DNA of 64,000 nucleotides, taken from Frondihabitans sucicola (GTDB lineage: Bacteria; Actinomycetota; Actinomycetes; Actinomycetales; Microbacteriaceae). The stretch's first letter is position 1. Every line of letters starts with the position of its first letter. Positions 1-64,000 of the stretch are shown here, one piece after another. The position numbers were made by a program, and so were the translations under genes. The stretch covers positions 2,545,042-2,609,041 of the forward strand of contig NZ_AP027732.1 of assembly GCF_030296615.1 (NCBI RefSeq), in the 5' to 3' direction. The notes under the pieces are model-generated. The model saw only the letters and a program-made list of their open reading frames with translations, was not told the DNA's origin and did no database searches.

Positions 1-534
<534 letters not shown>

Positions 535-577
535 TCCTGCTCTCGCGCGAGAGCTGAGACCCCAGCGTCGACCCGGC

Positions 578-1516
578 CTACGCGCTGAGCGACACCCCGG
601 CGAGCTCGGCCGACACGTCCCAGACGCGCTTCGCCTCCGCCGTGGAGGTGAGCCGCGAGTACAGCTTCTGTTCAGCCGGCGCTCCCGAGAGGTGCGCGAG
701 TCCCGACGGCCCGTAGAAGCGGCCACCGCGCGCCGACGGGTCGGTCGCGGCGAACACCGCGGGCAGGGCCGCCGAAGCAGGAGTCCCGAACAGGATCCCG
801 CGGCGTGAGAGCGCACGGATCATCCGCACCGCCCCGGTGTCCTTCTCGCGCCCGAGGCCCGGCTGTGCCGCCAGGAGGTTCGTCGGCGAGATGCCGGGGT
901 GCGACAGGTTGCTCGTGATGCCCCAGTCGGCCGCGAGGCTGCGGCGGTTCAGCTCGAGCGCCCAGAGGCCGAACGCGATCTTCGACGAGGAGTACGACTT
1001 CATGGGGTTGTAGCTCTTCTCCCACTGCAGGTCGTCCCAGTTGACGGCGTTCGAATTGGCCGAGATCGAGATCTGCGTGGTGATCCTGGCGTGGCCGGCG
1101 CGCAGGAGAGGCAGCAGGTGCGCCGTCAGCGCGACGTGCCCGAGGTGGTTGGTGGCGAACTGGAGCTCGAAGCCGTCCGCGCTCGCCTGCCGGGTCGGCG
1201 GTGTCATGAGGCCGGCGTTGTTGATCAGCACGTCGATCGGACGCCCCTCCTCGACGAGCGCCTCGCCGAACGCCGCGACCGATGCCAGCGACGACAGGTC
1301 GAGCACCCGCGTGCTGACCTTGGCTTCCGGAACCACCGCGCGGATGTCCGCGACCGCGGCGTCGCCCTTGCTCGGATTCCGGACGGGCAGGATCACCTCC
1401 GCGGAGGCTCTGGCGAGACGCCGGGCGATGCCCAAGCCGATCCCGTCGCTGGCTCCGGTGACGACGACGAGCTTCCCGGCGAGGTCCGGTACTGCGATAT
1501 CGATGATGCGAGGCAT
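578..1516 (-). CDS. short-chain dehydrogenase/reductase (SDR) family oxidoreductase
   Basis: ATG at 1514-1516 gives [27 protein letters not shown] (TGxxxGIG Rossmann) and YxxxK-type SDR core; the longer upstream extension in the ORF track is Arg-rich junk. Confidence 0.85.
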
Positions 1517-1650
1517 GGTGGCTTCCTTCGGTCGGGCGCGGTCTCGATCCTGCGAGTCTGGGTGCCCTCCACCTCGGCAGCCAGGGAGCAGGTGTCCCAG
1601 GATCGAAGAACTCGGTCGACGAGAGCATGCCCGGTGGAGTACAAGAACGT

Positions 1651-2286
1651 ATGGGCACAATCGTGGTTCAGGAGTTCATCACACTCGACGGCGTCATCCA
1701 GGCGGGCGGCGGGCCGGACGAAGACCGAGAAGGCGGCTTCGAGTTCGGCGGCTGGTCGATGGATTACGACGAGGAGTTCGACACCCTCGGCGAAGGCGGC
1801 GACATCATCGCGGAGTGGGAGAGCAAGACCGAGGCGCTCCTGCTCGGCCGGAAGACCTATGACATCTGGGCGGGCGCCTGGGCCGTCTGGGATGAGAACG
1901 CCGACGGGTTCATGGGCGAACTCACCCGGCGCTACAACCGCGTTCCGAAGTACGTGGCCTCGCGCACGCTCACCGAGGTCGGCTGGAAGAACGCCGAGCT
2001 GCTCGGGGACGACGTGCCCGCGGCCGTCGCCGCGATCCGCGCCGAGCGCGACGGCGAGATCCGGGTGTGGGGGAGCGCGGACCTGATCGCGACCCTGGCC
2101 GAGCACGACCTCGTCGACGAGTACCGGCTCGCGGTCTACCCGATCGTTCTCGGGACGGGCAAGAAGCTGTTCTCGGACCGTTTCCCGAAGACGGCCCTGG
2201 CGCTCGTCTCGAGTCGGCAGCTGGCCTCGGGCGTGCTCATCAACACGTACCGTCCTGCACCCGGTCGTCCTGCCTCCGGCACCTGA
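1651..2286 (+). CDS. dihydrofolate reductase family protein (RibD C-terminal domain-like)
   Basis: [18 protein letters not shown]...[37 protein letters not shown] typical of the RibD_C/DHFR-like family; second in-frame ATG chosen. Confidence 0.7.
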
Positions 2287-2406
2287 CGAGCGGCCTACCG
2301 CGGCCCGCACTGGCACGAGCGGTATCGGGCCGTCGGGGCGGTGAAGATCCGATCACGCCGGGCCGGCGGCTTTCACGGCCGTCGGTCCGGCGATGCAGTG
2401 CCGCGG

Positions 2407-3139
2407 TCAGATCACGGTCGAGCCTCCGTCGGCAACCAGCTCCATGCCGTTCACGTAGCTGGAGTCGTCCGAGGCGAGGAACAGCGCGACCGAGGCGATC
2501 TCTTCCGGCTGGCCCATCTCGCCCCGGGGGATCACGGCGGAGAACATCTCCTTGAGCTCCGGGGTCATGGCCGCTTCCATCATGGGCGACGAGACCTGGC
2601 CCGGAGTGAGCACGTTCACGCGGATCCTGCGATCCCGGAGCTCGGCCACCCAGACGCGCGCGAAGGCAGGCAGGACGGCTTTGCTCCCGGCGTAGACGCT
2701 CCACTCGGGGTAGCCCCGGAGAGACGCGTTCGACCCGGTCATGATGATCGAGCCGCCGTCGCGCATCAGCGGCAGCGCCTTCTGGACCGTGAACAGCGTG
2801 CCCTTCGCGTTGAGCGTGAACGCCGCGTCGAACGCCTCTTCGGTGATCTCGCCGAGCCTCGCCTGGGGCCTCCTCCTGCGCTCGCCCAGAGGACGTCGAT
2901 CCTGCCTTTCTCGGTCTCGACCGCGTCGAACAGCCGATCGAGGTCAGCGAGGTTCGACGCGTCACCTTGCACGCCGGTGGCGTTGCGGCCGATCAGGCGG
3001 ACCGCCTCATCGAGCGCGTCCTGGCGGCGGCCCTGGATGAAGACGTGGGCTCCTCCTCCACGAAGAGCTTCGCGCCGGCCAGAGCCATGCCGCTCGTCCC
3101 GCCGGTGATCACCGCGACCTTGCCGTCGAGCTTGCCCAT
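2407..3139 (-). CDS. SDR family oxidoreductase with two apparent single-base frameshifts (~2868 and ~3050, both in G/C runs)
   Basis: Three consecutive frames read [30 protein letters not shown] / [55 protein letters not shown] / [65 protein letters not shown]; stop abuts the gene below. Confidence 0.6.
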
Positions 3140-3140
3140 G

Positions 3141-3758
3141 TCAGCGGACCTCGGCCTTGAATGCGACGTCGAAGCCGGCGCCGTTGTTCGCCAGGCCGAC
3201 GAGCAGGATGCCCGCCCACTCGAGCGCGTGGGCCATGCCGAGTCCGCCGGCGTCGCGGGGCTGGAGGTTCAGGCTCTCGAGGAAGGCCGCGAAGCCCGCC
3301 TTGGCCTCGGTGCCGTCTCCGGCGAAGAAGACGTCCAGCGGGGCGTCGCCCGCGATGACACCGCCGAAGATCGTGTTGAAGGCCTTGATCACGTGTGTGT
3401 CCGCAGGGGAGACGGCGGCGATCCGGTGGGCGATCGAGTCGCCCGGCGTGGTCACGATTCCGCTGGCGTCGGCGTTGAACGGGTTGCTGATGTCGACGAG
3501 GGTCTTGCCTGCCAGCGCTTCGCCGAAATGCTGAACGGCCTCGACCGCACCCTGGTACAGGACGGCGACGAAGACGATGTCGCCTGCGGGGTCGGCGCCG
3601 AACGTGCCGACTGTCGCTCCGTGGCCGATCTGGGCGGCGAGATCCTGCGCTGCGGTGGCGTTCCGGCTCAGGATCTCGACGGTGTGGCCGTGCTCGGCAG
3701 CGCGGGTTCCGATGGCGCGGGCCATGTTGCCCGAGCCGATGATGCTGATGGTGGTCAT
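3141..3758 (-). CDS. NADP-dependent F420 reductase-like / NAD(P)-binding oxidoreductase (NpdG family)
   Basis: MTTISIIGSGNMARAIGTRAAEHGHTVEIL Rossmann N-terminus; 205 aa; tightly linked upstream of the SDR. Confidence 0.65.
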   Translation of the reverse strand: MTTISIIGSGNMARAIGTRAAEHGHTVEILSRNATAAQDLAAQIGHGATVGTFGADPAGDIVFVAVLYQGAVEAVQHFGEALAGKTLVDISNPFNADASGIVTTPGDSIAHRIAAVSPADTHVIKAFNTIFGGVIAGDAPLDVFFAGDGTEAKAGFAAFLESLNLQPRDAGGLGMAHALEWAGILLVGLANNGAGFDVAFKAEVR

Positions 3759-3805
3759 AGGAGTGATCCTTCGTGTTCATGACCGGGGAGTCGACTCCTC
3801 AAGGT

Positions 3806-3848
3806 GAGGCACCCCTCCGGTAGTGATCGACAACCGGAGGGGTGCCTC
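3806..3848. promoter_or_regulatory. perfect 15-bp inverted repeat (GAGGCACCCCTCCGG-N13-CCGGAGGGGTGCCTC) in the divergent tetR / F420-reductase promoter region
   Basis: seen directly; lies between divergently transcribed genes starting at 3758 (-) and 3882 (+); candidate TetR operator. Confidence 0.45.
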
Positions 3849-3881
3849 GACTTATTCCCGCCAAGCGAGTAAATTCATGGA

Positions 3882-4562
3882 ATGAGCATTTCCGAGGTCG
3901 AGGAGGCGCCGGCTCCCGCGGGTGCGCCGACGCCGTTACGACGCGACGCGCGAGAGCGTCGCGAGCGCCTGATCGCGGCGGCTCGGCAGGAGTTCGCCGC
4001 CAGGGGAGTGGATGCGTCGCTCGAGAGGATCGCGCGCGACGCCGGCGTCGCCATCGGGACGCTGTACCGGCACTTTCCGACACGGGTCGATCTCCTCCTC
4101 GCGGCGTTCGAGCCTCGGCTCCAGGAATTTCTCGACAGCGCGGACGACGCCCTCGGTGTCAGTGACCCGTGGGAGTCGTTCGTCTGCTACCTCGAGAATC
4201 TGTTCAGCGTGCAGGCGGGGGATCGCGGTTTCAACGACTTCCTGTCGCGTCGGTTCCCCGGCAGCGCCGAGACCGAACGGATCCACGACCGGATGTGTCT
4301 CCAGATCGGCGACGTGCTGACCAGGGCGCAGGAGGCCGGAGCGGTTCGCTCGGATATCACCCTGGCCGACATCGTCAACCTCATCTGGTCGAACGGCCGC
4401 ATGATCGACGCCACGAGCCAGGCGGCACCCGAGGCCTGGCGCCGGCACCTCTACCTCATGCTCGACGGCTTTCGGGCGTCGGCTGCCCACACCCTGCCCG
4501 AGCCGCCGATGACGGATGCGCAGCTCTACGACGCCATGGTGCGCCTCAGTCAGGCCGACTGA
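3882..4562 (+). CDS. TetR/AcrR family transcriptional regulator
   Basis: N-terminal HTH RERLIAAARQEFAARGVDASLERIARDAGVAIGTLYRHFPTR; divergent from the reductase operon. Confidence 0.85.
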   Translation: MSISEVEEAPAPAGAPTPLRRDARERRERLIAAARQEFAARGVDASLERIARDAGVAIGTLYRHFPTRVDLLLAAFEPRLQEFLDSADDALGVSDPWESFVCYLENLFSVQAGDRGFNDFLSRRFPGSAETERIHDRMCLQIGDVLTRAQEAGAVRSDITLADIVNLIWSNGRMIDATSQAAPEAWRRHLYLMLDGFRASAAHTLPEPPMTDAQLYDAMVRLSQAD

Positions 4563-4634
4563 CTCGCGTCGCCTCCCCGACGATCCCAGAATTCGTCTTA
4601 CTTGACATAATGTGCATTATCAGCGCTCAAGTGT

Positions 4635-4693
4635 CGGGAATTGCATCTAATGCAGGAACTCCCGCTCAACGACCAGGACAACAAAAAGCCAGG
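4635..4693. repeat. left terminal inverted repeat of the element (contains palindrome TGCATctaATGCA)
   Basis: about 55/59 identity with the reverse complement of 23739-23797. Confidence 0.7.
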
Positions 4694-4768
4694 TCGGTGC
4701 CGTATTCGGCTCCCAGTGAATAACTATCAGGGACGCTTCTCTTGCCGTCAGATCCGCATAGGCGTAGG

Positions 4769-4791
4769 TTTCCTGCATTAGATGCAGGAAA
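4769..4791. promoter_or_regulatory. palindrome TTTCCTGCAT-TAG-ATGCAGGAAA just upstream of the integrase gene; shares the GCATCTAATGCAGGAA core with IR-L (likely recombinase binding site/operator)
   Basis: 10-bp perfect arms seen directly; 7 bp upstream of the int start. Confidence 0.45.
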
Positions 4792-4797
4792 CCACGA

Positions 4798-5937
4798 TTG
4801 GAGAACCGGATGGATGGCGAATTTCCGGGCTTTGTCCCGAAGGTCTTGCTTGATCCTTCTATCGCGTTGTTTCGCGCCGAAGACCGCGTATTCGAGGCGA
4901 TGGTTGATGGTTGGACGTCGGAGATGCTGGCTCGTGGCAATCAGGTGTCAACGATCAAGGATCGCGTGAGCTTGCTCAGGCGGTTCCAGTCGTTTACCAA
5001 TGATTACCCGTGGATGTGGGGTCCAGGCGATATCAACGAGTTCGCGGCCGAGCGACTGTCCGGTGAGCGGCCGATCAAGCCCACAACCCTCCGCACCGAC
5101 TCGAATACGATCGCGATGTTCTGCTCTTATGTGTCTAATCCGGCCTACGGCTGGGTGGCCTTTTGCGAACGGACATTCGACTCAATTCCTTCACAAATCG
5201 TGTTCGAGTGGAACAGCCCGCACCACTCGGCCGACGATGCTGTTCCGACAGGCAAACGAGCTTTTACTAAGCCGGAGCTTCAGCTCATCTTCGACTATGT
5301 TGACGACCTCGCAGACAGTGAATATGCCCGTGGGTCCAAGCGCTGGCCGAACTTGCTCCGTGACTCCAATGCATTCAAGATCTGCTATGCCTACGGCCTT
5401 AGACGTCGGGAACTCACCATGCTCGACACTGTCGATTTCGGACCCAATCCATACGTCCCCGATTACGGCATGTTCGGCGCCCTCACCGTGCGTTGGGCCA
5501 AAGGGGTCAAGGGATCGGGTCCACGACGCCGAACGGTACTGACTGTCCCCGAGTTCGACTGGGTGGTCGAGCTAGCCGACAAGTGGATCAGCTCAGAACG
5601 CCGCGGACGTTTCTCTCACGCCGACGGATCGCTCGCCCTTTGGCCGAGTGAGCGGGGTAACCGCATCTCCCTCGGCACATTAGGCGACGCGTTCACCGCA
5701 GCTCGACGCGCCGTCGGCCTACCCGAAGATCTCGGCCTTCATTGCCTCCGGCACTCCTACGTCACGCACCTGCTGGAGGCGAAATATGACCCGCTGTTCG
5801 TTCAGCAGCAGGTCGGGCACGCCTACGCCTCCACCACGAGTCTCTACACCTCGGTGTCCGACAACTTCAAACAGAGAGCGGTCCAGGAAATGATTGCTGC
5901 ACGCGTTCCAGCCAAGACGGAGACTGCCCATGCCTGA
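4798..5937 (+). CDS. tyrosine-type site-specific recombinase/integrase (catalytically intact)
   Basis: C-terminal box II HCLRHSYVTHLLEAKYDPLFVQQQVGHAYASTTSLYTSV (HxLRH...LGH...Y); TTG at 4798 or ATG at 4810; stop overlaps the next start. Confidence 0.85.
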   Translation: MENRMDGEFPGFVPKVLLDPSIALFRAEDRVFEAMVDGWTSEMLARGNQVSTIKDRVSLLRRFQSFTNDYPWMWGPGDINEFAAERLSGERPIKPTTLRTDSNTIAMFCSYVSNPAYGWVAFCERTFDSIPSQIVFEWNSPHHSADDAVPTGKRAFTKPELQLIFDYVDDLADSEYARGSKRWPNLLRDSNAFKICYAYGLRRRELTMLDTVDFGPNPYVPDYGMFGALTVRWAKGVKGSGPRRRTVLTVPEFDWVVELADKWISSERRGRFSHADGSLALWPSERGNRISLGTLGDAFTAARRAVGLPEDLGLHCLRHSYVTHLLEAKYDPLFVQQQVGHAYASTTSLYTSVSDNFKQRAVQEMIAARVPAKTETAHA

Positions 5938-6283
5938 AATCCGCCGAATCGGCTTCCATTGGAAACTCCGTGCCGTCATGGCCCAGCACAACCTCTGGAA
6001 GTCCACCGACCTCATGCCGCTGCTAAAATCGAGGGGCGTGAACCTCTCCGAAAGTCAGATTTATCGACTCGTCACCGGCTCCCCCGAGCGCATTCCCGCA
6101 CGCACTTTCGCGGTACTCTGCGACATCTTCGACTGCACGCCCAATGACCTCTTCGAACCATTTGTCGAGATGCGGGCCGCCGCGACCGCCAACGCGCCAA
6201 AGGACGTCGAGGATTTGACTTCCACGCCGGGACAGCCGCTAACGCACCGGGTGCGTCTGAGCCGCGTCGAAGACGATGAGTAG
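5930..6283 (+). CDS. XRE-family helix-turn-helix DNA-binding protein
   Basis: ATG overlaps the integrase stop (ATGcctGA); KSTDLMPLLKSRGVNLSESQIYRLVTGSPERIPARTFAVLCDIFDCTPNDLFE = HTH_XRE. Confidence 0.7.
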   Translation: MPEIRRIGFHWKLRAVMAQHNLWKSTDLMPLLKSRGVNLSESQIYRLVTGSPERIPARTFAVLCDIFDCTPNDLFEPFVEMRAAATANAPKDVEDLTSTPGQPLTHRVRLSRVEDDE

Positions 6284-6668
6284 GCCAAAGCAGCCCGAGG
6301 ACCCGGAGCGCTTTCCGCTTGCCTGCGCGCGCTGTCATGAGCATCGGGCCCTGGCAGCTTTTTTCGGGACTGAAGGGAGCGTCTGCGTCAACTGCTACAT
6401 GAAAGCCAAGCGCACCCGTGGGGTCTGCGCCTGTGGGCACGAGGGGGTCCTTCCTGGCATGGTTGGGGGGCAGCCGGCGTGCCGAGCATGCAGCGGTGTA
6501 AAGCTCAACATCGACTGCGTCTCATGCGGAACCGAGGACGAACTCTATTCAGGTGGACGGTGCTGGAACTGCACACTCCGTGAAGCCGTGGATTCCGCCC
6601 TGACGAACCCGTCGACCGGCACAATCTCCCCGCGCTTGTCCCCCTGGCGACGGCACTCAAAGGGATGA
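6276..6668 (+). CDS. cysteine-rich (multi-CxxC, zinc-ribbon-like) protein of unknown function
   Basis: 130 aa with CARCHEH, CVNC, CACGH, CRAC, CVSC, CWNC motifs; overlaps both neighbours by a few nt (operon). Confidence 0.45.
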   Translation: MSRPKQPEDPERFPLACARCHEHRALAAFFGTEGSVCVNCYMKAKRTRGVCACGHEGVLPGMVGGQPACRACSGVKLNIDCVSCGTEDELYSGGRCWNCTLREAVDSALTNPSTGTISPRLSPWRRHSKG

Positions 6669-7747
6669 AGAGGGCAAACAGCGGGCTCACCTGGATTAGA
6701 CAGGATCACGTTCAGGCATTCCTCCGCACCCTCGCCACCTCAGACACGATCACTCAGGAGAGCCTTGATGCCCTCCCAAAAACGAAGACGCGCGAATACG
6801 TCCGCGGCCTCCTTGTCGAGCACGGAATCATCGTCACCCGCGACGACTATCTCGTCCGCTACACCGCGTGGTCCAACGAAGCCGTCGAGCGACTCGTCCA
6901 CGCGCCGGATAAAGCTATCGTGGTCCGCTACGTCCGGTGGCAGCACCTACGGCGCATGCAGCAGATGGACGAGGTGACGATCGGCACATTCCTTCGCTCG
7001 AAGCAGACCGTCACGGTTGCCATCGACTTTCTTAACTGGCTACATCATGAGGGAGTGCTCTTCGCGGACGTCCGTCAAGCGCATCTCGACGAGTGGATTA
7101 ACACTGGACCTTCGACACGAAAGATCGCCAATCGATTCCTTCGTTGGGCTATCAAGACCCGTCTCGTAAAGCCCGACTTGACAATTGCACCGCACCGGCG
7201 TGGCACGGCCGAGCGACTGGATGCTTCGGCTCAAGGAGCCGCCCTTGAACGCGTCGTCCATACCGACGAGCTGGCGCCCCGTGAGCGAATAGCGGCGACG
7301 CTCGTCCTCGTCTTCGGCCAGCAGGTTCGAGACATCGTGACCCTTACCTGGGACCGGGTGCGCATCGAAGACGGTCTCGTCACAATTCGCATGGGCGGGT
7401 TCGACATCGACCTCCCGGCTCCCCTCGACGAGCCATGGCGGCAGCTTGCGGCCCACTCGCCGAACATGCAGACCGCGGCCCACCCGCATAGCTCTTGGGT
7501 CTTCCCCGGGACCAAGCCCGGCTATCACGTCAACCCGAGTCACATGCGGAACCGGCTAAAGCAATACTTCAGCGCACGCGCCGCGCGCCTTGGTACCCTC
7601 CACGAACTCTCCAAACTCGGCCCGATCCCTGTGATCGCCGACGCACTCGGCTATCGGCCGCAAACCATTGAGGCTCACGCAAAAGACTCCGCCTCCGCCT
7701 ACGCCCGCTATGTCGCGTCGATTCGCAGTGAAGACCAGCCAGATTGA
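6665..7747 (+). CDS. tyrosine recombinase-like protein, probably catalytically degenerate
   Basis: N-terminal SAM-like core-binding domain (QAHLDEWI...), catalytic-domain start ...GQQVRDIVTLTWDRVRIEDGLVTIR...DLPAPL, but box II reads HELSKLG...LGYRP...YARY (conserved Arg replaced by Ser, His by Tyr). Confidence 0.55.
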   Translation: MKRANSGLTWIRQDHVQAFLRTLATSDTITQESLDALPKTKTREYVRGLLVEHGIIVTRDDYLVRYTAWSNEAVERLVHAPDKAIVVRYVRWQHLRRMQQMDEVTIGTFLRSKQTVTVAIDFLNWLHHEGVLFADVRQAHLDEWINTGPSTRKIANRFLRWAIKTRLVKPDLTIAPHRRGTAERLDASAQGAALERVVHTDELAPRERIAATLVLVFGQQVRDIVTLTWDRVRIEDGLVTIRMGGFDIDLPAPLDEPWRQLAAHSPNMQTAAHPHSSWVFPGTKPGYHVNPSHMRNRLKQYFSARAARLGTLHELSKLGPIPVIADALGYRPQTIEAHAKDSASAYARYVASIRSEDQPD

Positions 7748-7833
7748 GGGCTTGATTCATGCAGGCTTGTGGATTTCCTCGCGCTGCCTATTTGAATCTC
7801 TCCCTCATCCCGACACCAAGGCTCGGTCGGCTC

Positions 7834-9649
7834 TCAGCTGAGTCCCGCTTCCAGCCGAATACGGGCAAGATCCCTATGCTCGGGTATCCCGGTGATTGAC
7901 CATGGCTCCGGAACGACAAGGTCATTTTTTAGAAGTTCAGAACTATAGATCCGGAACGGGGTTCCATCCATGGGCTCCAGTCTGATATTCATGCCCTTTG
8001 CCGTGCCGCCCAAGAGTCGCCTTCGCACCTCGTCGGCATCCGCGATTTTCATCCTTGGGTGAAAAATGTTTGGTTCGGGTATTAAGACTGGATTGTCCAG
8101 CACGTTGACGCCTGAACCTTCTCCCCGGAAACGCTCCGGTTTAAGATGGCACCTCCCGCGTCCAGCAAGACCATCAGGCCCTCGTCCATTGAGCCGCTGA
8201 GAGTGGCTTTCATCGAAGAATAGTTAGGGATGAGGGCGCATTTTCCTTCCAGCAGCATCCGTGCGATCCGCGTCCAAATACGCTCCGCAGCCTCAGGCAA
8301 CTCCTGCGGAAAAGCGAAGGTCACATCGCCCAACTTCTCGATCACAGACAAGTCCTCGGCATACTCGCTCAATTTTGGGTCAGCCGCTCTTAGGTCTGCC
8401 CCCTGTGGGAGCGCCGCGCTGACCGACTTTCCACTCAGGGTGAGCCGGAGTCGTTGAGCCCGAGGAAGGGTGTCCATAAAGCGAACTACCCGGTTGACGG
8501 CCACGCCGGACCGTCCCACAGCATCAAAGGTCATGTCTGTGGAACCAGAAAGGCTGTCTCGTGGGAAGCGCCAGAACATTGAAAGGACTTCTTCGAAGGA
8601 CACCTCGATAAAGCCGCCTTCCGTGCCGTTCCCCACATCGGTGCTCGTGCCAGTAAGCCCGCCAAGGTGCGTGCCGTCAGCGGCGTATGAGTCGATGCGG
8701 GCTGGTTCACCTTGGTGAGCGTCACGAACGGGGATTACCGAGACTGCATAGCCGCTCTCCGTCCCCGAAAACCAGTCGGCCGGCCCGTCATAGACCAGTG
8801 AATGGACGTTCTGCTCCGGCAAGTCGAGACGCGTGCCCCGTCCGTAGCCGAACACATCTTTCGTCAGTTTTGCCAGTTCCGCATCCTCACGGCCGAACAA
8901 CATGTTGACCGTGATCGACAGCGGTTCCATGTCCGCTGCGTCTTCCCTCTTCGCGTACAATTCCCACCCTGGCAATCCGTCGACGACAGCCAGTCGGCGA
9001 CCCCAGTACAGGCTGAAAGTGTTCTGGTCGGCAATGTACCGAGCTAGCCCGTCGTGGGCCTCTTGAAGAGTTCTAGGTGCTGCATCCTTATGGCCAATCC
9101 TTGAAAGGGCCAAGTCCACCGCGCTGCGCACGCTCCAGTCTTGGACGTCGGGATGTTTGGCGAGGAGTCTGTCCAGCTCAACGGAGCCAAGAATGTGAGT
9201 TCGAATCGAGGTGCCATCGCTCAGCTTCGAAACCCACTTTTGTTCGGCGTCCGTAAACTCTTCTGGCACCACCAAGGTCCAGTCCGGCATGCCCAGGGCT
9301 GTCGCTGTCGTGAACGACTTCTTGATTTGCTTGCGTCGACTGTCACGCCAGCCCCCGAAAAGCCTTCAGGGAAATGCTTCAGTTGAAACACATGGACGAC
9401 TGAACCAGATGTCTTGTCCCGAAAGACGATGTCGATGCCGCCGTCACCGCCGCGGCCGCTGGGTGCCGAAGCGGCGTATCCGAGGGCGTCACCGTCACGA
9501 GTGATAAGCACGTTCACGATTCGCTCGAAGTCCTCGCGGGAAATTGTCCGCCACTGAACTTTTTCGACCACGGACTCTCCCCCATTGCAGCACTGCGTCA
9601 ATCGTATCGGCGCCAACGCACTGACCAGGGACGAGACGAAATGCCTCAC
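7834..9649 (-). CDS. Mrr-like PD-(D/E)xK restriction-endonuclease N-terminal domain fused to a ~450-aa domain of unknown function; two apparent single-base frameshifts (~9354 in a G6/C6 run, ~8106)
   Basis: N-terminus ...SREDFERIVNVLITRDGDALGYAASAPSGRGGDGGIDIVFRDKTSGSVVHVFQLKHF (D-GGIDIV...QLK = Mrr catalytic motif); three successive frames join into one ~600-aa protein if one base is restored at each junction; lower GC than surroundings. Confidence 0.5.
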
Positions 9650-9832
9650 CCTGACGAGGAGGCAGACGCGTCTCCGCGAGATGGAGAACGCTGTTCCGTA
9701 CGTCGCACTGGCGCGATCGCAGCACGTCGCTCAGTTGTCGTTGGCATTTCGTCGCAGCCGGCGATTTGACTCCGCCGCTGTCACCCAAGCGGCGATCCTT
9801 CAAAGCGCATTCTTAGGCGAGGGGCGTCGTTC

Positions 9833-10351
9833 CTAGTTGGTTCCGGTGACGGTGCTGCGGCGTTCGAGGAAGACGTTGTCTCGCCACTGTCCTGCCCACG
9901 GGCCGAAGCTCATCCGCCCAATGCGTTCCCGGATGCCGACCTCTCGGAATCCGTGGGCGGCATGAAGGGCGAGGCTTCCGCGGTTCTCGGGGAAGACCGC
10001 GGATTGAATCATCCAGACTCCCGCTGCTTCGGATGTGGTGATGAATTCCGCCAGGAGCAGGTGGCCAACCCCGGCACCGCGGGCGTTCTTGGAGACATAG
10101 ATGGAGTGCTCGATGACCCCCTGATACACCGGCCGCGACGACACGCTCGACGCGGCCGCCCACCCGACGACGTTGTCCTGCGTGTCCACGGCGACGAGTC
10201 GGAGTCCTCGAATTTTTCCGCCATCGAACTCCTCCCAGGACGGAGGCTTGTCCTGGAAGGTCGCGTTACCCGACGCGATGCCCTCGGCGTAAATCCGTTC
10301 GACGGCAGGCCAGTCGCCCGCCTTCATCGCACGGATCGTCACCTCGGTCAT
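9833..10351 (-). CDS. GNAT family N-acetyltransferase (phosphinothricin acetyltransferase-like)
   Basis: MTEVTIRAMKAGDWPAVERIYAEGIASGNATFQ...RGAGVGHLLL; ATG 10349-10351. Confidence 0.8.
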   Translation of the reverse strand: MTEVTIRAMKAGDWPAVERIYAEGIASGNATFQDKPPSWEEFDGGKIRGLRLVAVDTQDNVVGWAAASSVSSRPVYQGVIEHSIYVSKNARGAGVGHLLLAEFITTSEAAGVWMIQSAVFPENRGSLALHAAHGFREVGIRERIGRMSFGPWAGQWRDNVFLERRSTVTGTN

Positions 10352-10697
10352 GCCGGGTTGAGGGTCCGACTGCTGGCGGTGAGGGCGGCGAAGTCGGCAC
10401 GGTAGTACGCCCATTTGCCGCGCTGTTCGCGGATGGCAAGGCCGGCGTCGACGAGCTGCTTCATGTGATGCGACACCGTGGGCTGCGACAGCCCGACCGG
10501 TGCCGTGAGGTCACAGATGCAGGCTTCCCCGTAGGGCTTGCCGCGATGAGTGACAGGAGCCGCACTCGGGTGGGATCGCCGAGCGCCTTGAACACCTTGG
10601 CGACGTCTTCCGCTGCGGACGCCGTGAGGGCGTCCTCACTGGTCGGGGCGCAGCACGCCGCGTCGGTGGGCGCGAGAAGCGAGGCACTGGTGGTCAT
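10348..10697 (-). CDS. arsR: ArsR/SmtB family metalloregulator (apparent single-base frameshift ~10543)
   Basis: MTTSASLLAPTDAACCAPTSEDALTASAAEDVAKVFKALGDPTRVRLLSLIAA then +1 frame GKPYGEACICDLTAPVGLSQPTVSHHMKQLVDAGLAIREQRGKWAYYRAD; stop overlaps the GNAT start (ATGA). Confidence 0.7.
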
Positions 10698-10721
10698 GGC
10701 CTCATTCTGCCAGTCGCATTG

Positions 10722-10760
10722 ACATCTGTCGATGTATCGAGCACAGTCGATGTATTGATT
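10722..10760. promoter_or_regulatory. repeated 12-13 bp near-palindromes (GTCGATGTATCGA / GTCGATGTATTGA) in the divergent arsR / arsO promoter region; candidate ArsR operator
   Basis: seen directly between starts at 10697 (-) and 10785 (+). Confidence 0.4.
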
Positions 10761-10784
10761 GTTGTCGATCCGAGGAGTTTTCCC

Positions 10785-12101
10785 GTGTCTGATCTTCCCG
10801 TTGTCGTCATCGGCGCCGGCCCGCAGGGCCTTGCCGCTGCCGCCCACCTTCTCGAACGTGGCCTTGACCCCCTGGTACTCGAAGCTGGCGACGGCCCGGC
10901 GGCCGCTGTGAATGAGTGGGGCCACGTCCGGCTGTTTTCGGACTGGTCAGAACTCGTCGACACCACGGCCGGCCGGCTGCTTGAAGGAACCGGATGGACG
11001 GCTCCGGCGAAGGGCTACCCGACCGGAGCGCAGTGGATCAGCCGCTACCTCTCGCCTCTCGCTGAGGCGTTGGGTGACCGGGTGCGGTACGGCACCACCG
11101 TGACTGGTATCGGTCGGCAGGGCCGTGACCGGCTGGTGGATGCGGGCCGAAGCGAGCAGCCCTTCACCGTTCACGTCAACGCCGGCGGGACCGAGGAACG
11201 CATCACCGCTCGTGCTGTCATCGACGCGTCGGGAACCTGGTCGACCCCGAACCCGCTGGGCGCCGACGGTCTCCCCGCCCTCGGCGAGAAGGCAGCGGCC
11301 GCGTTCATCTCCGATCGCATCCCTGACTTCCACGACCATGACCGGTTCGCCGGCAAACACACGGTCGTCGTGGGCAGTGGGCACTCCGCGGCGACCGCGA
11401 TCAACGAACTCACCCGCGTCGCCAAACAGCACCCCGATACCCGCATCACATGGGTCCTTCGTCGAGGTGGCGTTGGGAACACATTCGGTGGCGGCACGGC
11501 CGACGAGCTGCCCGAGCGCGGAGCCCTCGGCGCTCGTGCGCAGAAGTCCGTCGAGGCGGGGATCGTGGATCTCGTCACCGGGTTCCGCGTCGAACGAATC
11601 AACACCACCGACACCGGCGCCGTCCTCATCTCCGAAGACGGACGCGCCCTGCCCGAGGCAGACCTCGTCGTCGCCCTGACCGGGTTCCGACCCGACCTGT
11701 CGTTCCTGTCGGAGGTGCGCCTCGAGCTGGATGCCACGTTGCAGGCACCCATCCGAATCGCGGCGGAGGTCGACCCCAACGTACATAGCTGCGGGTCCGT
11801 CCGAGCCACCGGAGCTGCGGACCTGGCACAACCGGAACAGGATTTCTACCTCGTCGGCGCGAAGTCCTACGGCCGCGCGCCCACGTTCCTGGCGATGACC
11901 GGATACGAGCAGATCCGCAGCGTCGTCGCGGAACTGGCCGGCGACCACGAGGCCGCCGCCCGCATCGACCTCATCCTCCCTGACACCGGCGTGTGTGGCG
12001 GGGCAGGGTTGTTCGACGACCCCACCGGCGCCAGAGGCGGCGCCTGCTGCGCCCCTGCATCGACACTTCTGCAGATCGGCCGTGCCCCCGTCACCGCTTG
12101 A
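10785..12101 (+). CDS. FAD/NAD(P)-binding oxidoreductase (ArsO-like flavin monooxygenase family found in actinobacterial ars clusters)
   Basis: GTG start 8 nt after a GAGGAG RBS; VVVIGAGPQGLAAAAHLLERG dinucleotide-binding motif, second GxGxxA (VVVGSGHSAATAI). Confidence 0.65.
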   Translation: MSDLPVVVIGAGPQGLAAAAHLLERGLDPLVLEAGDGPAAAVNEWGHVRLFSDWSELVDTTAGRLLEGTGWTAPAKGYPTGAQWISRYLSPLAEALGDRVRYGTTVTGIGRQGRDRLVDAGRSEQPFTVHVNAGGTEERITARAVIDASGTWSTPNPLGADGLPALGEKAAAAFISDRIPDFHDHDRFAGKHTVVVGSGHSAATAINELTRVAKQHPDTRITWVLRRGGVGNTFGGGTADELPERGALGARAQKSVEAGIVDLVTGFRVERINTTDTGAVLISEDGRALPEADLVVALTGFRPDLSFLSEVRLELDATLQAPIRIAAEVDPNVHSCGSVRATGAADLAQPEQDFYLVGAKSYGRAPTFLAMTGYEQIRSVVAELAGDHEAAARIDLILPDTGVCGGAGLFDDPTGARGGACCAPASTLLQIGRAPVTA

Positions 12102-12116
12102 GCGAACCAGTCGCCG

Positions 12117-12791
12117 CTAGGCGGGGGCGAGACGGGGCGCAAGTTCCTGGATGCGGTGTTCGAGGTCCGTGAAAGCGGCCTCGAATGCCGCATCCGTGCC
12201 CAGACGGACAGGGTCGGGGATCGACCAGTGCAGCCCGGACGGGACGGAGAGTTCCTCATGGGCGTTGTCGCAGACCGTGACCACGAAGTCATCCGGCGCG
12301 AGAACGTCAGAGAGCATTTGCGGGGTGGCCTCTTGCAGGTTCAGGTGGTGCCGCTTCGCTGCCCGGATAGCGCCCGGTTCGACGCGCTCGGCGGGGTGAG
12401 TTCCCCCGGATGCGGCAGGGATACTGCTGGCGCTGGCCCACAGCGCTGCGGCGAGCTGTGACCGGGCGGAGTTCCCGGTGCAAACGAACACAACCCGGTG
12501 GCCGGCGACCGAGGATGTCGGAGTCAGCCCCGACAAGGAACCTGGGGCGAGGTGGAGATAGCTGCGCCTGCGGTCGCCCTCTGACCGGACCCGAACCAGA
12601 ATGCCCACGCCTTCCAGCACCTTCAGGTGATGCGCCACGAGGTTCGAGGGCATGCCGAGCTGCTGGCTCATGTCGGTCGGGGAGACATCCCCAAGGGTTA
12701 ACAGGTCGACGATCCGTAGGCGTGCCGGATCGGCCAGGGCGGCATGTTTCGCAGCCCGCGCCTCGATCATCTCTGTTAGCTCAGCGTTCAT
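12117..12791 (-). CDS. arsC: ArsR HTH fused to LMW-PTP-type arsenate reductase (ArsR-ArsC fusion)
   Basis: N-terminus RLRIVDLLTLGDVSPTDMSQQLGMPSNLVAHHLKVLEGVGIL (ArsR HTH); C-terminus VVFVCTGNSARSQLAAALW (CX5R P-loop of LMW phosphatase/ArsC). Confidence 0.8.
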   Translation of the reverse strand: MNAELTEMIEARAAKHAALADPARLRIVDLLTLGDVSPTDMSQQLGMPSNLVAHHLKVLEGVGILVRVRSEGDRRRSYLHLAPGSLSGLTPTSSVAGHRVVFVCTGNSARSQLAAALWASASSIPAASGGTHPAERVEPGAIRAAKRHHLNLQEATPQMLSDVLAPDDFVVTVCDNAHEELSVPSGLHWSIPDPVRLGTDAAFEAAFTDLEHRIQELAPRLAPA

Positions 12792-12831
12792 TACCTCAAT
12801 CTTGACTGAGGTACCGTCTTGGCGTCAAGAT

Positions 12832-13587
12832 GTGCAAGTGCCCTTCTTGACCCCGATCCCACGCACCGATCTCCTGCGCCGCCTGCTGGCGGAGCTGCTC
12901 GGGACGGCTCTTCTGGTGACGGTCGTTGTCGGTTCGGGGATCATGGCCCAGCAGCTCAGCCCGCGCGACGTCGGGCTGCAACTGCTGGAGAACAGCCTCG
13001 CTACCGCTTTCGGCCTGACGGTTCTGATCCTGATGCTCGGTCCGATCTCGGGGGCGCACTTCAACCCGGTGGTCACGCTGGCGGACTGGGCTCTTGGCCG
13101 TCGCACCCGCACCGGGCTCCGTTCAGCGATGGTCCTTCCCTACGTTGTCGCGCAGGTCGTTGGGGCGATCCTCGGAGCAGTCCTGGCGAACACCATGTTC
13201 GACACCCGCACGACCATCGCAACCACGCACCGCGCCACTGGCGGGCATCTCCTCGGGGAGATCGTCGCCACGGCAGGGCTGATCCTGGTGATCTTTGCCC
13301 TCGCACGCACCGGCCGCGGGGCCCTGGCTGCTCCTGCGGTCGGGGCGTACATCGGGGCGGCGTATTGGTTCACCAGCTCGACTTCGTTCGCGAACCCTGC
13401 CGTGACCATCGGCCGGATCTTCACCGACACCTTCGCCGGCATCGCCCCCACCTCCGCCCCCGCCTTCATCGGCGTCCAGCTGGTGGGAGCCGCGGTCGGC
13501 TGTGCCCTGCTTCTCGTTCTCTATCCCGACGTCGCCCGGTCCGCCGACGACGTCGTCATCCCGCACCTCGACCAGGCGTCCGCCTGA
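12832..13587 (+). CDS. aquaporin/aquaglyceroporin (MIP family) arsenite channel
   Basis: two NPA boxes (SGAHFNPVVT and SFANPAVT); six TM helices; GTG start after the divergent arsRC start. Confidence 0.8.
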   Translation: MQVPFLTPIPRTDLLRRLLAELLGTALLVTVVVGSGIMAQQLSPRDVGLQLLENSLATAFGLTVLILMLGPISGAHFNPVVTLADWALGRRTRTGLRSAMVLPYVVAQVVGAILGAVLANTMFDTRTTIATTHRATGGHLLGEIVATAGLILVIFALARTGRGALAAPAVGAYIGAAYWFTSSTSFANPAVTIGRIFTDTFAGIAPTSAPAFIGVQLVGAAVGCALLLVLYPDVARSADDVVIPHLDQASA

Positions 13588-13608
13588 CCCGCCCCGAAAG
13601 GCCCTCTC

Positions 13609-14991
13609 ATGCATCTCGTTGCCATCGGCGGATCGGACGCCGGCATCTCCGCCGCCCTCCGCGCCCGCGAACTCGACCCGTCCGTAGACGTGACCGTGGT
13701 CGTCGCGGACGCTTACCCGAACTTCTCCATCTGCGGGATTCCGTACTTCTTCTCCCGCGAAGTGCAGCCCTGGCAGTCCCTCGCTCACCGCACCCATGCC
13801 GACCTCGAAGCGACCGGGATGAACCTCCGGTTGGAGACGTTCGCGACGTCGATCGACGTCGTAGGTCACCGCCTCGCCGTCCGCGCCCTCGACGGCACCG
13901 GATCCCTCATCGCCTACGACGCCCTCATGGTCGGCACCGGGGCGCTGCCCTCCCGCGCCGGCATCGACGGCCTCGACATCCTGGGGCCGGACGACGGGGT
14001 GCACGTCATCCACTCCATGGGCGACACCTTCGCCCTCGACCGGTTCCTCGAGACCCGGAACCCTGAGACCGCGATCATCGTCGGCGCCGGCTACGTGGGC
14101 CTTGAAATGGCGGAAGCGTTCACCGTCCGCGGCATCAAGACGACCCAGATTCAGCGCGGTCCGGAAGTGCTCTCCACCCTCGACCCCGAACTCGGCGCCC
14201 TCGTTCACACTGAACTCACCGACCACGGCGTCACCGTCCTCACGGACACCATCGTGAACCGCATCGACAAAACCGGCGACAGCCTCACCGTCAGCGCCAC
14301 CCACCAGGGCACCCCCGTCACCCACACGGCCGACGTTGTCCTGGTTGTCGTCGGGGTCCGCCCGAACACGGACCTCCTCGAGCGCGCCGGCGCGACGCTT
14401 GGTGCTGGCCGGGCGGTCGTCGTCGACGACACGATGCGGACGGGTCTTCCCGACGTGTTCGCGGCCGGTGACGGGGTCACCACCCACCACCGCCTCCTCG
14501 GCTTGACGTATCTCCCTCTCGGGACGACGGCTCACAAGCAGGGCCGCGTCGCCGGCGAGAACGCCCTCGGTGGCACCGCCCGGTTCGCGGGATCCGTCGG
14601 CACTCAGGTCGTGAAAGTGTTCGACCTCGTCGCCTCCCGGACCGGCCTTCGCGAACACGAAGCCGCCGCTGCCGGGTTCGCCCCCGTCAGCACGACCGCG
14701 ATCGCGGATGACCACAAGAAGTACTACCCGGGCGCGCAACCGATCTCGATCCGCGTCACCGGCGACAGCCGCGACGGCAAACTCCTCGGCGCTCAGCTCG
14801 TCGGCCGTCTTGGCACCGAGACCGCCAAACGCGTCGACACGTACGCCGTCGCCTTGCACGCCGGCCTCACCGTGGAGCAGGTCAGCGAACTCGACCTCTC
14901 CTACACACCACCGCTCGGTTCCCCGTGGGACGCGGTGCAGATCGCCACCCAGGCATGGTCCCGCGAGCACCGCCAGGCGGTGACCGCATGA
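13609..14991 (+). CDS. FAD-dependent pyridine nucleotide-disulfide oxidoreductase (NADH oxidase / CoA-disulfide reductase-like)
   Basis: MHLVAIGGSDAGISAAL...IIVGAGYVGLEMAEAF...AAGDGV; 460 aa two-Rossmann architecture. Confidence 0.75.
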   Translation: MHLVAIGGSDAGISAALRARELDPSVDVTVVVADAYPNFSICGIPYFFSREVQPWQSLAHRTHADLEATGMNLRLETFATSIDVVGHRLAVRALDGTGSLIAYDALMVGTGALPSRAGIDGLDILGPDDGVHVIHSMGDTFALDRFLETRNPETAIIVGAGYVGLEMAEAFTVRGIKTTQIQRGPEVLSTLDPELGALVHTELTDHGVTVLTDTIVNRIDKTGDSLTVSATHQGTPVTHTADVVLVVVGVRPNTDLLERAGATLGAGRAVVVDDTMRTGLPDVFAAGDGVTTHHRLLGLTYLPLGTTAHKQGRVAGENALGGTARFAGSVGTQVVKVFDLVASRTGLREHEAAAAGFAPVSTTAIADDHKKYYPGAQPISIRVTGDSRDGKLLGAQLVGRLGTETAKRVDTYAVALHAGLTVEQVSELDLSYTPPLGSPWDAVQIATQAWSREHRQAVTA

Positions 14992-15380
14992 CCGACAAGC
15001 CCACCGTCTTGTTCATCTGCCAGCACAACGCCGGCCGCTCCCAACTCGGCGCAGCCCTCCTCGAACACCTCGCCGGAAACGACTACACGGTCACCTCAGC
15101 GGGGATCGCGCCCGACAAGACAGTGAACCCGGCCGTCGCGGCGAGTATCGCGGAGCTGGGGATGGACATCAGCCAGCGGGAACCGCGGGCCGTCACCGTC
15201 ACCGACCTCCAAGAGGCCGACGTCGTCGTCCTCATGAAGCCTGGCCTAGTCTTGCCGAGCACGCCCGCGGGACGGGTGTTGGAGTGGTCCTTCCCGAATC
15301 CGGAGAACTGGGACGTGGACTCCGTCCGGCCCTTGAGGGAAGCGGTCGCGGCGCGCATCACCTCCGACCTGTTCGCCTGA
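14988..15380 (+). CDS. arsC: arsenate reductase, LMW protein-tyrosine-phosphatase family
   Basis: MTDKPTVLFICQHNAGRSQLGAALLE (CX5R); ATGA overlap with the upstream gene. Confidence 0.8.
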   Translation: MTDKPTVLFICQHNAGRSQLGAALLEHLAGNDYTVTSAGIAPDKTVNPAVAASIAELGMDISQREPRAVTVTDLQEADVVVLMKPGLVLPSTPAGRVLEWSFPNPENWDVDSVRPLREAVAARITSDLFA

Positions 15381-15400
15381 CGCTATGACCTGGAGGGGAG

Positions 15401-16069
15401 CTAGTCGTCCTCTTCCGCTTCGCGTTCACCGGTCAGCACGGATACGGGAACGGTGCAGCTGTCGCCCTTCCATGCCTCGACGCCTTCTTTGACGGCGAAG
15501 CCGACGACGACGAGGGCTGCGATGGGGTCGGCCCAGGTCCACCCGAACAAGCTGTTGAGCAGGAGCCCGACGAGGACCGCCGCGGACAGGTAGGCGCAGA
15601 TGAGGGTCTGTTTGGAGTCGGCGATCGCGGACGCCGATCCCAGTTCTCGTCCGGTGCGGCGTTCGGCAAGGCTCAGGGCAGGCATGATCAGCAAGCTGAT
15701 GACGGTGAGGACGATGCCGATGGGGCTGTGCTCGGCCTGACGGACGCCTGTTAGCGACAGGGCGGCGTCGATGGTGACGTAGATCGCGAGAGCAAAGAAC
15801 GAAATTGCGATGACGCGGAGGGCGGTCCGCTCCCTGGCCTCGGGATCGCGGGCGGTGAATTGCCAGGCGATTGCCGCGGCGGAGAGGACTTCGACGATGG
15901 AATCTAGGCCGAAGCCGACGAGGGCTGCGGAGGAGGCCATGGTACCGGCGGTGATCGCGACGACCGCCTCGATGGCGTTGTAGGTGATGGTCGCCGCGAC
16001 GATCAGCCGTATCCGGCGGCGTAAGATCCGGGTACGAGGCGGGACAGCGAGGGCTTCGGTGCTGGTCAT
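15401..16069 (-). CDS. cation diffusion facilitator-like membrane protein (short form lacking the cytoplasmic domain)
   Basis: TM protein with LVGFGLDSIVEV, ADSKQT, WADPIAALVV motifs typical of the CDF TM core; ATG overlaps the upstream CDF stop. Confidence 0.6.
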   Translation of the reverse strand: MTSTEALAVPPRTRILRRRIRLIVAATITYNAIEAVVAITAGTMASSAALVGFGLDSIVEVLSAAAIAWQFTARDPEARERTALRVIAISFFALAIYVTIDAALSLTGVRQAEHSPIGIVLTVISLLIMPALSLAERRTGRELGSASAIADSKQTLICAYLSAAVLVGLLLNSLFGWTWADPIAALVVVGFAVKEGVEAWKGDSCTVPVSVLTGEREAEEDD

Positions 16070-16998
16070 GCGTGGTCCGTTCCGGGTTCGTGGGCGGTGT
16101 GGCCGGCGGGTTCGAGTTGGAAGGTGCTGTGCTCGACGTCGAAATGGCCGACCAGGCACGCTTGCAGTTCGTCGAGGACTCGGGGTGCGTGGCCGTCCTG
16201 GAAGCACTCGTCCGTCAGGGTCACGTGCGCTGACAGGGCGGGGAGGTCCGAGGTGACGGTCCACGCGTGGAGGTCGTGGATTGCGAGAACGTGGGCGGGT
16301 TCGAGTAGGTGCCCTCGGATGGCGTCAAGGTCCACACCTTCTGGGGTGCCCTCGAGGAGGATGCGGCCGGAGTCTTTCAGCAGCCCCCACGCCGCATGCA
16401 GCATCAAGACCACAACGATCAGGGAGGCGATGGAGTCGGCGCGGGTGAAGCCGGTGACGAGGATGACGATCCCGGCGACGACGGTGGCGATGAACCCATA
16501 CAGGTCGGTGAGGATGTGCTGGAAGGACCCTTCGACGTTCAGGCTCTGACGGTTGGCTTTCGCTAGCACCCACACGGCGACGAGGTTCACGGCCACTCCG
16601 AGGAGCGCGACGACGAGGACCGGGCCGCCTTCGACCTCGGGTGGGTCGAGGAGGCGTCGGATGGCTTCGACGGCGACGATGCCACTGATGACGACGAGGG
16701 TGACGCCATTCACCGCGGCGGAGAGGATCTCGGCGCGCTTCAGCCCGAATGTCCACCTTGAGCTGCTGGGGCGGGCAGCGAGTCGGATCGCGACGAGCGA
16801 CCCGGCGAGGGCGGCGGCGTCGGTGAGCATGTGACCGGCGTCCGAGAGCAGTGCCAGCGAGCCGGAGATGATGGCGACGATGACCTCGATGAGGAGGAAA
16901 CCGACGATCAGGGCCAGGGCGATGCTGAGGAGCCGGGTGTTCGCGTCGGGGGCGGCCCCGTGGCTGTGTGCTTTGTCGTGCTGGTGGGTGTCGGTCAC
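16066..16998 (-). CDS. cation diffusion facilitator (CDF) family metal efflux transporter (CzcD/ZitB-like)
   Basis: His-rich N-terminus THQHDKAHSHG, LLSDAGHMLTDAAALAGSL, C-terminal cytoplasmic domain; GTG start overlaps the regulator stop (GTGA). Confidence 0.8.
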   Translation of the reverse strand: MTDTHQHDKAHSHGAAPDANTRLLSIALALIVGFLLIEVIVAIISGSLALLSDAGHMLTDAAALAGSLVAIRLAARPSSSRWTFGLKRAEILSAAVNGVTLVVISGIVAVEAIRRLLDPPEVEGGPVLVVALLGVAVNLVAVWVLAKANRQSLNVEGSFQHILTDLYGFIATVVAGIVILVTGFTRADSIASLIVVVLMLHAAWGLLKDSGRILLEGTPEGVDLDAIRGHLLEPAHVLAIHDLHAWTVTSDLPALSAHVTLTDECFQDGHAPRVLDELQACLVGHFDVEHSTFQLEPAGHTAHEPGTDHA

Positions 16999-17400
16999 TG
17001 GTCGGTTCCGGTGGTCTCGGGGTGGATCGCGACCGTGTGACCGGTGTGGGTGAGCCCGAGGTCGAGGAGCATCCGGACGTGGCCGTCGTCGAGGCGGTAG
17101 TACGCCATCCGCCCACGACGTGCGACCGACACCACCCGGTGCGCCCGAAGGAGCCGGAGTGCGTGACTGACAGAGCTTTCGCTCATCGCCGTTGTCGCCG
17201 CGAGATCGCACACACATCTCACCGCCTTCGAGAAGAGACATCAGAAGGCGAAGCCGGCCTGGGTCGCCGAGAAGAGAGAACACGTCCGCCAGCTCGACGA
17301 CGTCTTCCGCGTCGGGCAGGCTGCGTCGAACCAGGTCGACCTTGTCCGGGTCGACCATCTTCAGCTCGCAACTATCGATGCTCGCCAGATCGCTCGCCAT
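16995..17400 (-). CDS. ArsR/SmtB family metalloregulator (NmtR/KmtR/CzrA-like) with a 2-bp frameshift inside a (TG)n run at ~17213
   Basis: DVFSLLGDPGRLRLLMSLLEGGEMCV then CDLAATTAMSESSVSHALRLLRAHRVVSVARRGRMAYYRLDDGHVRMLLDLGLTHTGHTVAIHPETTG; restoring TG in ATGTGTGTG(TG)CGAT joins the frames. Confidence 0.7.
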
Positions 17401-17533
17401 GCCGACTCCTCATCTGATCACTTGTTCAGATGACCGTAACAGGCCGACGAGCCCTAGTCACGCAGCCGCCCCTTGCAGGTCAGTCTGAATTCATGTCACA
17501 ATGGTCCTGCGCTTTTAGCGCGTGAAAAACAGC

Positions 17534-17560
17534 CGGCCCTTGGGTCGGTTTTTTTGTGCC
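17534..17560 (+). terminator. intrinsic-terminator-like hairpin plus U7 (CCGGCCC-UUG-GGUCGG-UUUUUUU) with no protein gene upstream on this strand
   Basis: seen directly; 7-bp stem with one G.U pair then T7. Confidence 0.4.
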
Positions 17561-17726
17561 CGAAAACGGTCGCCTCTTTGCGCCATCGGTCAGCACACCC
17601 ACCGCGAGGCCACCGCACCGGCGGCACCTCGCTGTTCTCGCCCGCGAGAAACATCAGCCTCGGACCCGCACGCCGCGAGGTTCGTGAGCCGACCCCTGGG
17701 TCGGCAGCATCAACGGTGGAGGTTCC

Positions 17727-17900
17727 ATGCTCCAGCTGTCGATTGAGATCCCTGCTGCCGCGGGCTACGCAATCGGATTCGCCGTCGCAACAGGCATCAT
17801 CGCGACCGCCATCCGTACCGCGTGGCCCGTGCTGAACGACAAGGCTGCACGCCGCGTCGCTCGCATGCACCGGGCGAAAGCCGCTCGCAAGAGCGACTAG
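17727..17900 (+). CDS. small hydrophobic protein (57 aa), hypothetical
   Basis: GGAGG 6 nt upstream of ATG; MLQLSIEIPAAAGYAIGFAVATGIIATAIRTAWPVLNDKAARRVARMHRAKAARKSD (one TM helix + basic tail); below the ORF-track size cutoff. Confidence 0.35.
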   Translation: MLQLSIEIPAAAGYAIGFAVATGIIATAIRTAWPVLNDKAARRVARMHRAKAARKSD

Positions 17901-18070
17901 CTCAAAAAACGCACCCCTCCATCGTTAAGGAGAGCTCTGTCTTCAGGTGTGCAACAAACGACCGTCCACGAGACAGTCACGCAGAGCTGCTCAAGAGTCG
18001 GCGCGTCATGTCCCATGGCCCGTGTCCGCGACCTATGTTCCGTAAGACACGTTCGAGGTACAGTTCTGCC

Positions 18071-18637
18071 ATGGCATCCGTCGGCTACGCCCGCGTCTCC
18101 ACCCAAGAGCAGAACCTCGACGCACAAACGGACGCCCTCGAGGCGGCCGCCTGCGACAAGGTGTTCGTCGAGCATGCCTCCGGGGTTCTCGCGAAACGGC
18201 CCGCCCTGGATGATGCCCTCGACTACCTCCGCGAAGGCGACACTCTAGTCGTCACGAAACTCGACCGACTCGGCCGCTCCGTCCGGAACCTGAAAGAGAT
18301 CGCTAACGGACTCGAGCGCCGCGGCGTTGGCCTCAGAGCCCTGTCGCAGGGCATCGACACGACCACCCCCGGCGGCCGGCTGTTCTTCCACATGCTCGCG
18401 GCCATTGCGGAGTTCGAGCACGACCTCATCGTCGAACGCACGAAGGACGGTTTAGCTGCCGCCCGAGCCCGCGGCCGAAAAGGCGGCGGGCGTTCAAAGA
18501 TGACCGCCACGAAAGCCAAGCAGGCCCGAGCGATGTACGACGAGAAGACCTATACCGTCCAGCAGATTGCTGACACCTTCGGCGTCTCACGCGGCACCAT
18601 CTACCGGCACCTCGAAGAAGACATCAGCTCCATTTAG
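18071..18637 (+). CDS. serine recombinase (resolvase/invertase, Hin/Gin/Pin family)
   Basis: MASVGYARVSTQEQNLDAQTDALE... catalytic Ser in YARVST; C-terminal HTH YTVQQIADTFGVSRGTIYRHL. Confidence 0.85.
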   Translation: MASVGYARVSTQEQNLDAQTDALEAAACDKVFVEHASGVLAKRPALDDALDYLREGDTLVVTKLDRLGRSVRNLKEIANGLERRGVGLRALSQGIDTTTPGGRLFFHMLAAIAEFEHDLIVERTKDGLAAARARGRKGGGRSKMTATKAKQARAMYDEKTYTVQQIADTFGVSRGTIYRHLEEDISSI

Positions 18638-18715
18638 CCCGAGGACCGCTCCACATCACGAGCGTCCGCGAAGGCCTTAAGTGGGTTCCGCTTGAGTGCC
18701 CTAGTGGGTCCGAGA

Positions 18716-18772
18716 CACTTTGACATAGTCGTCTTTCGCTTCACGTTCACCCGTCAGCACGGACACAGGTCC
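18716..18772 (-). pseudogene. 3'-terminal remnant (~17 codons) of a paralogue of the short CDF gene 15401-16069
   Basis: translates MPLGPVSVLTGEREAKDDY..., matching the ...CTVPVSVLTGEREAEEDD end of 15401-16069; nucleotide similarity to 15404-15460; upstream part replaced by lower-GC DNA. Confidence 0.5.
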
Positions 18773-18864
18773 AAGCGGCATGAAAAACACACATCGAGAG
18801 ACAAGCGGGAACCGGCCAATCGACGTGGCAATCCTGCGGGCTATCCATATCTGGACTTACGACA

Positions 18865-19974
18865 TCAAAACGACCAAGGATCCAGGCGCGTGATGGCGAG
18901 TACGGCGGAGTCATCCGCATTGCCCACGAAGCCTCCACCCACCGATATTTCCCCTTGCCATGCAATTGTCGCGCCGACGCGGCACTTTTCAATTTCCGGA
19001 AGGCGGAGGCGAGTTCTGTCGAAAAGAAGTTCGCCGTCATCGTCGGTCGCCGCTTCGCGGATAGTTCGGTCACCCATGTCGAAGATGAAATTGTGATTCT
19101 CAGTTTGCACGTGCCAGAGACCTTGGTCGTTGTCGCGCAACTCAACGATCTGCTGCCCGATGTGGACGACGTCAGTGATTTCCGAAGGACTTTGACTCAA
19201 GGGAAATAGCTCTCCGACGCCCTGGGCCAAGAATGCAAGGCTGTCAAAGATATCGACCGCAATCATCAACGCGCTGCCGGAGTGAGTCTCGATGCTGATT
19301 TGATCTCCTCGACTGGCAACGTCGGCGACCAGGTCGGTGAATTGGCCAGAAGCGTCGTGGACGGAAATCGATCGTCGCGCAGGGAACTGTCCCGATGGCG
19401 TCACGTCGGCCTCACTCTCCGATGTGAGGGAGCTTCTCTCGTCGAGACGGTAGATCCCCGTGACGGCTGATCTAGAGGATCTCTGCGTCACTTCCCCTAT
19501 CCGGGCAGTAGACCAGGTCGCCACGGCTCCGACGCTGACCTCGACAATGGCGCCGAAGCCTTCACGTCCCATTGGGGTTCCACCACTTCCCGTCCGCTGG
19601 CCATAGAGCTGCCGGGCATCCATGTCGAAGATGAACAACTCGTCAGAGGTTCCGACCTTCCACGTGCCGGAGTCGGAATCGTAGAGATCTGTGATGGAGT
19701 CCCAGCGCGAGGTGTGCATGCCCGCATCGACGCGCTGGATATCGGGCTGGTTGAGAGCGACCAGCTCGGTGACGAGCGGGATCCAGGGTGCGAGATAGCT
19801 GGACGGGAGGAGAACGGCTCCGCCCCATCGTGACGTCGCCAAGATGGGTTCGCATCGGGAGATCACCGACGCGAGCACGCGCTCCAGGCCCTGCTGTATG
19901 TCGACTGCGGGTCTCGTCAGCACAATCGCCTCCCTGTGAGTCGGGAGATGGTCGTCCGCGAACCTCGTTGCCAC
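18865..19974 (-). CDS. hypothetical protein with two internal repeats (hFIFDMxxR motifs)
   Basis: 369 aa; LYDSDSGTWKVGTSDELFIFDMDARQLYG and NDQGLWHVQTENHNFIFDMGDRTIREA; last gene of a translationally coupled operon; low GC. Confidence 0.45.
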   Translation of the reverse strand: MATRFADDHLPTHREAIVLTRPAVDIQQGLERVLASVISRCEPILATSRWGGAVLLPSSYLAPWIPLVTELVALNQPDIQRVDAGMHTSRWDSITDLYDSDSGTWKVGTSDELFIFDMDARQLYGQRTGSGGTPMGREGFGAIVEVSVGAVATWSTARIGEVTQRSSRSAVTGIYRLDERSSLTSESEADVTPSGQFPARRSISVHDASGQFTDLVADVASRGDQISIETHSGSALMIAVDIFDSLAFLAQGVGELFPLSQSPSEITDVVHIGQQIVELRDNDQGLWHVQTENHNFIFDMGDRTIREAATDDDGELLFDRTRLRLPEIEKCRVGATIAWQGEISVGGGFVGNADDSAVLAITRLDPWSF

Positions 19975-19975
19975 C

Positions 19976-20773
19976 TCATCCCCACCTCCAGTGGAGCGTT
20001 TCTAGTTCAAGAACGCCGATATTTCCCGGTCGTTCATCGGGCGCCATGGAATAGACGCGACGGCCGTCTTCGAGGGTTGCTTCGGCTCGGCTGTGGATGT
20101 GGCCGTGGAACAGGATGCCAGGGTGGATGGCATTCCACAGGTCTGTTGTTCGGGAGCGCGAGATGGCGGACGCCCAGAGTCGGTCCGCTGGCCATCTGCC
20201 GGGGTTCCGTCCTTCCTCGATGCCTGCCGTCGCTTCGGTGGCGCCGTTGACGGCCTCGTGAGTGAGCATGATGTCTGCCGGGCCCGATAGAGCGGCCTCC
20301 GCGTACGCTTCTTTGCGGGCGACCTCGTCTGGCCACCAATCGCGGTTTTTTCCGTGAGCATTTCGCCGGTGCCGATCTACCGACGCCGCTCCCCCGAACG
20401 ACATGAACGTGCGCCCTCCGATCACGAAACGGTATCCGTGTGGCAGGACCCAGATGTGCTGACCGATCCGAACGGGCTCTCGTCGCACCCATGCAGGTGT
20501 GCTTCTAAGGCGGCCATAGTCTTCATGGTTTCCGGGGGTAATGAGAACTTGCTCGATCCCATTGCCGCGGCACCGGGCGTCGACCATGTTCACGAAAGCC
20601 TTGGCGACGCGACCTCGCCCGATGTTGAAATCGCCCAATTGCAAGATCGTCTTCGCCCCTGGCGCCATCTGTGCGGCGCGAGGGATGACCTTCATGGCCC
20701 AGATGATGTTGCTGTGCCAATCTCCCGCCACGACCACGCGCGGATCCGCCGCGTCGGGAACCCACGCGGTCAT
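19976..20773 (-). CDS. calcineurin-like metallophosphoesterase
   Basis: VVVAGDWHSN, GDFN, ITPGNHE, FHGHIH motifs; stop overlaps the upstream gene. Confidence 0.75.
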   Translation of the reverse strand: MTAWVPDAADPRVVVAGDWHSNIIWAMKVIPRAAQMAPGAKTILQLGDFNIGRGRVAKAFVNMVDARCRGNGIEQVLITPGNHEDYGRLRSTPAWVRREPVRIGQHIWVLPHGYRFVIGGRTFMSFGGAASVDRHRRNAHGKNRDWWPDEVARKEAYAEAALSGPADIMLTHEAVNGATEATAGIEEGRNPGRWPADRLWASAISRSRTTDLWNAIHPGILFHGHIHSRAEATLEDGRRVYSMAPDERPGNIGVLELETLHWRWG

Positions 20774-21432
20774 ACCCCGGATCGATCGGCAATAGTGCGT
20801 TGAAGATCGTTCAATGCATTTAGAACGGGTTGCATGTCGCCTCCACTGCTGAGCCAACCGACGGGAGTGGCCGCCGCATGTCGGCGCAGCGTGGGTTGAG
20901 CGTCGTACATGAAGTCGCCGAGGTCATGGATTCGTTTGGCGTCTTCAAGATCGTGCAGGCCCTGGAGGCTGTTGAGCAGGCCGGTATGGGTCGAAGAGTC
21001 GATTTGCCAGGCGGGAATGAGCACGAGGTTTCCCACAAAGAATGCTGACAAAAGGCCACTGGCCAGCCACGCATCGACCTGTTGAAGAGGGATGTTTAGG
21101 TATGAGGCGAGGCTTTGCGGGACGAACGCGGACGCGATGTTGAGAATGAGGCTTCCCGCCAGCTCTACATGAAGTTGCCCACTCCGGGCGGCTTCCTCAG
21201 CGTCCGAGAGTTGCGTGCTCGTGACAATCCCGGAGTCCACGAGGAAAGAACGAACGTCCTCGGTGAGCATCGACGCGCCCGGACCAGGCGCGCTCCTAAG
21301 GGCACTATTGACCGCCGCCCATCCCGTTTCGGAGTCGACGTCCCCCGAGTGCAGGAGGGCGTGCAGCCCCTGAGAGTCTCGTCGGAGGGACGCGTCCGCT
21401 TCCAGGCGAGCCTCAGTAGGTCGGTCAGTCAC
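20770..21432 (-). CDS. hypothetical protein with two predicted TM helices
   Basis: 221 aa; GTG start overlapping the stop of 21425-21976; hydrophobic stretch LAGSLILNIASAFVPQSLASYLNIPLQQVDAWLASGLLSAFFVGNLVLIPAW. Confidence 0.4.
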   Translation of the reverse strand: MTDRPTEARLEADASLRRDSQGLHALLHSGDVDSETGWAAVNSALRSAPGPGASMLTEDVRSFLVDSGIVTSTQLSDAEEAARSGQLHVELAGSLILNIASAFVPQSLASYLNIPLQQVDAWLASGLLSAFFVGNLVLIPAWQIDSSTHTGLLNSLQGLHDLEDAKRIHDLGDFMYDAQPTLRRHAAATPVGWLSSGGDMQPVLNALNDLQRTIADRSGV

Positions 21433-21976
21433 GAGCGGCCTCAAGGGCGGAGAACAGACTGTCCTCCGCTCCTCCGACGTGGGCCCACTCGATGGCATTT
21501 AGAGCGAGATTCATCTTCAGAGCGCGTTGAGGGGTCGTCATGAATGCGCTCAGGAGTCGCCAGTCCATTCCGTCGGCACTTGAAAGGATTTGTTCCAGGC
21601 CCGGCAGGAGGTCGCGGGGACTCTCCTCTGTGAATTGCCAAAGCGGAACCCGCTGCTCCCCGTCCACGAGGACCGCCAGAAGACGGCCGGCAGCGATCAG
21701 CCCTCTGACCTCGCCTTGGGGAATCGTCAGGAGCGTGGCTGCTCGCGAAACACTGGTCGTCAAGATCGGCTCCCGCGCGTAGCTCGTCGCACAGAAGCTC
21801 TCGGCAGCTTCGGGCAACGGCCAGTCGCCAGACCGTTGCGGCGTCCTCGATGCACGAATAGACCCGCGCACTCCATCGGCGAGTCCCCTGAGAAATCCGG
21901 CCCGCCCGATTGAAAGCGTGTCAGCGAAGGCGAGGACTTGCTGGAAAGAGGCAGATACGAAGACGGCGGAATCCAT
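21425..21976 (-). CDS. excisionase-type (HTH_17/MerR-like) DNA-binding protein with C-terminal domain (possibly Xre/MbcA/ParS antitoxin-like)
   Basis: ATLLTIPQGEVRGLIAAGRLLAVLVDGEQRVPLWQF helix-turn-helix; C-terminal ~80 aa PQRALKMNLALNAIEWAHVGGAEDSLF. Confidence 0.45.
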   Translation of the reverse strand: MDSAVFVSASFQQVLAFADTLSIGRAGFLRGLADGVRGSIRASRTPQRSGDWPLPEAAESFCATSYAREPILTTSVSRAATLLTIPQGEVRGLIAAGRLLAVLVDGEQRVPLWQFTEESPRDLLPGLEQILSSADGMDWRLLSAFMTTPQRALKMNLALNAIEWAHVGGAEDSLFSALEAARD

Positions 21977-22148
21977 GGGACAGCTTTCGAGTGAGGCGAC
22001 CCCAAGCCGGGTCGTCGCGTGGAGCGAGCTGGCCGGTTGACCTGCTCACTTTCCTCTCGTGCTGCGTCCCTCACAGCGGTGTTGCGTCCGAACCTGACGG
22101 AGTGCGCTCCGCCCGGAAAGGATTGAATGTGGCCGGCGCTGACGTCGG

Positions 22149-22847
22149 TCATGCCATGTTCCAAATTTCGAAGAGGCGCTCCGATGAACCCTCCAGGTAG
22201 CGGAGCAGCGTTGCGGCGACCGGTCGAGCGGAACCTCCGCTGAGCAGAAAATCCCGAGGCGACAAGTGATCTTTGCCACGCCGCGGAAGAGTCGGATCAT
22301 CGAGCGTCATGATGGCTCTCGTGAATGCAGCGGGAATTTCCGGAGGTATCGCCGCGACGATCATCTCCATCTGCTGGGTTATGACCTTCGCGCTGCGGCC
22401 ATCGCTTGTAAATTCGAACTGCCACGACGGCAACAGGTACCGATCTGCGGCCCTGATCGCATGGAGCCTGCCCCACTCAATGTCGTCGAGTACGACACGC
22501 GTCGAACACCCCAGCAAGGACGCCACCTCGTTGGGAGTGAGTGACATGCCGACGTCGAGAAACGACATCCTCGCCAAGATCTCTCGGATGTCGTCGGCTT
22601 CTAGGTGACCATTGAGTCGAGATGGCCGCTCTTCCATGGTCAGCCGCTCCAGTAGCAGCAGGTGGTGCGCTTTTTTCAGCCCAAGCGAGTTGACACTGAG
22701 CGCCTCGAGGATCGAGCTGAGGTCGTTGACGGTGTCCACGGGATCGATGCCGAAGGCCTTGAGTGACATTTCTAGACGGCCGGCCGCGCTGGACCACGTA
22801 CGGAGGTCAGATCCCTGAGCCGACTGCGAGCCCGCTGACGATGCCAT
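22149..22847 (-). CDS. excisionase-type HTH protein, paralogous architecture to 21425-21976 (N-terminal extension + HTH + DUF2384-like C-terminus)
   Basis: SLTPNEVASLLGCSTRVVLDDIEWGRLHAIRAADRYLLPSWQF; C-terminal TLDDPTLPRRGKDHLSPRDFLLSGGSARPVAATLLRYLEG. Confidence 0.45.
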   Translation of the reverse strand: MASSAGSQSAQGSDLRTWSSAAGRLEMSLKAFGIDPVDTVNDLSSILEALSVNSLGLKKAHHLLLLERLTMEERPSRLNGHLEADDIREILARMSFLDVGMSLTPNEVASLLGCSTRVVLDDIEWGRLHAIRAADRYLLPSWQFEFTSDGRSAKVITQQMEMIVAAIPPEIPAAFTRAIMTLDDPTLPRRGKDHLSPRDFLLSGGSARPVAATLLRYLEGSSERLFEIWNMA

Positions 22848-22861
22848 GCCATCAAATTAGT

Positions 22862-22877
22862 ACACTTTTGTGTACTG
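22862..22877. promoter_or_regulatory. perfect 16-bp palindrome GTACACTTTTGTGTAC in the divergent promoter region (candidate XRE operator)
   Basis: seen directly, 14 bp downstream of the start of the (-) gene at 22847 and 66 bp upstream of the xre ATG. Confidence 0.5.
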
Positions 22878-22942
22878 TGCCATGGCTAGAGTTGCGGAAG
22901 TCTTGGACGGTGCCAAATTCTGGATCTGAGAACTTCGAGGCC

Positions 22943-23149
22943 ATGCGTTCTGCCCTGGAAAGGCTTCGGCACGAGCGGGGATTTAGCTTCGAGCGTTTGC
23001 GCGACGAATCGGGTGTCTCTCGGACAGCCATTATCAAGTTGGAACAGGGGCGATCCACGGGCAGCCTGAGGACATGGTGCAAAATTTCGAATGCCTTGGG
23101 AGTTCCCTTCTGGCAACTAGCTAAGTACCTGGACGAGCCAATCGGGTGA
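22943..23149 (+). CDS. XRE-family HTH transcriptional regulator (68 aa)
   Basis: MRSALERLRHERGFSFERLRDESGVSRTAIIKLEQGRSTGSLRTWCKISNALGVPFWQLAKYL. Confidence 0.6.
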   Translation: MRSALERLRHERGFSFERLRDESGVSRTAIIKLEQGRSTGSLRTWCKISNALGVPFWQLAKYLDEPIG

Positions 23150-23738
23150 ATGTGAGAAGGCCGTTGCACTTTTGTCAGAAGACGCGCCACCTACCGGATT
23201 GCTTCTTCGAGCGAACCGCGGCATGGGTCACGTGCCGCCTCGATACTGAGCGGGTGACGACTCGTGAAGACCTGCGGCCGCCGTGAGTTCGAATTCCACA
23301 ACTAAGCGCCCGCACCCGTAGTTCGGTCAACATACCTACATCCCTGAGTTCAGCCCTCGGAGTCACCGGGCGCTCGGCCTGAGCATCCCACCTCGGCACG
23401 ATTCTCATGGCTTGGGCGTCGTCATCGGACCCCGGCTGTCGTTGCTCGGACGACGGGAACAAAACTAGGAGCGGCGACCGCCGTTGTCGTTCTAAGTAGT
23501 CGCTGACCTGCGCCTATCTGTCGACAGCGGACCTACTCCGCCTGCTACTCAAAGTCCTCTTCGAATGGTGGTTCATCAATCCCATTGCGGCCCTCGTCCT
23601 CGTCTTCTTCGGCGTCCGCGAAAAAGTCGATGCCCGAAGGACGATGCCTGCGCCACGTTCGTAGGCATGCTCCTACGAAAAGTAAACGTTGACTTCATTC
23701 CTGCCCAAGGTTCTGCTTCCTTAGTCCAAGACTTCCCG

Positions 23739-23797
23739 GCCTGGCTTTTTGTTGTCCTGGTCGTTGAGCGCGACTCCCTGAATTAGATGCAACTCCC
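23739..23797. repeat. right terminal inverted repeat of the element
   Basis: reverse complement matches 4635-4693. Confidence 0.7.
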
Positions 23798-24205
23798 GGC
23801 TCCCGAACAGCGGCTCCTGCCAGTATTTCGGGCGATCCCGAGAGGGGTCGATTGGACGGAACCGGTGGCAAGGCTGCCGACGCTGACGGCCGTCGAAGGC
23901 TTGAGCGCGACTCCGGTGTTCGCCGACGCGGGCGAAGCGCCGGTGATGAGTGCTCCGACGAGCCCGCCGACGACGATGAGAGCGATGGCAATGTAGGGCG
24001 CGGTGCGGGGCCGTGTGTCATCCTGCGAGGAAACACCTCCGGTTCGTCGATTCTGCAGGTTGTAGACGACGGACGCGGCCATCAGCGCCAGACCGATCCC
24101 CCACAGCAGAATTGCAAGCCCCGAAAAGGCTGGGACGAACGACAGTGAAATGGCGCCGAGGGGCAGCACGGCCAAGGCGGCACTGCGTGAACGAATGGAC
24201 TGCAT
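23783..24205 (-). CDS. small membrane protein (3-4 TM); last codons and stop lie inside IR-R
   Basis: AAGGAAGG RBS then ATG; MQSIRSRSAALAVLPLGAISLSFVPAFSGLAILLWGIGLALMAASVV... Confidence 0.5.
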   Translation of the reverse strand: MQSIRSRSAALAVLPLGAISLSFVPAFSGLAILLWGIGLALMAASVVYNLQNRRTGGVSSQDDTRPRTAPYIAIALIVVGGLVGALITGASPASANTGVALKPSTAVSVGSLATGSVQSTPLGIARNTGRSRCSGAGSCI

Positions 24206-24327
24206 CTCTGGACAACCTTCCTTGGTTCCGATCGAGCCGGTCGACTCATTCGAATCCTGGCGTGATTCATCCAGTATGTCACGTGTTTCATGAAGTAATC
24301 CTGGCGACGAATTCGGGACAGGAAGGG

Positions 24328-25116
24328 TCAGGGGGCGACGCTCGAGCGGTGCACGACGCGATCCTGCCCGACACGGATGAGCTCGCCGGCGTCGAGCTCG
24401 CGCCACCGCGGATCGTCGTCGAGACGCTCGCTCGCCACGACGACCGACGCTCCGGCCGCCAGGTCGTTCGACTGAGCCCGCATCGCCGATCCGGCGCCCC
24501 GGAACATCTCGCCTGCGGGCCGCTCCAGCACGAACAGCGAGTTCGTCGACGGATACCGCAGCGCCCACAGCTCGGTCGGCGTGATCAGCACGAAGTTGAG
24601 AGAGACGACCGGCAGCTCGGCGATCACCCACGAGACGGCCGAGGAGATGCCCGCCGCCAGGTCGCCGCCGCACGCGAGAGTCGACGCCGTGATCAGCGCG
24701 AAGAAGCGCTCGCTGTCCGTCTCCCCTGACGGCCCACCGCGACGACGGCGGAAACGACGCCAATCGGGCCTCGAGCGCCGGCAGATCGCCGATGTCGCCG
24801 TTGTGCGCGAAGAGCCGGCCGTCCTGAGAGAACGGGTGGGCGTTCGCCGGTGAGATGCTGCCCTGGCTCGCGTGCCGGACATGGGCGATCATCGTCGTTC
24901 CGCGCAGCCGGTGGGCGGCGCTGGCGAAGTCGGGGTCCGACCAGGCGGGCAGGGCGTCCTTGTCGACGAGCGGGACTCCCCAGGCTGGAACGTGCCGATC
25001 CCGAACCCGTCGGGATTGCGTCGGCTCTGGACGGACAGGCTGTCGGAGGCGTCGACCAACCAGAAGGTGGCGTCGGTGCGTCGATCGCCCGCGTGGAGTC
25101 CGAACAGGCGGCACAT
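24328..25116 (-). CDS. class II glutamine amidotransferase (YafJ/EgtC-like), two apparent single-base frameshifts (~24978 G-run, ~24885)
   Basis: MCRLFGLHAGDRRTDATFWL (N-terminal Cys nucleophile) / ...MIAHVRHASQGSISPANAHPFSQDGRLFAHNGDIGDL / ...SERFFALITAS...LNFVLITPTELWALRYP in three frames. Confidence 0.6.
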
Positions 25117-25172
25117 GCGCTCAGTCTGCGCCTTGAGACCGTGAAGACGCCCGCGGCACTACCGTTGTCGAT

Positions 25173-26429
25173 GTGTGGACCTCGATCGATCGCCGACCGT
25201 TCCTCGTCGACGTCATCGTCGCCGTGGTCGCCTTCGCGTTCTTCGCCGCGCTCGACGTCACGCGGACGGGCTGGCAGACGGTCCCCGTCGACGCCCTGTT
25301 CGCCCTGGCCATCGCGTTCCGTCGCCGCTCCCCCGGCGTCGGCCTCGCCATCGCCTGGGTGGGAGCCCTGACGCAGCTCGTCGTCCTCCCGTCGTTCATC
25401 AACGGCAACGTGCTGATCGCCGTCGTCATCTTCGCCACCAGCCTCGCCGAGCAGCCCCTCGTCCAGCGCCTCGGACTCGTCTCGAGCGTGGTCGGCGGCA
25501 TCATCGCGAGCGTCAAACTCGTCCTCATCACCGGCGACTTCCTCCCCCAGGGCCAGCCCGAAGCGCAGGAGGCGATCTCCCGCGTCATCTACTTCGTCGG
25601 TGTGGCAGGCATCGTGGCGGCGGCCCTCGCAGTGTTCTGGCTGCTGGGCATGATCGCCCGAGTTCGGCGAGAGCTCCTCGCCGCCCGCCTCGAACGCCTC
25701 GAGAGCGAGCAGGATCTCCTCCGCGCCGATCTCCGGGTAGCGCAAGAGACCGAGCGCTCCCGGATCTCCCGCGAGATGCACGACGCCATCGGTCACTCCC
25801 TGGCGGTGATCATCGCGCAGTCCGACGGCGCCCGGTACGCCGTGGCGAAGAACCCGCAGGCGGCGACGGAGGCCCTCGGCGTCATCAACCGCTCCGCGCG
25901 ATCCGCGCTCGACGACGTCAGCGAGCTCCTGAGCGTCCTGGCCGGAGCCAACGGGCACCAGGGCTCTCTCGGCGCCGCCGACCTGCAGAACCTCCTGACG
26001 AACATGGAGTCGTCGGGGCTGGAGATCGGCTTCACGGAGACCGGGGATCGGCTCGAGCTCTCGCGATCCTGCGATCTCGCGTTGTACCGGGTCGTGCAGG
26101 AGGTGCTCACGAACGCCCTCAAACACGGAGGCCCCGGCACGCGGGTCGACATCGCCGTCGGCTGGACGCAGGCGGGGGTGTCCGTCGACTCGAAGACGAC
26201 CGAGACCGACGGGCCGGGGCTGCTCGCGACCGGCGAGCTGGCGCGCATCGAGGCGGGCGAGGCACCGACCGAACGGCGAGAGTCTCCGCGGGGCGGTTAC
26301 GGAATCGCGGGCATGATCGAACGTGTTCGCCTGGTCGGCGGCACCGTCGAGGCCCGTCCCCGTGCCGACGGTACCGCCGGGTTCACGGTCCACGCCACCA
26401 TCCCCCACGCCCCAGGAGGCTCCGAGTGA
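25173..26429 (+). CDS. sensor histidine kinase (HisKA_3 / NarL-partner type)
   Basis: N-terminal TM helices, SREMHDAIGHSLAVIIAQSDGA H-box, C-terminal HATPase (VQEVLTNALKHGG ... GYGIAGMIERV). Confidence 0.8.
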   Translation: MWTSIDRRPFLVDVIVAVVAFAFFAALDVTRTGWQTVPVDALFALAIAFRRRSPGVGLAIAWVGALTQLVVLPSFINGNVLIAVVIFATSLAEQPLVQRLGLVSSVVGGIIASVKLVLITGDFLPQGQPEAQEAISRVIYFVGVAGIVAAALAVFWLLGMIARVRRELLAARLERLESEQDLLRADLRVAQETERSRISREMHDAIGHSLAVIIAQSDGARYAVAKNPQAATEALGVINRSARSALDDVSELLSVLAGANGHQGSLGAADLQNLLTNMESSGLEIGFTETGDRLELSRSCDLALYRVVQEVLTNALKHGGPGTRVDIAVGWTQAGVSVDSKTTETDGPGLLATGELARIEAGEAPTERRESPRGGYGIAGMIERVRLVGGTVEARPRADGTAGFTVHATIPHAPGGSE

Positions 26430-27093
26430 CGACCATCCGCGTCGGTCTCGCCGACGATCAGCCGCTCTTCCGAGCCGGGATCCGCATGATCCTCGATTCC
26501 CAGGACGACTTCGACGTCGTCTGGGAGGCGAGCGACGGAGCCGAGGCGATCGCGGCCGCGCGCTCGCAGCCGGTCGATCTGGTTCTGATGGACCTCGAGA
26601 TGCCCGGAGTCGGCGGTGTGGAGGCGACCACCGCGATCCTGCACCCGGACGATCCCGCCGATGTCGTCGCCGGCCTGCGGATCGTGGTTCTCACCACGTT
26701 CGAGCTCACCGACACGACGTTCAAGGCGATTCAGGCCGGGGCCAGCGGCTTTCTGCTCAAGAACGCCGACCCCGAGTTCCTGCTCGCCTCCTCCGCACCG
26801 TCCACGCCGGGTCCGCCGTCGTGGCGCCGTCGGTGATGACCGGGCTCGTGGAGCGGTTCGCCCGCAAGACGACGGACGTCGACACCGACGCGCTTCGCGA
26901 CCTCACGGCGCGCGAGCGGGAGATCTTCGCCCTGCTCGCCTCCGGCCTCAGCAACAACGAGATCGCCGCCCACCGCCAGCTCAGCGACGCGACGGTCAAA
27001 TCGCACGTGAGCAGGATCCTGGGGAAGCTGGAGCTCCGCGACCGCGTTCAGCTCGTCATCTACGCCTACGAGAACGGCCTCGTGTCGCCGTGA
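26426..27093 (+). CDS. LuxR/NarL-family response regulator (apparent single-base frameshift ~26788 in a C-run)
   Basis: GTGA overlap with the kinase stop; receiver IRVGLADDQPLFRAGIRMIL...DLVLMDLEMPGVGG; C-terminal LTAREREIFALLASGLSNNEIAAHRQLSDATVKSHVSRILGKL. Confidence 0.75.
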
Positions 27094-27110
27094 GGCGGCT
27101 GTAGGCGAGG

Positions 27111-28259
27111 CTAGACGGCGGCCGGCGTGGTGGCCGCGGGGGCCGTCTCGGTCGGCTCGCCCTCGACGATGTCGTCGATCGTGACGACCGGCTCGTGCTG
27201 CTTGTAGACGACCCGCGACTGGTAGAGGAACCGCAGCGAGAAGCCGATCACGATCAGCCCGGCCTGGACCAGCACGCTGTGGAGGTTCGTGTTCTCGACG
27301 ATCACCCAGAGGGCGAAGGTGCGGATCGCCGACTCGGTGCCGTTGAACGCGAACGTGTGCCACCAGCGCTTCCAGACGCCGCGGGCGCCGGCCTTCAGGT
27401 CGTTGAAGATGAAGCGCTCCTGGAGCAGGAAGTTGCCGATGATCGTGACGACCGCGGCGATGCACGCGGCCGCGAGGTAGCCGACGCCGAACTGCTGCAG
27501 GCCCCAGAGGATGACGAGGTTGGCGACGGCACCGAGTGCGCCGATGGCCGCGAAGCCCGAGATGCGGCCGAACTTGAGGTCGAAGAGCTGACGGCCGAGG
27601 GCGATGCCCTGCTTCATGTCGGCTTTCGACGTGCCGGCGAGCCGGGCGTCGAAGACGAGCGGCACCTCGCGGATCTCGAGGGGCTGGCGAGCCAGGATCT
27701 CGAGGAGGATCTTGAAGCCGCGCGGGTGGAGACCGTCGAGCTTGACGGAGTCGCGGCGCACGCCGAAGAAGCCGGACATGGGGTCGGTGGTGCCGTGGAG
27801 GCGGCTCGGGAACAGCGCCTTCGTCACCTTGATGGAGAGCTGAGACACCGCTCGGCGGATGCCGCCGGAGAGGCCGTCGCTGGAGCCGCCGTCGACGTGG
27901 CGCGAGGCGACGACGACGTCGGCCTCGGTGGCACGGCCCTGCGCGAGGACCGAGGGGATGGTCTCGGGGCGGTGCTGGAGGTCGCCGTCCATGACGACGG
28001 CCCACTCGCCCGTGGCCTGGCGGAGGCCCGCGATGACGGCTCCGGAGAGACCGCCGACGGCGACGTCTCGGTGGAGAAGCCGCACCGGGATCTCGTGCTC
28101 GGTGGCGACCTGGGTCACGACGTCGGGCGTGTCGTCGGTGGAGTCGTCGACGAAGAGGATCTCTGCATCGGTGCCCGCGACCGCCTTCTCGATCCGGGTG
28201 ACGAGTTCTGCCACGTTCGGTGCTTCGTTGAAGGTCGGGATGACGACGGAAAGCTCCAT
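27111..28259 (-). CDS. family 2 glycosyltransferase with C-terminal GtrA-like membrane domain (polyprenol-phosphate mannose/glucose synthase-like)
   Basis: MELSVVIPTFNEAPNV...FVDDSTDDT...VMDGDLQH; C-terminal 4 TM helices. Confidence 0.8.
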   Translation of the reverse strand: MELSVVIPTFNEAPNVAELVTRIEKAVAGTDAEILFVDDSTDDTPDVVTQVATEHEIPVRLLHRDVAVGGLSGAVIAGLRQATGEWAVVMDGDLQHRPETIPSVLAQGRATEADVVVASRHVDGGSSDGLSGGIRRAVSQLSIKVTKALFPSRLHGTTDPMSGFFGVRRDSVKLDGLHPRGFKILLEILARQPLEIREVPLVFDARLAGTSKADMKQGIALGRQLFDLKFGRISGFAAIGALGAVANLVILWGLQQFGVGYLAAACIAAVVTIIGNFLLQERFIFNDLKAGARGVWKRWWHTFAFNGTESAIRTFALWVIVENTNLHSVLVQAGLIVIGFSLRFLYQSRVVYKQHEPVVTIDDIVEGEPTETAPAATTPAAV

Positions 28260-28340
28260 GCATCGAGCCTAGGAGGCGCCGTCCGGGAACGCCTCGGCCG
28301 AACGGGCGAACTTGAATCTCAACACATGTGATGAGAGAGG

Positions 28341-29402
28341 TCAGGCCGCGGTGCCCACCGGGGTCCAGCCGAGGGCGGGCGCCACGTGCTCCGCCACGGC
28401 TTCCAGCGTGCGCAGGTGTGCCTCCGCACCACCGTTCGCCGGGAGCGTGAGGGTCAGCTCGGTGACCTCGTCGAGCGCCTCGTCGGCGAGGAGCTCGTCG
28501 ACGATGCGCGCGGGCTCCCCAGCGTGGACCCTGTCGAACCGGATCGCCACGCTCGGGTCGTGCGGGCGCCCGTCGTCGTGCATCCGCTCGGCGTAGCCCC
28601 GGATGAAGCCCGCGTAGGCCTCTTCGTCGGCTGTCGACAGCAGAGGCAGGATCACGCGACCGGCGGCCACCCGCGGCTCGCGGACGGCCGCGGCCGGCGA
28701 CTCCGCGAAGGCTTTGCGATAGGCGCGGAGTTGCTTGGCCTGCCCGAGGGAGAACGTGTCGCCGGTCTCCTCCGAGTTGAGTGTCGAGACGTGCAGATCG
28801 AGGCCCTGGGTGCCGGTCCGGATCGCGCTCGCCAGGGATCCGGCCCCGTACCAGATCCGGTCGGCCAGGCCCGGCGCGTGCGGCCGCACGATGAGGTCGG
28901 TCTCGGCGCGGATGCTCATGTAGCCCGCACCGCTGTTGGCGACGGTCTCGCCAGCGATGGCCGCGCGCAGGCGCGCCATCCGGTACTGCGATTCTTCTCC
29001 GAAGCTGCGCTCGGACTCGCCGAACACGGGGTCGAAGATCGGGGCGAACTGAGGGATTCCGGTGCTGAGACCGAGTTCGAGGCGCCCGTCGCTCAGGAGG
29101 TCGACGGTCGCCGCGTCTTCCGCGAGTCGGATCGGGTCTTCGTAGCGGAGCGGGATGACACCCGTCCCGAGCCGGATCGTTCGAGTGTGCTGCGCGATCG
29201 CGCTGAGCAGAGTGAGCGGGCTGGAGGGGAACTCCTCGAAGTGCCGCACTCGGATCCAGCCGACGTCGTAGCCCAGCTCCTCGGCGCGCTCGAACATCGT
29301 GATCGAGTCGCGGAGGGCGCGAGCTGCTCCGGCGTCGCCGTAGGGGTTGGAGACGAACGACAGGAAGCCGAGTTCGAGAGGGCGGGTGCGCGACGAGGTC
29401 AC
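28341..29402 (-). CDS. LLM-class (luciferase-like) flavin-dependent oxidoreductase
   Basis: GTG start overlapping the upstream stop; LELGFLSFVSNPYGD... TIM-barrel LLM signature. Confidence 0.7.
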   Translation of the reverse strand: MTSSRTRPLELGFLSFVSNPYGDAGAARALRDSITMFERAEELGYDVGWIRVRHFEEFPSSPLTLLSAIAQHTRTIRLGTGVIPLRYEDPIRLAEDAATVDLLSDGRLELGLSTGIPQFAPIFDPVFGESERSFGEESQYRMARLRAAIAGETVANSGAGYMSIRAETDLIVRPHAPGLADRIWYGAGSLASAIRTGTQGLDLHVSTLNSEETGDTFSLGQAKQLRAYRKAFAESPAAAVREPRVAAGRVILPLLSTADEEAYAGFIRGYAERMHDDGRPHDPSVAIRFDRVHAGEPARIVDELLADEALDEVTELTLTLPANGGAEAHLRTLEAVAEHVAPALGWTPVGTAA

Positions 29403-29865
29403 GCCAGGATCCCCTTCAGGCGATCGACGAGCTGCGCCGGCTCGATGTGCTCGTCGGTCGACTCGAGTTCGGCGAGGCTCCACCAGCGCGACTCGAGGAT
29501 GTCGACCTTCTCGTCGTCGGTCCAGTCGTCGTCGACGATCTCGAAGTGCGGCAGGTGCACGACGTAGAACTCCGCGTGGCCGTGGGTGTGATCGGCGGCG
29601 TCCCACGGCACCTCGAAGTCTTCGGTGAAGACGACCTCGCCCGGATCGGAGATGACCTGCCCCGTCTCCTCGTGGAGTTCGCGGATCGCTGCGTCCCGGT
29701 GGTTCTCCCCGGGTCGACGCCGCCGCCGGGCGTGATCCACCGCGAGGCACCCGAGGTGTCCGGCGACTTCGTCAGCATGAGGAGGAGACGATCGTCTTCG
29801 TCGAGCACGATCAGTCGCGACGTGAGCCGCAGGATCACATCGCCCCGGCCGGGAACCTCGGCCAT
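29399..29865 (-). CDS. NUDIX hydrolase (apparent single-base frameshift ~29708 in a G-run)
   Basis: MAEVPGRGDVILRLTSRLIVLDEDDRLLLMLTK...WITPGGGVDPG then +1 frame ENHRDAAIRELHEETG (Nudix box). Confidence 0.7.
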
Positions 29866-29868
29866 CGC

Positions 29869-30636
29869 CTACGCCTGGGCGACGAAGTCGGACACGTCGC
29901 CCACGAGGCGCGTGTTGTCGTCGGGGATATCTTCGACGGCCGCGAGGGCGACCTCGGCGGCGAACTCCGCGACGTTGTAGAGCTTGCCGGCCGACTCGCG
30001 TCGAGACGAGATCGCACCCGGATTCGATCGCTCGAGAAGCGTCGCGGTGATGGTGCCCTCGATCATGTCGCCGGAGACGACGACGAACGAGACGCCCTTC
30101 TCCTCGAGAGAAGGGATGAGGTCGCGGAGGGCGTCTTCGCCCGCGCGCTTGGAGAGGGCCACCGGAAGGTACTCGGGCATCGTCTCGGTCGTGCGGATGA
30201 AGTGCGCCTGGTGGCTGGTCACGAAGACGACGCGCGAGCCGGGCGCCATCAGCGGGAGGGCCTGGGTGAGGACGTCGACCTGCGCGTCTCGGTTGAGCAG
30301 CAGCGCGTAGTTCTCGGCCATGCCGGATTCCATGCCGCCGGAGGCGTTGAGGACGAGGATGTCGAGGCCGCCGAACTCGCGCTGGACCGTGCCCAGCATC
30401 TCGGCGACGGAGGCCGGATCGGTGAGGTCGGCACCGATGGAGATCGCCGATCCGCCGTTCTCCTCGATCTTCGAGACGAGCTGCAGGGCGCGCTTCTCCT
30501 TGTTGCGGTAGTTGACGACGACGCGCGCTCCGGCCTCGGCGAGGAACTGAGCGGTGTCGGCGCCGACGCCGCGGGACGACCCCGTGACGAGGGCTCTGCT
30601 GCCCGAGAGGGATCCTGATGCGAGGGGGTTGGACAC
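29869..30636 (-). CDS. SDR family oxidoreductase
   Basis: AGGAG RBS 8 nt before GTG; ALVTGSSRGVGADTAQFLAEAGARVVV ... NASGG ... YxxxK-type core. Confidence 0.75.
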   Translation of the reverse strand: MSNPLASGSLSGSRALVTGSSRGVGADTAQFLAEAGARVVVNYRNKEKRALQLVSKIEENGGSAISIGADLTDPASVAEMLGTVQREFGGLDILVLNASGGMESGMAENYALLLNRDAQVDVLTQALPLMAPGSRVVFVTSHQAHFIRTTETMPEYLPVALSKRAGEDALRDLIPSLEEKGVSFVVVSGDMIEGTITATLLERSNPGAISSRRESAGKLYNVAEFAAEVALAAVEDIPDDNTRLVGDVSDFVAQA

Positions 30637-30780
30637 GGGGTGGCTCCTGTTCGTCGTGGGGCGAGCTTCTGGCGCGAACGCCGCCCCTGAGAATACCAAG
30701 TGGCTCCGGCGCACGAGCTCGGGCGACTGCTAGCGTATGAATGACACCGAAAGAAATAACACCACCGAGGGGCTGGAGCA

Positions 30781-31269
30781 ATGGTCGAGTTCTTCACTCA
30801 GTACTCGTGGATCATCTGGGTCGCGCTCATCCTCCTGTTCGTCATCGTCGAGGTGGCGACAGTCGAGTTCACGTTCCTGATGTTGGCCATCGGCAGCGTC
30901 GGCGGGCTCCTCACAGGACTGTTCGGCGGGCCCTTCTGGCTGTCGGTCGTCGTCGCCGCGGTCGTCTCCATCCTTCTGCTCTTCACGGTTCGTCCACCGC
31001 TGCTCCGCGCGCTCAAACGCGGCGGTGATCCGACGCTGTCGAACGTCGACGCCCTGCTCGGTCAGCGGGGCACTGTCGTCGTGCCACTGGCCGGCCGCGT
31101 CGACGACCCCGCTCTGGGGCAGGTGAAGCTCGCCAACGGCGAGACCTGGACCGCCCGCCTGCTCGCGCCGACCGGCGAGGGCTCGATCGACACGGGTGCG
31201 ACCGTCGTCGTCACCGCAATCGAGGGGTCGACGGCAGTCGTCGTCCCTGCTGAAAGGACATCCTCATGA
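30781..31269 (+). CDS. NfeD-family membrane protein (SPFH partner)
   Basis: N-terminal TM helices + C-terminal OB-fold-like (GQVKLANGETWTARLL). Confidence 0.7.
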   Translation: MVEFFTQYSWIIWVALILLFVIVEVATVEFTFLMLAIGSVGGLLTGLFGGPFWLSVVVAAVVSILLLFTVRPPLLRALKRGGDPTLSNVDALLGQRGTVVVPLAGRVDDPALGQVKLANGETWTARLLAPTGEGSIDTGATVVVTAIEGSTAVVVPAERTSS

Positions 31270-32271
31270 CCGACGCGTCCACAATCGGCGGCATCGTGCT
31301 CGCCATCGTCCTCATCATCGTCGTCATCTTCGTGCTGGTGATCCTGTTCCGCGCGATCCGGATCATCCCGCAGGCGACCGCCGGCGTGGTGGAGCGCCTC
31401 GGCAAGTACCACAAGACCCTCTCCCCGGCCTCAACATCCTGGTCCCGTTCATCGACCGGGTCAGGCCGCTGCTCGACATGCGCGAGCAAGTCGTCTCGTT
31501 TCCTCCGCAGCCCGTGATCACGGAAGACAACCTGGTGGTCTCCATCGACACGGTCGTCTACTTCCAGGTCACCGACGCCCGCGCCGCGACCTACGAGATC
31601 GCCAATTACCTCGGTGCCGTCGAGCAGCTCACGACCACCACGCTGCGTAACGTCGTCGGTGGCCTGAACCTCGAAGAAGCCCTGACCAGCCGCGACAACA
31701 TCAACGGTCAACTGCGCATCGTCCTCGACGAGGCCACCGGCAAGTGGGGCATCCGCGTCGGTCGAGTCGAGCTCAAGGCGATCGAGCCGCCCCTGTCGAT
31801 CCAGGACTCCATGGAGCAGCAGATGCGCGCCGAGCGTGACCGTCGCGCGCAGATCCTTCGGGCCGAGGGAACGAAGCAGGCGGCCATCCTCCAGGCCGAG
31901 GGCTCCCGGCAGGCCAGCATCCTCGAAGCCGAGGGCGCTGCGAAGTCCCAGGTGCTCCGGGCCGAGGGTGAAGCCCAGGCCATCCAGACGGTCTTCCAGG
32001 CCATCCACGACGGCGATGCCGACCCCAAGCTGCTCGCCTATCAGTACCTCCAGACGCTGCCGAAGATCGCCGACGGCAATGCCAGCAAGGTGTGGATGAT
32101 CCCGTCCGAGTTCACCGAGGCCCTCAAGGGCGTCGGCGCAGGGTTCCTCGGTGCTCGCGAGGCCGTGAAGGGCGGAGAATCCGTGGCGGCGGCTGCCGCG
32201 GCGGCTGCGGCCGCTGCCGGTGCGACCGCAGCGAGCGACGACACTCCCCGGCTGCGCCCGCGGCCCAGTAG
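31266..32271 (+). CDS. SPFH/band-7 (stomatin/prohibitin-like) protein; two apparent single-base frameshifts in CCCC runs (~31425, ~32246)
   Basis: N-terminal TM + RIIPQATAGVVERLGKYHKTL / PGLNILVPFIDRV...EDNLVVSIDTVVYFQVTDA... coiled-coil Ala/Glu-rich tail; restoring a C at 32246 gives ...SDDTPPAAPAAQ* ending at 32271. Confidence 0.7.
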
Positions 32272-32291
32272 GTGTCGGCGCCGGTCGCACC

Positions 32292-33056
32292 GTGACTTCG
32301 TGGTTCACTCCCCCGGCGCCGCGGGTCATCGCTCACCGCGGTCTGGCGGTCGGAGCCCCCGAGAACACGCTCCTGGCGTTTCTCGAGGCGCTCGCACTCG
32401 GGGTGACACACCTCGAGACCGACGTCCACGCCACGAGCGACGGCGTGGCGGTCATCAGCCACGATCCCGACCTGGGCCGTCTGACCGGCCGCGCGACGCC
32501 GATCCTGCAGTCGTCGCTCGCTGATCTCCAGCGCATCGACCTCGGACACGATCAGAGGGTGCCGACGCTGGCCGAGGCTCTCCACGCCTTCCCCGACGCC
32601 CGCTTCAACATCGACATCAAGTCCGACGAGGCCCTTCGCCCCGCGGTCGCGGCGATCGAGCACGAAAAAGCCCTCGACCGGGTCCTCGTGACGTCCTTCG
32701 ACGACACCCGCAGGAAGGCTGCGGTCGCCGCTCTCCCCGGCGTCGCCACGTCACCGTCGTCGCGGGGCGTCGTCCTAGCCGCCCTCGCTGCGCGGCTGCC
32801 CCTCACAGCACTCCGTCGCCGGTCACTGCGGGGTCTTCATGCCCTCCAGGTGCCGGAGTCGTTCCGGGGCGTGCCCATCGTCACGCCGACGCTCATCCGC
32901 GCGGCGCACGAGAGCGGTGTCGAGGTCCACGTCTGGACCATCAATTCACCGGCCGACATGAGGCGCCTGCTCGAGCTCGGCGTCGACGGGATCATCACCG
33001 ACAGGGCCGATCTGGGGCTCGAGGTGCTCGACGATTTCGAGACGGCAGGCGGCTGA
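32292..33056 (+). CDS. glycerophosphodiester phosphodiesterase
   Basis: PRVIAHRGLAVGAPENTLLAF...HLETDVHATSDGVAVISHD (GDPD motifs); start uncertain (GTG 32220 or 32292). Confidence 0.7.
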   Translation: MTSWFTPPAPRVIAHRGLAVGAPENTLLAFLEALALGVTHLETDVHATSDGVAVISHDPDLGRLTGRATPILQSSLADLQRIDLGHDQRVPTLAEALHAFPDARFNIDIKSDEALRPAVAAIEHEKALDRVLVTSFDDTRRKAAVAALPGVATSPSSRGVVLAALAARLPLTALRRRSLRGLHALQVPESFRGVPIVTPTLIRAAHESGVEVHVWTINSPADMRRLLELGVDGIITDRADLGLEVLDDFETAGG

Positions 33057-33169
33057 TCGCTCGAGGCTCCTGAAGTGCTGAGTACGCACTGTGAAATCAG
33101 CACACTTGGAACAACCCTCCATGGTATGCCGTTATAACGGAGGATTGCAACGCGAGAGGAGACCACACA

Positions 33170-33535
33170 ATGGCAGATCGCAGTTTGCGCGGAATGAGGC
33201 TCGGAAGCCAGAGCCTCCAAAGCGAAGAGGGCGTCGAGTTCTCACCCCGAAAGAAGGCTGTCTACCAGACGGCGGACGGCGCCACATTCGATGTCGTCTT
33301 CGCAGCCGAGGCCGAGATACCCGACTCCTGGCAGTCGCCGAAAACGGGCCAAGAGGGCCTTCTGCTCTCCGCCGATGGAAAGCCGGTCGAGATCGATCGA
33401 GGCGACGTCAAGGTCCCGCGGACCCACTGGGACATGTTGCTCGAACGCCGCACGCGGCCCGAGCTCGAAGAATTGCTGCAGGAGCGACTCGACTTCTTGA
33501 GGGCTCGCAAGGGCCAGCAGAAGATCGGCGCCTAG
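33170..33535 (+). CDS. rbpA: RNA polymerase-binding protein RbpA
   Basis: MADRSLRGMRLGSQS...VPRTHWDMLLERRTRPELEELLQERLDFLRARKG matches actinobacterial RbpA. Confidence 0.85.
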   Translation: MADRSLRGMRLGSQSLQSEEGVEFSPRKKAVYQTADGATFDVVFAAEAEIPDSWQSPKTGQEGLLLSADGKPVEIDRGDVKVPRTHWDMLLERRTRPELEELLQERLDFLRARKGQQKIGA

Positions 33536-33574
33536 CGACCGTTCTGCGATGCGCCGCGCTGGGCGGCCATCCCT

Positions 33575-33611
33575 GAGCGCCGGTGAGAGCCGGCGCTCTT
33601 TTGCGTCTTCC
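33575..33611 (+). terminator. rho-independent terminator of rbpA (GAGCGCCGG-loop-CCGGCGCTC + T-tract)
   Basis: 9-bp perfect stem followed by TTTTGCGTCTTCC. Confidence 0.6.
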
Positions 33612-33629
33612 GACGGCGCCTTGCGGCAG

Positions 33630-35223
33630 TCAGGCCGCGCGAGAGAGCTTGGCCGCAGCTCGGCCGGCCCGGCGAGCGTGCCGCCGCGCCCTGGCTGCGT
33701 CGCCGTATCCGGTTCCGACGAGCAGGATCCGCGCCAGGACGAGAACGGCGAGGCCCAGGATCGAGACGAAGCCCTCCATTGCCGCTCCCCCTCGATCGCC
33801 GGCGTGGTGCCCTTGCCCAGCGTGACCGTCGTCAGCAGGACGCCCGGCTGATAGGCGGGGATCGACTGCACGGTGGTGCCCTGGGCGGAGATGACGGCGC
33901 TGGAGCCGACCGTCGAGATGTTGACGAGGGGCGAGACGACTCGATGGCTCGCAACCTGGCGATGGCGAGTTGCTGCGTGTTCTCGTCGGTGCGGCCGAAG
34001 TCGGCGTTGTTCGTCTGGGCGAGGATGATCTGCGCCCCGCCCTTGACCATGTTCGTCGTCAAAGCGTCGTCGACGATGTCGAAGCAGATCGAGATCCCCG
34101 CCTTGATCTTGCCCACGTCGAGGACGTTGCCTCGGGTACCGATCGTGTAGTCGCGGGCGATGAGGTCGATGAGGGACGGCGCGAACGGTCTCCAGAACGA
34201 GCGATCGGGCACATACTCGCCGAACGGCACCAGGTGCACCTTGTCGTACTGCGCGGTCACCTTGCCGCCCGACCAGACCACGGACGAGTTGAAGAGCTTC
34301 TTGCCCTTCTGCGTGATCACCCCCGAGACGAGGGGCGCGTGGTACGCCTTGGTGATGGTGTTGAAGACATAGGTGCCGTAGGGGTCCCGGGTGGGGTCGC
34401 GGTCGCTCGCGCCCTCGGGCCAGACGATCATGTCGACCTTCTTCGACGTCGGCACGCCGTCGTAGGTCGCCAGGACCTGCGCGTCGGTCAGATCGCCGTA
34501 CTGCCGCTTCTCGAAGTAGCCGGCCTTGCTGTTGCCCTGCACGGCGGCGACGGTCGACGTTCCCGCCGACTGGGCAGGCCACGCGGGGATGGCCAGGATC
34601 GCGACGATCGTCGTGGCTCCGATCAGGAACCGGGTGGACCGCAGGACGGGCTTCTCGATGGCGAGCTGGATCACGAGAGCCGTGATCCCCACCATCAGGA
34701 AGCTGAGACCCGAGATGCCGAACCACGCCACCAGCGGCGCGAACGGGCTCTGAGACTGGCTCTCGGCGACACGACCCCAGGAGAAGCCGCCGTACGGCCA
34801 ATGCCCCGAGGCGTACTCGCGCGCCGTCCAGAGGCCCGCCACGACGACCGGGAGGAGGAGCGTCCGCCCGAGCGTGGTCGGCCAGACGCGCGGCACCCAC
34901 CGGTAGGCCAGCGTGATGGCGACGGCTCCGAGAGCGAAGAAGAGGGCCTCGAGGGTGGCCAGGGCGACCCAGGGCAGCGCTCCGAGGTAGAGGCTCGTCC
35001 ACTGGACGTGCACCAGGAAGAACGAGAGACCCCCGACGAAGCCGACGAGGAAGGCTCCGCCGACTCGGCGTCCGAGGAACGTGACCAGGTAGAGACCGAT
35101 TCCGAGGAAGGCGAGCGGCCAGATGTCTTTGTCGGGGAACGCCGCGTCGAGGAGCGGGCCCGCGCCGAGCGCCACGATGAGGGCGACCCAGAGCGGGAGG
35201 TGGAAGTCGGGGGTGCGTGGCAC
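33630..35223 (-). CDS. lnt: apolipoprotein N-acyltransferase (apparent frameshifts in the 3' third, 33640-33900)
   Basis: N-terminal 6-7 TM helices (LPLWVALIVALGAG...), CN-hydrolase domain (GISICFDIVDD...ILAQTNNADFG), C-terminal TM MEGFVSILGLAVLVLARILL recovered in a third frame. Confidence 0.7.
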
Positions 35224-35285
35224 CCGAGAAGTGTAGGCGCGCGATCCTTGGGAGAAACCCCGAGGCAGGCCCGTGCCGAGCCCGC

Positions 35286-37807
35286 TCACACCGCGGTGTA
35301 CGAGACGATGCCGCGTCGCACGGCGTCGAGCGCCTTGCGGGCGATCGGCCCGACCGGTGGATCGGCGACGACGGACAGCTGGTCGAGGAGGTCGATGGTC
35401 TGCTTCGTCCAGCGCACGAAGTCGCCCGCGGCGAGTTCGGCGTCGTCGAGGACGGAGTCGAGGGAGGCACCTCGCGCCCAGCGGTGCATGGCCAGGGCCA
35501 GACCCGGCGCAGGCTGCGCTGTACCGGGCAGCTTGTGGGCCTGCTCGAGGTCGTCGAGTTCGCTCCAGATGGTGCGGGTCCGGTCGAGAGCGGTCCGGAA
35601 CTCTCCGCGCGGCAGATAGCGCTCCGACACCATTCCCTCGTCGCGCCGCGGCTCGTAGACCAGCGTCGCGGCCATCGCGGCCAGGGACGGGACGTCGAGC
35701 TGGTTCCAGACGCCGCGCCGGAGGCACTCGGCCACCAGGAGATCGCGGTCGCCGTAGATGCGCCGCAGGGTCCGGCCCGGCGAGGCGACGTCGACCTCGG
35801 CCACCTTCGACACCGACGACGAATCGTACGTGGCGGCCTCGGCCGCGTTGGAGCCGTCTCGCGGCACCAGGTACCCGAGATCGAGGAGGACGTCGGTGAC
35901 CCTGTCGAAGATCTTGGCGACGGCTCCGGTCCGGCTGCGGATCTGCGCGGAGAGCTGATCCGTCTGCTTCTTGAGCCTGTACCAGCGCTCGGCCCAGCGT
36001 GCGTGCTGCTCGCGTTCGGTGCAGGCGTTGCAGGGGTGCTGTCGCAGCTCGCGGCGGAGCGCCGTGATCTTCTCCTGGCGCCGGTCACGCTCGCTGCGAC
36101 TCTGAGCCTCCGAGCGCGACGCGCCCTGCTTCTCGAGGGCGGCGATGTCCTGTCGCAGCAGCATGTACTCGCCGAAGTCGCCGAGGTGGCACTGCATCGA
36201 CTTCGCGTAGCCGTCGAGCGACTGCTGCTGCGTGCGGACCTTGCGGGCGAGGTCGACGACGGCGCGGTCGGCCTGGAACTGCGCGAACGATGTCTCGAGG
36301 ACCTCGCGGGTGCGCGAGCGACCGAACTGCTCGATCAGGTTGACGGCCATGTTGTAGGTCGGCCGGAAGCTCGAATTGAGCGGGTAGGTGCGCCGCGAAG
36401 CGAGCGAGGCGACGGCCTGCGGGTCGAGCCCCTGGGCCCACTGGATGACGGAGTGGCCCTCGACGTCGATCCCTCGCCGGCCGGCTCGCCCGGTGAGCTG
36501 CGTGTACTCCCCCGGCGTGATCGGCACGCGGGATTCGCCGTTGAACTTCTCGAGCTTCTCCAGCACGACGCTGCGAGCCGGCATGTTGATGCCGAGCGCG
36601 AGCGTCTCGGTCGCGAAGACGACCTTGACGAGCTTGCGCTGGAACAGCTCTTCCACGACCTCTTTGAAGGCCGGCAGGAGGCCTGCGTGGTGCGCGGCCA
36701 CGCCGCGTTCGAGACCTTCGAGCCACTCGTAGTAGCCGAGCACGGCCAGATCCTCGTCGCGGAGGGTGCGGCAGTGCTCGTCGACGATCTCGCGGATCTC
36801 CTGGCGCTCGGGCGCGGTCGTGAGCCGGATCCCGGAGCGGAGGACCTGGCGGACGGCCTGGTCGCAGCCGACCCGGCTGAAGACGAAGAAGATGGCCGGC
36901 AGCAGATTCTTTCCGTCGAGGAGCTCGACGATCTTCCAGCGGTCCATTCGGCCGAAGTTCTGCGGACCGCTCTGCTGGGGGCGCGACTGCGGCTTGCCCC
37001 GATAGCCGTGGGAGCCTGATCCTGGTCGGCCGCCCCGGTCGCGGCGACCGGACGACCGCCCGGTCAGGAGGCTGCGCGGACGAGTTCGGGGTTCACGCGG
37101 TTCGTCGCCGCTTTGCCGCTCGAGTCGAAGAGGTCGAGGTACTTCGAGCCGACGAGCACGTGCTGCTGAAGGGGAACCGGGCGCTCTTCGGAGACGATCA
37201 CGTCGGTCTCGCCGCGCACGGCTTGAAGCCAGTCGCCGAATTCTTCGGCGTTCGACACCGTCGCGCTCAGAGACACCAGTCGGACGTCGAGCGGGAGGTG
37301 GATGATGACCTCTTCCCAGACGGCGCCGCGGAACCGGTCGCCGAGGAAGTGGACCTCGTCGAGCACCACGTAGCGGAGGTCGTCGAGCAGATCGCTGCCC
37401 GCGTAGAGCATGTTGCGGAGCACCTCGGTGGTCATGACCACGATGCGCGCCCGAGAGTTGACGTTCGTGTCGCCCGTCAGCAGGCCGACCTCGCCGGCGC
37501 CGTATTCGGCGACCAGCTCTTGGTACTTCTGGTTCGAGAGCGCCTTCATCGGAGCCGTGTAGAACACCTTGTCGCGGGGATCCTGCATGGCGAGATGGAT
37601 CGCGAACTCGGCCACGAGCGTCTTGCCCGCGCCGGTCGGAGCCGCCACGAGCACGCTGCGCCCCTCTTCGACCACCTCGCACGCGGCGATCTGGAAGGCG
37701 TCGAGACCGAACGACAACCGCGACCGGAAGGCCTGCAGCTGCGGCGTGCGGGTTCGGGTGCGCGAAGCGGAGAACCGCTCGGCCGGAGACAGTTCGCTAC
37801 TGGTCAC
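35286..37807 (-). CDS. helY: Ski2-like DEAD/DEAH-box helicase HelY (apparent single-base frameshift ~37067)
   Basis: N-terminus AAPTGAGKT...DEVHF...; C-terminal frame carries helicase C domain and DSHCT-like tail; same position relative to tatC as in mycobacteria. Confidence 0.8.
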
Positions 37808-37873
37808 GCCTTCGATTCTGTCACGCCCCGTCTCGGGCCGTGGGAGACCCGAGACGAGGAGCGACGTCGAACG

Positions 37874-38725
37874 CTACTCGCCCGCCAGTTCTGCGTCGAG
37901 CTCGGCGTCGAGCTGGGCGACTCGCTTGGCGACGCGACGGTCGTGGAAGAACGTGACCGCGCAGGCTGCGAGGTAGAGCAGGATCATCGGCACGGCCAGC
38001 AGCAGCATCGAGATGACGTCGGCGGCAGGCGTGACGATCGCCGTGAAGAGGACGATCAGGATGATCGCGACGCGCCAGCTCTTGATGATCGACTTCGCCG
38101 AGATGACTCCGACGAAGTTGAGCAGCACGAGGAACACCGGCAGCACGAACGCGACACCGACGGCGAGGACGAGCTTCAGCACGAAGTCGTAGTAGGTCTT
38201 CGCGTCGATGATGCTCGAGTCTTGCTGGGCGATGAAGCTCGTCATGACCTGGACGATGTGCGGCAGCACGAAGTACCCGGCGCAGCAGCCCGCCAGGAAC
38301 AGCGGGATGGCCGTGAGGAGGAATCCGAGCGCGTAGAGCTTCTCTTTGCGCACCAGAGCGGGGACGATGAACGCCCAGACCTGGTACAGCCACATCGGGC
38401 TCGAGATGATCACGCCGACGGTCACGGTGATCGTCAGCTTGAGGTCGAACGCGCCGGTGATGTTGGCGAAGTTCAGCGAAGCCTGGCGGTGGTCGGAACC
38501 GGCGATCTGCAGCACAGGCGCTCGGAGAGCGTCGAGGACGTACGGCGAGAGGAACCAGCCGGCCACCGAGCAGAGCGCGATCGACACCGCAGCCAGGAAG
38601 AGCCTCTTGCGAAGCTCGATGAAATGCTGCCCGAGCGACATACGCCCTTCGGCGCTCTTGGAGGAGCGCCCAGGCCGCGGTGCCTTGTCAGCGGCTTCGT
38701 CGCCGCGTACGGAGGTCGCGGCCAC
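37874..38725 (-). CDS. tatC: twin-arginine translocase subunit TatC
   Basis: MSLGQHFIELRKRLF... 6 TM; GTG 38725 or ATG 38641. Confidence 0.85.
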   Translation of the reverse strand: MAATSVRGDEAADKAPRPGRSSKSAEGRMSLGQHFIELRKRLFLAAVSIALCSVAGWFLSPYVLDALRAPVLQIAGSDHRQASLNFANITGAFDLKLTITVTVGVIISSPMWLYQVWAFIVPALVRKEKLYALGFLLTAIPLFLAGCCAGYFVLPHIVQVMTSFIAQQDSSIIDAKTYYDFVLKLVLAVGVAFVLPVFLVLLNFVGVISAKSIIKSWRVAIILIVLFTAIVTPAADVISMLLLAVPMILLYLAACAVTFFHDRRVAKRVAQLDAELDAELAGE

Positions 38726-38728
38726 GGA

Positions 38729-38986
38729 CTACGGCTTCGGCGGAAGGTCGGTCGACGACGCCGGGTTGGTGTCGTCGGTCGACGTGTTGGTGGTGCCGGC
38801 CGTGGGAGCAGCACTGCTTCCGTTCGACGCGGCGTTACCGGAGTTGGGGCCCATCTCGGTGCGGAAGATCTTCATCGACTGGGCGATGCTCTTCGCGAGT
38901 GCCGGGAGCTTCGGCGCACCGAAGAGCAGCAGCAGGATCACGAGGATGATGAGTAGGTGGGGCCAACCAAAGGCGTTACCGAACAT
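38729..38986 (-). CDS. tatA: twin-arginine translocase subunit TatA/E
   Basis: MFGNAFGWPHLLIILVILLLLFGAPKLPALAKSIAQSMKIFRTE. Confidence 0.8.
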   Translation of the reverse strand: MFGNAFGWPHLLIILVILLLLFGAPKLPALAKSIAQSMKIFRTEMGPNSGNAASNGSSAAPTAGTTNTSTDDTNPASSTDLPPKP

Positions 38987-39069
38987 GGCGATTGCCTCCT
39001 TGCAAGTTCGTGGAGTTCTCAGTGTAGCGCCGGCGAGTCACATTGTTGGCACGCTCGGCGAAAGCACAT

Positions 39070-40044
39070 CTACGATTCGTAGCGCGCCGCGGCGCGGATT
39101 GCCCAATCGGCCACTGCCGCCCTCGCGGCGGCGGGGGCGATGACCTGCGGTCGGCCCGGCAGACCGGCGATCAGCCGAGCCAGGGAGCCGAACTGGTTGA
39201 CGCGCACGAGCATCCTGCTCCGGACGCTATCGACGGCTTCGACGTCGTCGGGCGCGTAGTCGGCGAGGAAGGATGCGGCCGCCGTGTCGATCTCGACGGT
39301 GACCAGGACGTCGTCGGGCGAGCCCTCGAAGAGCTTCTCGGGAAGGGTGACGTCGGCGGCGCGGTACGAGATCGGGCTGGCGCTGACGGCGGCCTGGCTG
39401 ATGCGGTCGAGGCGGAACGTGCGGACGGCTTCGCGCAGGTGGTCGTAGCCGCGGAGGTACCAGTCGGCGTCGAGGGACTCCACCCGCAGCGGATCGACCC
39501 TGCGACGTTCGGTCTGCCCGCGCACCCCGGCGTAGTCGAACTCGAGCTGGACGCCCTCGGACGTGGCACGTCGCACGAGCGCCAGGAGCTGGTTCGTCTC
39601 GGTGTTCTCGACGGCGACCTGGCTCGGTGCGCCGGAGGAACCGCGCGAGAGCTTCGACATCAGGGTGGCGATGGCCTGCCGGTCGGCGTTCTCCGGAAGC
39701 GAGGACAGGTATTGGAGTCCTGCGATCAGAGCGGCGGCTTCGCGCGCGGAGAACCGGGGCGAATCGTCGATCGCGACCAGGTTGGTGAGGACGATGACGT
39801 CGTTCTGCTCGAAGTCGTCCCAGGCGATGTCGAAGAGGTCGCCGTGCTGGTACTGCGTCGTCTCACCGGGGATGCCCGAGACGGCGATGAGTTCGACGGC
39901 CCGGCGGATCTGCGTGACGGGAACGCCGAAGTGGGTCGCCGCCTCGGCGACGCTGACGCTGCCCCTGTCCATCAGGTAGGGCACGAGCGACAGCAGGAAG
40001 GCAAGCTTGTCTTGTGCCTGGAAGGCCGAGCTGCGATCAGGCAC
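39070..40044 (-). CDS. pafC: proteasome accessory factor PafC (WYL-domain regulator)
   Basis: HTH N-terminus + WYL/WCX domains; follows pafB. Confidence 0.7.
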   Translation of the reverse strand: MPDRSSAFQAQDKLAFLLSLVPYLMDRGSVSVAEAATHFGVPVTQIRRAVELIAVSGIPGETTQYQHGDLFDIAWDDFEQNDVIVLTNLVAIDDSPRFSAREAAALIAGLQYLSSLPENADRQAIATLMSKLSRGSSGAPSQVAVENTETNQLLALVRRATSEGVQLEFDYAGVRGQTERRRVDPLRVESLDADWYLRGYDHLREAVRTFRLDRISQAAVSASPISYRAADVTLPEKLFEGSPDDVLVTVEIDTAAASFLADYAPDDVEAVDSVRSRMLVRVNQFGSLARLIAGLPGRPQVIAPAAARAAVADWAIRAAARYES

Positions 40045-41040
40045 TGTGGCTTCCCTCGTGATCGGCGATGAGAGTCGTCAGACGCTCGCGAACGAGCGAG
40101 CGAACGGAGTCGGGCGAGACGACCTCGACCTCGGGGCCGAACGAGGCGAGCTCGTCGGCGAGGAGATAGCGGTCGGACCAGTGCACGGTGAGCGAGCCGT
40201 CGTCGGTGCGTGTCGTCCCTCGACGCTTGAGCAGGCGCGTCTCGGCGTCCGAGTTGGGGTCCACCCGCACGGTGGCGGTCTGCTTCTCCCAGAGCTCCTC
40301 GAGGTCGGCGAGCGAGCGCTCGGCGGTCGCGTCGGCTGGTCGGTCGACGATCTCGCCCGTGACGGTCACGGCGCCCACGATGCGCGACAGCAGGAAGGTG
40401 CGCCGACCCCCGTCTCGGGATCGATCGCCGAGCACATCCAGCGGCCCTGGAACTGCACGAGGGCGTACGGGACGACGCGGCGCGCGCGGGGTGCCTGCTC
40501 GCCGGGCTTGAGGTAGTCGAAGCGGACGACGGCCGAGCGGTCGAGCGCTGTGCGCAGCGGGTCGAACGCGGCGTCTCGGGAGCGGATGCGCGGCGCGTAG
40601 TCGAGTTCGGGGACGGGGGTCGCTCCCCCGAGGCTGCGGAGCTTGAGCAGAGCCCGGCGCGACTCGCCCGAGAGCGTGCCCTCGCGCCAGACCATGGCGG
40701 CCAGGGTGAGCAAGGCGGTCTCTTCGGAGGAGAAGATGATGTCGTCGGGGAGCTCGTAGGCCCCGCGAGGGATCCGGTAGCGGAGGTTCTGGTTGTTGCC
40801 GCTCGACCCGGGTTCTTCGAGGGTCTCGAGGGGGACGCCCAACTCGCGGATGTCGTCTTTGTCTCGCTCGAACTGACGCTCCAGCGCCGCGTTGTCGCCG
40901 GACGACCAGCGCTGCCGATAGCCCTGGACCGTCGAGAGGATCTCGGTCTTGGTGAGGCCGGTCTCGGTCGCGAGCAGGGCGAGGACGAGGCTGAACAGCC
41001 TCTCTTCGACGGGGACGCGAGGAACGCGAGAAGACGGCAC
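40037..41040 (-). CDS. pafB: proteasome accessory factor PafB (apparent single-base frameshift ~40432)
   Basis: N-terminal HTH ERLFSLVLALLATETGLTKTEI...; ...VQFQGRW then +1 frame VLGDRSRDGGRRTFLLSRI (WYL). Confidence 0.65.
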
Positions 41041-41088
41041 GACGACGATCTTAGATCAGCCCGGAGGCCGACTCGGGGACGAGCTGCG

Positions 41089-42021
41089 TCAGAGCGCACC
41101 CAGGACGTCGAAGACGTAGACGTACGTCGTTGCCGAACCGCTCGATGCGGTCGGCGGGACGACGACCATGACCTGCGAGCCGACCTTCTGACCGACGAGC
41201 GCCTTCTTGATCGACGAGGGAAGGGTCTTGGAGGACAGCGCCACGGTGGTCGCGGCGTCGCCGTCCGTCCAGGTGGAGCCCTGCACCGTCGGCGCGGACG
41301 CCCAGTCGACCGCCGTGAACTGCACGATCGCGGTGTCTTTCGCGGTCAGGGTTGCGCCGCTGCCCTTTCGGACGACCTGGACCTTCTCGGCTTTCGGGGC
41401 CGCCGTGTCGGGGATGCTGATGCCCGGGGCGCCGTTCGCGGCCGTGACGACGGCAGGCATGTTGTTGACGCCGGCCTGGAGGGCGCCGTCGGCTTTCGGC
41501 AGGAAGGCCTTCACGACGTCGATGACGGCGATGTACGCGGGGCCGGACTTGCCGTTCGGCTTCGCGGCGGTGCCGGACGTGCTGGTGGTCAGCTCGCTGG
41601 CCTTGACCGCGACGGCAAGACGGGACCCGACCTGGGAGCATTCCAGGGCGTCGACCAGAGGGCCGCCCTTGGTGGCACCGACAGTGATCGGCGTGGTCGG
41701 CTTCGAGTAGGAGCTCGACGAGACCTCCTTGCCGGTCTTGCCGCTGTAGATCGTGTACTTGATCAGCGACGGTGTGCCGTCGGTGAGGATCTGCCCGTGA
41801 CCCTGGATCAGGGTCGAGACCTCGGTGTGCTTGGTGTTGACCGGCGTGGGGATCTTGACCGTCGGCTTCGACCCGAAGGCGCCCGTCGCCGTGACGACCG
41901 AGGAGGCGTCGCCCGAGGCGGGCGTCGTGCAACCGGCGGAGCCGGGCGCGGCGCTCGTCGAGCAGGCGGTCAACGTCGCCAGGAGTCCGGCTACAACGAT
42001 CAGCGCGGGGAGCTTGCGCAC
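41089..42021 (-). CDS. FKBP-type peptidyl-prolyl cis-trans isomerase lipoprotein
   Basis: AAGAGGA RBS + GTG; signal VRKLPALIVVAGLLATLTAC (lipobox); two FKBP-like repeats. Confidence 0.7.
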   Translation of the reverse strand: MRKLPALIVVAGLLATLTACSTSAAPGSAGCTTPASGDASSVVTATGAFGSKPTVKIPTPVNTKHTEVSTLIQGHGQILTDGTPSLIKYTIYSGKTGKEVSSSSYSKPTTPITVGATKGGPLVDALECSQVGSRLAVAVKASELTTSTSGTAAKPNGKSGPAYIAVIDVVKAFLPKADGALQAGVNNMPAVVTAANGAPGISIPDTAAPKAEKVQVVRKGSGATLTAKDTAIVQFTAVDWASAPTVQGSTWTDGDAATTVALSSKTLPSSIKKALVGQKVGSQVMVVVPPTASSGSATTYVYVFDVLGAL

Positions 42022-42097
42022 GAATCCTCTTTCTCTGTCACTGCACGTGGTGTGCGGGGCCCTCGCGGGCACAGCCCGATCAGCCTACTGGGTCGAA

Positions 42098-43054
42098 CTA
42101 CGACACCTTGCCCAGGATGTCGATGGCGAAGACGAGCGTCGAATTCGCGGGGATTCCGGTCTGGGCCTTCGTGCCGTAGCCGTCGGCCGGAGGGATCGTG
42201 AGGAGCACCTGACTGCCGACGGTCTTGCCGGCGAGGCCGTTGACCCAGCCGGGAATGATCGCCGATGTCGTCAGCGTGGCCACGAAGGGCTGCTTCTTCG
42301 CCCACGAGGAGTCGAAGACCTTGCCCGTCGCGTAGACGACACCGGTGTACTGCACCATGATCGAATCGCCCTTGGCGATCTTCGCGCCCGTGCCCTTGAT
42401 CAGCGTGGTCGCCTGCGTCGTGGTCGGCGCCTTGGCCTTCGACACGGTGATCGTCGGCGCGCCGTCCTTGGCCAGCTTGACGGTGGACACTCCGGCGACC
42501 GGCGCCTGCTTCGCGCCGGTGGCCCTCGACGGGAACGCCTTGAGGACGTCGGCGACGAACACGACGGAGTCTTTCGCACCGATCTTGTACTGGCTGATCC
42601 CCTGACCGCCCGTGGAGTCCTTCGCGCTTCCGGCGATGGCGATGCGGTCCCCGACGTGCGAGCAGACCAGGCCCTCGCTGAGGGCGTTGAGGCTGTCGCT
42701 CTTGCCGGCGACGAGGTACGTACCGCTCGAGGTGTAGTCGGTGGCGGTGGCCTTCTTGCCGGTCGCTCCGTCGTACAGGCTCACCTGGAAGATGACGGGC
42801 TGACCCGACTTGATCGCGGCGCCCTTGCCCTTGACCAGAGTCGACTTCTCGGTGGTCTTCGTCGACAGCTTCTTCTCGAAGCTCACCTTGGGAGCGCTTC
42901 CGACCTTGCCGGTCGCCTTGATCGAGTCGGAGACGCTGCCGGACTTGGTGCCGCAGCTGGCGCTGGAGTCGGTCGAGGCCGAACACCCGGCGAGCCCGAG
43001 CGAGACGAGGGCGCCGACGGTGGCGGCGATGGCGAGTGTCTTGGTGATCTTCAT
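42098..43054 (-). CDS. FKBP-type peptidyl-prolyl cis-trans isomerase lipoprotein (paralogue)
   Basis: MKITKTLAIAATVGALVSLGLAGCSAS lipobox; FKBP domains (...VQYTGVVYATGKVFDSSW...). Confidence 0.7.
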   Translation of the reverse strand: MKITKTLAIAATVGALVSLGLAGCSASTDSSASCGTKSGSVSDSIKATGKVGSAPKVSFEKKLSTKTTEKSTLVKGKGAAIKSGQPVIFQVSLYDGATGKKATATDYTSSGTYLVAGKSDSLNALSEGLVCSHVGDRIAIAGSAKDSTGGQGISQYKIGAKDSVVFVADVLKAFPSRATGAKQAPVAGVSTVKLAKDGAPTITVSKAKAPTTTQATTLIKGTGAKIAKGDSIMVQYTGVVYATGKVFDSSWAKKQPFVATLTTSAIIPGWVNGLAGKTVGSQVLLTIPPADGYGTKAQTGIPANSTLVFAIDILGKVS

Positions 43055-43065
43055 CTGCACGAGTG

Positions 43066-44085
43066 TCAGTCCTGTTCGGTGGTGGTCGTGGAGTCGTGAG
43101 CGTCGGCCCCGGCTACGGCTTTGGCGGCGGCGTCCTGCGCCTGCCTGGCGGTCTTGCGGAGCTTCTTGGCGCTCGCCGAACGCTCGCCCAGGGCCCCCGG
43201 GGTCCAGAGTTCGACGTCTTCGTCGCTGAAGTCGGACTTCGAGGCGCGTCGTTTGAGCTGGGGCAGGATCGCACCCGGCGCCAGCCGGCGAGCGGTCATG
43301 AGGAAGCCGGTGTGGGCGATCATCCGGTGGTCGGGCCGGACCGCGAGGCCTTCGACGTGCCACGACCGCACGAGCGTCTCGGACGAGTCGGGCTCGGTGA
43401 ACTGCCCCGAGGCGCGGAACGCCTCGGCAGTGCGGGAGAGCTGCGTGACGGTCGCGATGTAGCAGACCACCAGGCCGCCCGGCTTGAGGGTCTCTGCGGT
43501 GGCCTCGACGCACTCCCACGGGGCGAGCATGTCGAGCACGACGCGGTCGGCGGTACCCGGTTCGACCACGGTCGGCAATTCGTCGACGAGGTCGCCGACG
43601 GTCACCGACCAGTTCTCGGGTGCGGCTCCGAGGAAGCTGGTCACATTGCCCCGGGCGACGTCGGCGAACTCCTCGCGCCGCTCAAACGACGCGAGTCGGC
43701 CGTCCGGGCCGATGGCTCTGAGCAGCGACAGCGAGAGGGCACCGGAACCGACGCCCGCCTCGACGACCGTGGCGCCGGGGAAGATGTCGGCGAACGTCAC
43801 GATCATCGCGGCGTCCTTCGGGTAGACGATGGCGGCACCGCGGGGCATCGACATGACGAAGTCCGCCAACAGCGGCCGCAGCGCGAGGTACTCGTCACCG
43901 GTCGTGGACTCGATGACCGAACCGTCGGGAAGATCGACGACGTCTTCGTGGGCGATCATTCCGCGGTGCGTGTGGAAGACGGCGCCCTGGGTCAGGGTGA
44001 TGGTGTGCATGCGACCCTTGGGGCCGGTGAGCTGCACCTTGTCTCCCCAGAGGAAGGGGCCGCTCTGCCGGCGGAGGGCGCTCAC
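43066..44085 (-). CDS. trmI: tRNA (adenine-N1)-methyltransferase TrmI-like
   Basis: GTG start overlapping the upstream stop (GTGA); SAM-MTase motifs VVEAGVGSGALSL. Confidence 0.7.
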   Translation of the reverse strand: MSALRRQSGPFLWGDKVQLTGPKGRMHTITLTQGAVFHTHRGMIAHEDVVDLPDGSVIESTTGDEYLALRPLLADFVMSMPRGAAIVYPKDAAMIVTFADIFPGATVVEAGVGSGALSLSLLRAIGPDGRLASFERREEFADVARGNVTSFLGAAPENWSVTVGDLVDELPTVVEPGTADRVVLDMLAPWECVEATAETLKPGGLVVCYIATVTQLSRTAEAFRASGQFTEPDSSETLVRSWHVEGLAVRPDHRMIAHTGFLMTARRLAPGAILPQLKRRASKSDFSDEDVELWTPGALGERSASAKKLRKTARQAQDAAAKAVAGADAHDSTTTTEQD

Positions 44086-44804
44086 GCGTCGCCCTCGGGG
44101 AGCGCCGCCAGGGCGCGGCCGGTGCGCAGGATGTCGCGGAGATCGTCGAGCGCGACGCCCTCGAGCGAGCGGCGGTGCACGAACGCGCCGTCTGTCGGGA
44201 GCGGCGCGTGGTGCTCGACACCGATGGCGGTCGCGCCGGCGGCCAGCGCCGACGCCAGCCCCGTCGGGCTGTCTTCGATGGCGATGCACGAGGCCACGTC
44301 GACGCCGAGCGCGGACGCGGCGCGCAGGTACGGGTCGGGGTGCGGTTTGGCGTGCTCGACCTCGTCGCCCGCGATGACGACGTCGAACGCGTCGAAGTCG
44401 ATGGCGGAGGCGATGAAGTCGGCCATGCGGCGGATCGACATCGTGACGAGGGCCGTCGGGATGCCGGCGTCGCGCACCGATCGCAGGAGTTCGCGGGCCC
44501 CGGGGCGCCACGGGAGGTGTTCGCGGACCGAGACGAGGACGTCGTCCGTCATGCGGTCGATGATCTCCTGCTCGGAGAGTTTCACGCCGTGCTCTTGCAG
44601 CACCCGCGCGGAGTGCCAGAGACCGGACCCGATCAGCGAGTCGCCGTCTTCGCGGCTCCAGGTACCGCCGTGCTCGGCGACGAGTCGGACCTGCGACTCC
44701 TGCCAGTACGGTTCGGTGTCGACGAGGGTGCCATCCATGTCCCAGAGGACGGCGGCAGGCAGGGCCTCCTCGGCGCCGGAAGCGGTGGTGGTGGTTTCGG
44801 TCAC
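44082..44804 (-). CDS. HAD-IA family hydrolase
   Basis: AVLWDMDGTLVDTEP motif I; ...VALDDLRD; start uncertain. Confidence 0.6.
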   Translation of the reverse strand: MTETTTTASGAEEALPAAVLWDMDGTLVDTEPYWQESQVRLVAEHGGTWSREDGDSLIGSGLWHSARVLQEHGVKLSEQEIIDRMTDDVLVSVREHLPWRPGARELLRSVRDAGIPTALVTMSIRRMADFIASAIDFDAFDVVIAGDEVEHAKPHPDPYLRAASALGVDVASCIAIEDSPTGLASALAAGATAIGVEHHAPLPTDGAFVHRRSLEGVALDDLRDILRTGRALAALPEGDA

Positions 44805-44943
44805 GACGTACGAGTCTAGGCGCACGGGCTCAAAGGCCCCGTGCAGGACGGTGAGCGGCGGCTTCGATCGGCCCCGGCACGGTCTATCGTGGAGGGTCAA
44901 CGCGCCAGGGACGAACCCGTGCTGTGCGCAGTGAGGATGCCAG

Positions 44944-45863
44944 GTGTCGCCAACGTCACATTTTGCTGAGGGTCGGCTGCTCGTCGTCGCGTTCGAGGGC
45001 TGGAACGACGCGGGTGAAGCGGCGAGCAACGTCGCGCGCGCCCTCGTCGACTCCCTCGACATGACGACCCTCGCCGAGCTCGACGGCGAGGCGTACATCG
45101 ACTTCCAGTTCAACCGACCCCAGGCCGCGCACGACGAGGAGGGGAACTCGACTCTGATCTGGCCGCGGATCCTCCTGCACGGCACGCCGGCCGTGGCGTC
45201 TCCCGTGACCGGCATCGACGGTTCGATCGAGACTTCCGACTCCCCGCCGACGGCGGTCTGCTGGTCCTGCTCGGCGCAGAGCCGTCGCGCAGCTGGCGCA
45301 GCTTCGCCGCCGAGATCGTCGACCTCGCCGACGTCCACGACGTCACCGGCGTCGTCTTCGTCGGAGCCATGCTCGCCGACGTCCCGCACACGCGTCCGAT
45401 CTCGATCTACGTCGGCAGCGAGAACCCCGACGTCCGGGCCGAGTTCACGGTGGAGCGGAGCAGCTACGAGGGCCCGGTCGGCATCCTCTCGGTTCTCTCC
45501 GAGGCGCTCGAGGCCGCTGGCGTCCCGACCCTGTCCATCTGGGCCTCCGTCCCCCACTACGTGCACAACGCCCCGTCGCCGAAGGCTTCGCTGGCCATCC
45601 TCGAGAAGGTCGAGGAGATCACCGGTGTGTCCATTCCTCGAGGCGACCTCGCCGAAGAGGCCGCGGCCTGGGAGAGTGGGATCGACGCGCTCGCCGCGGA
45701 GGACGACGACATGGCCGGATACATCGAGCAGCTCGAACAGGCACGCGACACCGTCGACTCCCCCGAGGCATCGGGCGAGGCGATCGCTCAGGAGTTCGAG
45801 CGCTACCTCCGCAAGCGAGACGGCAAATCGGGCGACGACCCGTGGCGTCCGCCGTCCGCCTGA
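44944..45863 (+). CDS. PAC2 (proteasome assembly chaperone-like) family protein; apparent single-base frameshift ~45244 in a CCCC run
   Basis: MSPTSHFAEGRLLVVAFEGWNDAGEAASNVA... then +1 frame ...ADGGLLVLLGAEPSRSWRSF... Confidence 0.65.
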
Positions 45864-45869
45864 GTGGCG

Positions 45870-46445
45870 CTACACGTCGCGGGAGTCGGCGCGGTGGGTG
45901 CCCGCCGCGAAGATGAACTGCTCCACCTCGCGGGGTGAGCGGAGGCGAACCGCCTGCAGACGCGGATACTCGGCCGCCACCAGCTCGGGGAGGTCACGCA
46001 GCTTGTTGCGGCTGCGGATCGACCAGCGCACGATGTGGTCCGGGTCGGTGAAGAAACCCGTCAGAGGGCCCTCGACGTTGTCGTTCCAGAGTCGCTCCCG
46101 ACGGAGGCGCCTGCGGACGGTCCGGCCGACCACGCGGCGGAGGACGATCCGGTACGGAAGATCGAGCCACACGAGAGTGTCGGCGCGTTCGAGGAGCAGG
46201 GGTCGAACGGCGGTGTACTGCCATTCGCTGACCCAGCGCTCTGTCTGCGTCAGAGCGTCGACGTCGGCGACGAAAGTCTCACGCTCGGTCCAGTCGGGGC
46301 CGTGGAAAAGGGAGTCGAGTTCGGTGTACGGAAGCTGCAGGATCCGCGACAGACGCCTGGCCAGCGTCGACTTCCCGGCGCCGGAGACGCCTGCGATCAC
46401 CACTCGACGGGGTGGGTGCGGCAGTGGATCGAGGGGCCTGAGCAT
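45870..46445 (-). CDS. P-loop NTPase (adenylate-kinase-like / AAA_33 family)
   Basis: VVIAGVSGAGKSTLARRL Walker A. Confidence 0.55.
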   Translation of the reverse strand: MLRPLDPLPHPPRRVVIAGVSGAGKSTLARRLSRILQLPYTELDSLFHGPDWTERETFVADVDALTQTERWVSEWQYTAVRPLLLERADTLVWLDLPYRIVLRRVVGRTVRRRLRRERLWNDNVEGPLTGFFTDPDHIVRWSIRSRNKLRDLPELVAAEYPRLQAVRLRSPREVEQFIFAAGTHRADSRDV

Positions 46446-46454
46446 CCTGCCAGT

Positions 46455-47710
46455 CTAGGATCGCGCGCTGGTGCTCCGGCGGAGGTCGATCCCGAGCAGC
46501 GCGTCGACGGCGTCGAGGTCGACGGAGGTGGGAGCACCGCCCGAACGGGCGGCCCGCTCGACGGCGGCGACGGCCTCGGGCGTGTCGAGGTCGTCGGCGA
46601 GGGCGGCTCGTAGCTCGGCCAGCAGAGCCGTCTCGCCGGAACCGTCGACAGCGACTCCGGCCCACTCGACCCAGTGCGTGAGCCGGGCGATGGCGGCGAA
46701 GACGTCGTCGTCGAACCACTCCCAGTCGCTGCGGTAGTGATGGGTGAGCAGCGCGAGGCGGATCGCTCGCGGGTCGACCTCCTCGGCCACCAGTTCGGAG
46801 ACCTTCACCAGGTTGCCGAGCGATTTCGACATCTTCTCGCCGCGGTACGCGACCATGCCGCCGTGAGCGTAGTGGGAGGCGAACGTCTCGCCCGTGAGCG
46901 CCGTCCCGTGCCCGGCGCTCATCTCGTGGTGCGGAAAGATCAGATCGGACCCGCCGCCGTTGACCGAGACGGGTCTGCCGAGGTGCTGCAGGGCGATGAC
47001 CGTGCACTCGATGTGCCAACCGGGGCGCCCTTCCCCGACGGCGGACGGCCAGGACGGCTCGTCGGAGCGAGCCGAGCGCCAGAGCAGCGGATCGAGTTCG
47101 CTCCGTTTGCCGATGCGCTCCGGATCGCCACCGCGCTCGGTGAAGAACCCCAGCATGCTCGCCGCGTCGAGACGGCTCTCGATGCCGAGGTGCCAGGAGG
47201 TCGACCCCGCTGCCGCCTCGACGTCGAAGTAGACGTCGTCGCCCACGTCGGAGTCGGGAGTCTCGACGCGGTAGGCGAACCCGGTGTCGAGAAGAGTCGC
47301 CACGGCGTCGCCGATCGGGGCGATGACATCGGTCACGGCCACGAAGTGATCGGGTGGGATCACGCGCAGGTGCTGCATGTCGGAGCGGAACAGGTCGGTC
47401 TGGGAGGCGGCGAGCTCACGCCAGTCGACCCCGGTGTCTCGGGCGCGCTCGAGCAGCGGATCGTCGACGTCGGTGGTGTTCTGGGCGTAGACGACCTCGA
47501 CACCCGCGTCGCGCCAGACGCGACCGAGCGTGTCGAACGCGAGATACGTGGCGGCGTGACCGAGATGCGTGGCGTCGTACGGCGTGATGCCGCAGACGTA
47601 GAGCTGGCCGCCCACGGTCGCGCGAGCCGCGCCCGACGCGGTGTCGAACAGGATCGGAACGGGGCTCGTTCCCGGGAGGGAGGAATGGCTGGAGCGGTCC
47701 AGGACCGCAT
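46455..47710 (-). CDS. mshC: L-cysteine:1D-myo-inositol 2-amino-2-deoxy-alpha-D-glucopyranoside ligase (mycothiol ligase); apparent single-base frameshift ~47680
   Basis: class-I aaRS motifs CGITPYDATHLGHAATY and KMSKSLGN; N-terminus MRSWTAPAIP / LPGTSPVPILFDTASGA in adjacent frames; start overlaps the uppP stop. Confidence 0.8.
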
Positions 47711-48552
47711 CAGCCGATCACCCCGGCGCCGAGGAGCACGAAGAGGACGACGCCGAGCACGATGCGGTAGACGACGAACGGGAGGAACGTGCGCTTCGAG
47801 ATGTAGTTCATGAAGAACGCGATCACCACGAACCCGACGACGAAGGCCACGACCGTCGCCGCGATCGTGTCGGGCCAGGAGAACGGGTTGTGGGCGCTGT
47901 CGTGGACCGCCTGGTACGCCTCGAACAAGCCCGACCCGAAGACGGCCGGGATGGCGAGCAGGAAGGAGAAGCGGGCGGCGGCAGGGCGCGAATAGCCGAG
48001 GGCGAGACCGGCGGACGTGGTCGCGCCGGAGCGCGAGACCCCGGGGATCAAGGCGAGGACCTGCGCGATCCCGATCGCGATGCCATGGCCCCAGGTCATC
48101 TTCTCGAACGGGCGGGTCTTGCGGCCGAGGATGTCGGCAGCCGCCAGGATCAGGCCGAAGACGATCAGCACGGAGGCGAGCAACCACAGCGACCGGAACT
48201 CGTTCGCGATGAACTTCTGGGTCAGCACGCCGACGATGACGATCGGAAACGTGCCGATGATCACCAGCCAGCCCATCCTGACGTCGGGATCTTTGCGGTC
48301 GAACCGACCGAACAGCGCCAGGAACCAGCGCGAGACGATCCTCGAGACGTCCTTCCAGAAGTAGATCAGCACCGCCAGCTCGGTGCCGAGCTGGATGATC
48401 GCGGTGAACGCGGCACCCGGGTCGAACTCTTTGCCCGCGGGGTGCGGGAAGAAGAGCGCGACGAGCCGGATGTGACCGCTCGAGGAGATGGGCAGGAACT
48501 CCGTCAAGCCTTGGACGAGGCCGAGAAGGAGCGCCTGGAGGAAGTGTTCCAC
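47710..48552 (-). CDS. uppP: undecaprenyl-diphosphate phosphatase
   Basis: BacA motifs LPISSSGH and GVSRSGATT. Confidence 0.85.
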   Translation of the reverse strand: MEHFLQALLLGLVQGLTEFLPISSSGHIRLVALFFPHPAGKEFDPGAAFTAIIQLGTELAVLIYFWKDVSRIVSRWFLALFGRFDRKDPDVRMGWLVIIGTFPIVIVGVLTQKFIANEFRSLWLLASVLIVFGLILAAADILGRKTRPFEKMTWGHGIAIGIAQVLALIPGVSRSGATTSAGLALGYSRPAAARFSFLLAIPAVFGSGLFEAYQAVHDSAHNPFSWPDTIAATVVAFVVGFVVIAFFMNYISKRTFLPFVVYRIVLGVVLFVLLGAGVIG

Positions 48553-48568
48553 GTGCGGATGTCGCCTC

Positions 48569-49879
48569 TCAGTACGTGCTCAGGAGGTCGCGAAGCACGC
48601 GACTGCCAAATGTTAGTGCCTCGAGAGGAACCCGCTCGTCGACGCCGTGGAACATCGCCGGGAAATCCATCTCTTCGGGCAGGCGCAACGGAGCGAATCC
48701 GTAGCCCTTGATGCCGAGCAGACTCAGCGCCTTGTTGTCGGTGCCGCCGCTGAGCAGATACGGCAGGACCGGCGCCCCTGGATCGTGACGGTCGAGAGTG
48801 GACACGATCGAGTCGACCAACGGGCCGCCGAACTCCGTCTCGAGACCGATATCGGTGTGCATCGTCACGATCTCGATGTCGTCGCCGATCAGACTCTGCA
48901 CCTGGGCCAGGACATTGTCCTCCTGACCGGGCATGCACCGGATGTCGATCAGGGCCTCCGCCGTGTCGGGCACGACGTTGTGCTTGTAACCGGCGTCGAG
49001 GACGGTCGGGTTCGTCGTCACACGCAGACTGCCCCGGATGAATCCCGACGCGGTACCCGTCTTGAGGACCAGGTCGTCGGGGCTCGTGCGCTCGGGATCG
49101 ACGTCGAGGATGCGAGCGACCTCGCGCAACAGCCCCCGGGTCGTGCCGGTCAATTCGACCGGCCACTCCTGGCGACCCAGGATCGCGACGGCCTCCGCCA
49201 GACGCGTGACCGCATTGTTCTTGATCATCTGCGAACCGTGACCGGCGGTACCCCGCGCGATCAGCTTGATCCAGATCAACGCCTTCTCACCGGTCTGCAA
49301 GAGATAGGCGCGCTTGCCCTCGATGAACGTCGAATACCCACCGACCTCGCTGATGGCCTCGCCCATGCCGTCGAAGACCTCCGGGTGATTCTTGACCAGG
49401 AAGTGCGACCCGAGAACGCCTCCGGCCTCCTCGTCGGCCAAGAACCCCACGACGAGATCGCGCGCCGGACGCTCGCCGGCGCGAAGCAGATCGCCGATCG
49501 ACGTCAGCATCATGGCGTCCATGTTCTTCATGTCGACCGCGCCGCGCCCCCACAGCATGCCGTCTCTGACGACTCCGCCGAACGGATCGACCGACCAGTT
49601 CGCAGGATCCGCGGGAACCACGTCGAGATGACCGTGCACGACGAGCCCCGGCTTCGAACGATCATGCCCCTCGACCCGGGCGAGCACGCTGTGCCGACCG
49701 GGCTCCGACTCGAACATCTGCGGGACGAGTCCCAGCCCTTCGAGCTTCGCCGCCACGTACTCGGCCGCATCCGTCTCGCCATTGGACTTGCCGTTGCCGT
49801 AATTGGTCGTGTCGAAGCGGATGAGGTCGCGCGCGATCAGCGCGGTCTCGTCCAGGGTGCCCTCGTCGAGTTCCGTCAT
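48569..49879 (-). CDS. M20/M25/M40 family metallopeptidase
   Basis: VVHGHLDVVPA, GRGAVDMK, ADEEAGG metal-binding motifs. Confidence 0.8.
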   Translation of the reverse strand: MTELDEGTLDETALIARDLIRFDTTNYGNGKSNGETDAAEYVAAKLEGLGLVPQMFESEPGRHSVLARVEGHDRSKPGLVVHGHLDVVPADPANWSVDPFGGVVRDGMLWGRGAVDMKNMDAMMLTSIGDLLRAGERPARDLVVGFLADEEAGGVLGSHFLVKNHPEVFDGMGEAISEVGGYSTFIEGKRAYLLQTGEKALIWIKLIARGTAGHGSQMIKNNAVTRLAEAVAILGRQEWPVELTGTTRGLLREVARILDVDPERTSPDDLVLKTGTASGFIRGSLRVTTNPTVLDAGYKHNVVPDTAEALIDIRCMPGQEDNVLAQVQSLIGDDIEIVTMHTDIGLETEFGGPLVDSIVSTLDRHDPGAPVLPYLLSGGTDNKALSLLGIKGYGFAPLRLPEEMDFPAMFHGVDERVPLEALTFGSRVLRDLLSTY

Positions 49880-50031
49880 GCCACCACGCTACCGGGCGCG
49901 AAGACCCACCCGCTGCGCCCGCACGGCCCGTGACGCCAGGCGGCCAGGTGGAAGCCGCTGTAAAAACCGTGGCCGCAGTCGTGCTAATGTCATCGAGGCG
50001 GAAACGCTGCAACAAGAGCAACACAAACACC

Positions 50032-50117
50032 TGTCCGGGTGGCGGAAATGGCAGACGCGCTAGCTTGAGGTGCTAGTGCCCTAACGGGCGTGGGGGTTCA
50101 AGTCCCCTTCGGACACA
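50032..50117 (+). tRNA. tRNA-Leu (anticodon GAG), type II with long variable arm
   Basis: anticodon stem CTAGC/GCTAG with loop TTGAGGT; T-arm GGGGG-TTCAAGT-CCCCT; variable-arm hairpin GCCC-TAAC-GGGC; acceptor pairing TGTCCGG/TCGGACA slightly unusual (exact ends +/-2 nt). Confidence 0.7.
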
Positions 50118-50132
50118 GAAAATGGGTTGTTC

Positions 50133-50180
50133 ATGCCCCGTCTCCCTTCGAGAGGCGGGGCATCCCCTTTTCTTCGCGTC
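50133..50180 (+). terminator. rho-independent terminator after the tRNA (ATGCCCCG...CGGGGCAT + CCCCTTTT)
   Basis: 8-bp perfect stem, T-tract. Confidence 0.6.
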
Positions 50181-50352
50181 GTTGGGCCACCTCCGGCGGC
50201 ATGCGGCCGAGGGCGGCGGCGGTGGGTGGGCCCGCCAGGCCCGGGAGTGCGGGGTGGCGCGAGCTCGCTGCGCTCGCCGCGAGGGCGCGCCGTGGCGCAG
50301 GGCTGTTCAGGGCACGGGGACAGCGGGAGCGAGGGGTCGTAGTGTCAGAAGC

Positions 50353-51330
50353 ATGGACTATGTGCGACTCGGAAACAGCGGCCTCGAGATCTCGGCGATC
50401 ACCCTCGGCATGATGAGCTACGGCGACGCGTCTCGCGGCGGTCACCAGTGGAGCCTCCCGGAGGAGGAGGCGCGCCCGTTCATCAAGAAGGCGCTCGAGC
50501 AGGGCATCACGACCTTCGACACGGCGAACGTGTACAGCATGGGCTCGAGCGAGGAGATCACCGGGCGGGCGCTCGGCGACTTCGCGAAGCGCGACGAGGT
50601 CGTCATCGCGACGAAGTTGAACGGCCGGATGCGGCCGGGGCCCAACGGGGCCGGGCTGTCGCGCCTCGCGGTGATGACCGAGGTCGACAACAGTCTGCGT
50701 CGCCTCGGCACCGACTACATCGACCTCTACCAGATCCACCGCTTCGACCTGCTCACCCCGGTCGAGGAGACGATGGAGGCGCTGCACGACGTCGTGAAAT
50801 CGGGCAAGGTCCGGTACATCGGGGCCTCGTCGATGTGGGCGTGGCAGTTCGCGAAGATGCAGTACACCGCCGACCTCGGCGGCTGGACCCGCTTCGTGTC
50901 GATGCAGGACCAGTACAGCCTCATCCAGCGGGAGGAGGAGCGCGAGATGCTGCCGTTCTGCCTCGACCAGGGCGTCGGCGTCCTGCCCTGGAGCCCCCTC
51001 GCCCGAGGCAAGCTGACTCGGGACTGGGACGAGAAGACGACGCGCAGCGAGAGCGACGCGTTCGGCAAGACGCTCTACAAGCAGCAGGAGGACGGTGACC
51101 GTCGGATCACCGAGGCCGTCAAGACCGTGGCCGAGGCCCGCGGCGTCTCGCGCGCCCAGATCGCCCTGGCCTGGGTGCGCCAGCAGGAGGCCGTGTCCTC
51201 GCCCATCGTCGGCGCGACCAAGCCGCACCACCTCGACGACGCCGTCGCCAGCGTCGACATCACCCTGACGCCCGAAGAGCTCGACACCCTCGAGTCGCCG
51301 TACGTGTCGCGCACGCCGGAGGGCTTCTGA
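50353..51330 (+). CDS. aldo/keto reductase
   Basis: MDYVRLGNSGLEISAITLGMMSYG...TFDTANVY...IGASSM full AKR fold. Confidence 0.85.
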   Translation: MDYVRLGNSGLEISAITLGMMSYGDASRGGHQWSLPEEEARPFIKKALEQGITTFDTANVYSMGSSEEITGRALGDFAKRDEVVIATKLNGRMRPGPNGAGLSRLAVMTEVDNSLRRLGTDYIDLYQIHRFDLLTPVEETMEALHDVVKSGKVRYIGASSMWAWQFAKMQYTADLGGWTRFVSMQDQYSLIQREEEREMLPFCLDQGVGVLPWSPLARGKLTRDWDEKTTRSESDAFGKTLYKQQEDGDRRITEAVKTVAEARGVSRAQIALAWVRQQEAVSSPIVGATKPHHLDDAVASVDITLTPEELDTLESPYVSRTPEGF

Positions 51331-51420
51331 GGAGCGGGTACCCGAACCGGTCGACCGGGTGCATAGTGGAGCCACCACGGTGGGCGACGGTGCCCGCCGG
51401 ACGACGAACGGGAGCCGATC

Positions 51421-51702
51421 GTGAGCGACGAGAAAGCGTCGGACGACAGTCAGACCGAACACAACCAGGCGCAGGCTGCCCAGACCGGCCAGAAGCAGAC
51501 CGACGCCGCAGCGGACACTCCGCTCAACGGCGGTGAGCACACGGAGTCGGGCAGCTACACGAACACCAACGAGCAGGGCGTCGACTACGACGGGGCATTC
51601 ACCGACAGCGACATCCCCGAGGAGGGCGTCAAGCCGGGCGAGACCGAGGTCGACAAGGCCGGTTTCGAGGGCGGCTACACCGAGAGCGATCGGCCCGCCT
51701 GA
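51421..51702 (+). CDS. small acidic hypothetical protein (93 aa)
   Basis: GGGAG RBS then GTG; low-complexity acidic sequence; coding status uncertain. Confidence 0.35.
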   Translation: MSDEKASDDSQTEHNQAQAAQTGQKQTDAAADTPLNGGEHTESGSYTNTNEQGVDYDGAFTDSDIPEEGVKPGETEVDKAGFEGGYTESDRPA

Positions 51703-51812
51703 CCCGCCCCGGCCATCGGCCCGGCGATCTGGACAACACCTGTCTTACATCCGTCCGGGCCGTTCGGCGCGCGTGGAGCAAAGAGGCCCGAGTCCGGAGT
51801 AGCGTCTCAGTC

Positions 51813-53137
51813 ATGACAACACGAATCGTTATTCTGGGTGGTGGTTCGGCGGGTCTCCACACCGCGCTCGCTCTGCAGAAGAAACGCCCGCCGCAGAGCG
51901 CGAGCATCACGGTGATCGACCCGAGCCCATACATGACCTATCAGCCCTTCCTCCCGGAGGTGGTCGGAGGTCACATCGACCCGAAAGACGTCACCGTCCC
52001 GCTCCGCAAGACGCTGCGCCGGTCGAAGTTCATCCAGGGAGCGATGACGGGCATCGACACGAACGCGAAGAAGGTCAGCGTCGCCCATGTCGACGGCAAG
52101 ACCTCGGAGGTCGCCTACGACCACCTCGTCGTAGCGCTCGGTGCCGTCACCCGCACCTTCCCCACCCCGGCCTCGCCGAGAACGCGGTCGGATTCAAGAG
52201 CGTCGAAGAAGCCACGTACGTGCGCAACCGGGTCCTCGGCAACATCGAGAAGGCCGCGTCGACCAGCGATCCGGCCGAGCGGGCCAAGCTCCTCACGATC
52301 CTGTTCGTCGGTGGCGGCTACACCGGCGTCGAGGCCCTCGGCGAACTGAACGACGCCGCCAATGCGGCCGTCGACCAGTATCCGGTCCTGTCCCGTCACG
52401 AGCTCCGTTTCGTCCTCGTCGAGGCGCTCGACCGTGTCGCGCCCGAGGTCGGCCCGGAGCTGTCCAAATGGACCCTCGGCGCCCTGCGCGCACGCGGAAT
52501 CGACATCCGTCTGAAGACGACGATGCCGTCCTGTGAGAACGGCGACTGCGTCCTCAGCGACGGCGAGACCATCCCGGCCGGCACCATCGTCTGGACCGCC
52601 GGCGTCAAGCCGAACCCCGCGCTCGACGCGACCGACCTCCCGCGCGGGCCGAAGGGTCACGTGAACGCCAACGCCAAGCTCGAGGTCGTGACCGACGCCG
52701 GCAAGCGCGTCGACGGCGTGTGGGCCCTCGGCGACAACGCCCAGGTCCCCGACCTCACCGCGGCCAAGCAGCCTGCCTACTACCCGCCGAACGCCCAGAA
52801 CGCCGTGCGCCAGGCCGTGACGGTCGCCGACAACATCCTGGCCTCCATGGCGGGCGAGCCCCTGGCGGAGTACCGCCACGAGTCGGTCGGCACCGTCGCC
52901 AGCTACGGCATCGGCAAGGGCGCCGCCCTGATCCAGGGGATCCACCTGAAGAACCTGCTCGCCTGGCTGGCACACCGCGGCTACCACCTGCTCGCGATGC
53001 CGACCTACACGCGCAAGTGGCGCATCCTGACCGGATGGGTCACCAACTTCGTGTCCGGCCGCGACGAGACCACCCTCGAGAACATGAGCGACCCGCGCGC
53101 CTCGTTCGTGGCCCTCGCCGGAGGCGTCAAGAAGTAG
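51813..53137 (+). CDS. ndh: type II NADH:quinone oxidoreductase (apparent single-base frameshift ~52168 in a CCCC run)
   Basis: MTTRIVILGGGSAGLHTALAL... ; second frame ILFVGGGYTGVEALGEL...WALGDNA. Confidence 0.8.
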
Positions 53138-53155
53138 TCGCACGACGCGTCGACA

Positions 53156-53198
53156 GGCCCCCGTCGCTGCGGTGACGGGGGCCTTTCGCTGTCTTTCC
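53156..53198 (+). terminator. rho-independent terminator of ndh (GGCCCCCGTC-loop-GACGGGGGCC + T-rich)
   Basis: 10-bp perfect stem. Confidence 0.6.
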
Positions 53199-53949
53199 GG
53201 CGGGTTGCCGACGGGTGAACGGCGGGTCGACGCGACATTCGCCCGAGATCACCCGCCTCACCCGTTCGAACCGATCGGGGTACAACGCGTGCGGTCATTC
53301 GGGGGGACGCCGGCGAGCCGCTCTCGCCGCGAAGGCCTGCCTCGGGTTCGCCGCGACGACCCGTGATCCTGCCCCCGTTCGGGGGCGATCCGCACGGGGC
53401 CGGGCGTCACGCGGTTGCGTTCCGTCAATCCGACGGGTGCTTCGGAAGCCCCTCGGCGACGGACGTCGCCCACCCGGTCGGCGCGGCTCGGTCACTCACC
53501 CGTTCCGGCACTCACTCACCCGCTGCGCCGCCACCGGCCGGGGGTGTCGAGTCCCCCGAAATGGGGTCATGACCGAGACGTGTCGAATGGCATAGCTTCA
53601 CTGCATACGCACTAGACAGTGCGGTAGCGATCACACCCGAATCAACGGTCGCAGCACCACCCGAATCACAGGTCACACCCGAAACCTTCCCGAACGTCGA
53701 CTCCGCCTCCGAGCCCGAGACCAGCCGTACCCGACGGCCCCTCACAGGATCAGAAAACGCAGTCGTCACCCGAGCGTCCGCCCGAAACCCGAAATTCCGG
53801 ACGACGCTCGAAACCCCGGCATCGAGTCGTACCCGAATCACGACTCGGTGCAGAAGCACCGCCTACCCGAACCCGAGATCCATGCTTACCCTGCTCCTTT
53901 CCCGTACGCCTTTGCGTACCCACGGCCGCCCCGAATCGGTCGTGGAATC

Positions 53950-55508
53950 ATGACCGGCCTGAGTCGCGACGTCGGTGAGAACCGGCGCGTCGCCTGGCCG
54001 CAGTCAGCGCGCCCGACGGCCGCGGGATGGACGGACCTCGGCGAACGGGTGGGCGGTGCCGAAACGGGCGCCGGCTGGGCCATTCGCTACCGTCGTCGCC
54101 TCCTCGCCTCCGACGCGGCCATCATCGCCGTCTCCGTGGTCGTGGCAGCCTTCGTGGAGGCCGTCCGCGACGGTCTCGACAAGACCGCCGCCGGCATCGC
54201 GGGGGCTCACCCGCAGCCGCTCCTCGAGACCCTCGGCTACCCGATCGGCATCGGGCTCCTCTGGGCCCTCTGCCTGGCATTCCAGCGCACGAGAGACCTG
54301 TCCGTCGTGGGTACCGGTGCCGCCGAGTACAAGCGCGTCCTCAACGCCACCATCCTCACGTTCACGCTCATCGCGCTGATCATCTCGATCACCGGGCACG
54401 AGAGCATGCGCGCCTACTTCTTCGTCGCGCTCCCCGGCGGTGCCCTGGGCCTCATCGGCTCCCGCTACGCGCTCCGGCGCTGGCTGCTCCGTCAGCGCCG
54501 CCTGGGCAACTTCCTGTCGCGCGCCATCGTCGTCGGCTCTCGCGCCGACGTCCGCTACGTCATCGACCGCATCGACGAGAAGCCCGGCGCCCTCTACGAC
54601 GTCGTCGGTGCCGTGGTGGACGACGACGACCCGTCCGGCATCTCGATCGGCGCTCGCCTGGTCCCCATCGTGGCCGGTCTCGACGACGTCTCCCGCGCCG
54701 TCTGGAAGATGAACGTCGAGAGCGTCATCGTCGCCGGTGACCCCCGGCACGGCACCGACTACGTCCGCGACCTGGGTTGGAGCCTCGAGGGCCGGGCCAC
54801 CGAACTCGTGATCGCCTCCCGACTGGCGAACATCGCCGGACCCCGCATCCACTTCCGTCCCGTGGAGGGCCTGCCGCTCATGCACGTCGAGCTGCCGCAG
54901 TTCGACGGGCCCAAGCACGTCATGAAGCGCGCCACCGACGTCGCCCTGTCGGGTCTCGGGATCCTGCTGCTGCTGCCCCTGATGGCGGTCATCGCCCTGA
55001 TCATCCGCTCGGAGGGCGACGGCCCCGTGCTGTTCCGTCAGGAGCGTGTGGGCCGCGACGGCCAGCGCTTCACGATGCTGAAGTTCCGCACGATGGTCGT
55101 CGACGCCGAAGCGCGACTCGCCGAGCTCGAGGCGCACTCCGAGGGGGCCGGCCTCCTTTTCAAGATGAAGCAGGATCCCCGCGTCACCCGCATCGGTCGT
55201 GTGCTGCGGAAGTACTCGCTCGACGAGATCCCCCAGCTGTTCAACATCTTCGGCGGGACGATGAGCATCGTCGGGCCGCGCCCGCCGCTCCCCGCGAGGT
55301 CGACGGCTACGCCGACCACGTCCACCGCCGCCTGTACATCAAGCCGGGGCTGACCGGCATGTGGCAGGTGAACGGGCGCAGCGATCTCAGCTGGGAGGAG
55401 AGCGTCCGGCTCGACCTCTACTACGTCGAGAACTGGTCGATGACCGTCGACTTCGTCCTCATGTGGCGGACGGTCAAAGTGATTCTGCGGCCGGAGGGGG
55501 CCTACTGA
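53950..55508 (+). CDS. polyprenyl glycosylphosphotransferase (exopolysaccharide/cell-wall sugar transferase, WcaJ/CpsE-like); apparent single-base frameshift ~55292
   Basis: N-terminal TM helices; C-terminal bacterial sugar transferase domain ...DGPVLFRQERVGRDGQRFTMLKFRTM...EIPQLFNIFGGTMSIVGPRP then +1 frame LPREVDGYADHVHRRLYIKPGLTGMWQVNGRS. Confidence 0.75.
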
Positions 55509-56707
55509 TGCCGGAGACAGCATTCCATCAGGACTCGTTCGCACCCGGGCTCCGTCGCGGAGGGCGACGGGGTCGGGTGCTCGTCATCCATTCCTCCGAC
55601 GAGATGTACGGATCGGACCGCATCGTGCTCGAGGTGGTGGCCGAACTCGTCGCCTCCGACGGGCTCGACGTCACCGTGTGGCTGCCGAGCGACGTGGCAC
55701 CCGGGCAGCTCGGCCCGCTGCTGCGCGATCTCGGGGCTCGGGTCGAGCGGCACCCGCTGCCGATCCTGCGTCGGTTGAAGCTCACCCCTGGCGGTTTCCT
55801 CCGCCTCGGTCGTGACGCCGCGAAGACTTTGGCGCGCCTGCGCGGCAAGCACTTCGACCTCGTCTATCTGGCCACCAGCGCCTGCCTGCCCGTCGCTCCC
55901 CTCGCCAGAATGGCCGGGATCCGACGGGTGGTCGGGCACCTCCAAGAACCATGGGGAAGGAAGGACCGGGTAGGTCTTCGTCCCCTGGCACGCGCGTGCA
56001 CTGCCCTCGTGGCGGTCTCGCGCTCGGTCCTCGGCGCGTCGGGTCTCGCCGAGGACCCGCGGGCGGTGGTGGTTCACAACGGTGTTCCCCACCGCTCGCG
56101 TGATCTTCCCGAGGCCGCGCCCGAGCACGGTCGGCCCCACTACGTCGTGGCGAGCCGCTGGAACCCCCACAAGGGCCACGGAACGCTGCTCGAGGCGTGG
56201 GACAGGGCAGGATGCCCCGGCGAGCTCGTGATCCTCGGCGCCGCGCCCGCCGCGGGCCTCGGTGTCGACGTGCCGGCTCTCGTCGCACGGCACGTCTCGA
56301 AACCCGAGACGGTCTTCGTCGTCGGTGAAGTCGAGGACTCCACTCCGTATCTGCAGGCGGCGGACGCCGTCGTCCTGCCGACGGACACCCTGGAGGGCTT
56401 CGGCCTCGTCACCGTCGAGGCCTTCAGCGAAGGCCGCCCGGTCATCGCGAGCCGTTCCGGCGGCCCGGAAGAGGTCATCGCCGACGGCGAGACGGGCTGG
56501 CTGTTCGACTGCCGTGACGTCGACGCGCTCGCGTCGCTGTTCCGGTCGCTCGACGTACCCACCCTGGCCGCGGCCGGCAGGCGGGCCGAGAAGGTCTACC
56601 AGGACGAATTCACCCCGGAGAGGATGCGCCGCCGGATCGGCGCCGTCGTCGACCAGGAACTCCAGCGCACCCGGCGCGGCACAGCAGGATTGGCGGTGGC
56701 CTCGTGA
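55508..56707 (+). CDS. GT1/GT4 family glycosyltransferase
   Basis: ATGA overlap with the upstream gene; ...EGFGLVTVEAFSEGRPVIASRSGGPEEVIADGETGWL (E-x7-E). Confidence 0.8.
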   Translation: MPETAFHQDSFAPGLRRGGRRGRVLVIHSSDEMYGSDRIVLEVVAELVASDGLDVTVWLPSDVAPGQLGPLLRDLGARVERHPLPILRRLKLTPGGFLRLGRDAAKTLARLRGKHFDLVYLATSACLPVAPLARMAGIRRVVGHLQEPWGRKDRVGLRPLARACTALVAVSRSVLGASGLAEDPRAVVVHNGVPHRSRDLPEAAPEHGRPHYVVASRWNPHKGHGTLLEAWDRAGCPGELVILGAAPAAGLGVDVPALVARHVSKPETVFVVGEVEDSTPYLQAADAVVLPTDTLEGFGLVTVEAFSEGRPVIASRSGGPEEVIADGETGWLFDCRDVDALASLFRSLDVPTLAAAGRRAEKVYQDEFTPERMRRRIGAVVDQELQRTRRGTAGLAVAS

Positions 56708-57489
56708 ACGGCTCCTCAGGTGGCGAGACCTACGCGCAGTCGCTGGCGCGGCTGTCGACCGCGCAGAAAGGTTCGAGCGGCGCCCCGGCGTACTCGCGCT
56801 TCATCAACCGCCGGCTCGGTCGTTACTTCGCCGCAGCGGCCTACCAGCTCGGCATGACGCCGAACCAGGTGACGGCCGTCAGCGCCCTGTTCACGTTCGC
56901 GGGGATCGCGGTCATCGCGTTCGTGCCGACGTCGATCTGGTCGGCCGTCGCGGTGGTGCTGCTGCTCGTGATCGGCTACGCCCTCGACTCGGCCGACGGC
57001 CAGTTGGCACGCCTTCGCGGCGGCGGAAGCTCCGCCGGCGAATGGCTCGACCACGTGATCGACGCCACCAAGATCGGCGTCCTGCACCTCTCCGTCTACT
57101 ACAACTGGCTGCGGGAGCCCGACGGGCGGCACGCCGTGCTCGGCATCCCGTTGGCCTACGAGGTCGTGGCGGCGATCGCGTTCTTCGCCATCGTGCTCAC
57201 CGACCAGCTCCGCCGCGCCCAGCACGTCCGCACCGGGATCCCCACCCGAGGCAGCCGCCGGACCAGCGCCCTGTACTCGCTGGCGGTCGTCCCCACCGAC
57301 TACGGGCTGATGTGCCTCGCGTTCATCCTGCTCGCCTGGCCGGTCGGCTTCACCGTCATCTACATCGCGTTCTTCGCGGCCAACACGCTCTACCTCCTCC
57401 TCGCGCTACCGAAGTGGTTCCGCGAGCTCAAGGGACTCGGCGAGCTCCCGGACGCGGTCGCCCAGGTCTCGTCCGAGGTGGCTCCGTGA
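56704..57489 (+). CDS. CDP-alcohol phosphatidyltransferase family protein
   Basis: GTGA overlap; DSADGQLAR...DHVIDATK motif. Confidence 0.75.
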   Translation: MNGSSGGETYAQSLARLSTAQKGSSGAPAYSRFINRRLGRYFAAAAYQLGMTPNQVTAVSALFTFAGIAVIAFVPTSIWSAVAVVLLLVIGYALDSADGQLARLRGGGSSAGEWLDHVIDATKIGVLHLSVYYNWLREPDGRHAVLGIPLAYEVVAAIAFFAIVLTDQLRRAQHVRTGIPTRGSRRTSALYSLAVVPTDYGLMCLAFILLAWPVGFTVIYIAFFAANTLYLLLALPKWFRELKGLGELPDAVAQVSSEVAP

Positions 57490-58613
57490 CGGCTCCCGGT
57501 CGCGACCGCACCGGCTTCTTCGACCTCGTCACGCAGTTGCGCAGCCGGTGGGCCGTGGTGGTCGGGGGCGGTCTTCTCGGCCTGGTCGTCGGCGTCGCGA
57601 CCTCGCAGGCCGGAGGAGGACTCTCGGACGGGGCGTCCACGCCGTCGGTGTCCCTGCTGATCCTGCTCGTCGCCGTTCTCAGCGGAGTCGTCGTCGGATT
57701 CCTGGCCGGTCTCGCGCTGGTCCACCTGCAGCCCCGCGTCACGACGGCCGACGACGTCCGCCGTGTCACGGGGCTCCCCGTCGTCGCGCAGTTGCCGTCC
57801 TCGGCGGTCGATGCCGACGATCTGGAGGATCGGGTCACCTCCAGGCGGATGCGGACGTCTCTGCGCGAAGCGGTGATGAACACGCGGTCGCTCGCCGGTG
57901 GCGTGCTCCCCACCCGTCTGGTCGTGGCGCGAACCGACAGCGCCGCGGAATCGACCGGCGTCGACGGCGGCCTCGCGCGCGCCCTCGTGGAGAGCGGTTT
58001 CGTGCCGGCCCTCGTGCAGACGGACTTCGAGTCGCGGATGCTCGTGCGGCCGTCCACCGTCGACTTCCCGGGCGGCGCGACCTTCTCCGACGGTCTCGCG
58101 GGCGACGACGGCCTGTCGCGGCCCGACGGAGCCGGCTACCAGCGGATCTCCGTGCCCGACCGGGTTGCCTCGTCGCGACCTCGCACGCGACTGTCCGAGG
58201 TGGAGAACCTCCTCGGGGTGCTGGGCGATCGATACGACGTGTCCGTCGCGCAGGCGGCCAGCAACTCGTTCCCGGTACCGCTTCGCGGTCTGGCGCCCGC
58301 CGCCGACGCCGTTCTTCTGGTCGTGCGCTCCAACCGCACCACGGTGGAATCGCTCCTGTCGCTGTACGGAGAGCTCCTCAGCATCGGGGTGGAGCCGCTC
58401 GGCGTCGTGATGACGAGCGTGGCTCCGCGCCATCGCGTGCTCCTGCGCCGCACCTGGGTGCCGTCCGACTTCCGGCAAGCCCCCACCGCAGCTGTGGTCG
58501 CCTCCCCCGTTTCCTCTGCGACACCGTCGTCGGCACGGTCGGGTTTCTCGATCGCCGACCTCGCCGGCTCCGTCAGCACCCCTTCGGCCGCACCTCGAAA
58601 GGATCAGCAATGA
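57486..58613 (+). CDS. polysaccharide chain-length determinant / BY-kinase-like (Wzz-type) protein, degenerate
   Basis: GTGA overlap; N-terminal TM + periplasmic region + C-terminal ...LSIGVEPLGVVMTSV resembling CpsD-like ATPase without an obvious Walker A. Confidence 0.45.
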   Translation: MTAPGRDRTGFFDLVTQLRSRWAVVVGGGLLGLVVGVATSQAGGGLSDGASTPSVSLLILLVAVLSGVVVGFLAGLALVHLQPRVTTADDVRRVTGLPVVAQLPSSAVDADDLEDRVTSRRMRTSLREAVMNTRSLAGGVLPTRLVVARTDSAAESTGVDGGLARALVESGFVPALVQTDFESRMLVRPSTVDFPGGATFSDGLAGDDGLSRPDGAGYQRISVPDRVASSRPRTRLSEVENLLGVLGDRYDVSVAQAASNSFPVPLRGLAPAADAVLLVVRSNRTTVESLLSLYGELLSIGVEPLGVVMTSVAPRHRVLLRRTWVPSDFRQAPTAAVVASPVSSATPSSARSGFSIADLAGSVSTPSAAPRKDQQ

Positions 58614-59080
58614 CCACCGAACGCCGTGTCGGCTACGCAGCCGGCGCCTACGACCTCTTCCACATCGGTCACCTGAACCTGCTTCGCCACGCGAAGTCGC
58701 AGTGCGACTACCTCATCGCGGGAGTCGTGGCCGATGAGATGCTCGAACTCAACAAGAAGATCTCTCCGATGGTGCCGCTCGCGGAGCGTCTCGAGATCGT
58801 GTCCCACATCGACTTCGTCGACCGCGCGTACGCGGAGACCGTGCCCGACAAGATGGACGTGTGGCGCGAACTCCGGTTCGACGTCTTCTTCAAGGGCGAC
58901 GACTGGCGCGGCACCGAGAAGGGCCTCCGACTCGAGCGCGAGTTCGCCGAGGTCGGGGTCGAGGTCGTCTACTTCCCCTACACGATGTCGACCTCGAGTA
59001 CCGTTCTGCGGCGTGCCGTGGCTGCGCTCGACGCGTACGACAGCGACGCGGCCCGCCTCTCCTCCACAGGCGGCGAATAA
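58610..59080 (+). CDS. tagD: glycerol-3-phosphate cytidylyltransferase (TagD-like)
   Basis: VGYAAGAYDLFHIGHLNLLRHAK (HxGH cytidylyltransferase motif); ATGA overlap. Confidence 0.8.
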   Translation: MTTERRVGYAAGAYDLFHIGHLNLLRHAKSQCDYLIAGVVADEMLELNKKISPMVPLAERLEIVSHIDFVDRAYAETVPDKMDVWRELRFDVFFKGDDWRGTEKGLRLEREFAEVGVEVVYFPYTMSTSSTVLRRAVAALDAYDSDAARLSSTGGE

Positions 59081-59148
59081 GAGCGCAGGATCACGCGGAC
59101 TGTGGAGAGCATCGGCGCGCCCCGGCGTCCTGCCGCACGATCGTCGCA

Positions 59149-59670
59149 TGACTCTTGTAACCGATCGTGAATCCGCCCAGCCGACCCCCGACGCCTCGGC
59201 GTCCTGCGTCCAGAGCTCTCTGCTGTCTCCTGCGAGCCTCGGGCTCGCCGACGACTCCGTCCCCGCCTACGACCCGCACACCCGGCTGACGGCCCGCGCC
59301 GACCTCGACCGCCGCATCGTGGGCCTGCTCCCCCGCGCCATCGTCCGGCAGCTCTGGCTGCTCCTGTTCGACGCCGACGACATCCAGATGCCCGCCATGA
59401 TCCCCATCGGCGATCTCCCCTGCGGCACGGCGAGGCCGACGGCGAGGGGCTCTCCGAGCTCCTCGGCGCCCTCGACCGCGAATTCGGCGTCGCGAGCTAC
59501 GTCTTCGTCCTCGAGCGCCCGGGCCCAGCCGACCCGACCTCCGACGACCTCCACTGGCTCACCCATCTTCTGGGCGTCGCCGATGGGCGGCCGTTCAGCG
59601 TCCGCGCCGTCTACCTGTGCCACGACTCGGGGGTCTCGGCCTTCGAGCGGGCGGAGGCGCCCGCGGGGTG
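59149..59670 (+). CDS. hypothetical protein (apparent single-base frameshift ~59418 in a CCCC run)
   Basis: two frames join to ...MIPIGDLP/LRHGEADGEGLSELLGALDREFGVASYVFVLERP... Confidence 0.4.
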
Positions 59671-60073
59671 AAGGGCGGGGGTGCCGTGTGAGCTCGTGGT
59701 CAGGTGGAGGATGCGCGCGGTGCGGAGTGCCCGACGATCAGGCGTCGGGGGTGGTGTCGCGGTGGCGCCACCAGGCGGTCTCCGCGTGGTGGGCTGAGGT
59801 GTACACCCCGAGGTTCCGCCGTTCCGACTCGATCAGCGACCAGCTGGTCAGCTTGAAGCCGCGCGCGAAGGCCTCGACGAGCGCCTCGGGAGGTGAGTCG
59901 TCGCTGGCGCGCACCAGCCAGGTCAGAGGTCCGGTCTCGTCGAGCATCCTGCCACTGTAAGACCCCGGCGGGCGCTCCCGGTGCCGGCGTCTTGCGGCGG
60001 CGTCTCGCGGCGGCGTCTTGCGGCGTCCTACGGCGGGCTCTTGGGGCGGAGGACGGCCTGCGACCCGACGTGC

Positions 60074-61932
60074 TTACTTGCGGTTGCCGATGCGACCGCG
60101 AAGGACGTCGATTCGCTTCTGGATCTGCTCGGTGCTGGCCTGCGCGACGGAGGGGCCGCCGCTGATGCGACGGAGGTCGGCGTGGATGAGGCCGTGCGGC
60201 TCGTTGGAGTGACGCGACCAGATGGAGACCAGGCGGCTCAGCTCCTGCCGCTGCTCCTTGATGGTCTGATAGAGCGGGCGCGGTGTCTCGGCCTGTGTCG
60301 GGAGTCCGGTCTTGGGCGCGCGTTTGGCGCGGCCCGCCTGGGTGGCCTGGCGCTGGCGAAGCAGGTCGCGCACCTGGTCGGGTTCGAGGAGCCCCGGAAT
60401 GCCGATGAAATCGAGTTCTTCGAGGCTACCGATCTCACCGCCGGTGCCGAACTCGCCGCCGTCGTAGAGCACGCGGTCGAAGGAGGCCTGGGCGTCGAGA
60501 GCCTCGAAGGGCTGCTGTTCGAGGAGGCTGGAGGCCTTCTCCTCGCGGTTGGCCTCGGCGACCATCGCGTCTTCTTCCGGGGTGAAGAGGCCGTCGTCGG
60601 CGTTGGTCGGACGGTCGAGGGCGTGGTCGCGCTCGAGTTCGAGCTGGCCGGCGAGGGCCATGAGGCCGGGAACGCTCGGCAAGAAGATCGATGCGGTCTC
60701 GCCGCGCCGACGCGCTCGGACGAAACGGCCGACGGCCTGCGCGAAGAACAGGGGCGTGGAGGCACTGGTGGCGTAGACGCCCACAGCGAGACGCGGGACG
60801 TCGACACCCTCCGACACCATGCGCACGGCGACCATCCAGCGGGACTCGCCCGCCGAGAACGCGGCGATCCGGTCGCTGGCCGCCTTCTCGTCGGAGAGCA
60901 CGACGGTCGGGCGTTCGCCGGTGAGCTTCATCAGGATGGCTGCGTAGGCGCGGGCAGCCGTGTGGTCGGTTGCGATGACGAGGCCACCGGCGTCGGAAAC
61001 GCCGCGACGAACCTCGGTGAGCCGCTTGTCGGCGGCCGAGAGGACGGCCGCGATCCAGTCGCCCTGCGGAGAGAGCGCGGTGCGCCAGGCCTGGGCCGTG
61101 ATGTCTTTCGTGACGGCCTCGCCGAGCGTGGCGCTCATCTCGTCGCCCATGCGCGTTCGCCAGCGCATCTGGCCGGCGTAGGCCATGAACAGGACGGGCC
61201 GGACGACGCCGTCGGCGAGAGCGCGACCGTATCCGTAGGAGTAATCGGACTGCGACGTGCGGATGCCGTGCTCGTCGGGTGCGTATTCGACGAACGGGAT
61301 CGGAGCGGTGTCGGATCGGAACGGGGTTCCCGTCAGAGAGAGCCGACGCGTCGCACGGCCGAAGGCCTCGCGGATGCCGTCGCCCCACGTCAGAGCGTCG
61401 CCGCCGTGGTGGACCTCGTCGAGGATGACCAGTGTGCGCCCGGCTTCGGTGAGTGCCTTGTGCACCTCAGGCTTCATACCGACCTGGGCGTACGTGATCG
61501 CGACACCGTGATAGTGCCGACCGAATGTGACGTCGCCGTTCTTGAACATCGGATCGAGCCGCAGGTTCACGCGGTCGGCGGCGTCGGCCCACTGGCGCTT
61601 GAGGTGCTCTGTAGGGGCCACCACGACGACGCGGTCGATCTCGCCTCGGGAGAGCAGCTCGGTCGCCAGGCGGAGCGCGAAGGTGGTCTTGCCCGCGCCC
61701 GGGGTCGCAGCCGCCAGGAAATCGCGAGGGGAGGTGGCGAAGTACTTCTCGAGGGCTTCCGCCTGCCAGGCGCGGAGCTTGCCGGCGGTGCCCCAGGCAG
61801 CCCGCTCGGGGAAGGCGGGTGACAGGTGCTCTGCGGCCGAGTTGCCCGCGATCGCGCCGATTTCGAGTTCGGTTTCTGAGGCCGGAGAAGGGTTCTCGGG
61901 CTCGGGAGGAAGGAAGCGTTGGCGATACTCAC
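60074..61932 (-). CDS. superfamily-2 DEAD/DEAH-box helicase (apparent single-base frameshift ~61903)
   Basis: GTG start 13 nt after the dinB stop; ATPGAGKTTFA Walker A, DEVHH, helicase C domain. Confidence 0.7.
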
Positions 61933-61944
61933 TGGACCCCGAGT

Positions 61945-63231
61945 TTACTCGGCACCGAGCGGACGACCCGACACGTCGGCATCGGGTCGCGCGTTGCGCG
62001 ACACCCGTTTGGTCGACCCGCCGAGGAGACTCGCGGACGTGACGCTGCCGGGCCCGAAGCGGGCCCGCAGGGCGTCCATCGTCGTCTCGGCCTCGCGCCA
62101 GTCGGCGTCGTCGTCCCACAGCCCGACGGCACCGGAGGATTCGCCGGCGAAGGTCAGCTGCTCCATCCGTACGCCGACGAGCCGGATCGGAGTGAGGACC
62201 TTCCCGGACGTCTCGTAGACGCCTCGGACCTCTTCGAAGATGCGGCGCCCGAGGTCGGTCGGCTCGCCCAGGGTCTTGGAGCGGGTGATCGTCTCGAAAT
62301 CACCGAAGCGGAGCTTGAGGACGACGGTGCGGCCGGTGGCGCCGGCGGCCCGCAGGCGGCGCCCGACCTGGTCGCTGAGCCGGAAGAGCTCGCGGCGGAT
62401 GCGGTCGGCGTCTCGGACGTCGGTCTCGAAGGTGACCTCGTGCCCGACGCTCTTCTCGTCGGCCCGAGTGGTCACCTCGCGAGGGTCGCGGCCCCAGGCG
62501 AGCGCGTGGATCTTGGCGCCGCCGGCTGCGCCGACAGCTCGCTGCAGCGTGTCGAGCGGTGTGTTCGCAACGTCTCCGATGGTGTTCAGACCGTAACCGC
62601 GCAGGGTCTCTTCTGTGCGACCGCCGACGCCCCAGAGATTGCCGATCGGGCGCGGGTGCAGGAACGCGAGGGTCGACGCCTCGGGGACGATGAGAAGACC
62701 GTCGGGTTTCGCGACGCTGGACGCCAGCTTCGCGACGAATTTGGTCGAGGCCGCACCCACGCTGCAGTGGAGCCCGGTCTCGGCGTGCACTCGCCGCCGC
62801 AGCGCCGTCGCAATCTCGAACGGGGATCCGTACAGGCGGCGCGACCCGCTGACATCGAGGAAGGCTTCGTCGATGCCGAGGCGCTCGACGAGCGGGGTGA
62901 CGTCGTCGAACATCGACATGACGAGGGACGAGTAGTGCTGGTAGCGCTCGAAGTGAGGCTCGAGGACGATCGCCTGGGGGCATCGCCGCAGCGCCACGGC
63001 CATGGGCATGGCGGAGTTGACGCCGAATTTCCGGGCCTCGTAGGTGGCGGCGGTGACGACCGACCGCTGCGACCGGTGCCCCACGACCACGGGGAGGCCC
63101 CGGAGGTCGGGACGCTCGAGGAGCTCGACCGAGGCGAAGAAGGCGTCCATGTCGACGTGCAGGATGTTGGCCGTCGCGTCAGCGGTCGGCGTCGTCGTGA
63201 CCAGGCGCCCGCTGCCGTCCTGCTTGCTCAC
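61945..63231 (-). CDS. dinB: DNA polymerase IV
   Basis: ILHVDMDAFFASVELLERPDLRGLPVVVG ... Y-family palm/fingers/little-finger; start uncertain (GTG ~63231). Confidence 0.8.
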   Translation of the reverse strand: MSKQDGSGRLVTTTPTADATANILHVDMDAFFASVELLERPDLRGLPVVVGHRSQRSVVTAATYEARKFGVNSAMPMAVALRRCPQAIVLEPHFERYQHYSSLVMSMFDDVTPLVERLGIDEAFLDVSGSRRLYGSPFEIATALRRRVHAETGLHCSVGAASTKFVAKLASSVAKPDGLLIVPEASTLAFLHPRPIGNLWGVGGRTEETLRGYGLNTIGDVANTPLDTLQRAVGAAGGAKIHALAWGRDPREVTTRADEKSVGHEVTFETDVRDADRIRRELFRLSDQVGRRLRAAGATGRTVVLKLRFGDFETITRSKTLGEPTDLGRRIFEEVRGVYETSGKVLTPIRLVGVRMEQLTFAGESSGAVGLWDDDADWREAETTMDALRARFGPGSVTSASLLGGSTKRVSRNARPDADVSGRPLGAE

Positions 63232-63306
63232 GCGTTGGCTCGCTCTCGTACGTACAGACTCATGGGCCCCCTCTGAGACATGTTCGCACGCCCCACCGAC
63301 ACTGAG

Positions 63307-63362
63307 CCCCCGCCCGCCCCTCCCGCCCCGCCCGCCCCGCCCGCCCCGCCCGCCCCGCCCGC
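63307..63362. repeat. tandem 9-bp repeat (GCCCCGCCC) x ~6
   Basis: seen directly; upstream of dinB. Confidence 0.7.
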
Positions 63363-63451
63363 CCCGCCCGCCGAAAATCGAAGGGGATTCCTCCGTCCGC
63401 GACGATGTACGTGGGATCGAAGGTTGTTCCGCCGAAAATCCCCTTCGATTT

Positions 63452-63520
63452 CGGGAGGGAGGGAGGGAGGCAGGACGGGAGGGAGGGAGGGAGGGAAGGA
63501 AGGAGGGAGGGAGGCGGGCA
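63452..63520. repeat. (GGGA)n purine tract, ~15 units with few interruptions (G-quadruplex-prone)
   Basis: seen directly. Confidence 0.7.
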
Positions 63521-63533
63521 GGGTGCGACAGAG

Positions 63534-64000
63534 CTACGAGGAGACCGGCCCCAGCCACCGCGCGGCGACGGTGGCGTGCGCGGAGTCGCTCGACGAGGGA
63601 TGAAAGCGCCCGGCCATCACGTCTCGAGCGAGCCGCCCCAGTTCGGAGGAGTTCTGGAACGACGCCCCGCCGGCGACCGTGACCGCGCCGTCCACCACCC
63701 GTGCCGCCGTGGACGTCGCACGCAGCTTCAACGCCACGAGCCGAGGGAACCAGTCCGCTCCGTGGTCGACGAGGTCGTCGAGATCCTGCGCCAGGGTCTC
63801 GATCTGGGGCTCGAGGCCGTCGAGGTCGATCGCGGCGTCGGCCACGCGCCAGCGCACCACCGGGTCGTCGGAGATCGGCTGCCCGGTCCGTCGGGACGTC
63901 TTGCCGAGCGATGCGGCGACGGCCAGGTCGAGCGCGCGGCGTGCGATGCCGCGGTAGACGGCCGCGATCAGCGTCTCGAAGGCGGCGAAGATCCCGAACA
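63534..64000 (-). CDS. acyl-CoA dehydrogenase family protein, C-terminal part (5' end beyond window)
   Basis: ...VTVAGGASFQNSSELGRLARDVMAGRFHP resembles the ACAD C-terminal helical domain; ORF open to the window edge. Confidence 0.4.
   Translation of the reverse strand, partial: FGIFAAFETLIAAVYRGIARRALDLAVAASLGKTSRRTGQPISDDPVVRWRVADAAIDLDGLEPQIETLAQDLDDLVDHGADWFPRLVALKLRATSTAARVVDGAVTVAGGASFQNSSELGRLARDVMAGRFHPSSSDSAHATVAARWLGPVSS

What the first reader, a model, noticed from the sequence alone, without database searches (positions are those of the whole stretch)
18771..23150. Lower-GC five-gene operon of unknown function with its own XRE regulator and a perfect palindromic operator: candidate novel accessory/defence system
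GC content drops sharply at 18771, exactly where a truncated CDF gene remnant ends. Five minus-strand genes are chained by overlapping start/stop codons (GTGA, ATGA): a 369-aa protein with two internal FIFDM-containing repeats, a calcineurin-like metallophosphoesterase, a 221-aa two-TM protein, and an excisionase-type HTH protein. A second HTH protein of the same architecture (N-extension + HTH_17-like helix ending in WQF + DUF2384-like ~80-aa tail) lies upstream after a 170-bp gap. Opposite is a 68-aa XRE regulator, with the perfect 16-bp palindrome GTACACTTTTGTGTAC between them. The Xre/MbcA-like tails suggest antitoxin-like regulators, but no RES or other recognisable toxin is present. The effector set (phosphoesterase + membrane protein + repeat protein) does not match any system I know.
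Basis: partly seen in the sequence, partly recalled or inferred. Interest (0 to 1): 0.78.

Follow-up and report, generated by a model that had tools for sequence, protein, structure and literature searches.

The report
Phosphoesterase operon guarded by antitoxin-like proteins
A plasmid-borne operon in an actinobacterium holds one enzyme, a metallophosphoesterase, among five DNA-binding or antitoxin-like proteins; the same cassette recurs in related bacteria and looks like an undescribed toxin-antitoxin or defence module.

Summary
The source is a Frondihabitans sucicola plasmid.

There is only one enzyme: B, a metallophosphoesterase (MPE) with all catalytic motifs intact.
- The "two-TM membrane protein" (C) is a third paralogue of D and E. 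All three are Rv2175c-type winged-helix proteins (PDB 2KFS, E=5e-15).
- The "perfect 16-bp palindrome" is a 7-4-7 inverted repeat, AGTACAC-TTTT-GTGTACT. Two related loci with homologous XRE genes keep the geometry with different core bases.

Across 111 non-redundant MPE loci, 54 carry an Rv2175c-like gene and 25 a beta-domain gene next to the MPE. MPE-beta, MPE-wHTH and beta-wHTH fusions also occur. None of 36 viral MPE loci has either partner. Other loci pair the MPE with AbiEi-, VbhA- or XRE-type proteins.

Best reading, inferred and untested: an XRE-controlled toxin-antitoxin-like or abortive-infection module with the MPE as effector. PADLOC has no match and I found no paper describing it. 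It is a new variant of a known kind.

The parts
18726..18769 (-). Remnant of the 3' end of a CDF (cation efflux) gene; left edge of the cassette
   Evidence: tblastn with the intact CDF at 15401-16264 matches residues 273-286 at 86% identity; DNA is 88% identical over 41 nt.
18865..19974 (-). Gene A, 369 aa: tandem duplication of a unit made of a Phd/YefM-type head and a novel beta domain
   Evidence: Annotated as hypothetical protein GCM10025867_48210 on a Frondihabitans sucicola plasmid. An exhaustive phmmer search finds only 10 relatives. The unit HMM matches twice, at 9e-58 and 4e-58. AF2 model: mean pLDDT 72.8, domain cores 80-92.
19750..19920 (-). A, unit 1: Phd/YefM-like head (about aa 19-75, beta-alpha-alpha-beta-beta-alpha)
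19435..19692 (-). A, unit 1: beta domain (motifs G-x-W-x-V...FIFDMD...V-G...W...RLD)
   Evidence: Beta-domain HMM 2e-26; alignment A6; no Pfam or PDB sequence match.
19207..19377 (-). A, unit 2: Phd/YefM-like head (about aa 200-256)
   Evidence: Same evidence as unit 1.
18868..19152 (-). A, unit 2: beta domain (ELRDNDQGLWHVQT...FIFDMGDR...CRVG...ITRLDPW)
19976..20773 (-). Gene B, 265 aa: metallophosphoesterase, the only enzyme and the proposed effector or toxin
   Evidence: PF00149 1e-12; phrog_1649 8e-33. All catalytic residues are invariant in 40 homologues: D18 H20 D48 N82 H83 H172 H225 H227. AF2 pLDDT 93. Nearest folds are Dbr1 (E 2e-10), purple acid phosphatase, Mre11/SbcD and Rv0805.
20770..21432 (-). 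Gene C, about 220 aa (242 aa if ATG 21498 is used): Rv2175c-like wHTH protein; not a membrane protein
   Evidence: TIGR01764 excise HTH at residues 130-165; paralogue alignment; family HMM 7e-23; counterpart L042 206-aa protein.
21425..21976 (-). Gene D, 183 aa: Rv2175c-like wHTH protein
   Evidence: Rv2175c_wHTH 2e-4; family profile against PDB 2KFS E=5e-15; 40% identical to the L042 186-aa protein.
22149..22847 (-). Gene E, 232 aa: Rv2175c-like wHTH protein, first gene after the operator, followed by a 172-bp gap
   Evidence: HTH_17 4e-3; family HMM 2e-24; an E-like gene lies divergent from an XRE gene in L033.
22859..22876 (.). Putative operator: 7-bp perfect inverted repeat with 4-nt spacer, AGTACAC-TTTT-GTGTACT, 12 nt upstream of the E start codon
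   Evidence: The same 7-4-7 geometry with AGT...ACT ends and a different core occurs next to homologous XRE genes in L042 (AGTCCTC-GATC-GAGGACT) and L033 (AGTATCG-TCGG-CGATACT), and imperfectly in L067.
22943..23149 (+). XRE-family regulator, 68 aa (79 aa if GTG 22910 is the start), divergent from the operon
   Evidence: HTH_31 1e-7 and HTH_3 9e-7. Homologues at 38-42% identity flank the cassette in L042, L067, L136 and L033.
18071..18637 (+). Small serine recombinase (resolvase/invertase); context only, marks a mobile region
   Evidence: Resolvase 1.5e-46 and HTH_7. A resolvase lies near the MPE in only 5 of about 126 loci, so it is not part of the system.

Best explanation
The cassette is a mobile, self-regulated toxin-antitoxin-like module, possibly an abortive-infection or defence module.

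Shown:
- The operon encodes one enzyme, a catalytically intact metallophosphoesterase (B).
- The other five proteins are built from DNA-binding or antitoxin-type modules: an XRE repressor, three Rv2175c-type winged-helix proteins (C, D, E), and a protein (A) with two Phd/YefM antitoxin heads, each followed by a previously undescribed beta domain.
- The MPE, the Rv2175c-like module and the beta domain recur together in many actinobacterial loci and are sometimes fused to one another.

Inferred:
- The MPE is a growth-arresting phosphodiesterase. Its substrate is unknown; candidates are DNA, RNA or nucleotides.
- It is held inactive by binding to the beta domain of A and/or the tails of the Rv2175c-like proteins.
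- The Phd/YefM heads and winged helices tether these partners to DNA and autoregulate transcription, as in type II antitoxins.
- The XRE dimer binds the 7-4-7 inverted repeat between the divergent genes and sets the basal level.
- Loss or titration of the partners, through plasmid loss or an invading element, would release the MPE.
For: 1. Composition.
- MPE motifs are intact and the model is confident.
- A's heads are Phd/YefM by sequence (E 1.2e-5) and by fold.
- The C/D/E family profile hits Rv2175c at 5e-15 and ParS DUF2384 weakly. Individual members hit Xre_MbcA_ParS_C at 1e-4.

2. Conserved synteny.
- L042 has XRE <-> D-like, C-like, MPE, A-like at 26-50% identity.
- L067 has XRE <-> 2 wHTH, MPE, beta. 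L060, L065, L066 and L077 have 2 wHTH, MPE, beta.
- Among 111 non-redundant MPE loci, 54 have a co-directional Rv2175c-like gene, 25 have a beta or s97 gene, and 19 have both.

3. Fusions.
- MPE-beta in L136.
- MPE-linker-wHTH in L033.
- wHTH-s97 in L070.
- Beta-wHTH-wHTH in L015.

4. Partner swapping typical of toxins.
- AbiEi_4-like protein upstream of the closest genomic MPE, L047, and in L001.
- VbhA-type 65-aa protein overlapping the MPE stop in L052-54, and an MPE-VbhA fusion, P0046.
- XRE fusions and DUF1778-like neighbours, the latter judged by eye.

5. Viral contrast. None of 36 viral MPE loci has a wHTH or beta partner, as expected if partners are needed only where the enzyme must be kept silent.

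6. Context. Plasmid label; resolvase and CDF remnants beside the cassette. Relatives sit beside Tn7/Mu-like transposons, methyltransferase, HD, RHS, NB-ARC, SIR2 and reverse transcriptase genes.

7. Precedents. A phage MPE is toxic and degrades DNA (PMC12287305). A Calcineurin-type MPE plus HAD acts as a dNTP-depleting abortive-infection effector (bioRxiv 10.64898/2026.01.15.699771). HAD-like genes flank this MPE family in 7 loci.

8. Operator. The geometry is conserved and the core bases co-vary in L042 and L033.
Against: - No toxicity, binding or defence data exist; everything about mechanism is inference from context.
- Four antitoxin-like proteins for one toxin is far more than a classical TA module needs.
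- 51 of 111 MPE loci have neither conserved partner. Some are short contigs, and some have other partner types.
- Fusion of a toxin to its own neutraliser is uncommon, although fused TA sensors exist.
- The beta domain has no known fold relative that implies inhibition. It could equally be a specificity or sensor subunit.
- The MPE is unrelated in sequence to the one phage MPE shown to be toxic.
- PADLOC finds nothing. That is neutral, not supportive.
Confidence: 0.45

Rival explanations
1. Mobile-element establishment or counter-defence module. The MPE works for the plasmid, as phage MPEs work for phages: for example by degrading host DNA or a nucleotide immune signal, or by helping replication. 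The wHTH and Phd-like proteins are then only a layered transcriptional switch that times its expression, not neutralisers.
For: - The family has about 279 actinophage homologues and 24 on large actinobacterial plasmids.
- On a Rhodococcus plasmid it lies next to a DUF932 gene.
- A phage MPE of another family enables evasion of host defence (PMC12287305).
- The nearest fold is Dbr1, a 2'-5' phosphodiesterase, which is compatible with cleavage of 2'-5'-linked signals or branched nucleic acids.
Against: - Viral copies never carry the wHTH or beta partners (0 of 36), so the cellular clade has acquired something the phage function does not need.
- MPE-beta and MPE-wHTH fusions point to physical complexes rather than purely transcriptional control.
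- Swapping with AbiEi- and VbhA-type antitoxin proteins is typical of toxins.
Confidence: 0.25
2. Non-conflict nucleotide or phosphoester metabolism. The MPE, with a HAD partner in some genomes, would be a scavenging or pool-sanitising enzyme under local transcription-factor control.
For: - HAD-like genes lie next to the MPE in 7 loci.
- The MPE fold is generic, with neighbours including purple acid phosphatase, GpdQ and Rv0805.
Against: - Patchy distribution, plasmid and transposon-adjacent context, and lower GC.
- The partners are antitoxin-type modules: Phd/YefM, AbiEi, VbhA, DUF2384-like.
- There are no transport or catabolic genes in the operon.
Confidence: 0.1
3. Phospho-signalling module. 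The MPE would be a protein phosphatase that dephosphorylates the Rv2175c-like regulators, whose M. tuberculosis namesake loses DNA binding when its Thr9 phosphorylation site is mimicked (T9D) after modification by PknL.
For: - C, D and E belong to the Rv2175c family.
- Rv2175c is a PknL substrate regulated through Thr9 (PMC4601284).
- The MPE superfamily includes PPP protein phosphatases, which appear as weak PP2A hits.
Against: - B lacks the PPP signature GDxxDRG; it has LGDFNIG.
- Structurally it is nearer Dbr1, purple acid phosphatase and Mre11 than PP1/PP2A.
- There is no kinase in the operon or in L042.
- According to the review, the regulated N-terminal extension of Rv2175c is specific to M. 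tuberculosis.
Confidence: 0.07
4. Recombination directionality or accessory function for the neighbouring serine recombinase, by analogy with Bxb1 gp47, an MPE-like protein that acts as a recombination directionality factor (the gp47 role is from my own knowledge), and with excisionase-type HTH proteins.
For: - A resolvase gene lies 230 bp from the cassette.
- C and E hit the excisionase HTH model weakly.
- CDF remnants lie on opposite strands either side of the cassette, which hints at past rearrangement.
Against: - B shows no sequence relationship to Bxb1 gp47.
- The recombinase is a small resolvase/invertase, not a large serine integrase.
- A resolvase is near the MPE in only 5 of about 126 loci.
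- L042 and L067 have the cassette with no recombinase seen in the stretch available.
Confidence: 0.03

Closest known systems
Type II toxin-antitoxin systems with Phd/YefM-type antitoxins (Phd-Doc, YefM-YoeB, RelJK)
   Same: - A carries two Phd/YefM N-terminal heads.
- It has the modular plan of a DNA-binding head plus a partner-binding part.
- The genes are tightly coupled and sit on a mobile element under autoregulation-type control.
   Different: - There is no Doc, YoeB or RelE toxin; the only enzyme is an MPE.
- The disordered toxin-binding tail is replaced by a folded, undescribed beta domain.
- The antitoxin-like unit is duplicated in one chain and lies downstream of the enzyme.
- Three extra wHTH proteins and an XRE regulator are present.
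Xre/MbcA/ParS-RES toxin-antitoxin systems (HTH + DUF2384 antitoxin)
   Same: C, D and E have an HTH followed by an alpha-helical tail of about 80 aa. The tail resembles DUF2384 weakly: ParS E 0.078, and Xre_MbcA_ParS_C at 1e-4 for two family members.
   Different: - No RES-domain toxin is present.
- The HTH is an excisionase/Rv2175c-type winged helix, not an Xre type.
- The strong match is to Rv2175c, not to MbcA or ParS.
M. tuberculosis Rv2175c (PDB 2KFS), a DNA-binding substrate of the kinase PknL
   Same: The family profile of C/D/E matches it across both the wHTH and the C-terminal domain, E=5e-15.
   Different: Rv2175c is paired with a kinase gene and is a stand-alone chromosomal regulator (PMC4601284). 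Here the family is multiplied and linked or fused to an MPE and a beta domain on mobile DNA.
PUA-Calcineurin-CE-HAD abortive-infection system (bioRxiv 10.64898/2026.01.15.699771)
   Same: A calcineurin-type MPE acts as effector in a conflict system. A HAD phosphatase is a recurrent partner; HAD-like genes lie next to this MPE family in 7 loci.
   Different: - B has no PUA sensor domain; it is a single-domain 265-aa protein.
- There is no HAD gene in this window.
- The partners here are wHTH, Phd and beta proteins.
- Sequence relationship to Calcineurin-CE could not be tested.
Phage metallophosphoesterases (A10ZJ24 Gp48 / Bxb1 gp47 family; phrog_1649 family)
   Same: - B belongs to phrog_1649 (8e-33) and is 25-33% identical to MPEs of large actinophages.
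- Gp48 shows that a phage MPE can be a toxic DNase.
   Different: - B is not detectably related to the Gp48/gp47 family.
- The phrog_1649 phage proteins are uncharacterised and have no wHTH or beta partners.

Membership tests
Metallophosphoesterase superfamily (PF00149) | Five metal-binding motifs: D-x-H, G-D, G-N-H-[ED], H, G-H-x-H | tested here: met
   PF00149 at 49 bits against a cut-off of 21.5. D18, H20, G47-D48, G81-N82-H83, H172 and G224-H225-x-H227 are invariant in 40 homologues. MPE fold, pLDDT 93.
Phd/YefM type II antitoxin family | N-terminal beta-alpha-alpha-beta-beta-alpha dimerisation and DNA-binding domain | tested here: met
Phd/YefM type II antitoxin family | Cognate Doc, YoeB or RelE/ParE-type toxin gene adjacent | tested here: not met
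   No such protein among the ORFs at 18.7-23.2 kb. The adjacent gene is an MPE.
Phd/YefM type II antitoxin family | Short, intrinsically disordered C-terminal toxin-binding tail | tested here: not met
   Each head is followed by a folded all-beta domain of about 95 aa, pLDDT 80-92.
Xre/MbcA/ParS-RES toxin-antitoxin | Antitoxin with a C-terminal DUF2384 (PF09722) toxin-binding domain | tested here: inconclusive
   Two of 24 family members hit PF09722 at 1e-4. The profile against ParS 6d0h gives E 0.078. C, D and E themselves do not reach any threshold.
Xre/MbcA/ParS-RES toxin-antitoxin | RES-domain toxin gene adjacent | tested here: not met
   No RES hit for any operon protein.
Rv2175c family of DNA-binding proteins | Rv2175c-type winged helix followed by the Rv2175c C-terminal helical domain | tested here: met
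   Profile A5 against 2KFS gives E 5e-15 over residues 30-144 of 148. Rv2175c_wHTH and Rv2175c_C hits occur in individual members.
Rv2175c family of DNA-binding proteins | Regulation by Ser/Thr kinase phosphorylation of an N-terminal Thr; adjacent pknL-like gene | tested here: not met
   No kinase gene in the operon or in L042. Phosphorylation itself cannot be tested with these tools.
PUA-Calcineurin-CE-HAD defence module | PUA-like sensor domain fused to the calcineurin-type MPE | tested here: not met
   B is a single-domain 265-aa protein with only a Metallophos hit.
PUA-Calcineurin-CE-HAD defence module | HAD phosphatase partner gene | tested here: not met
   None in the window. HAD-like genes flank related MPEs in 7 other loci.
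PUA-Calcineurin-CE-HAD defence module | MPE belongs to the Calcineurin-CE clade | not testable with these tools
   No Calcineurin-CE sequence or model was available. None appeared among the Foldseek PDB hits.
Bxb1 gp47 / A10ZJ24 Gp48 phage MPE family | Sequence homology to gp47 | tested here: not met
   BLASTP E 0.99; hhalign probability 0.6%.
Known anti-phage defence systems (PADLOC-DB v2) | Any component matches a system model | tested here: not met
   A to E give no hit. Only the XRE gene matches generic HTH or control-protein models.

The most novel reading that the evidence does not exclude
A new family of actinobacterial immune or addiction modules. A Dbr1/Mre11-fold metallophosphoesterase would be kept auto-inhibited by a previously undescribed beta domain, which occurs free, fused to Phd/YefM heads, fused to Rv2175c-type winged helices, or fused to the enzyme itself. 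The enzyme would be released by an invading element and arrest the cell. This would add both a new toxin class and a new neutraliser or sensor domain to the TA and defence repertoire.
Probability: 0.3. Interest if true: 0.75.

Novelty: new variant of a known kind. Interest (0 to 1): 0.6.

Why it matters
- Metallophosphoesterases are only now emerging as effectors in phage-bacterium conflicts. The examples I found are a toxic phage DNase and the PUA-Cal-HAD dNTP sink.
- This cassette would give a third, genetically simple setting: a single-domain MPE with swappable antitoxin-type partners.
- It also defines a beta domain with no Pfam or PDB sequence match. Its fusion pattern predicts direct binding to the enzyme.
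- It places the poorly understood Rv2175c family of 'DNA-binding-domain-only' regulators in a conserved functional context.
- It suggests a possible role, as a weapon used without a neutraliser, for the uncharacterised MPE genes found in 279 actinophage genome records.
- The predictions can be tested with a few clones.

Tried and rejected
- Word-index homologue searches for A and for its unit profile returned only A itself or P0063. The exhaustive phmmer search was needed.
- The look-up of encoding contigs found no record for A itself or for P0066.
- Megablast of the region against PLSDB found no match, so the source plasmid is not in that collection.
- Scans of metagenome and viral contigs with the A-unit pattern found nothing. 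The MPE profile was used instead.
- Rfam and promoter/terminator scans of the region gave nothing above chance.
- Two-TM membrane protein reading for C: rejected.
- Kinship with the toxic phage MPE Gp48 / Bxb1 gp47: rejected.
- Functional link to the adjacent resolvase: rejected as a general feature.
- A first GC3-filtered ORF map of the loci was too crude, because the islands have lower GC. It was replaced by six-frame HMM scans.
- The 97-aa 's97' proteins join the beta-domain family only at moderate confidence: hhalign probability 63%, E 7e-5. Alignment A6 is nonetheless consistent with membership.

Full report
**Source and setting.** The two central proteins are identical to hypothetical proteins GCM10025867_48210 and _48200, labelled '(plasmid)', of Frondihabitans sucicola, a member of the Microbacteriaceae. 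The window averages 67% GC. A tract from about 17.2 to 24.3 kb is lower, at 0.60-0.62 against 0.65-0.69 outside. This tract holds a small serine recombinase (18071-18637; Resolvase 1.5e-46), the cassette, and two CDF gene remnants. One remnant is the last 14 codons of a CDF gene at 18726-18769 on the minus strand. The other is a more divergent piece at 23323-23634 on the plus strand. The cassette therefore sits in a rearranged accessory region of a plasmid.

**Anatomy.** Five minus-strand genes are tightly packed:
- E at 22149-22847, followed by a 172-bp gap.
- D at 21425-21976.
- C at 20770-21432, overlapping D by 8 nt.
- B at 19976-20773, with an ATGA overlap with C.
- A at 18865-19974, starting 1 nt after the B stop.

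A 68-aa XRE gene (79 aa from an alternative start) diverges from E. Between them lies AGTACAC-TTTT-GTGTACT (22859-22876), a perfect 7-bp inverted repeat with a non-palindromic 4-nt spacer, 12 nt upstream of the E start codon.

**What the proteins are.**
- *B* is a metallophosphoesterase (MPE). It scores 1e-12 against PF00149 and 8e-33 against phrog_1649. Every metal-binding residue is conserved. The AF2 model is confident (pLDDT 93). Its nearest solved folds are Dbr1 (E 2e-10), purple acid phosphatase, Mre11/SbcD, Rv0805 and GpdQ. That places it in the superfamily without naming a substrate.
- *C, D and E* are paralogues, 25-28% identical, with a shared P-x-WQ[FI] wing and tail. C has an excisionase-type HTH at residues 130-165. 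A family profile built from 24 members matches M. tuberculosis Rv2175c (PDB 2KFS) at E=5e-15 across both the winged helix and the C-terminal domain. The same profile matches the ParS DUF2384 antitoxin only weakly, at E 0.078. A few members reach Xre_MbcA_ParS_C at 1e-4.
- Each head in A is followed by an all-beta domain of about 95 aa with the motifs EL-x-D-x-x-G-x-W-x-V-x-T, [FY]-x-x-D-[LM]-D-x-R, C-R-V-G and I-x-R-L-D. This domain has no Pfam or PDB sequence match and only weak fold resemblances.

Of six proteins, five are built from DNA-binding or antitoxin-type modules and one is an enzyme.

**Conservation.**
- *A is rare.* An exhaustive search of 1.8 billion cluster representatives finds ten relatives.
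- *L042.* One relative, P0062 (34% identity, also two units), lies on a metagenome contig with the same order: XRE (41% identical, divergent), a D-like gene (40%), a C-like gene (26%), an MPE (50%), then the A-like gene.
- *MPE loci.* The MPE is commoner, so I used its profile to fetch 41 genome loci, 80 metagenome loci and 36 viral loci. I scanned them with HMMs for each module.
- *Partner counts.* Among 111 non-redundant cellular MPE loci, 54 carry a co-directional Rv2175c-like gene directly up- or downstream. 25 carry a beta-domain gene, usually a single-domain protein of about 120 aa starting 40-140 nt after the MPE stop. 19 carry both.
- *Fuller cassettes.* L067 repeats the full window layout with an XRE homologue. 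L060, L065, L066 and L077 have two wHTH genes, the MPE and a beta gene.
- *Fusions.* The modules are also fused: MPE-beta (L136), MPE-linker-wHTH (L033), wHTH-beta (L070), and beta-wHTH-wHTH (L015).
- *Viral loci.* None of the 36 viral MPE loci has either partner.

**Other partners and context.**
- The closest genomic MPE (61% identical, L047) is preceded by an overlapping AbiEi_4-like protein. It is followed by a protein that reads by eye as a PD-(D/E)xK-type nuclease. The surrounding stretch carries D12 methyltransferase, HD, M78 peptidase and RHS genes.
- In Microbacterium (L052-54) a 65-aa VbhA-type protein overlaps the MPE stop, next to a Tn7/Mu-like transposon. An MPE-VbhA fusion also exists.
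- Other loci show XRE-fusion, DUF1778-like, HTH-nucleotidyltransferase and trypsin-like neighbours; these assignments were made by eye from the sequences.
- HAD-like genes flank the MPE in 7 loci.
- A single-unit A relative sits among reverse transcriptase, SIR2 and AAA-S8 protease genes (L044).
- A resolvase is near the MPE in only 5 loci.

**Operator.** Homologous XRE genes (38-42% identical) flank the cassette in L042, L033, L067 and L136. Their intergenic regions contain AGTCCTC-GATC-GAGGACT (L042) and AGTATCG-TCGG-CGATACT (L033), and an imperfect AGTACAA-CTTT-CTTTACT (L067). All share the 7-4-7 geometry and the AGT...ACT ends of the window's repeat, but their cores differ. Symmetry preserved while the bases change is good evidence that this is the XRE operator.

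**Interpretation.** The parts list, the synteny and the fusions are shown. The mechanism is inferred.
- An enzyme that is patchily distributed on mobile DNA, is translationally coupled to small DNA-binding proteins, trades partners among several antitoxin families, and stands alone only in viruses behaves like a toxin or effector.
- A has the standard plan of a type II antitoxin: a Phd/YefM DNA-binding head plus a partner-binding part. Here that part is the beta domain, whose fusion to the MPE in L136 predicts direct contact.
- I therefore favour an XRE-controlled toxin-antitoxin-like or abortive-infection module with the MPE as effector (confidence 0.45).
- Precedents show that MPEs can play this role. 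Phage A10ZJ24 Gp48 is a toxic DNase (PMC12287305). The PUA-Calcineurin-CE-HAD filament depletes dNTPs (bioRxiv 10.64898/2026.01.15.699771). B is not a member of either family: it has no detectable similarity to Bxb1 gp47, no PUA domain and no HAD gene here.
- The main rival (0.25) is that the MPE serves the plasmid, as phage MPEs serve phages, and the HTH proteins merely time its expression.
- Metabolic, phospho-signalling and recombination-factor readings are less likely, for the reasons given under rivals.

**Weak points.**
- There is no functional evidence of any kind.
- Four antitoxin-like proteins for one enzyme is unexplained.
- Nearly half of the MPE loci lack both conserved partners.
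- The substrate is unknown.

**Novelty.**
- A to E match no PADLOC model.
- No paper in the searched library describes an MPE paired with Rv2175c-like or Phd-like proteins.
- The general logic, a regulated toxic effector on a mobile element, is well known. I therefore rate this as a new variant of a known kind, with an undescribed domain and an unusual toxin class.

Noticed in passing
window 23323-23634 (+) and 18726-18769 (-): Two CDF gene remnants flank the cassette on opposite strands. The right one covers aa 158-264 at 38% identity; the left one covers aa 273-286 at 86%. This could record an inversion or two separate truncations next to the resolvase gene.
   Followed up: partly
window 23736-23798 and 4635-4697: A 63-nt sequence is repeated in inverted orientation at 90% identity, about 19 kb apart. 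It may be a mobile-element end or a repeated intergenic element.
   Followed up: no
window 16066-17400 (-) and 16995-17222 (-): The 444-aa CDF ORF begins with half of an ArsR-type HTH, and the rest of an ArsR-like protein is in another frame as a 75-aa ORF. The ArsR gene upstream of the CDF gene looks frameshifted or overlapping.
   Followed up: no
L044 1-16447: A single-unit relative of A (P0065) lies between a transposase gene and an AAA + S8 protease pair. Two reverse-transcriptase genes and a SIR2_2 gene are nearby, so the stretch resembles a defence island.
   Followed up: no
L043 353-2208 and L013 about 8800-9670: A 287-aa trypsin-like serine protease follows a two-unit A relative in L043, with no MPE in the short stretch available. 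A protease of the same size follows the MPE in L013. It may be another swappable partner.
   Followed up: no
L136 4373-5695; L033 7833-9482: Single open reading frames fuse the MPE to the beta domain (441 aa) and to an Rv2175c-like module through a (TE)n linker (550 aa). L136 is a metagenome contig, so a sequencing frameshift cannot be excluded.
   Followed up: partly
L051 (Bxb1 NC_002656) 5876-6788: In this RefSeq record the label 'recombination directionality factor' is on gp46 and 'metallo-phosphoesterase' on gp47. From my own knowledge the published RDF is gp47, so the annotation looks shifted by one gene.
   Followed up: no
L042 1037-1375: An Lsr2-type nucleoid-associated protein gene lies just beyond the XRE gene of the related cassette.
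   Followed up: no

Follow-up and report, generated by a model that had tools for sequence, protein, structure and literature searches.

The repeats found upstream of dinB in Frondihabitans sucicola are, in our judgement, probably a single, diverged member of a dispersed and non-coding palindromic family, brought next to dinB incidentally and behaving as a passive or insulating hairpin. Two parts of this reading, the assignment to the family and the geometry of the dinB promoter and start, are, taken jointly, very likely to be right. The family occurs in some Microbacteriaceae and is apparently previously undescribed; a literature search found no such family described in Frondihabitans or in Microbacteriaceae.

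The repeat block and the dinB promoter

The window, that is, the whole stretch of DNA that was analysed (64,000 nucleotides), holds in its last 2 kb an acyl-CoA-dehydrogenase-like gene, dinB, and a gene for a ResIII/DEAD-type helicase, all on the minus strand. The acyl-CoA-dehydrogenase-like gene has its stop codon at 63534-63536 and extends past the window end. Every repeat feature lies in the 302-bp spacer between this gene and dinB. From upstream to downstream in gene sense, the features are as follows:

63534-64000, minus strand: 3' part of the acyl-CoA-dehydrogenase-like gene (C-terminal Pfam domains Acyl-CoA_dh_2 and Acyl-CoA_dh_1)
63452-63523, gene-sense (TCCC)n, plus-strand (GGGA)n: putative expanded 5' tail of the element (Tandem Repeats Finder)
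63365-63461, minus strand: palindromic core of the element (covariance model R1, inverted 15-mers, RNA fold)
63308-63372, gene-sense (GGGCGGGGC)x7.2, plus-strand CCCCGCCCG: putative expanded 3' tail of the element (Tandem Repeats Finder)
63280-63301, minus strand: predicted PafBC-type (RecA-NDp) dinB promoter (pattern match, conservation)
61945-63231, minus strand: dinB (DNA polymerase IV), 428 aa, GTG start (Pfam, NCBIfam)

Read in the same direction, the stop codon is followed by a spacer of about 10 nt, the (TCCC)n array and a hairpin with arms of 15-19 bp and an interior of ~47 nt; downstream of the hairpin come the (GGGCGGGGC)n array, ~6 nt, the promoter, a leader of ~40 nt and the dinB GTG. 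A preliminary description of this DNA had reported about six copies of a 9-bp tandem repeat, a (GGGA)n tract of about 15 units and an inverted pair of 15-bp segments, each preceded by GCCGAAAAT, and all of these proved to be real. Tandem Repeats Finder gives 7.2 copies of the 9-bp repeat CCCCGCCCG at 63308-63372 (96% matches, score 123) and 15.5 units of (GGGA)n at 63453-63514 (87% matches), the latter with an additional higher-order period of ~24 nt that reaches 63522. The inverted pair consists of AAATCGAAGGGGATT at 63375-63389 (plus strand) and, without a mismatch, the reverse complement of this segment at 63437-63451; these arms of the core enclose the ~47-nt interior, with GATC at its centre. 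The sequence that precedes both segments is accounted for by a direct 12-mer, CCGCCGAAAATC, present at 63368 and 63429 as part of the element core. Neither the 9-bp repeat, nor (GGGA)n, the inverted pair or the 12-mer recurs in the remaining 63.7 kb of the window, and the motif counts of the arrays were reached in none of 100 dinucleotide shuffles. The two arrays that flank the core are ~65-72 nt each, and the whole block is a ~230-nt imperfect palindrome. The preliminary description had not recorded the approximate complementarity of the two arrays, which are mutually 70-75% complementary, nor had it recognized the central hairpin as belonging to a dispersed family. The repeats also generate spurious long open reading frames, of 107-537 aa.

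The position of the block upstream of dinB, also claimed previously, is borne out by the assignment of the minus-strand gene at 61945-63231: its product carries the Pfam domains IMS, IMS_C and HHH, matches the NCBIfam model for DNA polymerase IV with 400 bits, and is 100% identical across 428 aa to the DNA polymerase IV of F. sucicola at NCBI (P0001). The dinB GTG at 63231 (VSKQDGSG) aligns with the ATG or GTG starts (MSKQDGSG) of six relatives, and the polymerase IV profiles start at or downstream of this codon. It had been suggested that translation from a far upstream GTG would turn the 9-bp repeat into a (GGR)n tract, and a frame is indeed open from a GTG at 63558 to the dinB stop codon, as an N-terminal (GGR)n extension of DinB would need. 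However, the start is conserved at 63231, the annotated 428-aa protein begins there and so, at the earliest, do the profiles; the region is absent from relatives; and the extended frame would overlap the upstream stop codon and cross the promoter. For practical purposes the extension is refuted, and we leave it next to no chance of being correct.

Promoters controlled by PafBC, with the RecA-NDp consensus tGTCgg(N10)tA(N3)T (PMC8635444), have a -26 element and a normal -10 element, without a -35 element (PMC8635444, PMC6789036). The sequence TGTCGG-TGGGGCGTGC-GAACAT, at 63301-63280, is the only zero-mismatch match to TGTCGGTG-N9-A-N3-T in the 64-kb window; its -26 element occupies 63301-63296 and transcription is predicted to begin near 63273. 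TGTCGG-N10-GANNAT is also found about 45-70 nt 5' of the dinB start in six Frondihabitans loci (L001, L002, L003, L004, L005 and L008), its distance from that start being conserved, with a variant in L008 in which TGTCGG is followed by G instead of T. Both the match to the consensus and the conservation across Frondihabitans liken the dinB promoter to the PafBC or RecA-NDp promoters described (PMC8635444, PMC6789036, PMC11804915), and from the motif match to the published consensus (PMC8635444) we predict that a conserved promoter of the PafBC type drives dinB. A near-consensus LexA box overlaps the -10 element in L001 and is degenerate in the window.

The 9-bp array ends ~6 nt from the -26 element, at about -36, and neither array (63308-63372 and 63452-63523) overlaps the promoter spacer, the 5' UTR or the dinB reading frame. 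We know of no described PafBC promoter that carries an abutting repeat array. Because the promoter is downstream of the repeats and upstream of the conserved dinB start, we infer that the element is untranslated and that it lies outside the dinB mRNA made from this promoter.

A dispersed palindromic family

Six related loci were fetched via DinB homologues, with the same gene order in all; the loci considered here are sequencing-run assemblies (L001, L003 and L004), Frondihabitans sp. 762G35 (L002), an unclassified Frondihabitans (L005), F. cladoniiphilus (L008), Frondihabitans sp. Leaf304 (L051) and a Frigoribacterium (L060). The acyl-CoA-dehydrogenase-like gene precedes dinB in L001-L005, L008 and L060. 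In L001-L004 and L008 the spacer is 70-122 bp long and devoid of any repeats, and this includes the closest relative, L001, with 90% DinB identity; the spacer of Frigoribacterium, of 36 bp, is likewise free of them. In L005-7 and in Leaf304, the spacer is 184 bp long and carries a homologous hairpin (CCGAATTTGAAGGAGAAAC, 43 nt, GTTTCTCCTTCAAATTCGG), at the same site and in the same orientation as in the window. The arms of this hairpin differ from those of the window copy by compensated changes, and the two interiors resemble each other. Judged from these sequences, the repeats at dinB appear to be a lineage-specific insertion or expansion.

A neighbor-joining tree of DinB, single-gene and unbootstrapped, groups F. 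sucicola with L001 and L003, both element-free, and places the L005/Leaf304 group near the base, so that on this tree the two carriers are not sisters. The dinB spacers of PhB188 and Frigoribacterium are also without the element. Two histories would account for this: the element entered the spacer on two occasions, or it was inserted long ago and has since been lost three or more times. The shared orientation and the similar distance to the stop codon do not discriminate strongly between one gain and two. That two non-sister lineages share a hairpin at this site may reflect selection, acting on the site or on the hairpin itself.

The hairpin belongs to a family of palindromic intergenic repeats of ~85-100 nt, without a conserved open reading frame, whose inverted arms of ~19 nt have the consensus CCGAATTYGAAGGAGA...TCTCCTTCRAATTCGG; those of the window copy are CGAAATCGAAGGGGATT...AATCCCCTTCGATTT. 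A palindromic pattern that covers both versions of the hairpin and prescribes a portion of the arms was searched in one genome per species, with ~2 matches estimated to occur by chance. At least 49 loci were found; among the matches listed, Frondihabitans sp. Leaf304 accounts for 37 and three Terrimesophilobacter assemblies for 8, and the others listed include one actinobacterial assembly (in fact with two copies) and a few probable chance palindromes. An alignment (A1; 44 sequences, 67% mean column identity) and a covariance model (R1) were built from 44 copies, the window copy being excluded. The copies share their interior, for example GACCCCGCCCGATCCGCATGA..TCGTCG, which gives the element a polarity. 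Against R1, the window copy is recovered at full length on the minus strand with 45.7 bits (E=2.8e-10), and with 33.6 bits on the plus strand; its interior aligns with that of the family, including CGATCC and TCGTCG. By this model, the ~300 kb of Leaf304 sequence that was covered contains at least 40 copies, which score 70-90 bits, and the three Terrimesophilobacter assemblies contain 10. The model detects no second copy within the 64-kb window, and a further ~80 kb, taken from five other Frondihabitans loci, PhB188 and Frigoribacterium, gave no match either.

A scan of metagenomes with arms of the F. sucicola type returned a single true member, next to flbD on contig L090; it scores 45.7 bits, has the GGGG-arm subtype seen in the window and bears CCTCCTCCCGCCC in its 5' flank. 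Most of the metagenome matches were a coincidental palindrome inside genes that we take to encode serine hydroxymethyltransferase.

Across four lineage variants the arms covary, with 6 pairs changed on both sides and 92.6% of cells paired, a value as high being reached in 0 of 500 shuffles. Within Leaf304, one variable T/C position of the arms varies independently on the two arms and is unpaired in 10 of the 44 copies; it is thus the sequence of the arms that is conserved, and not only their pairing. Searches of Rfam gave nothing credible for the window region (E up to 10), for 13 related loci (at the gathering threshold) or for two Leaf304 copies (E up to 1). An origin from a plasmid or a phage was considered and rejected; there was no plasmid match, and one weak viral match, of 22 bits.

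The placement of the copies was described with crude gene calls based on third-position GC, on which all the gene-context figures given here rest. By these calls, 43 of the 47 copies do not overlap a gene, and they typically lie 15-80 nt from a stop codon. The neighboring genes are in tandem for 22 copies, convergent for 11 and divergent for 1, with no strand bias in the orientation of the copies relative to these genes (13 versus 9). Of 122 intergenic regions, 28 (23%) are divergent spacers, but of the 26 that bear the element only 1 is divergent (p=0.008). The genes between closely spaced copies have ordinary metabolic or transport functions; no transposase was seen in the fetched loci, and no RAYT gene in the ~400 kb of sequence that flanks the copies. 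The flanks show no obvious direct repeat, the palindromic ends (CCGAATT...AATTCGG) being such as would hide a short target-site duplication, and no parent insertion sequence sharing the ends of the family was found in the fetched loci. That the family may be mobile is suggested by its distribution only. By analogy, the placement is like that of REP/REPIN, Correia or ERIC elements, which is to say that the element seems to be tolerated, or of use, downstream of genes and kept out of regions that hold promoters only.

A few copies, for example L029 and L054, suggested that the element inserts into pre-existing terminator hairpins. The complementarity of the flanks of the copies (7.87 versus 7.48 +/- 0.30 positions of 24) and the energy of the flank duplex (-19.2 versus -18.6 +/- 0.7 kcal/mol) are, however, near background, and such insertion is therefore rejected as a general rule.

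Predicted folding and the origin of the arrays

All structures described here are predictions. A strong propensity for G-quadruplexes, which the preliminary description had proposed to check, is found on both strands by G4Hunter, by motif and by quadruplex-aware folding. We took as G-quadruplex-prone those tracts with at least four G3+ runs separated by loops of 1-7 nt and with a G4Hunter score of 1.5 or more in magnitude. The side of the 9-bp array scores -2.76 over 63287-63379, the minus strand being G-rich, and the side of the (GGGA)n array scores +1.96 over 63446-63529, on the plus strand; they are the two longest such tracts in the window, with three non-overlapping G3+N1-7 motifs each. 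In a quadruplex-aware RNA model, each array taken alone is predicted to form three tandem quadruplexes, at -91.7 kcal/mol for the (GGGA)n/(TCCC)n array and -94.2 kcal/mol for the 9-bp array, and for the complete stretch the model gives quadruplex and hairpin folds of similar energy. As RNA, the region 63232-63540 is predicted to fold into one long imperfect hairpin (-176.5 kcal/mol, z = -3.9), and the core of the element into a hairpin of -45.4 kcal/mol (z = -3.5); as single-stranded DNA, the same region has a predicted energy of about -69 kcal/mol on either strand. According to these models, then, two kinds of fold are open to the block, a long hairpin (or cruciform) and, on either strand, quadruplexes in tandem. 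No canonical intrinsic terminator, with a GC stem and a U-run, was found in 62900-64000, and no canonical promoter was found within the repeat block.

When the copies of the family are oriented by their interiors alone, their proximal 30 nt are skewed towards C in the 5' flank (-0.10) and towards G in the 3' flank (+0.16; paired p=2.5e-5), and the skew is weaker further out. Moreover, in 11 other copies one of the two tails is strong by G4Hunter, as with G9 (L014), GGCGGGCGGGGGCGGCGGGG (L016) and CCCCCCGCCGCCCCCGCC (L036), and among 45 family copies that of the window is the only one with quadruplex motifs on both flanks. It is the skew of the flanks, together with the G4-strong tails of other copies, that leads us to infer that the arrays are the native C and G tails of the family, expanded by replication slippage. 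Plausibly, stalling of the polymerase at the hairpin or at the G-runs favored slippage. The periods of the arrays differ (4 nt versus 9 nt, in addition to the higher-order unit of ~24 nt), which argues for independent growth on each side and not for the copying of one arm onto the other; given periods of 4 and 9, the complementarity of the arrays is not explained by simple copying of a palindrome. Short tandem repeats also abut copies L030, L032, L034, L035 and L022. Tandem repeats were found in 6 of 20 regions beside copies versus 11 of 73 regions, a difference that is not significant (p=0.12-0.19), with a coverage of 15.7% versus 3.5%; an enrichment next to copies of the family is only suggestive.

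Possible role and comparison with known systems

The element is probably a passive or mildly useful structural module; if it has any effect, the most likely one would be exerted at the end of the upstream gene. A very stable hairpin (the core alone is predicted at -45 kcal/mol, and the tails would add greatly to this) would form at the end of the upstream transcript and, being bidirectional, may terminate, stabilize or insulate the acyl-CoA-dehydrogenase transcript. Insulation would keep dinB dependent on its own damage-inducible PafBC promoter. It is the position of the element and its predicted stability that suggest these effects. The adjacency to dinB is probably incidental and not a dedicated regulatory design, and we lean slightly towards the absence of any dedicated role in dinB regulation. 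Any influence of the repeats on dinB would have to act through DNA structure from -36 outward, and relatives that keep the promoter without the repeats do not require one.

In a different role, which develops a suggestion of the preliminary description, the arrays would be a tunable quadruplex or repeat-length regulator of dinB, with the level of the polymerase set by non-B DNA from -36 upward or by the length of the arrays. The strong quadruplex propensity of both arrays, the ~6 nt that separate the 9-bp array from the -26 element, the hairpin at the same site in two Frondihabitans lineages and the two-sided quadruplex motifs that single out the window copy among the 45 would all fit this scenario. 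Against it, repeat-length switches are known from promoter spacers, 5' UTRs and reading frames, and the arrays are in none of these; L001 and four other Frondihabitans loci keep both promoter and dinB without repeats; and the family is found genome-wide at gene 3' ends, whatever the neighboring gene. We consider a regulator of this kind unlikely. Single-stranded DNA is a known activator of PafBC (PMC11804915), and one could imagine the family as a self-extending module of non-B DNA, a hairpin whose C/G tails seed the growth of repeats, which at dinB, in its fully expanded form, stalls replication or transcription at the cruciform or quadruplexes and exposes single-stranded DNA beside the PafBC promoter, so acting as a sensor in cis whose sensitivity is set by array length. 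This is a speculation to which we give very little credence; if true, the presence of structured DNA that is hard to replicate would be linked, at this locus, to how much translesion polymerase is expressed.

The site shared by F. sucicola and the L005/Leaf304 group, with similar distance to the stop codon (about 21-23 nt ahead of the C-rich tail or arm) and the same orientation, might also point to a locus-specific regulatory or terminator structure, inherited vertically, the other copies being unrelated look-alikes. But the 70-90-bit scores and common interior motifs of at least 40 other sites in Leaf304, as well as the occurrence of the GGGG-arm subtype next to flbD in L090, do not agree with a structure confined to one locus; in addition, the carriers are not sisters on the DinB tree (single-gene and unbootstrapped), and the intervening lineages, PhB188 and Frigoribacterium are hairpin-free. 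The dispersed copies largely refute this explanation, which we hold to be quite improbable. Less probable still is that the block is a structured RNA, whether a leader or attenuator of dinB or a small RNA gene. The very stable predicted fold and the covarying arms are what an RNA would show; yet there is no match in Rfam, the PafBC promoter is downstream of the block, and the copies are at gene 3' ends without orientation bias (13 versus 9), with a T/C arm position that varies independently and is unpaired in 10 of 44 copies, a sign that sequence and not pairing is conserved.

A diverged copy of a dispersed palindromic family thus remains our preferred reading, and it can be set beside several known systems. 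REP sequences and REPINs are reportedly repetitive extragenic palindromes and their inverted doublets, mobilized by RAYT transposases. To our knowledge, RAYT/REP systems have not been described in Microbacteriaceae. Like them, the family has a high copy number and is intergenic, mostly at gene 3' ends, with two inverted arms around a less conserved spacer of ~45 nt, a hairpin of ~80-100 nt, and lineage-specific variants of the arms. Unlike them, its arms are not clearly self-palindromic, it has a partly conserved interior with GATC at the center, and the ~400 kb of sequence around family copies showed no RAYT gene. Bacterial MITEs such as the Correia elements (CREE) of Neisseria, ERIC/IRU and RUP can act, when inserted near genes, as terminators, promoters or RNA-processing sites. 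The family resembles them in being non-coding and ~100 nt long, with terminal inverted repeats and dozens to hundreds of copies, but neither a target-site duplication, which palindromic ends would mask, nor a parent insertion sequence is apparent. With intrinsic terminators it shares a stable hairpin 15-80 nt behind the stop codon and a preference for convergent and tandem spacers, divergent ones being nearly free of it; in contrast, the family stem is A/T-rich at its base and lacks a U-run, and the consensus scan was negative at the dinB locus. Hairpin terminators poor in U-tracts are reported for high-GC Actinobacteria. Finally, the long G3-4 runs near a promoter and the short units prone to slippage recall promoter-proximal G-quadruplexes and contingency loci. 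The repeats of the window, however, are not between promoter elements, as in contingency loci, nor in the 5' UTR or reading frame; and, unlike promoter quadruplexes, the tracts are on both strands and flank a hairpin, the competing fold being a long hairpin or cruciform.

With these results, the repeat patch is recast from a possible regulator of dinB, or an odd N-terminus, to a copy of a palindromic family for which there are now a covariance model, a consensus and rules of placement. The family is relevant to genome annotation, in view of the spurious open reading frames, to assembly quality and to strain typing, and as a source of natural terminators or insulators. Its oriented tails, together with their runaway expansion at one locus, offer a natural example of a hairpin that seeds quadruplex-prone repeats on two strands. 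Moreover, repeats that abut the PafBC promoter of an error-prone polymerase may give a handle on the effects of upstream non-B DNA at promoters that rely on sigma adaptation.

The dinB promoter and its surroundings in relatives

At the dinB locus of Frondihabitans sp. 762G35 (CP014619, positions 4937-4973 of locus L002), the -26 region of the dinB promoter is found in tandem duplicate, with two copies of GTCGGTGGCTCGTG spaced by 23 nt and a -10-like GAGCAT following only the downstream copy. At another relative's dinB locus (L001), the -10 region overlaps GCGAACATGTCTTCGA (3325-3340). The actinobacterial LexA box is TCGAAC-N4-GTTCGA, and GCGAACATGTCTTCGA is a near-match to it; the counterpart of GCGAACATGTCTTCGA in the window, GCGAACATGTCTCAGA (63287-63272, minus strand), is degenerate. 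The difference may mean that certain Frondihabitans control dinB through both LexA and PafBC, with F. sucicola as an exception.

The adjacency of genes to dinB, otherwise conserved, is broken in Frondihabitans sp. PhB188 (8845-9900 of locus L058) because an opposite-strand alpha/beta-hydrolase gene is inserted upstream, between dinB and the gene that takes the place of the acyl-CoA-dehydrogenase gene, for which no Pfam match is recorded.

Variants of the palindromic element and a coding look-alike

In alignment A1 of 44 copies of the palindromic intergenic element, the ends take two alternative forms, CCGAATT or TGCAAATT (columns 8-10 and 93-97; examples are loci L017, L019, L024, L025 and L032). 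TGCA is present at the 5' end in about a quarter of the copies and at the 3' end in three, and no copy in the alignment has it at both ends. At their centre (columns 44-48 of A1), most of the Frondihabitans copies retain GATC, frequently as part of CGATCG or GGATCC, as do the window copy (about 63414-63417) and that of a metagenome contig, L090. This GATC could be a recognition site for a protein or a methylase at the hairpin tip.

The arm-based scan also returned a conserved inverted pair, TCGAAGGGGAT...ATCCCCTTCGA, spaced by 83 nt, in L062-L097 (for example, L062 5557-5639). In many soil metagenome contigs this pair sits within a conserved protein-coding gene, presumably for serine hydroxymethyltransferase from its translation (...FSKGITGK...NKN(A/T)IPFD...), and it was rejected as a false positive.

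Tandem repeats and spurious reading frames

The window has another short tandem repeat in intergenic DNA that follows a gene, just past the stop codon (60074) of the helicase gene. Several Leaf304 copies of the element directly adjoin tandem repeats (units of 4-30 nt, 2-5 copies), which are smaller analogues of the window arrays.

Window 59985-60048: 13-nt tandem repeat, CGGCGTCTTGCGG x3.2 (periods of 23 and 26 also readable)
Beside element copies, tandem repeats:
L022, about 1420-1480
L030, 2802-2861
L032, 4155-4196 and 4276-4349
L034, 6987-7022 and 7101-7153
L035, 234-268

The G/C-rich repeats of the window lack stop codons and therefore give rise to spurious long ORFs, with low-complexity tracts of PAPP, GGRE or GGR:

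Window 63044-63682, plus strand: spurious ORF, 212 aa
Window 63280-63603, plus strand: spurious ORF, 107 aa
Window 61945-63558, minus strand: spurious ORF, 537 aa

These repeat-derived ORFs are a trap for gene callers.
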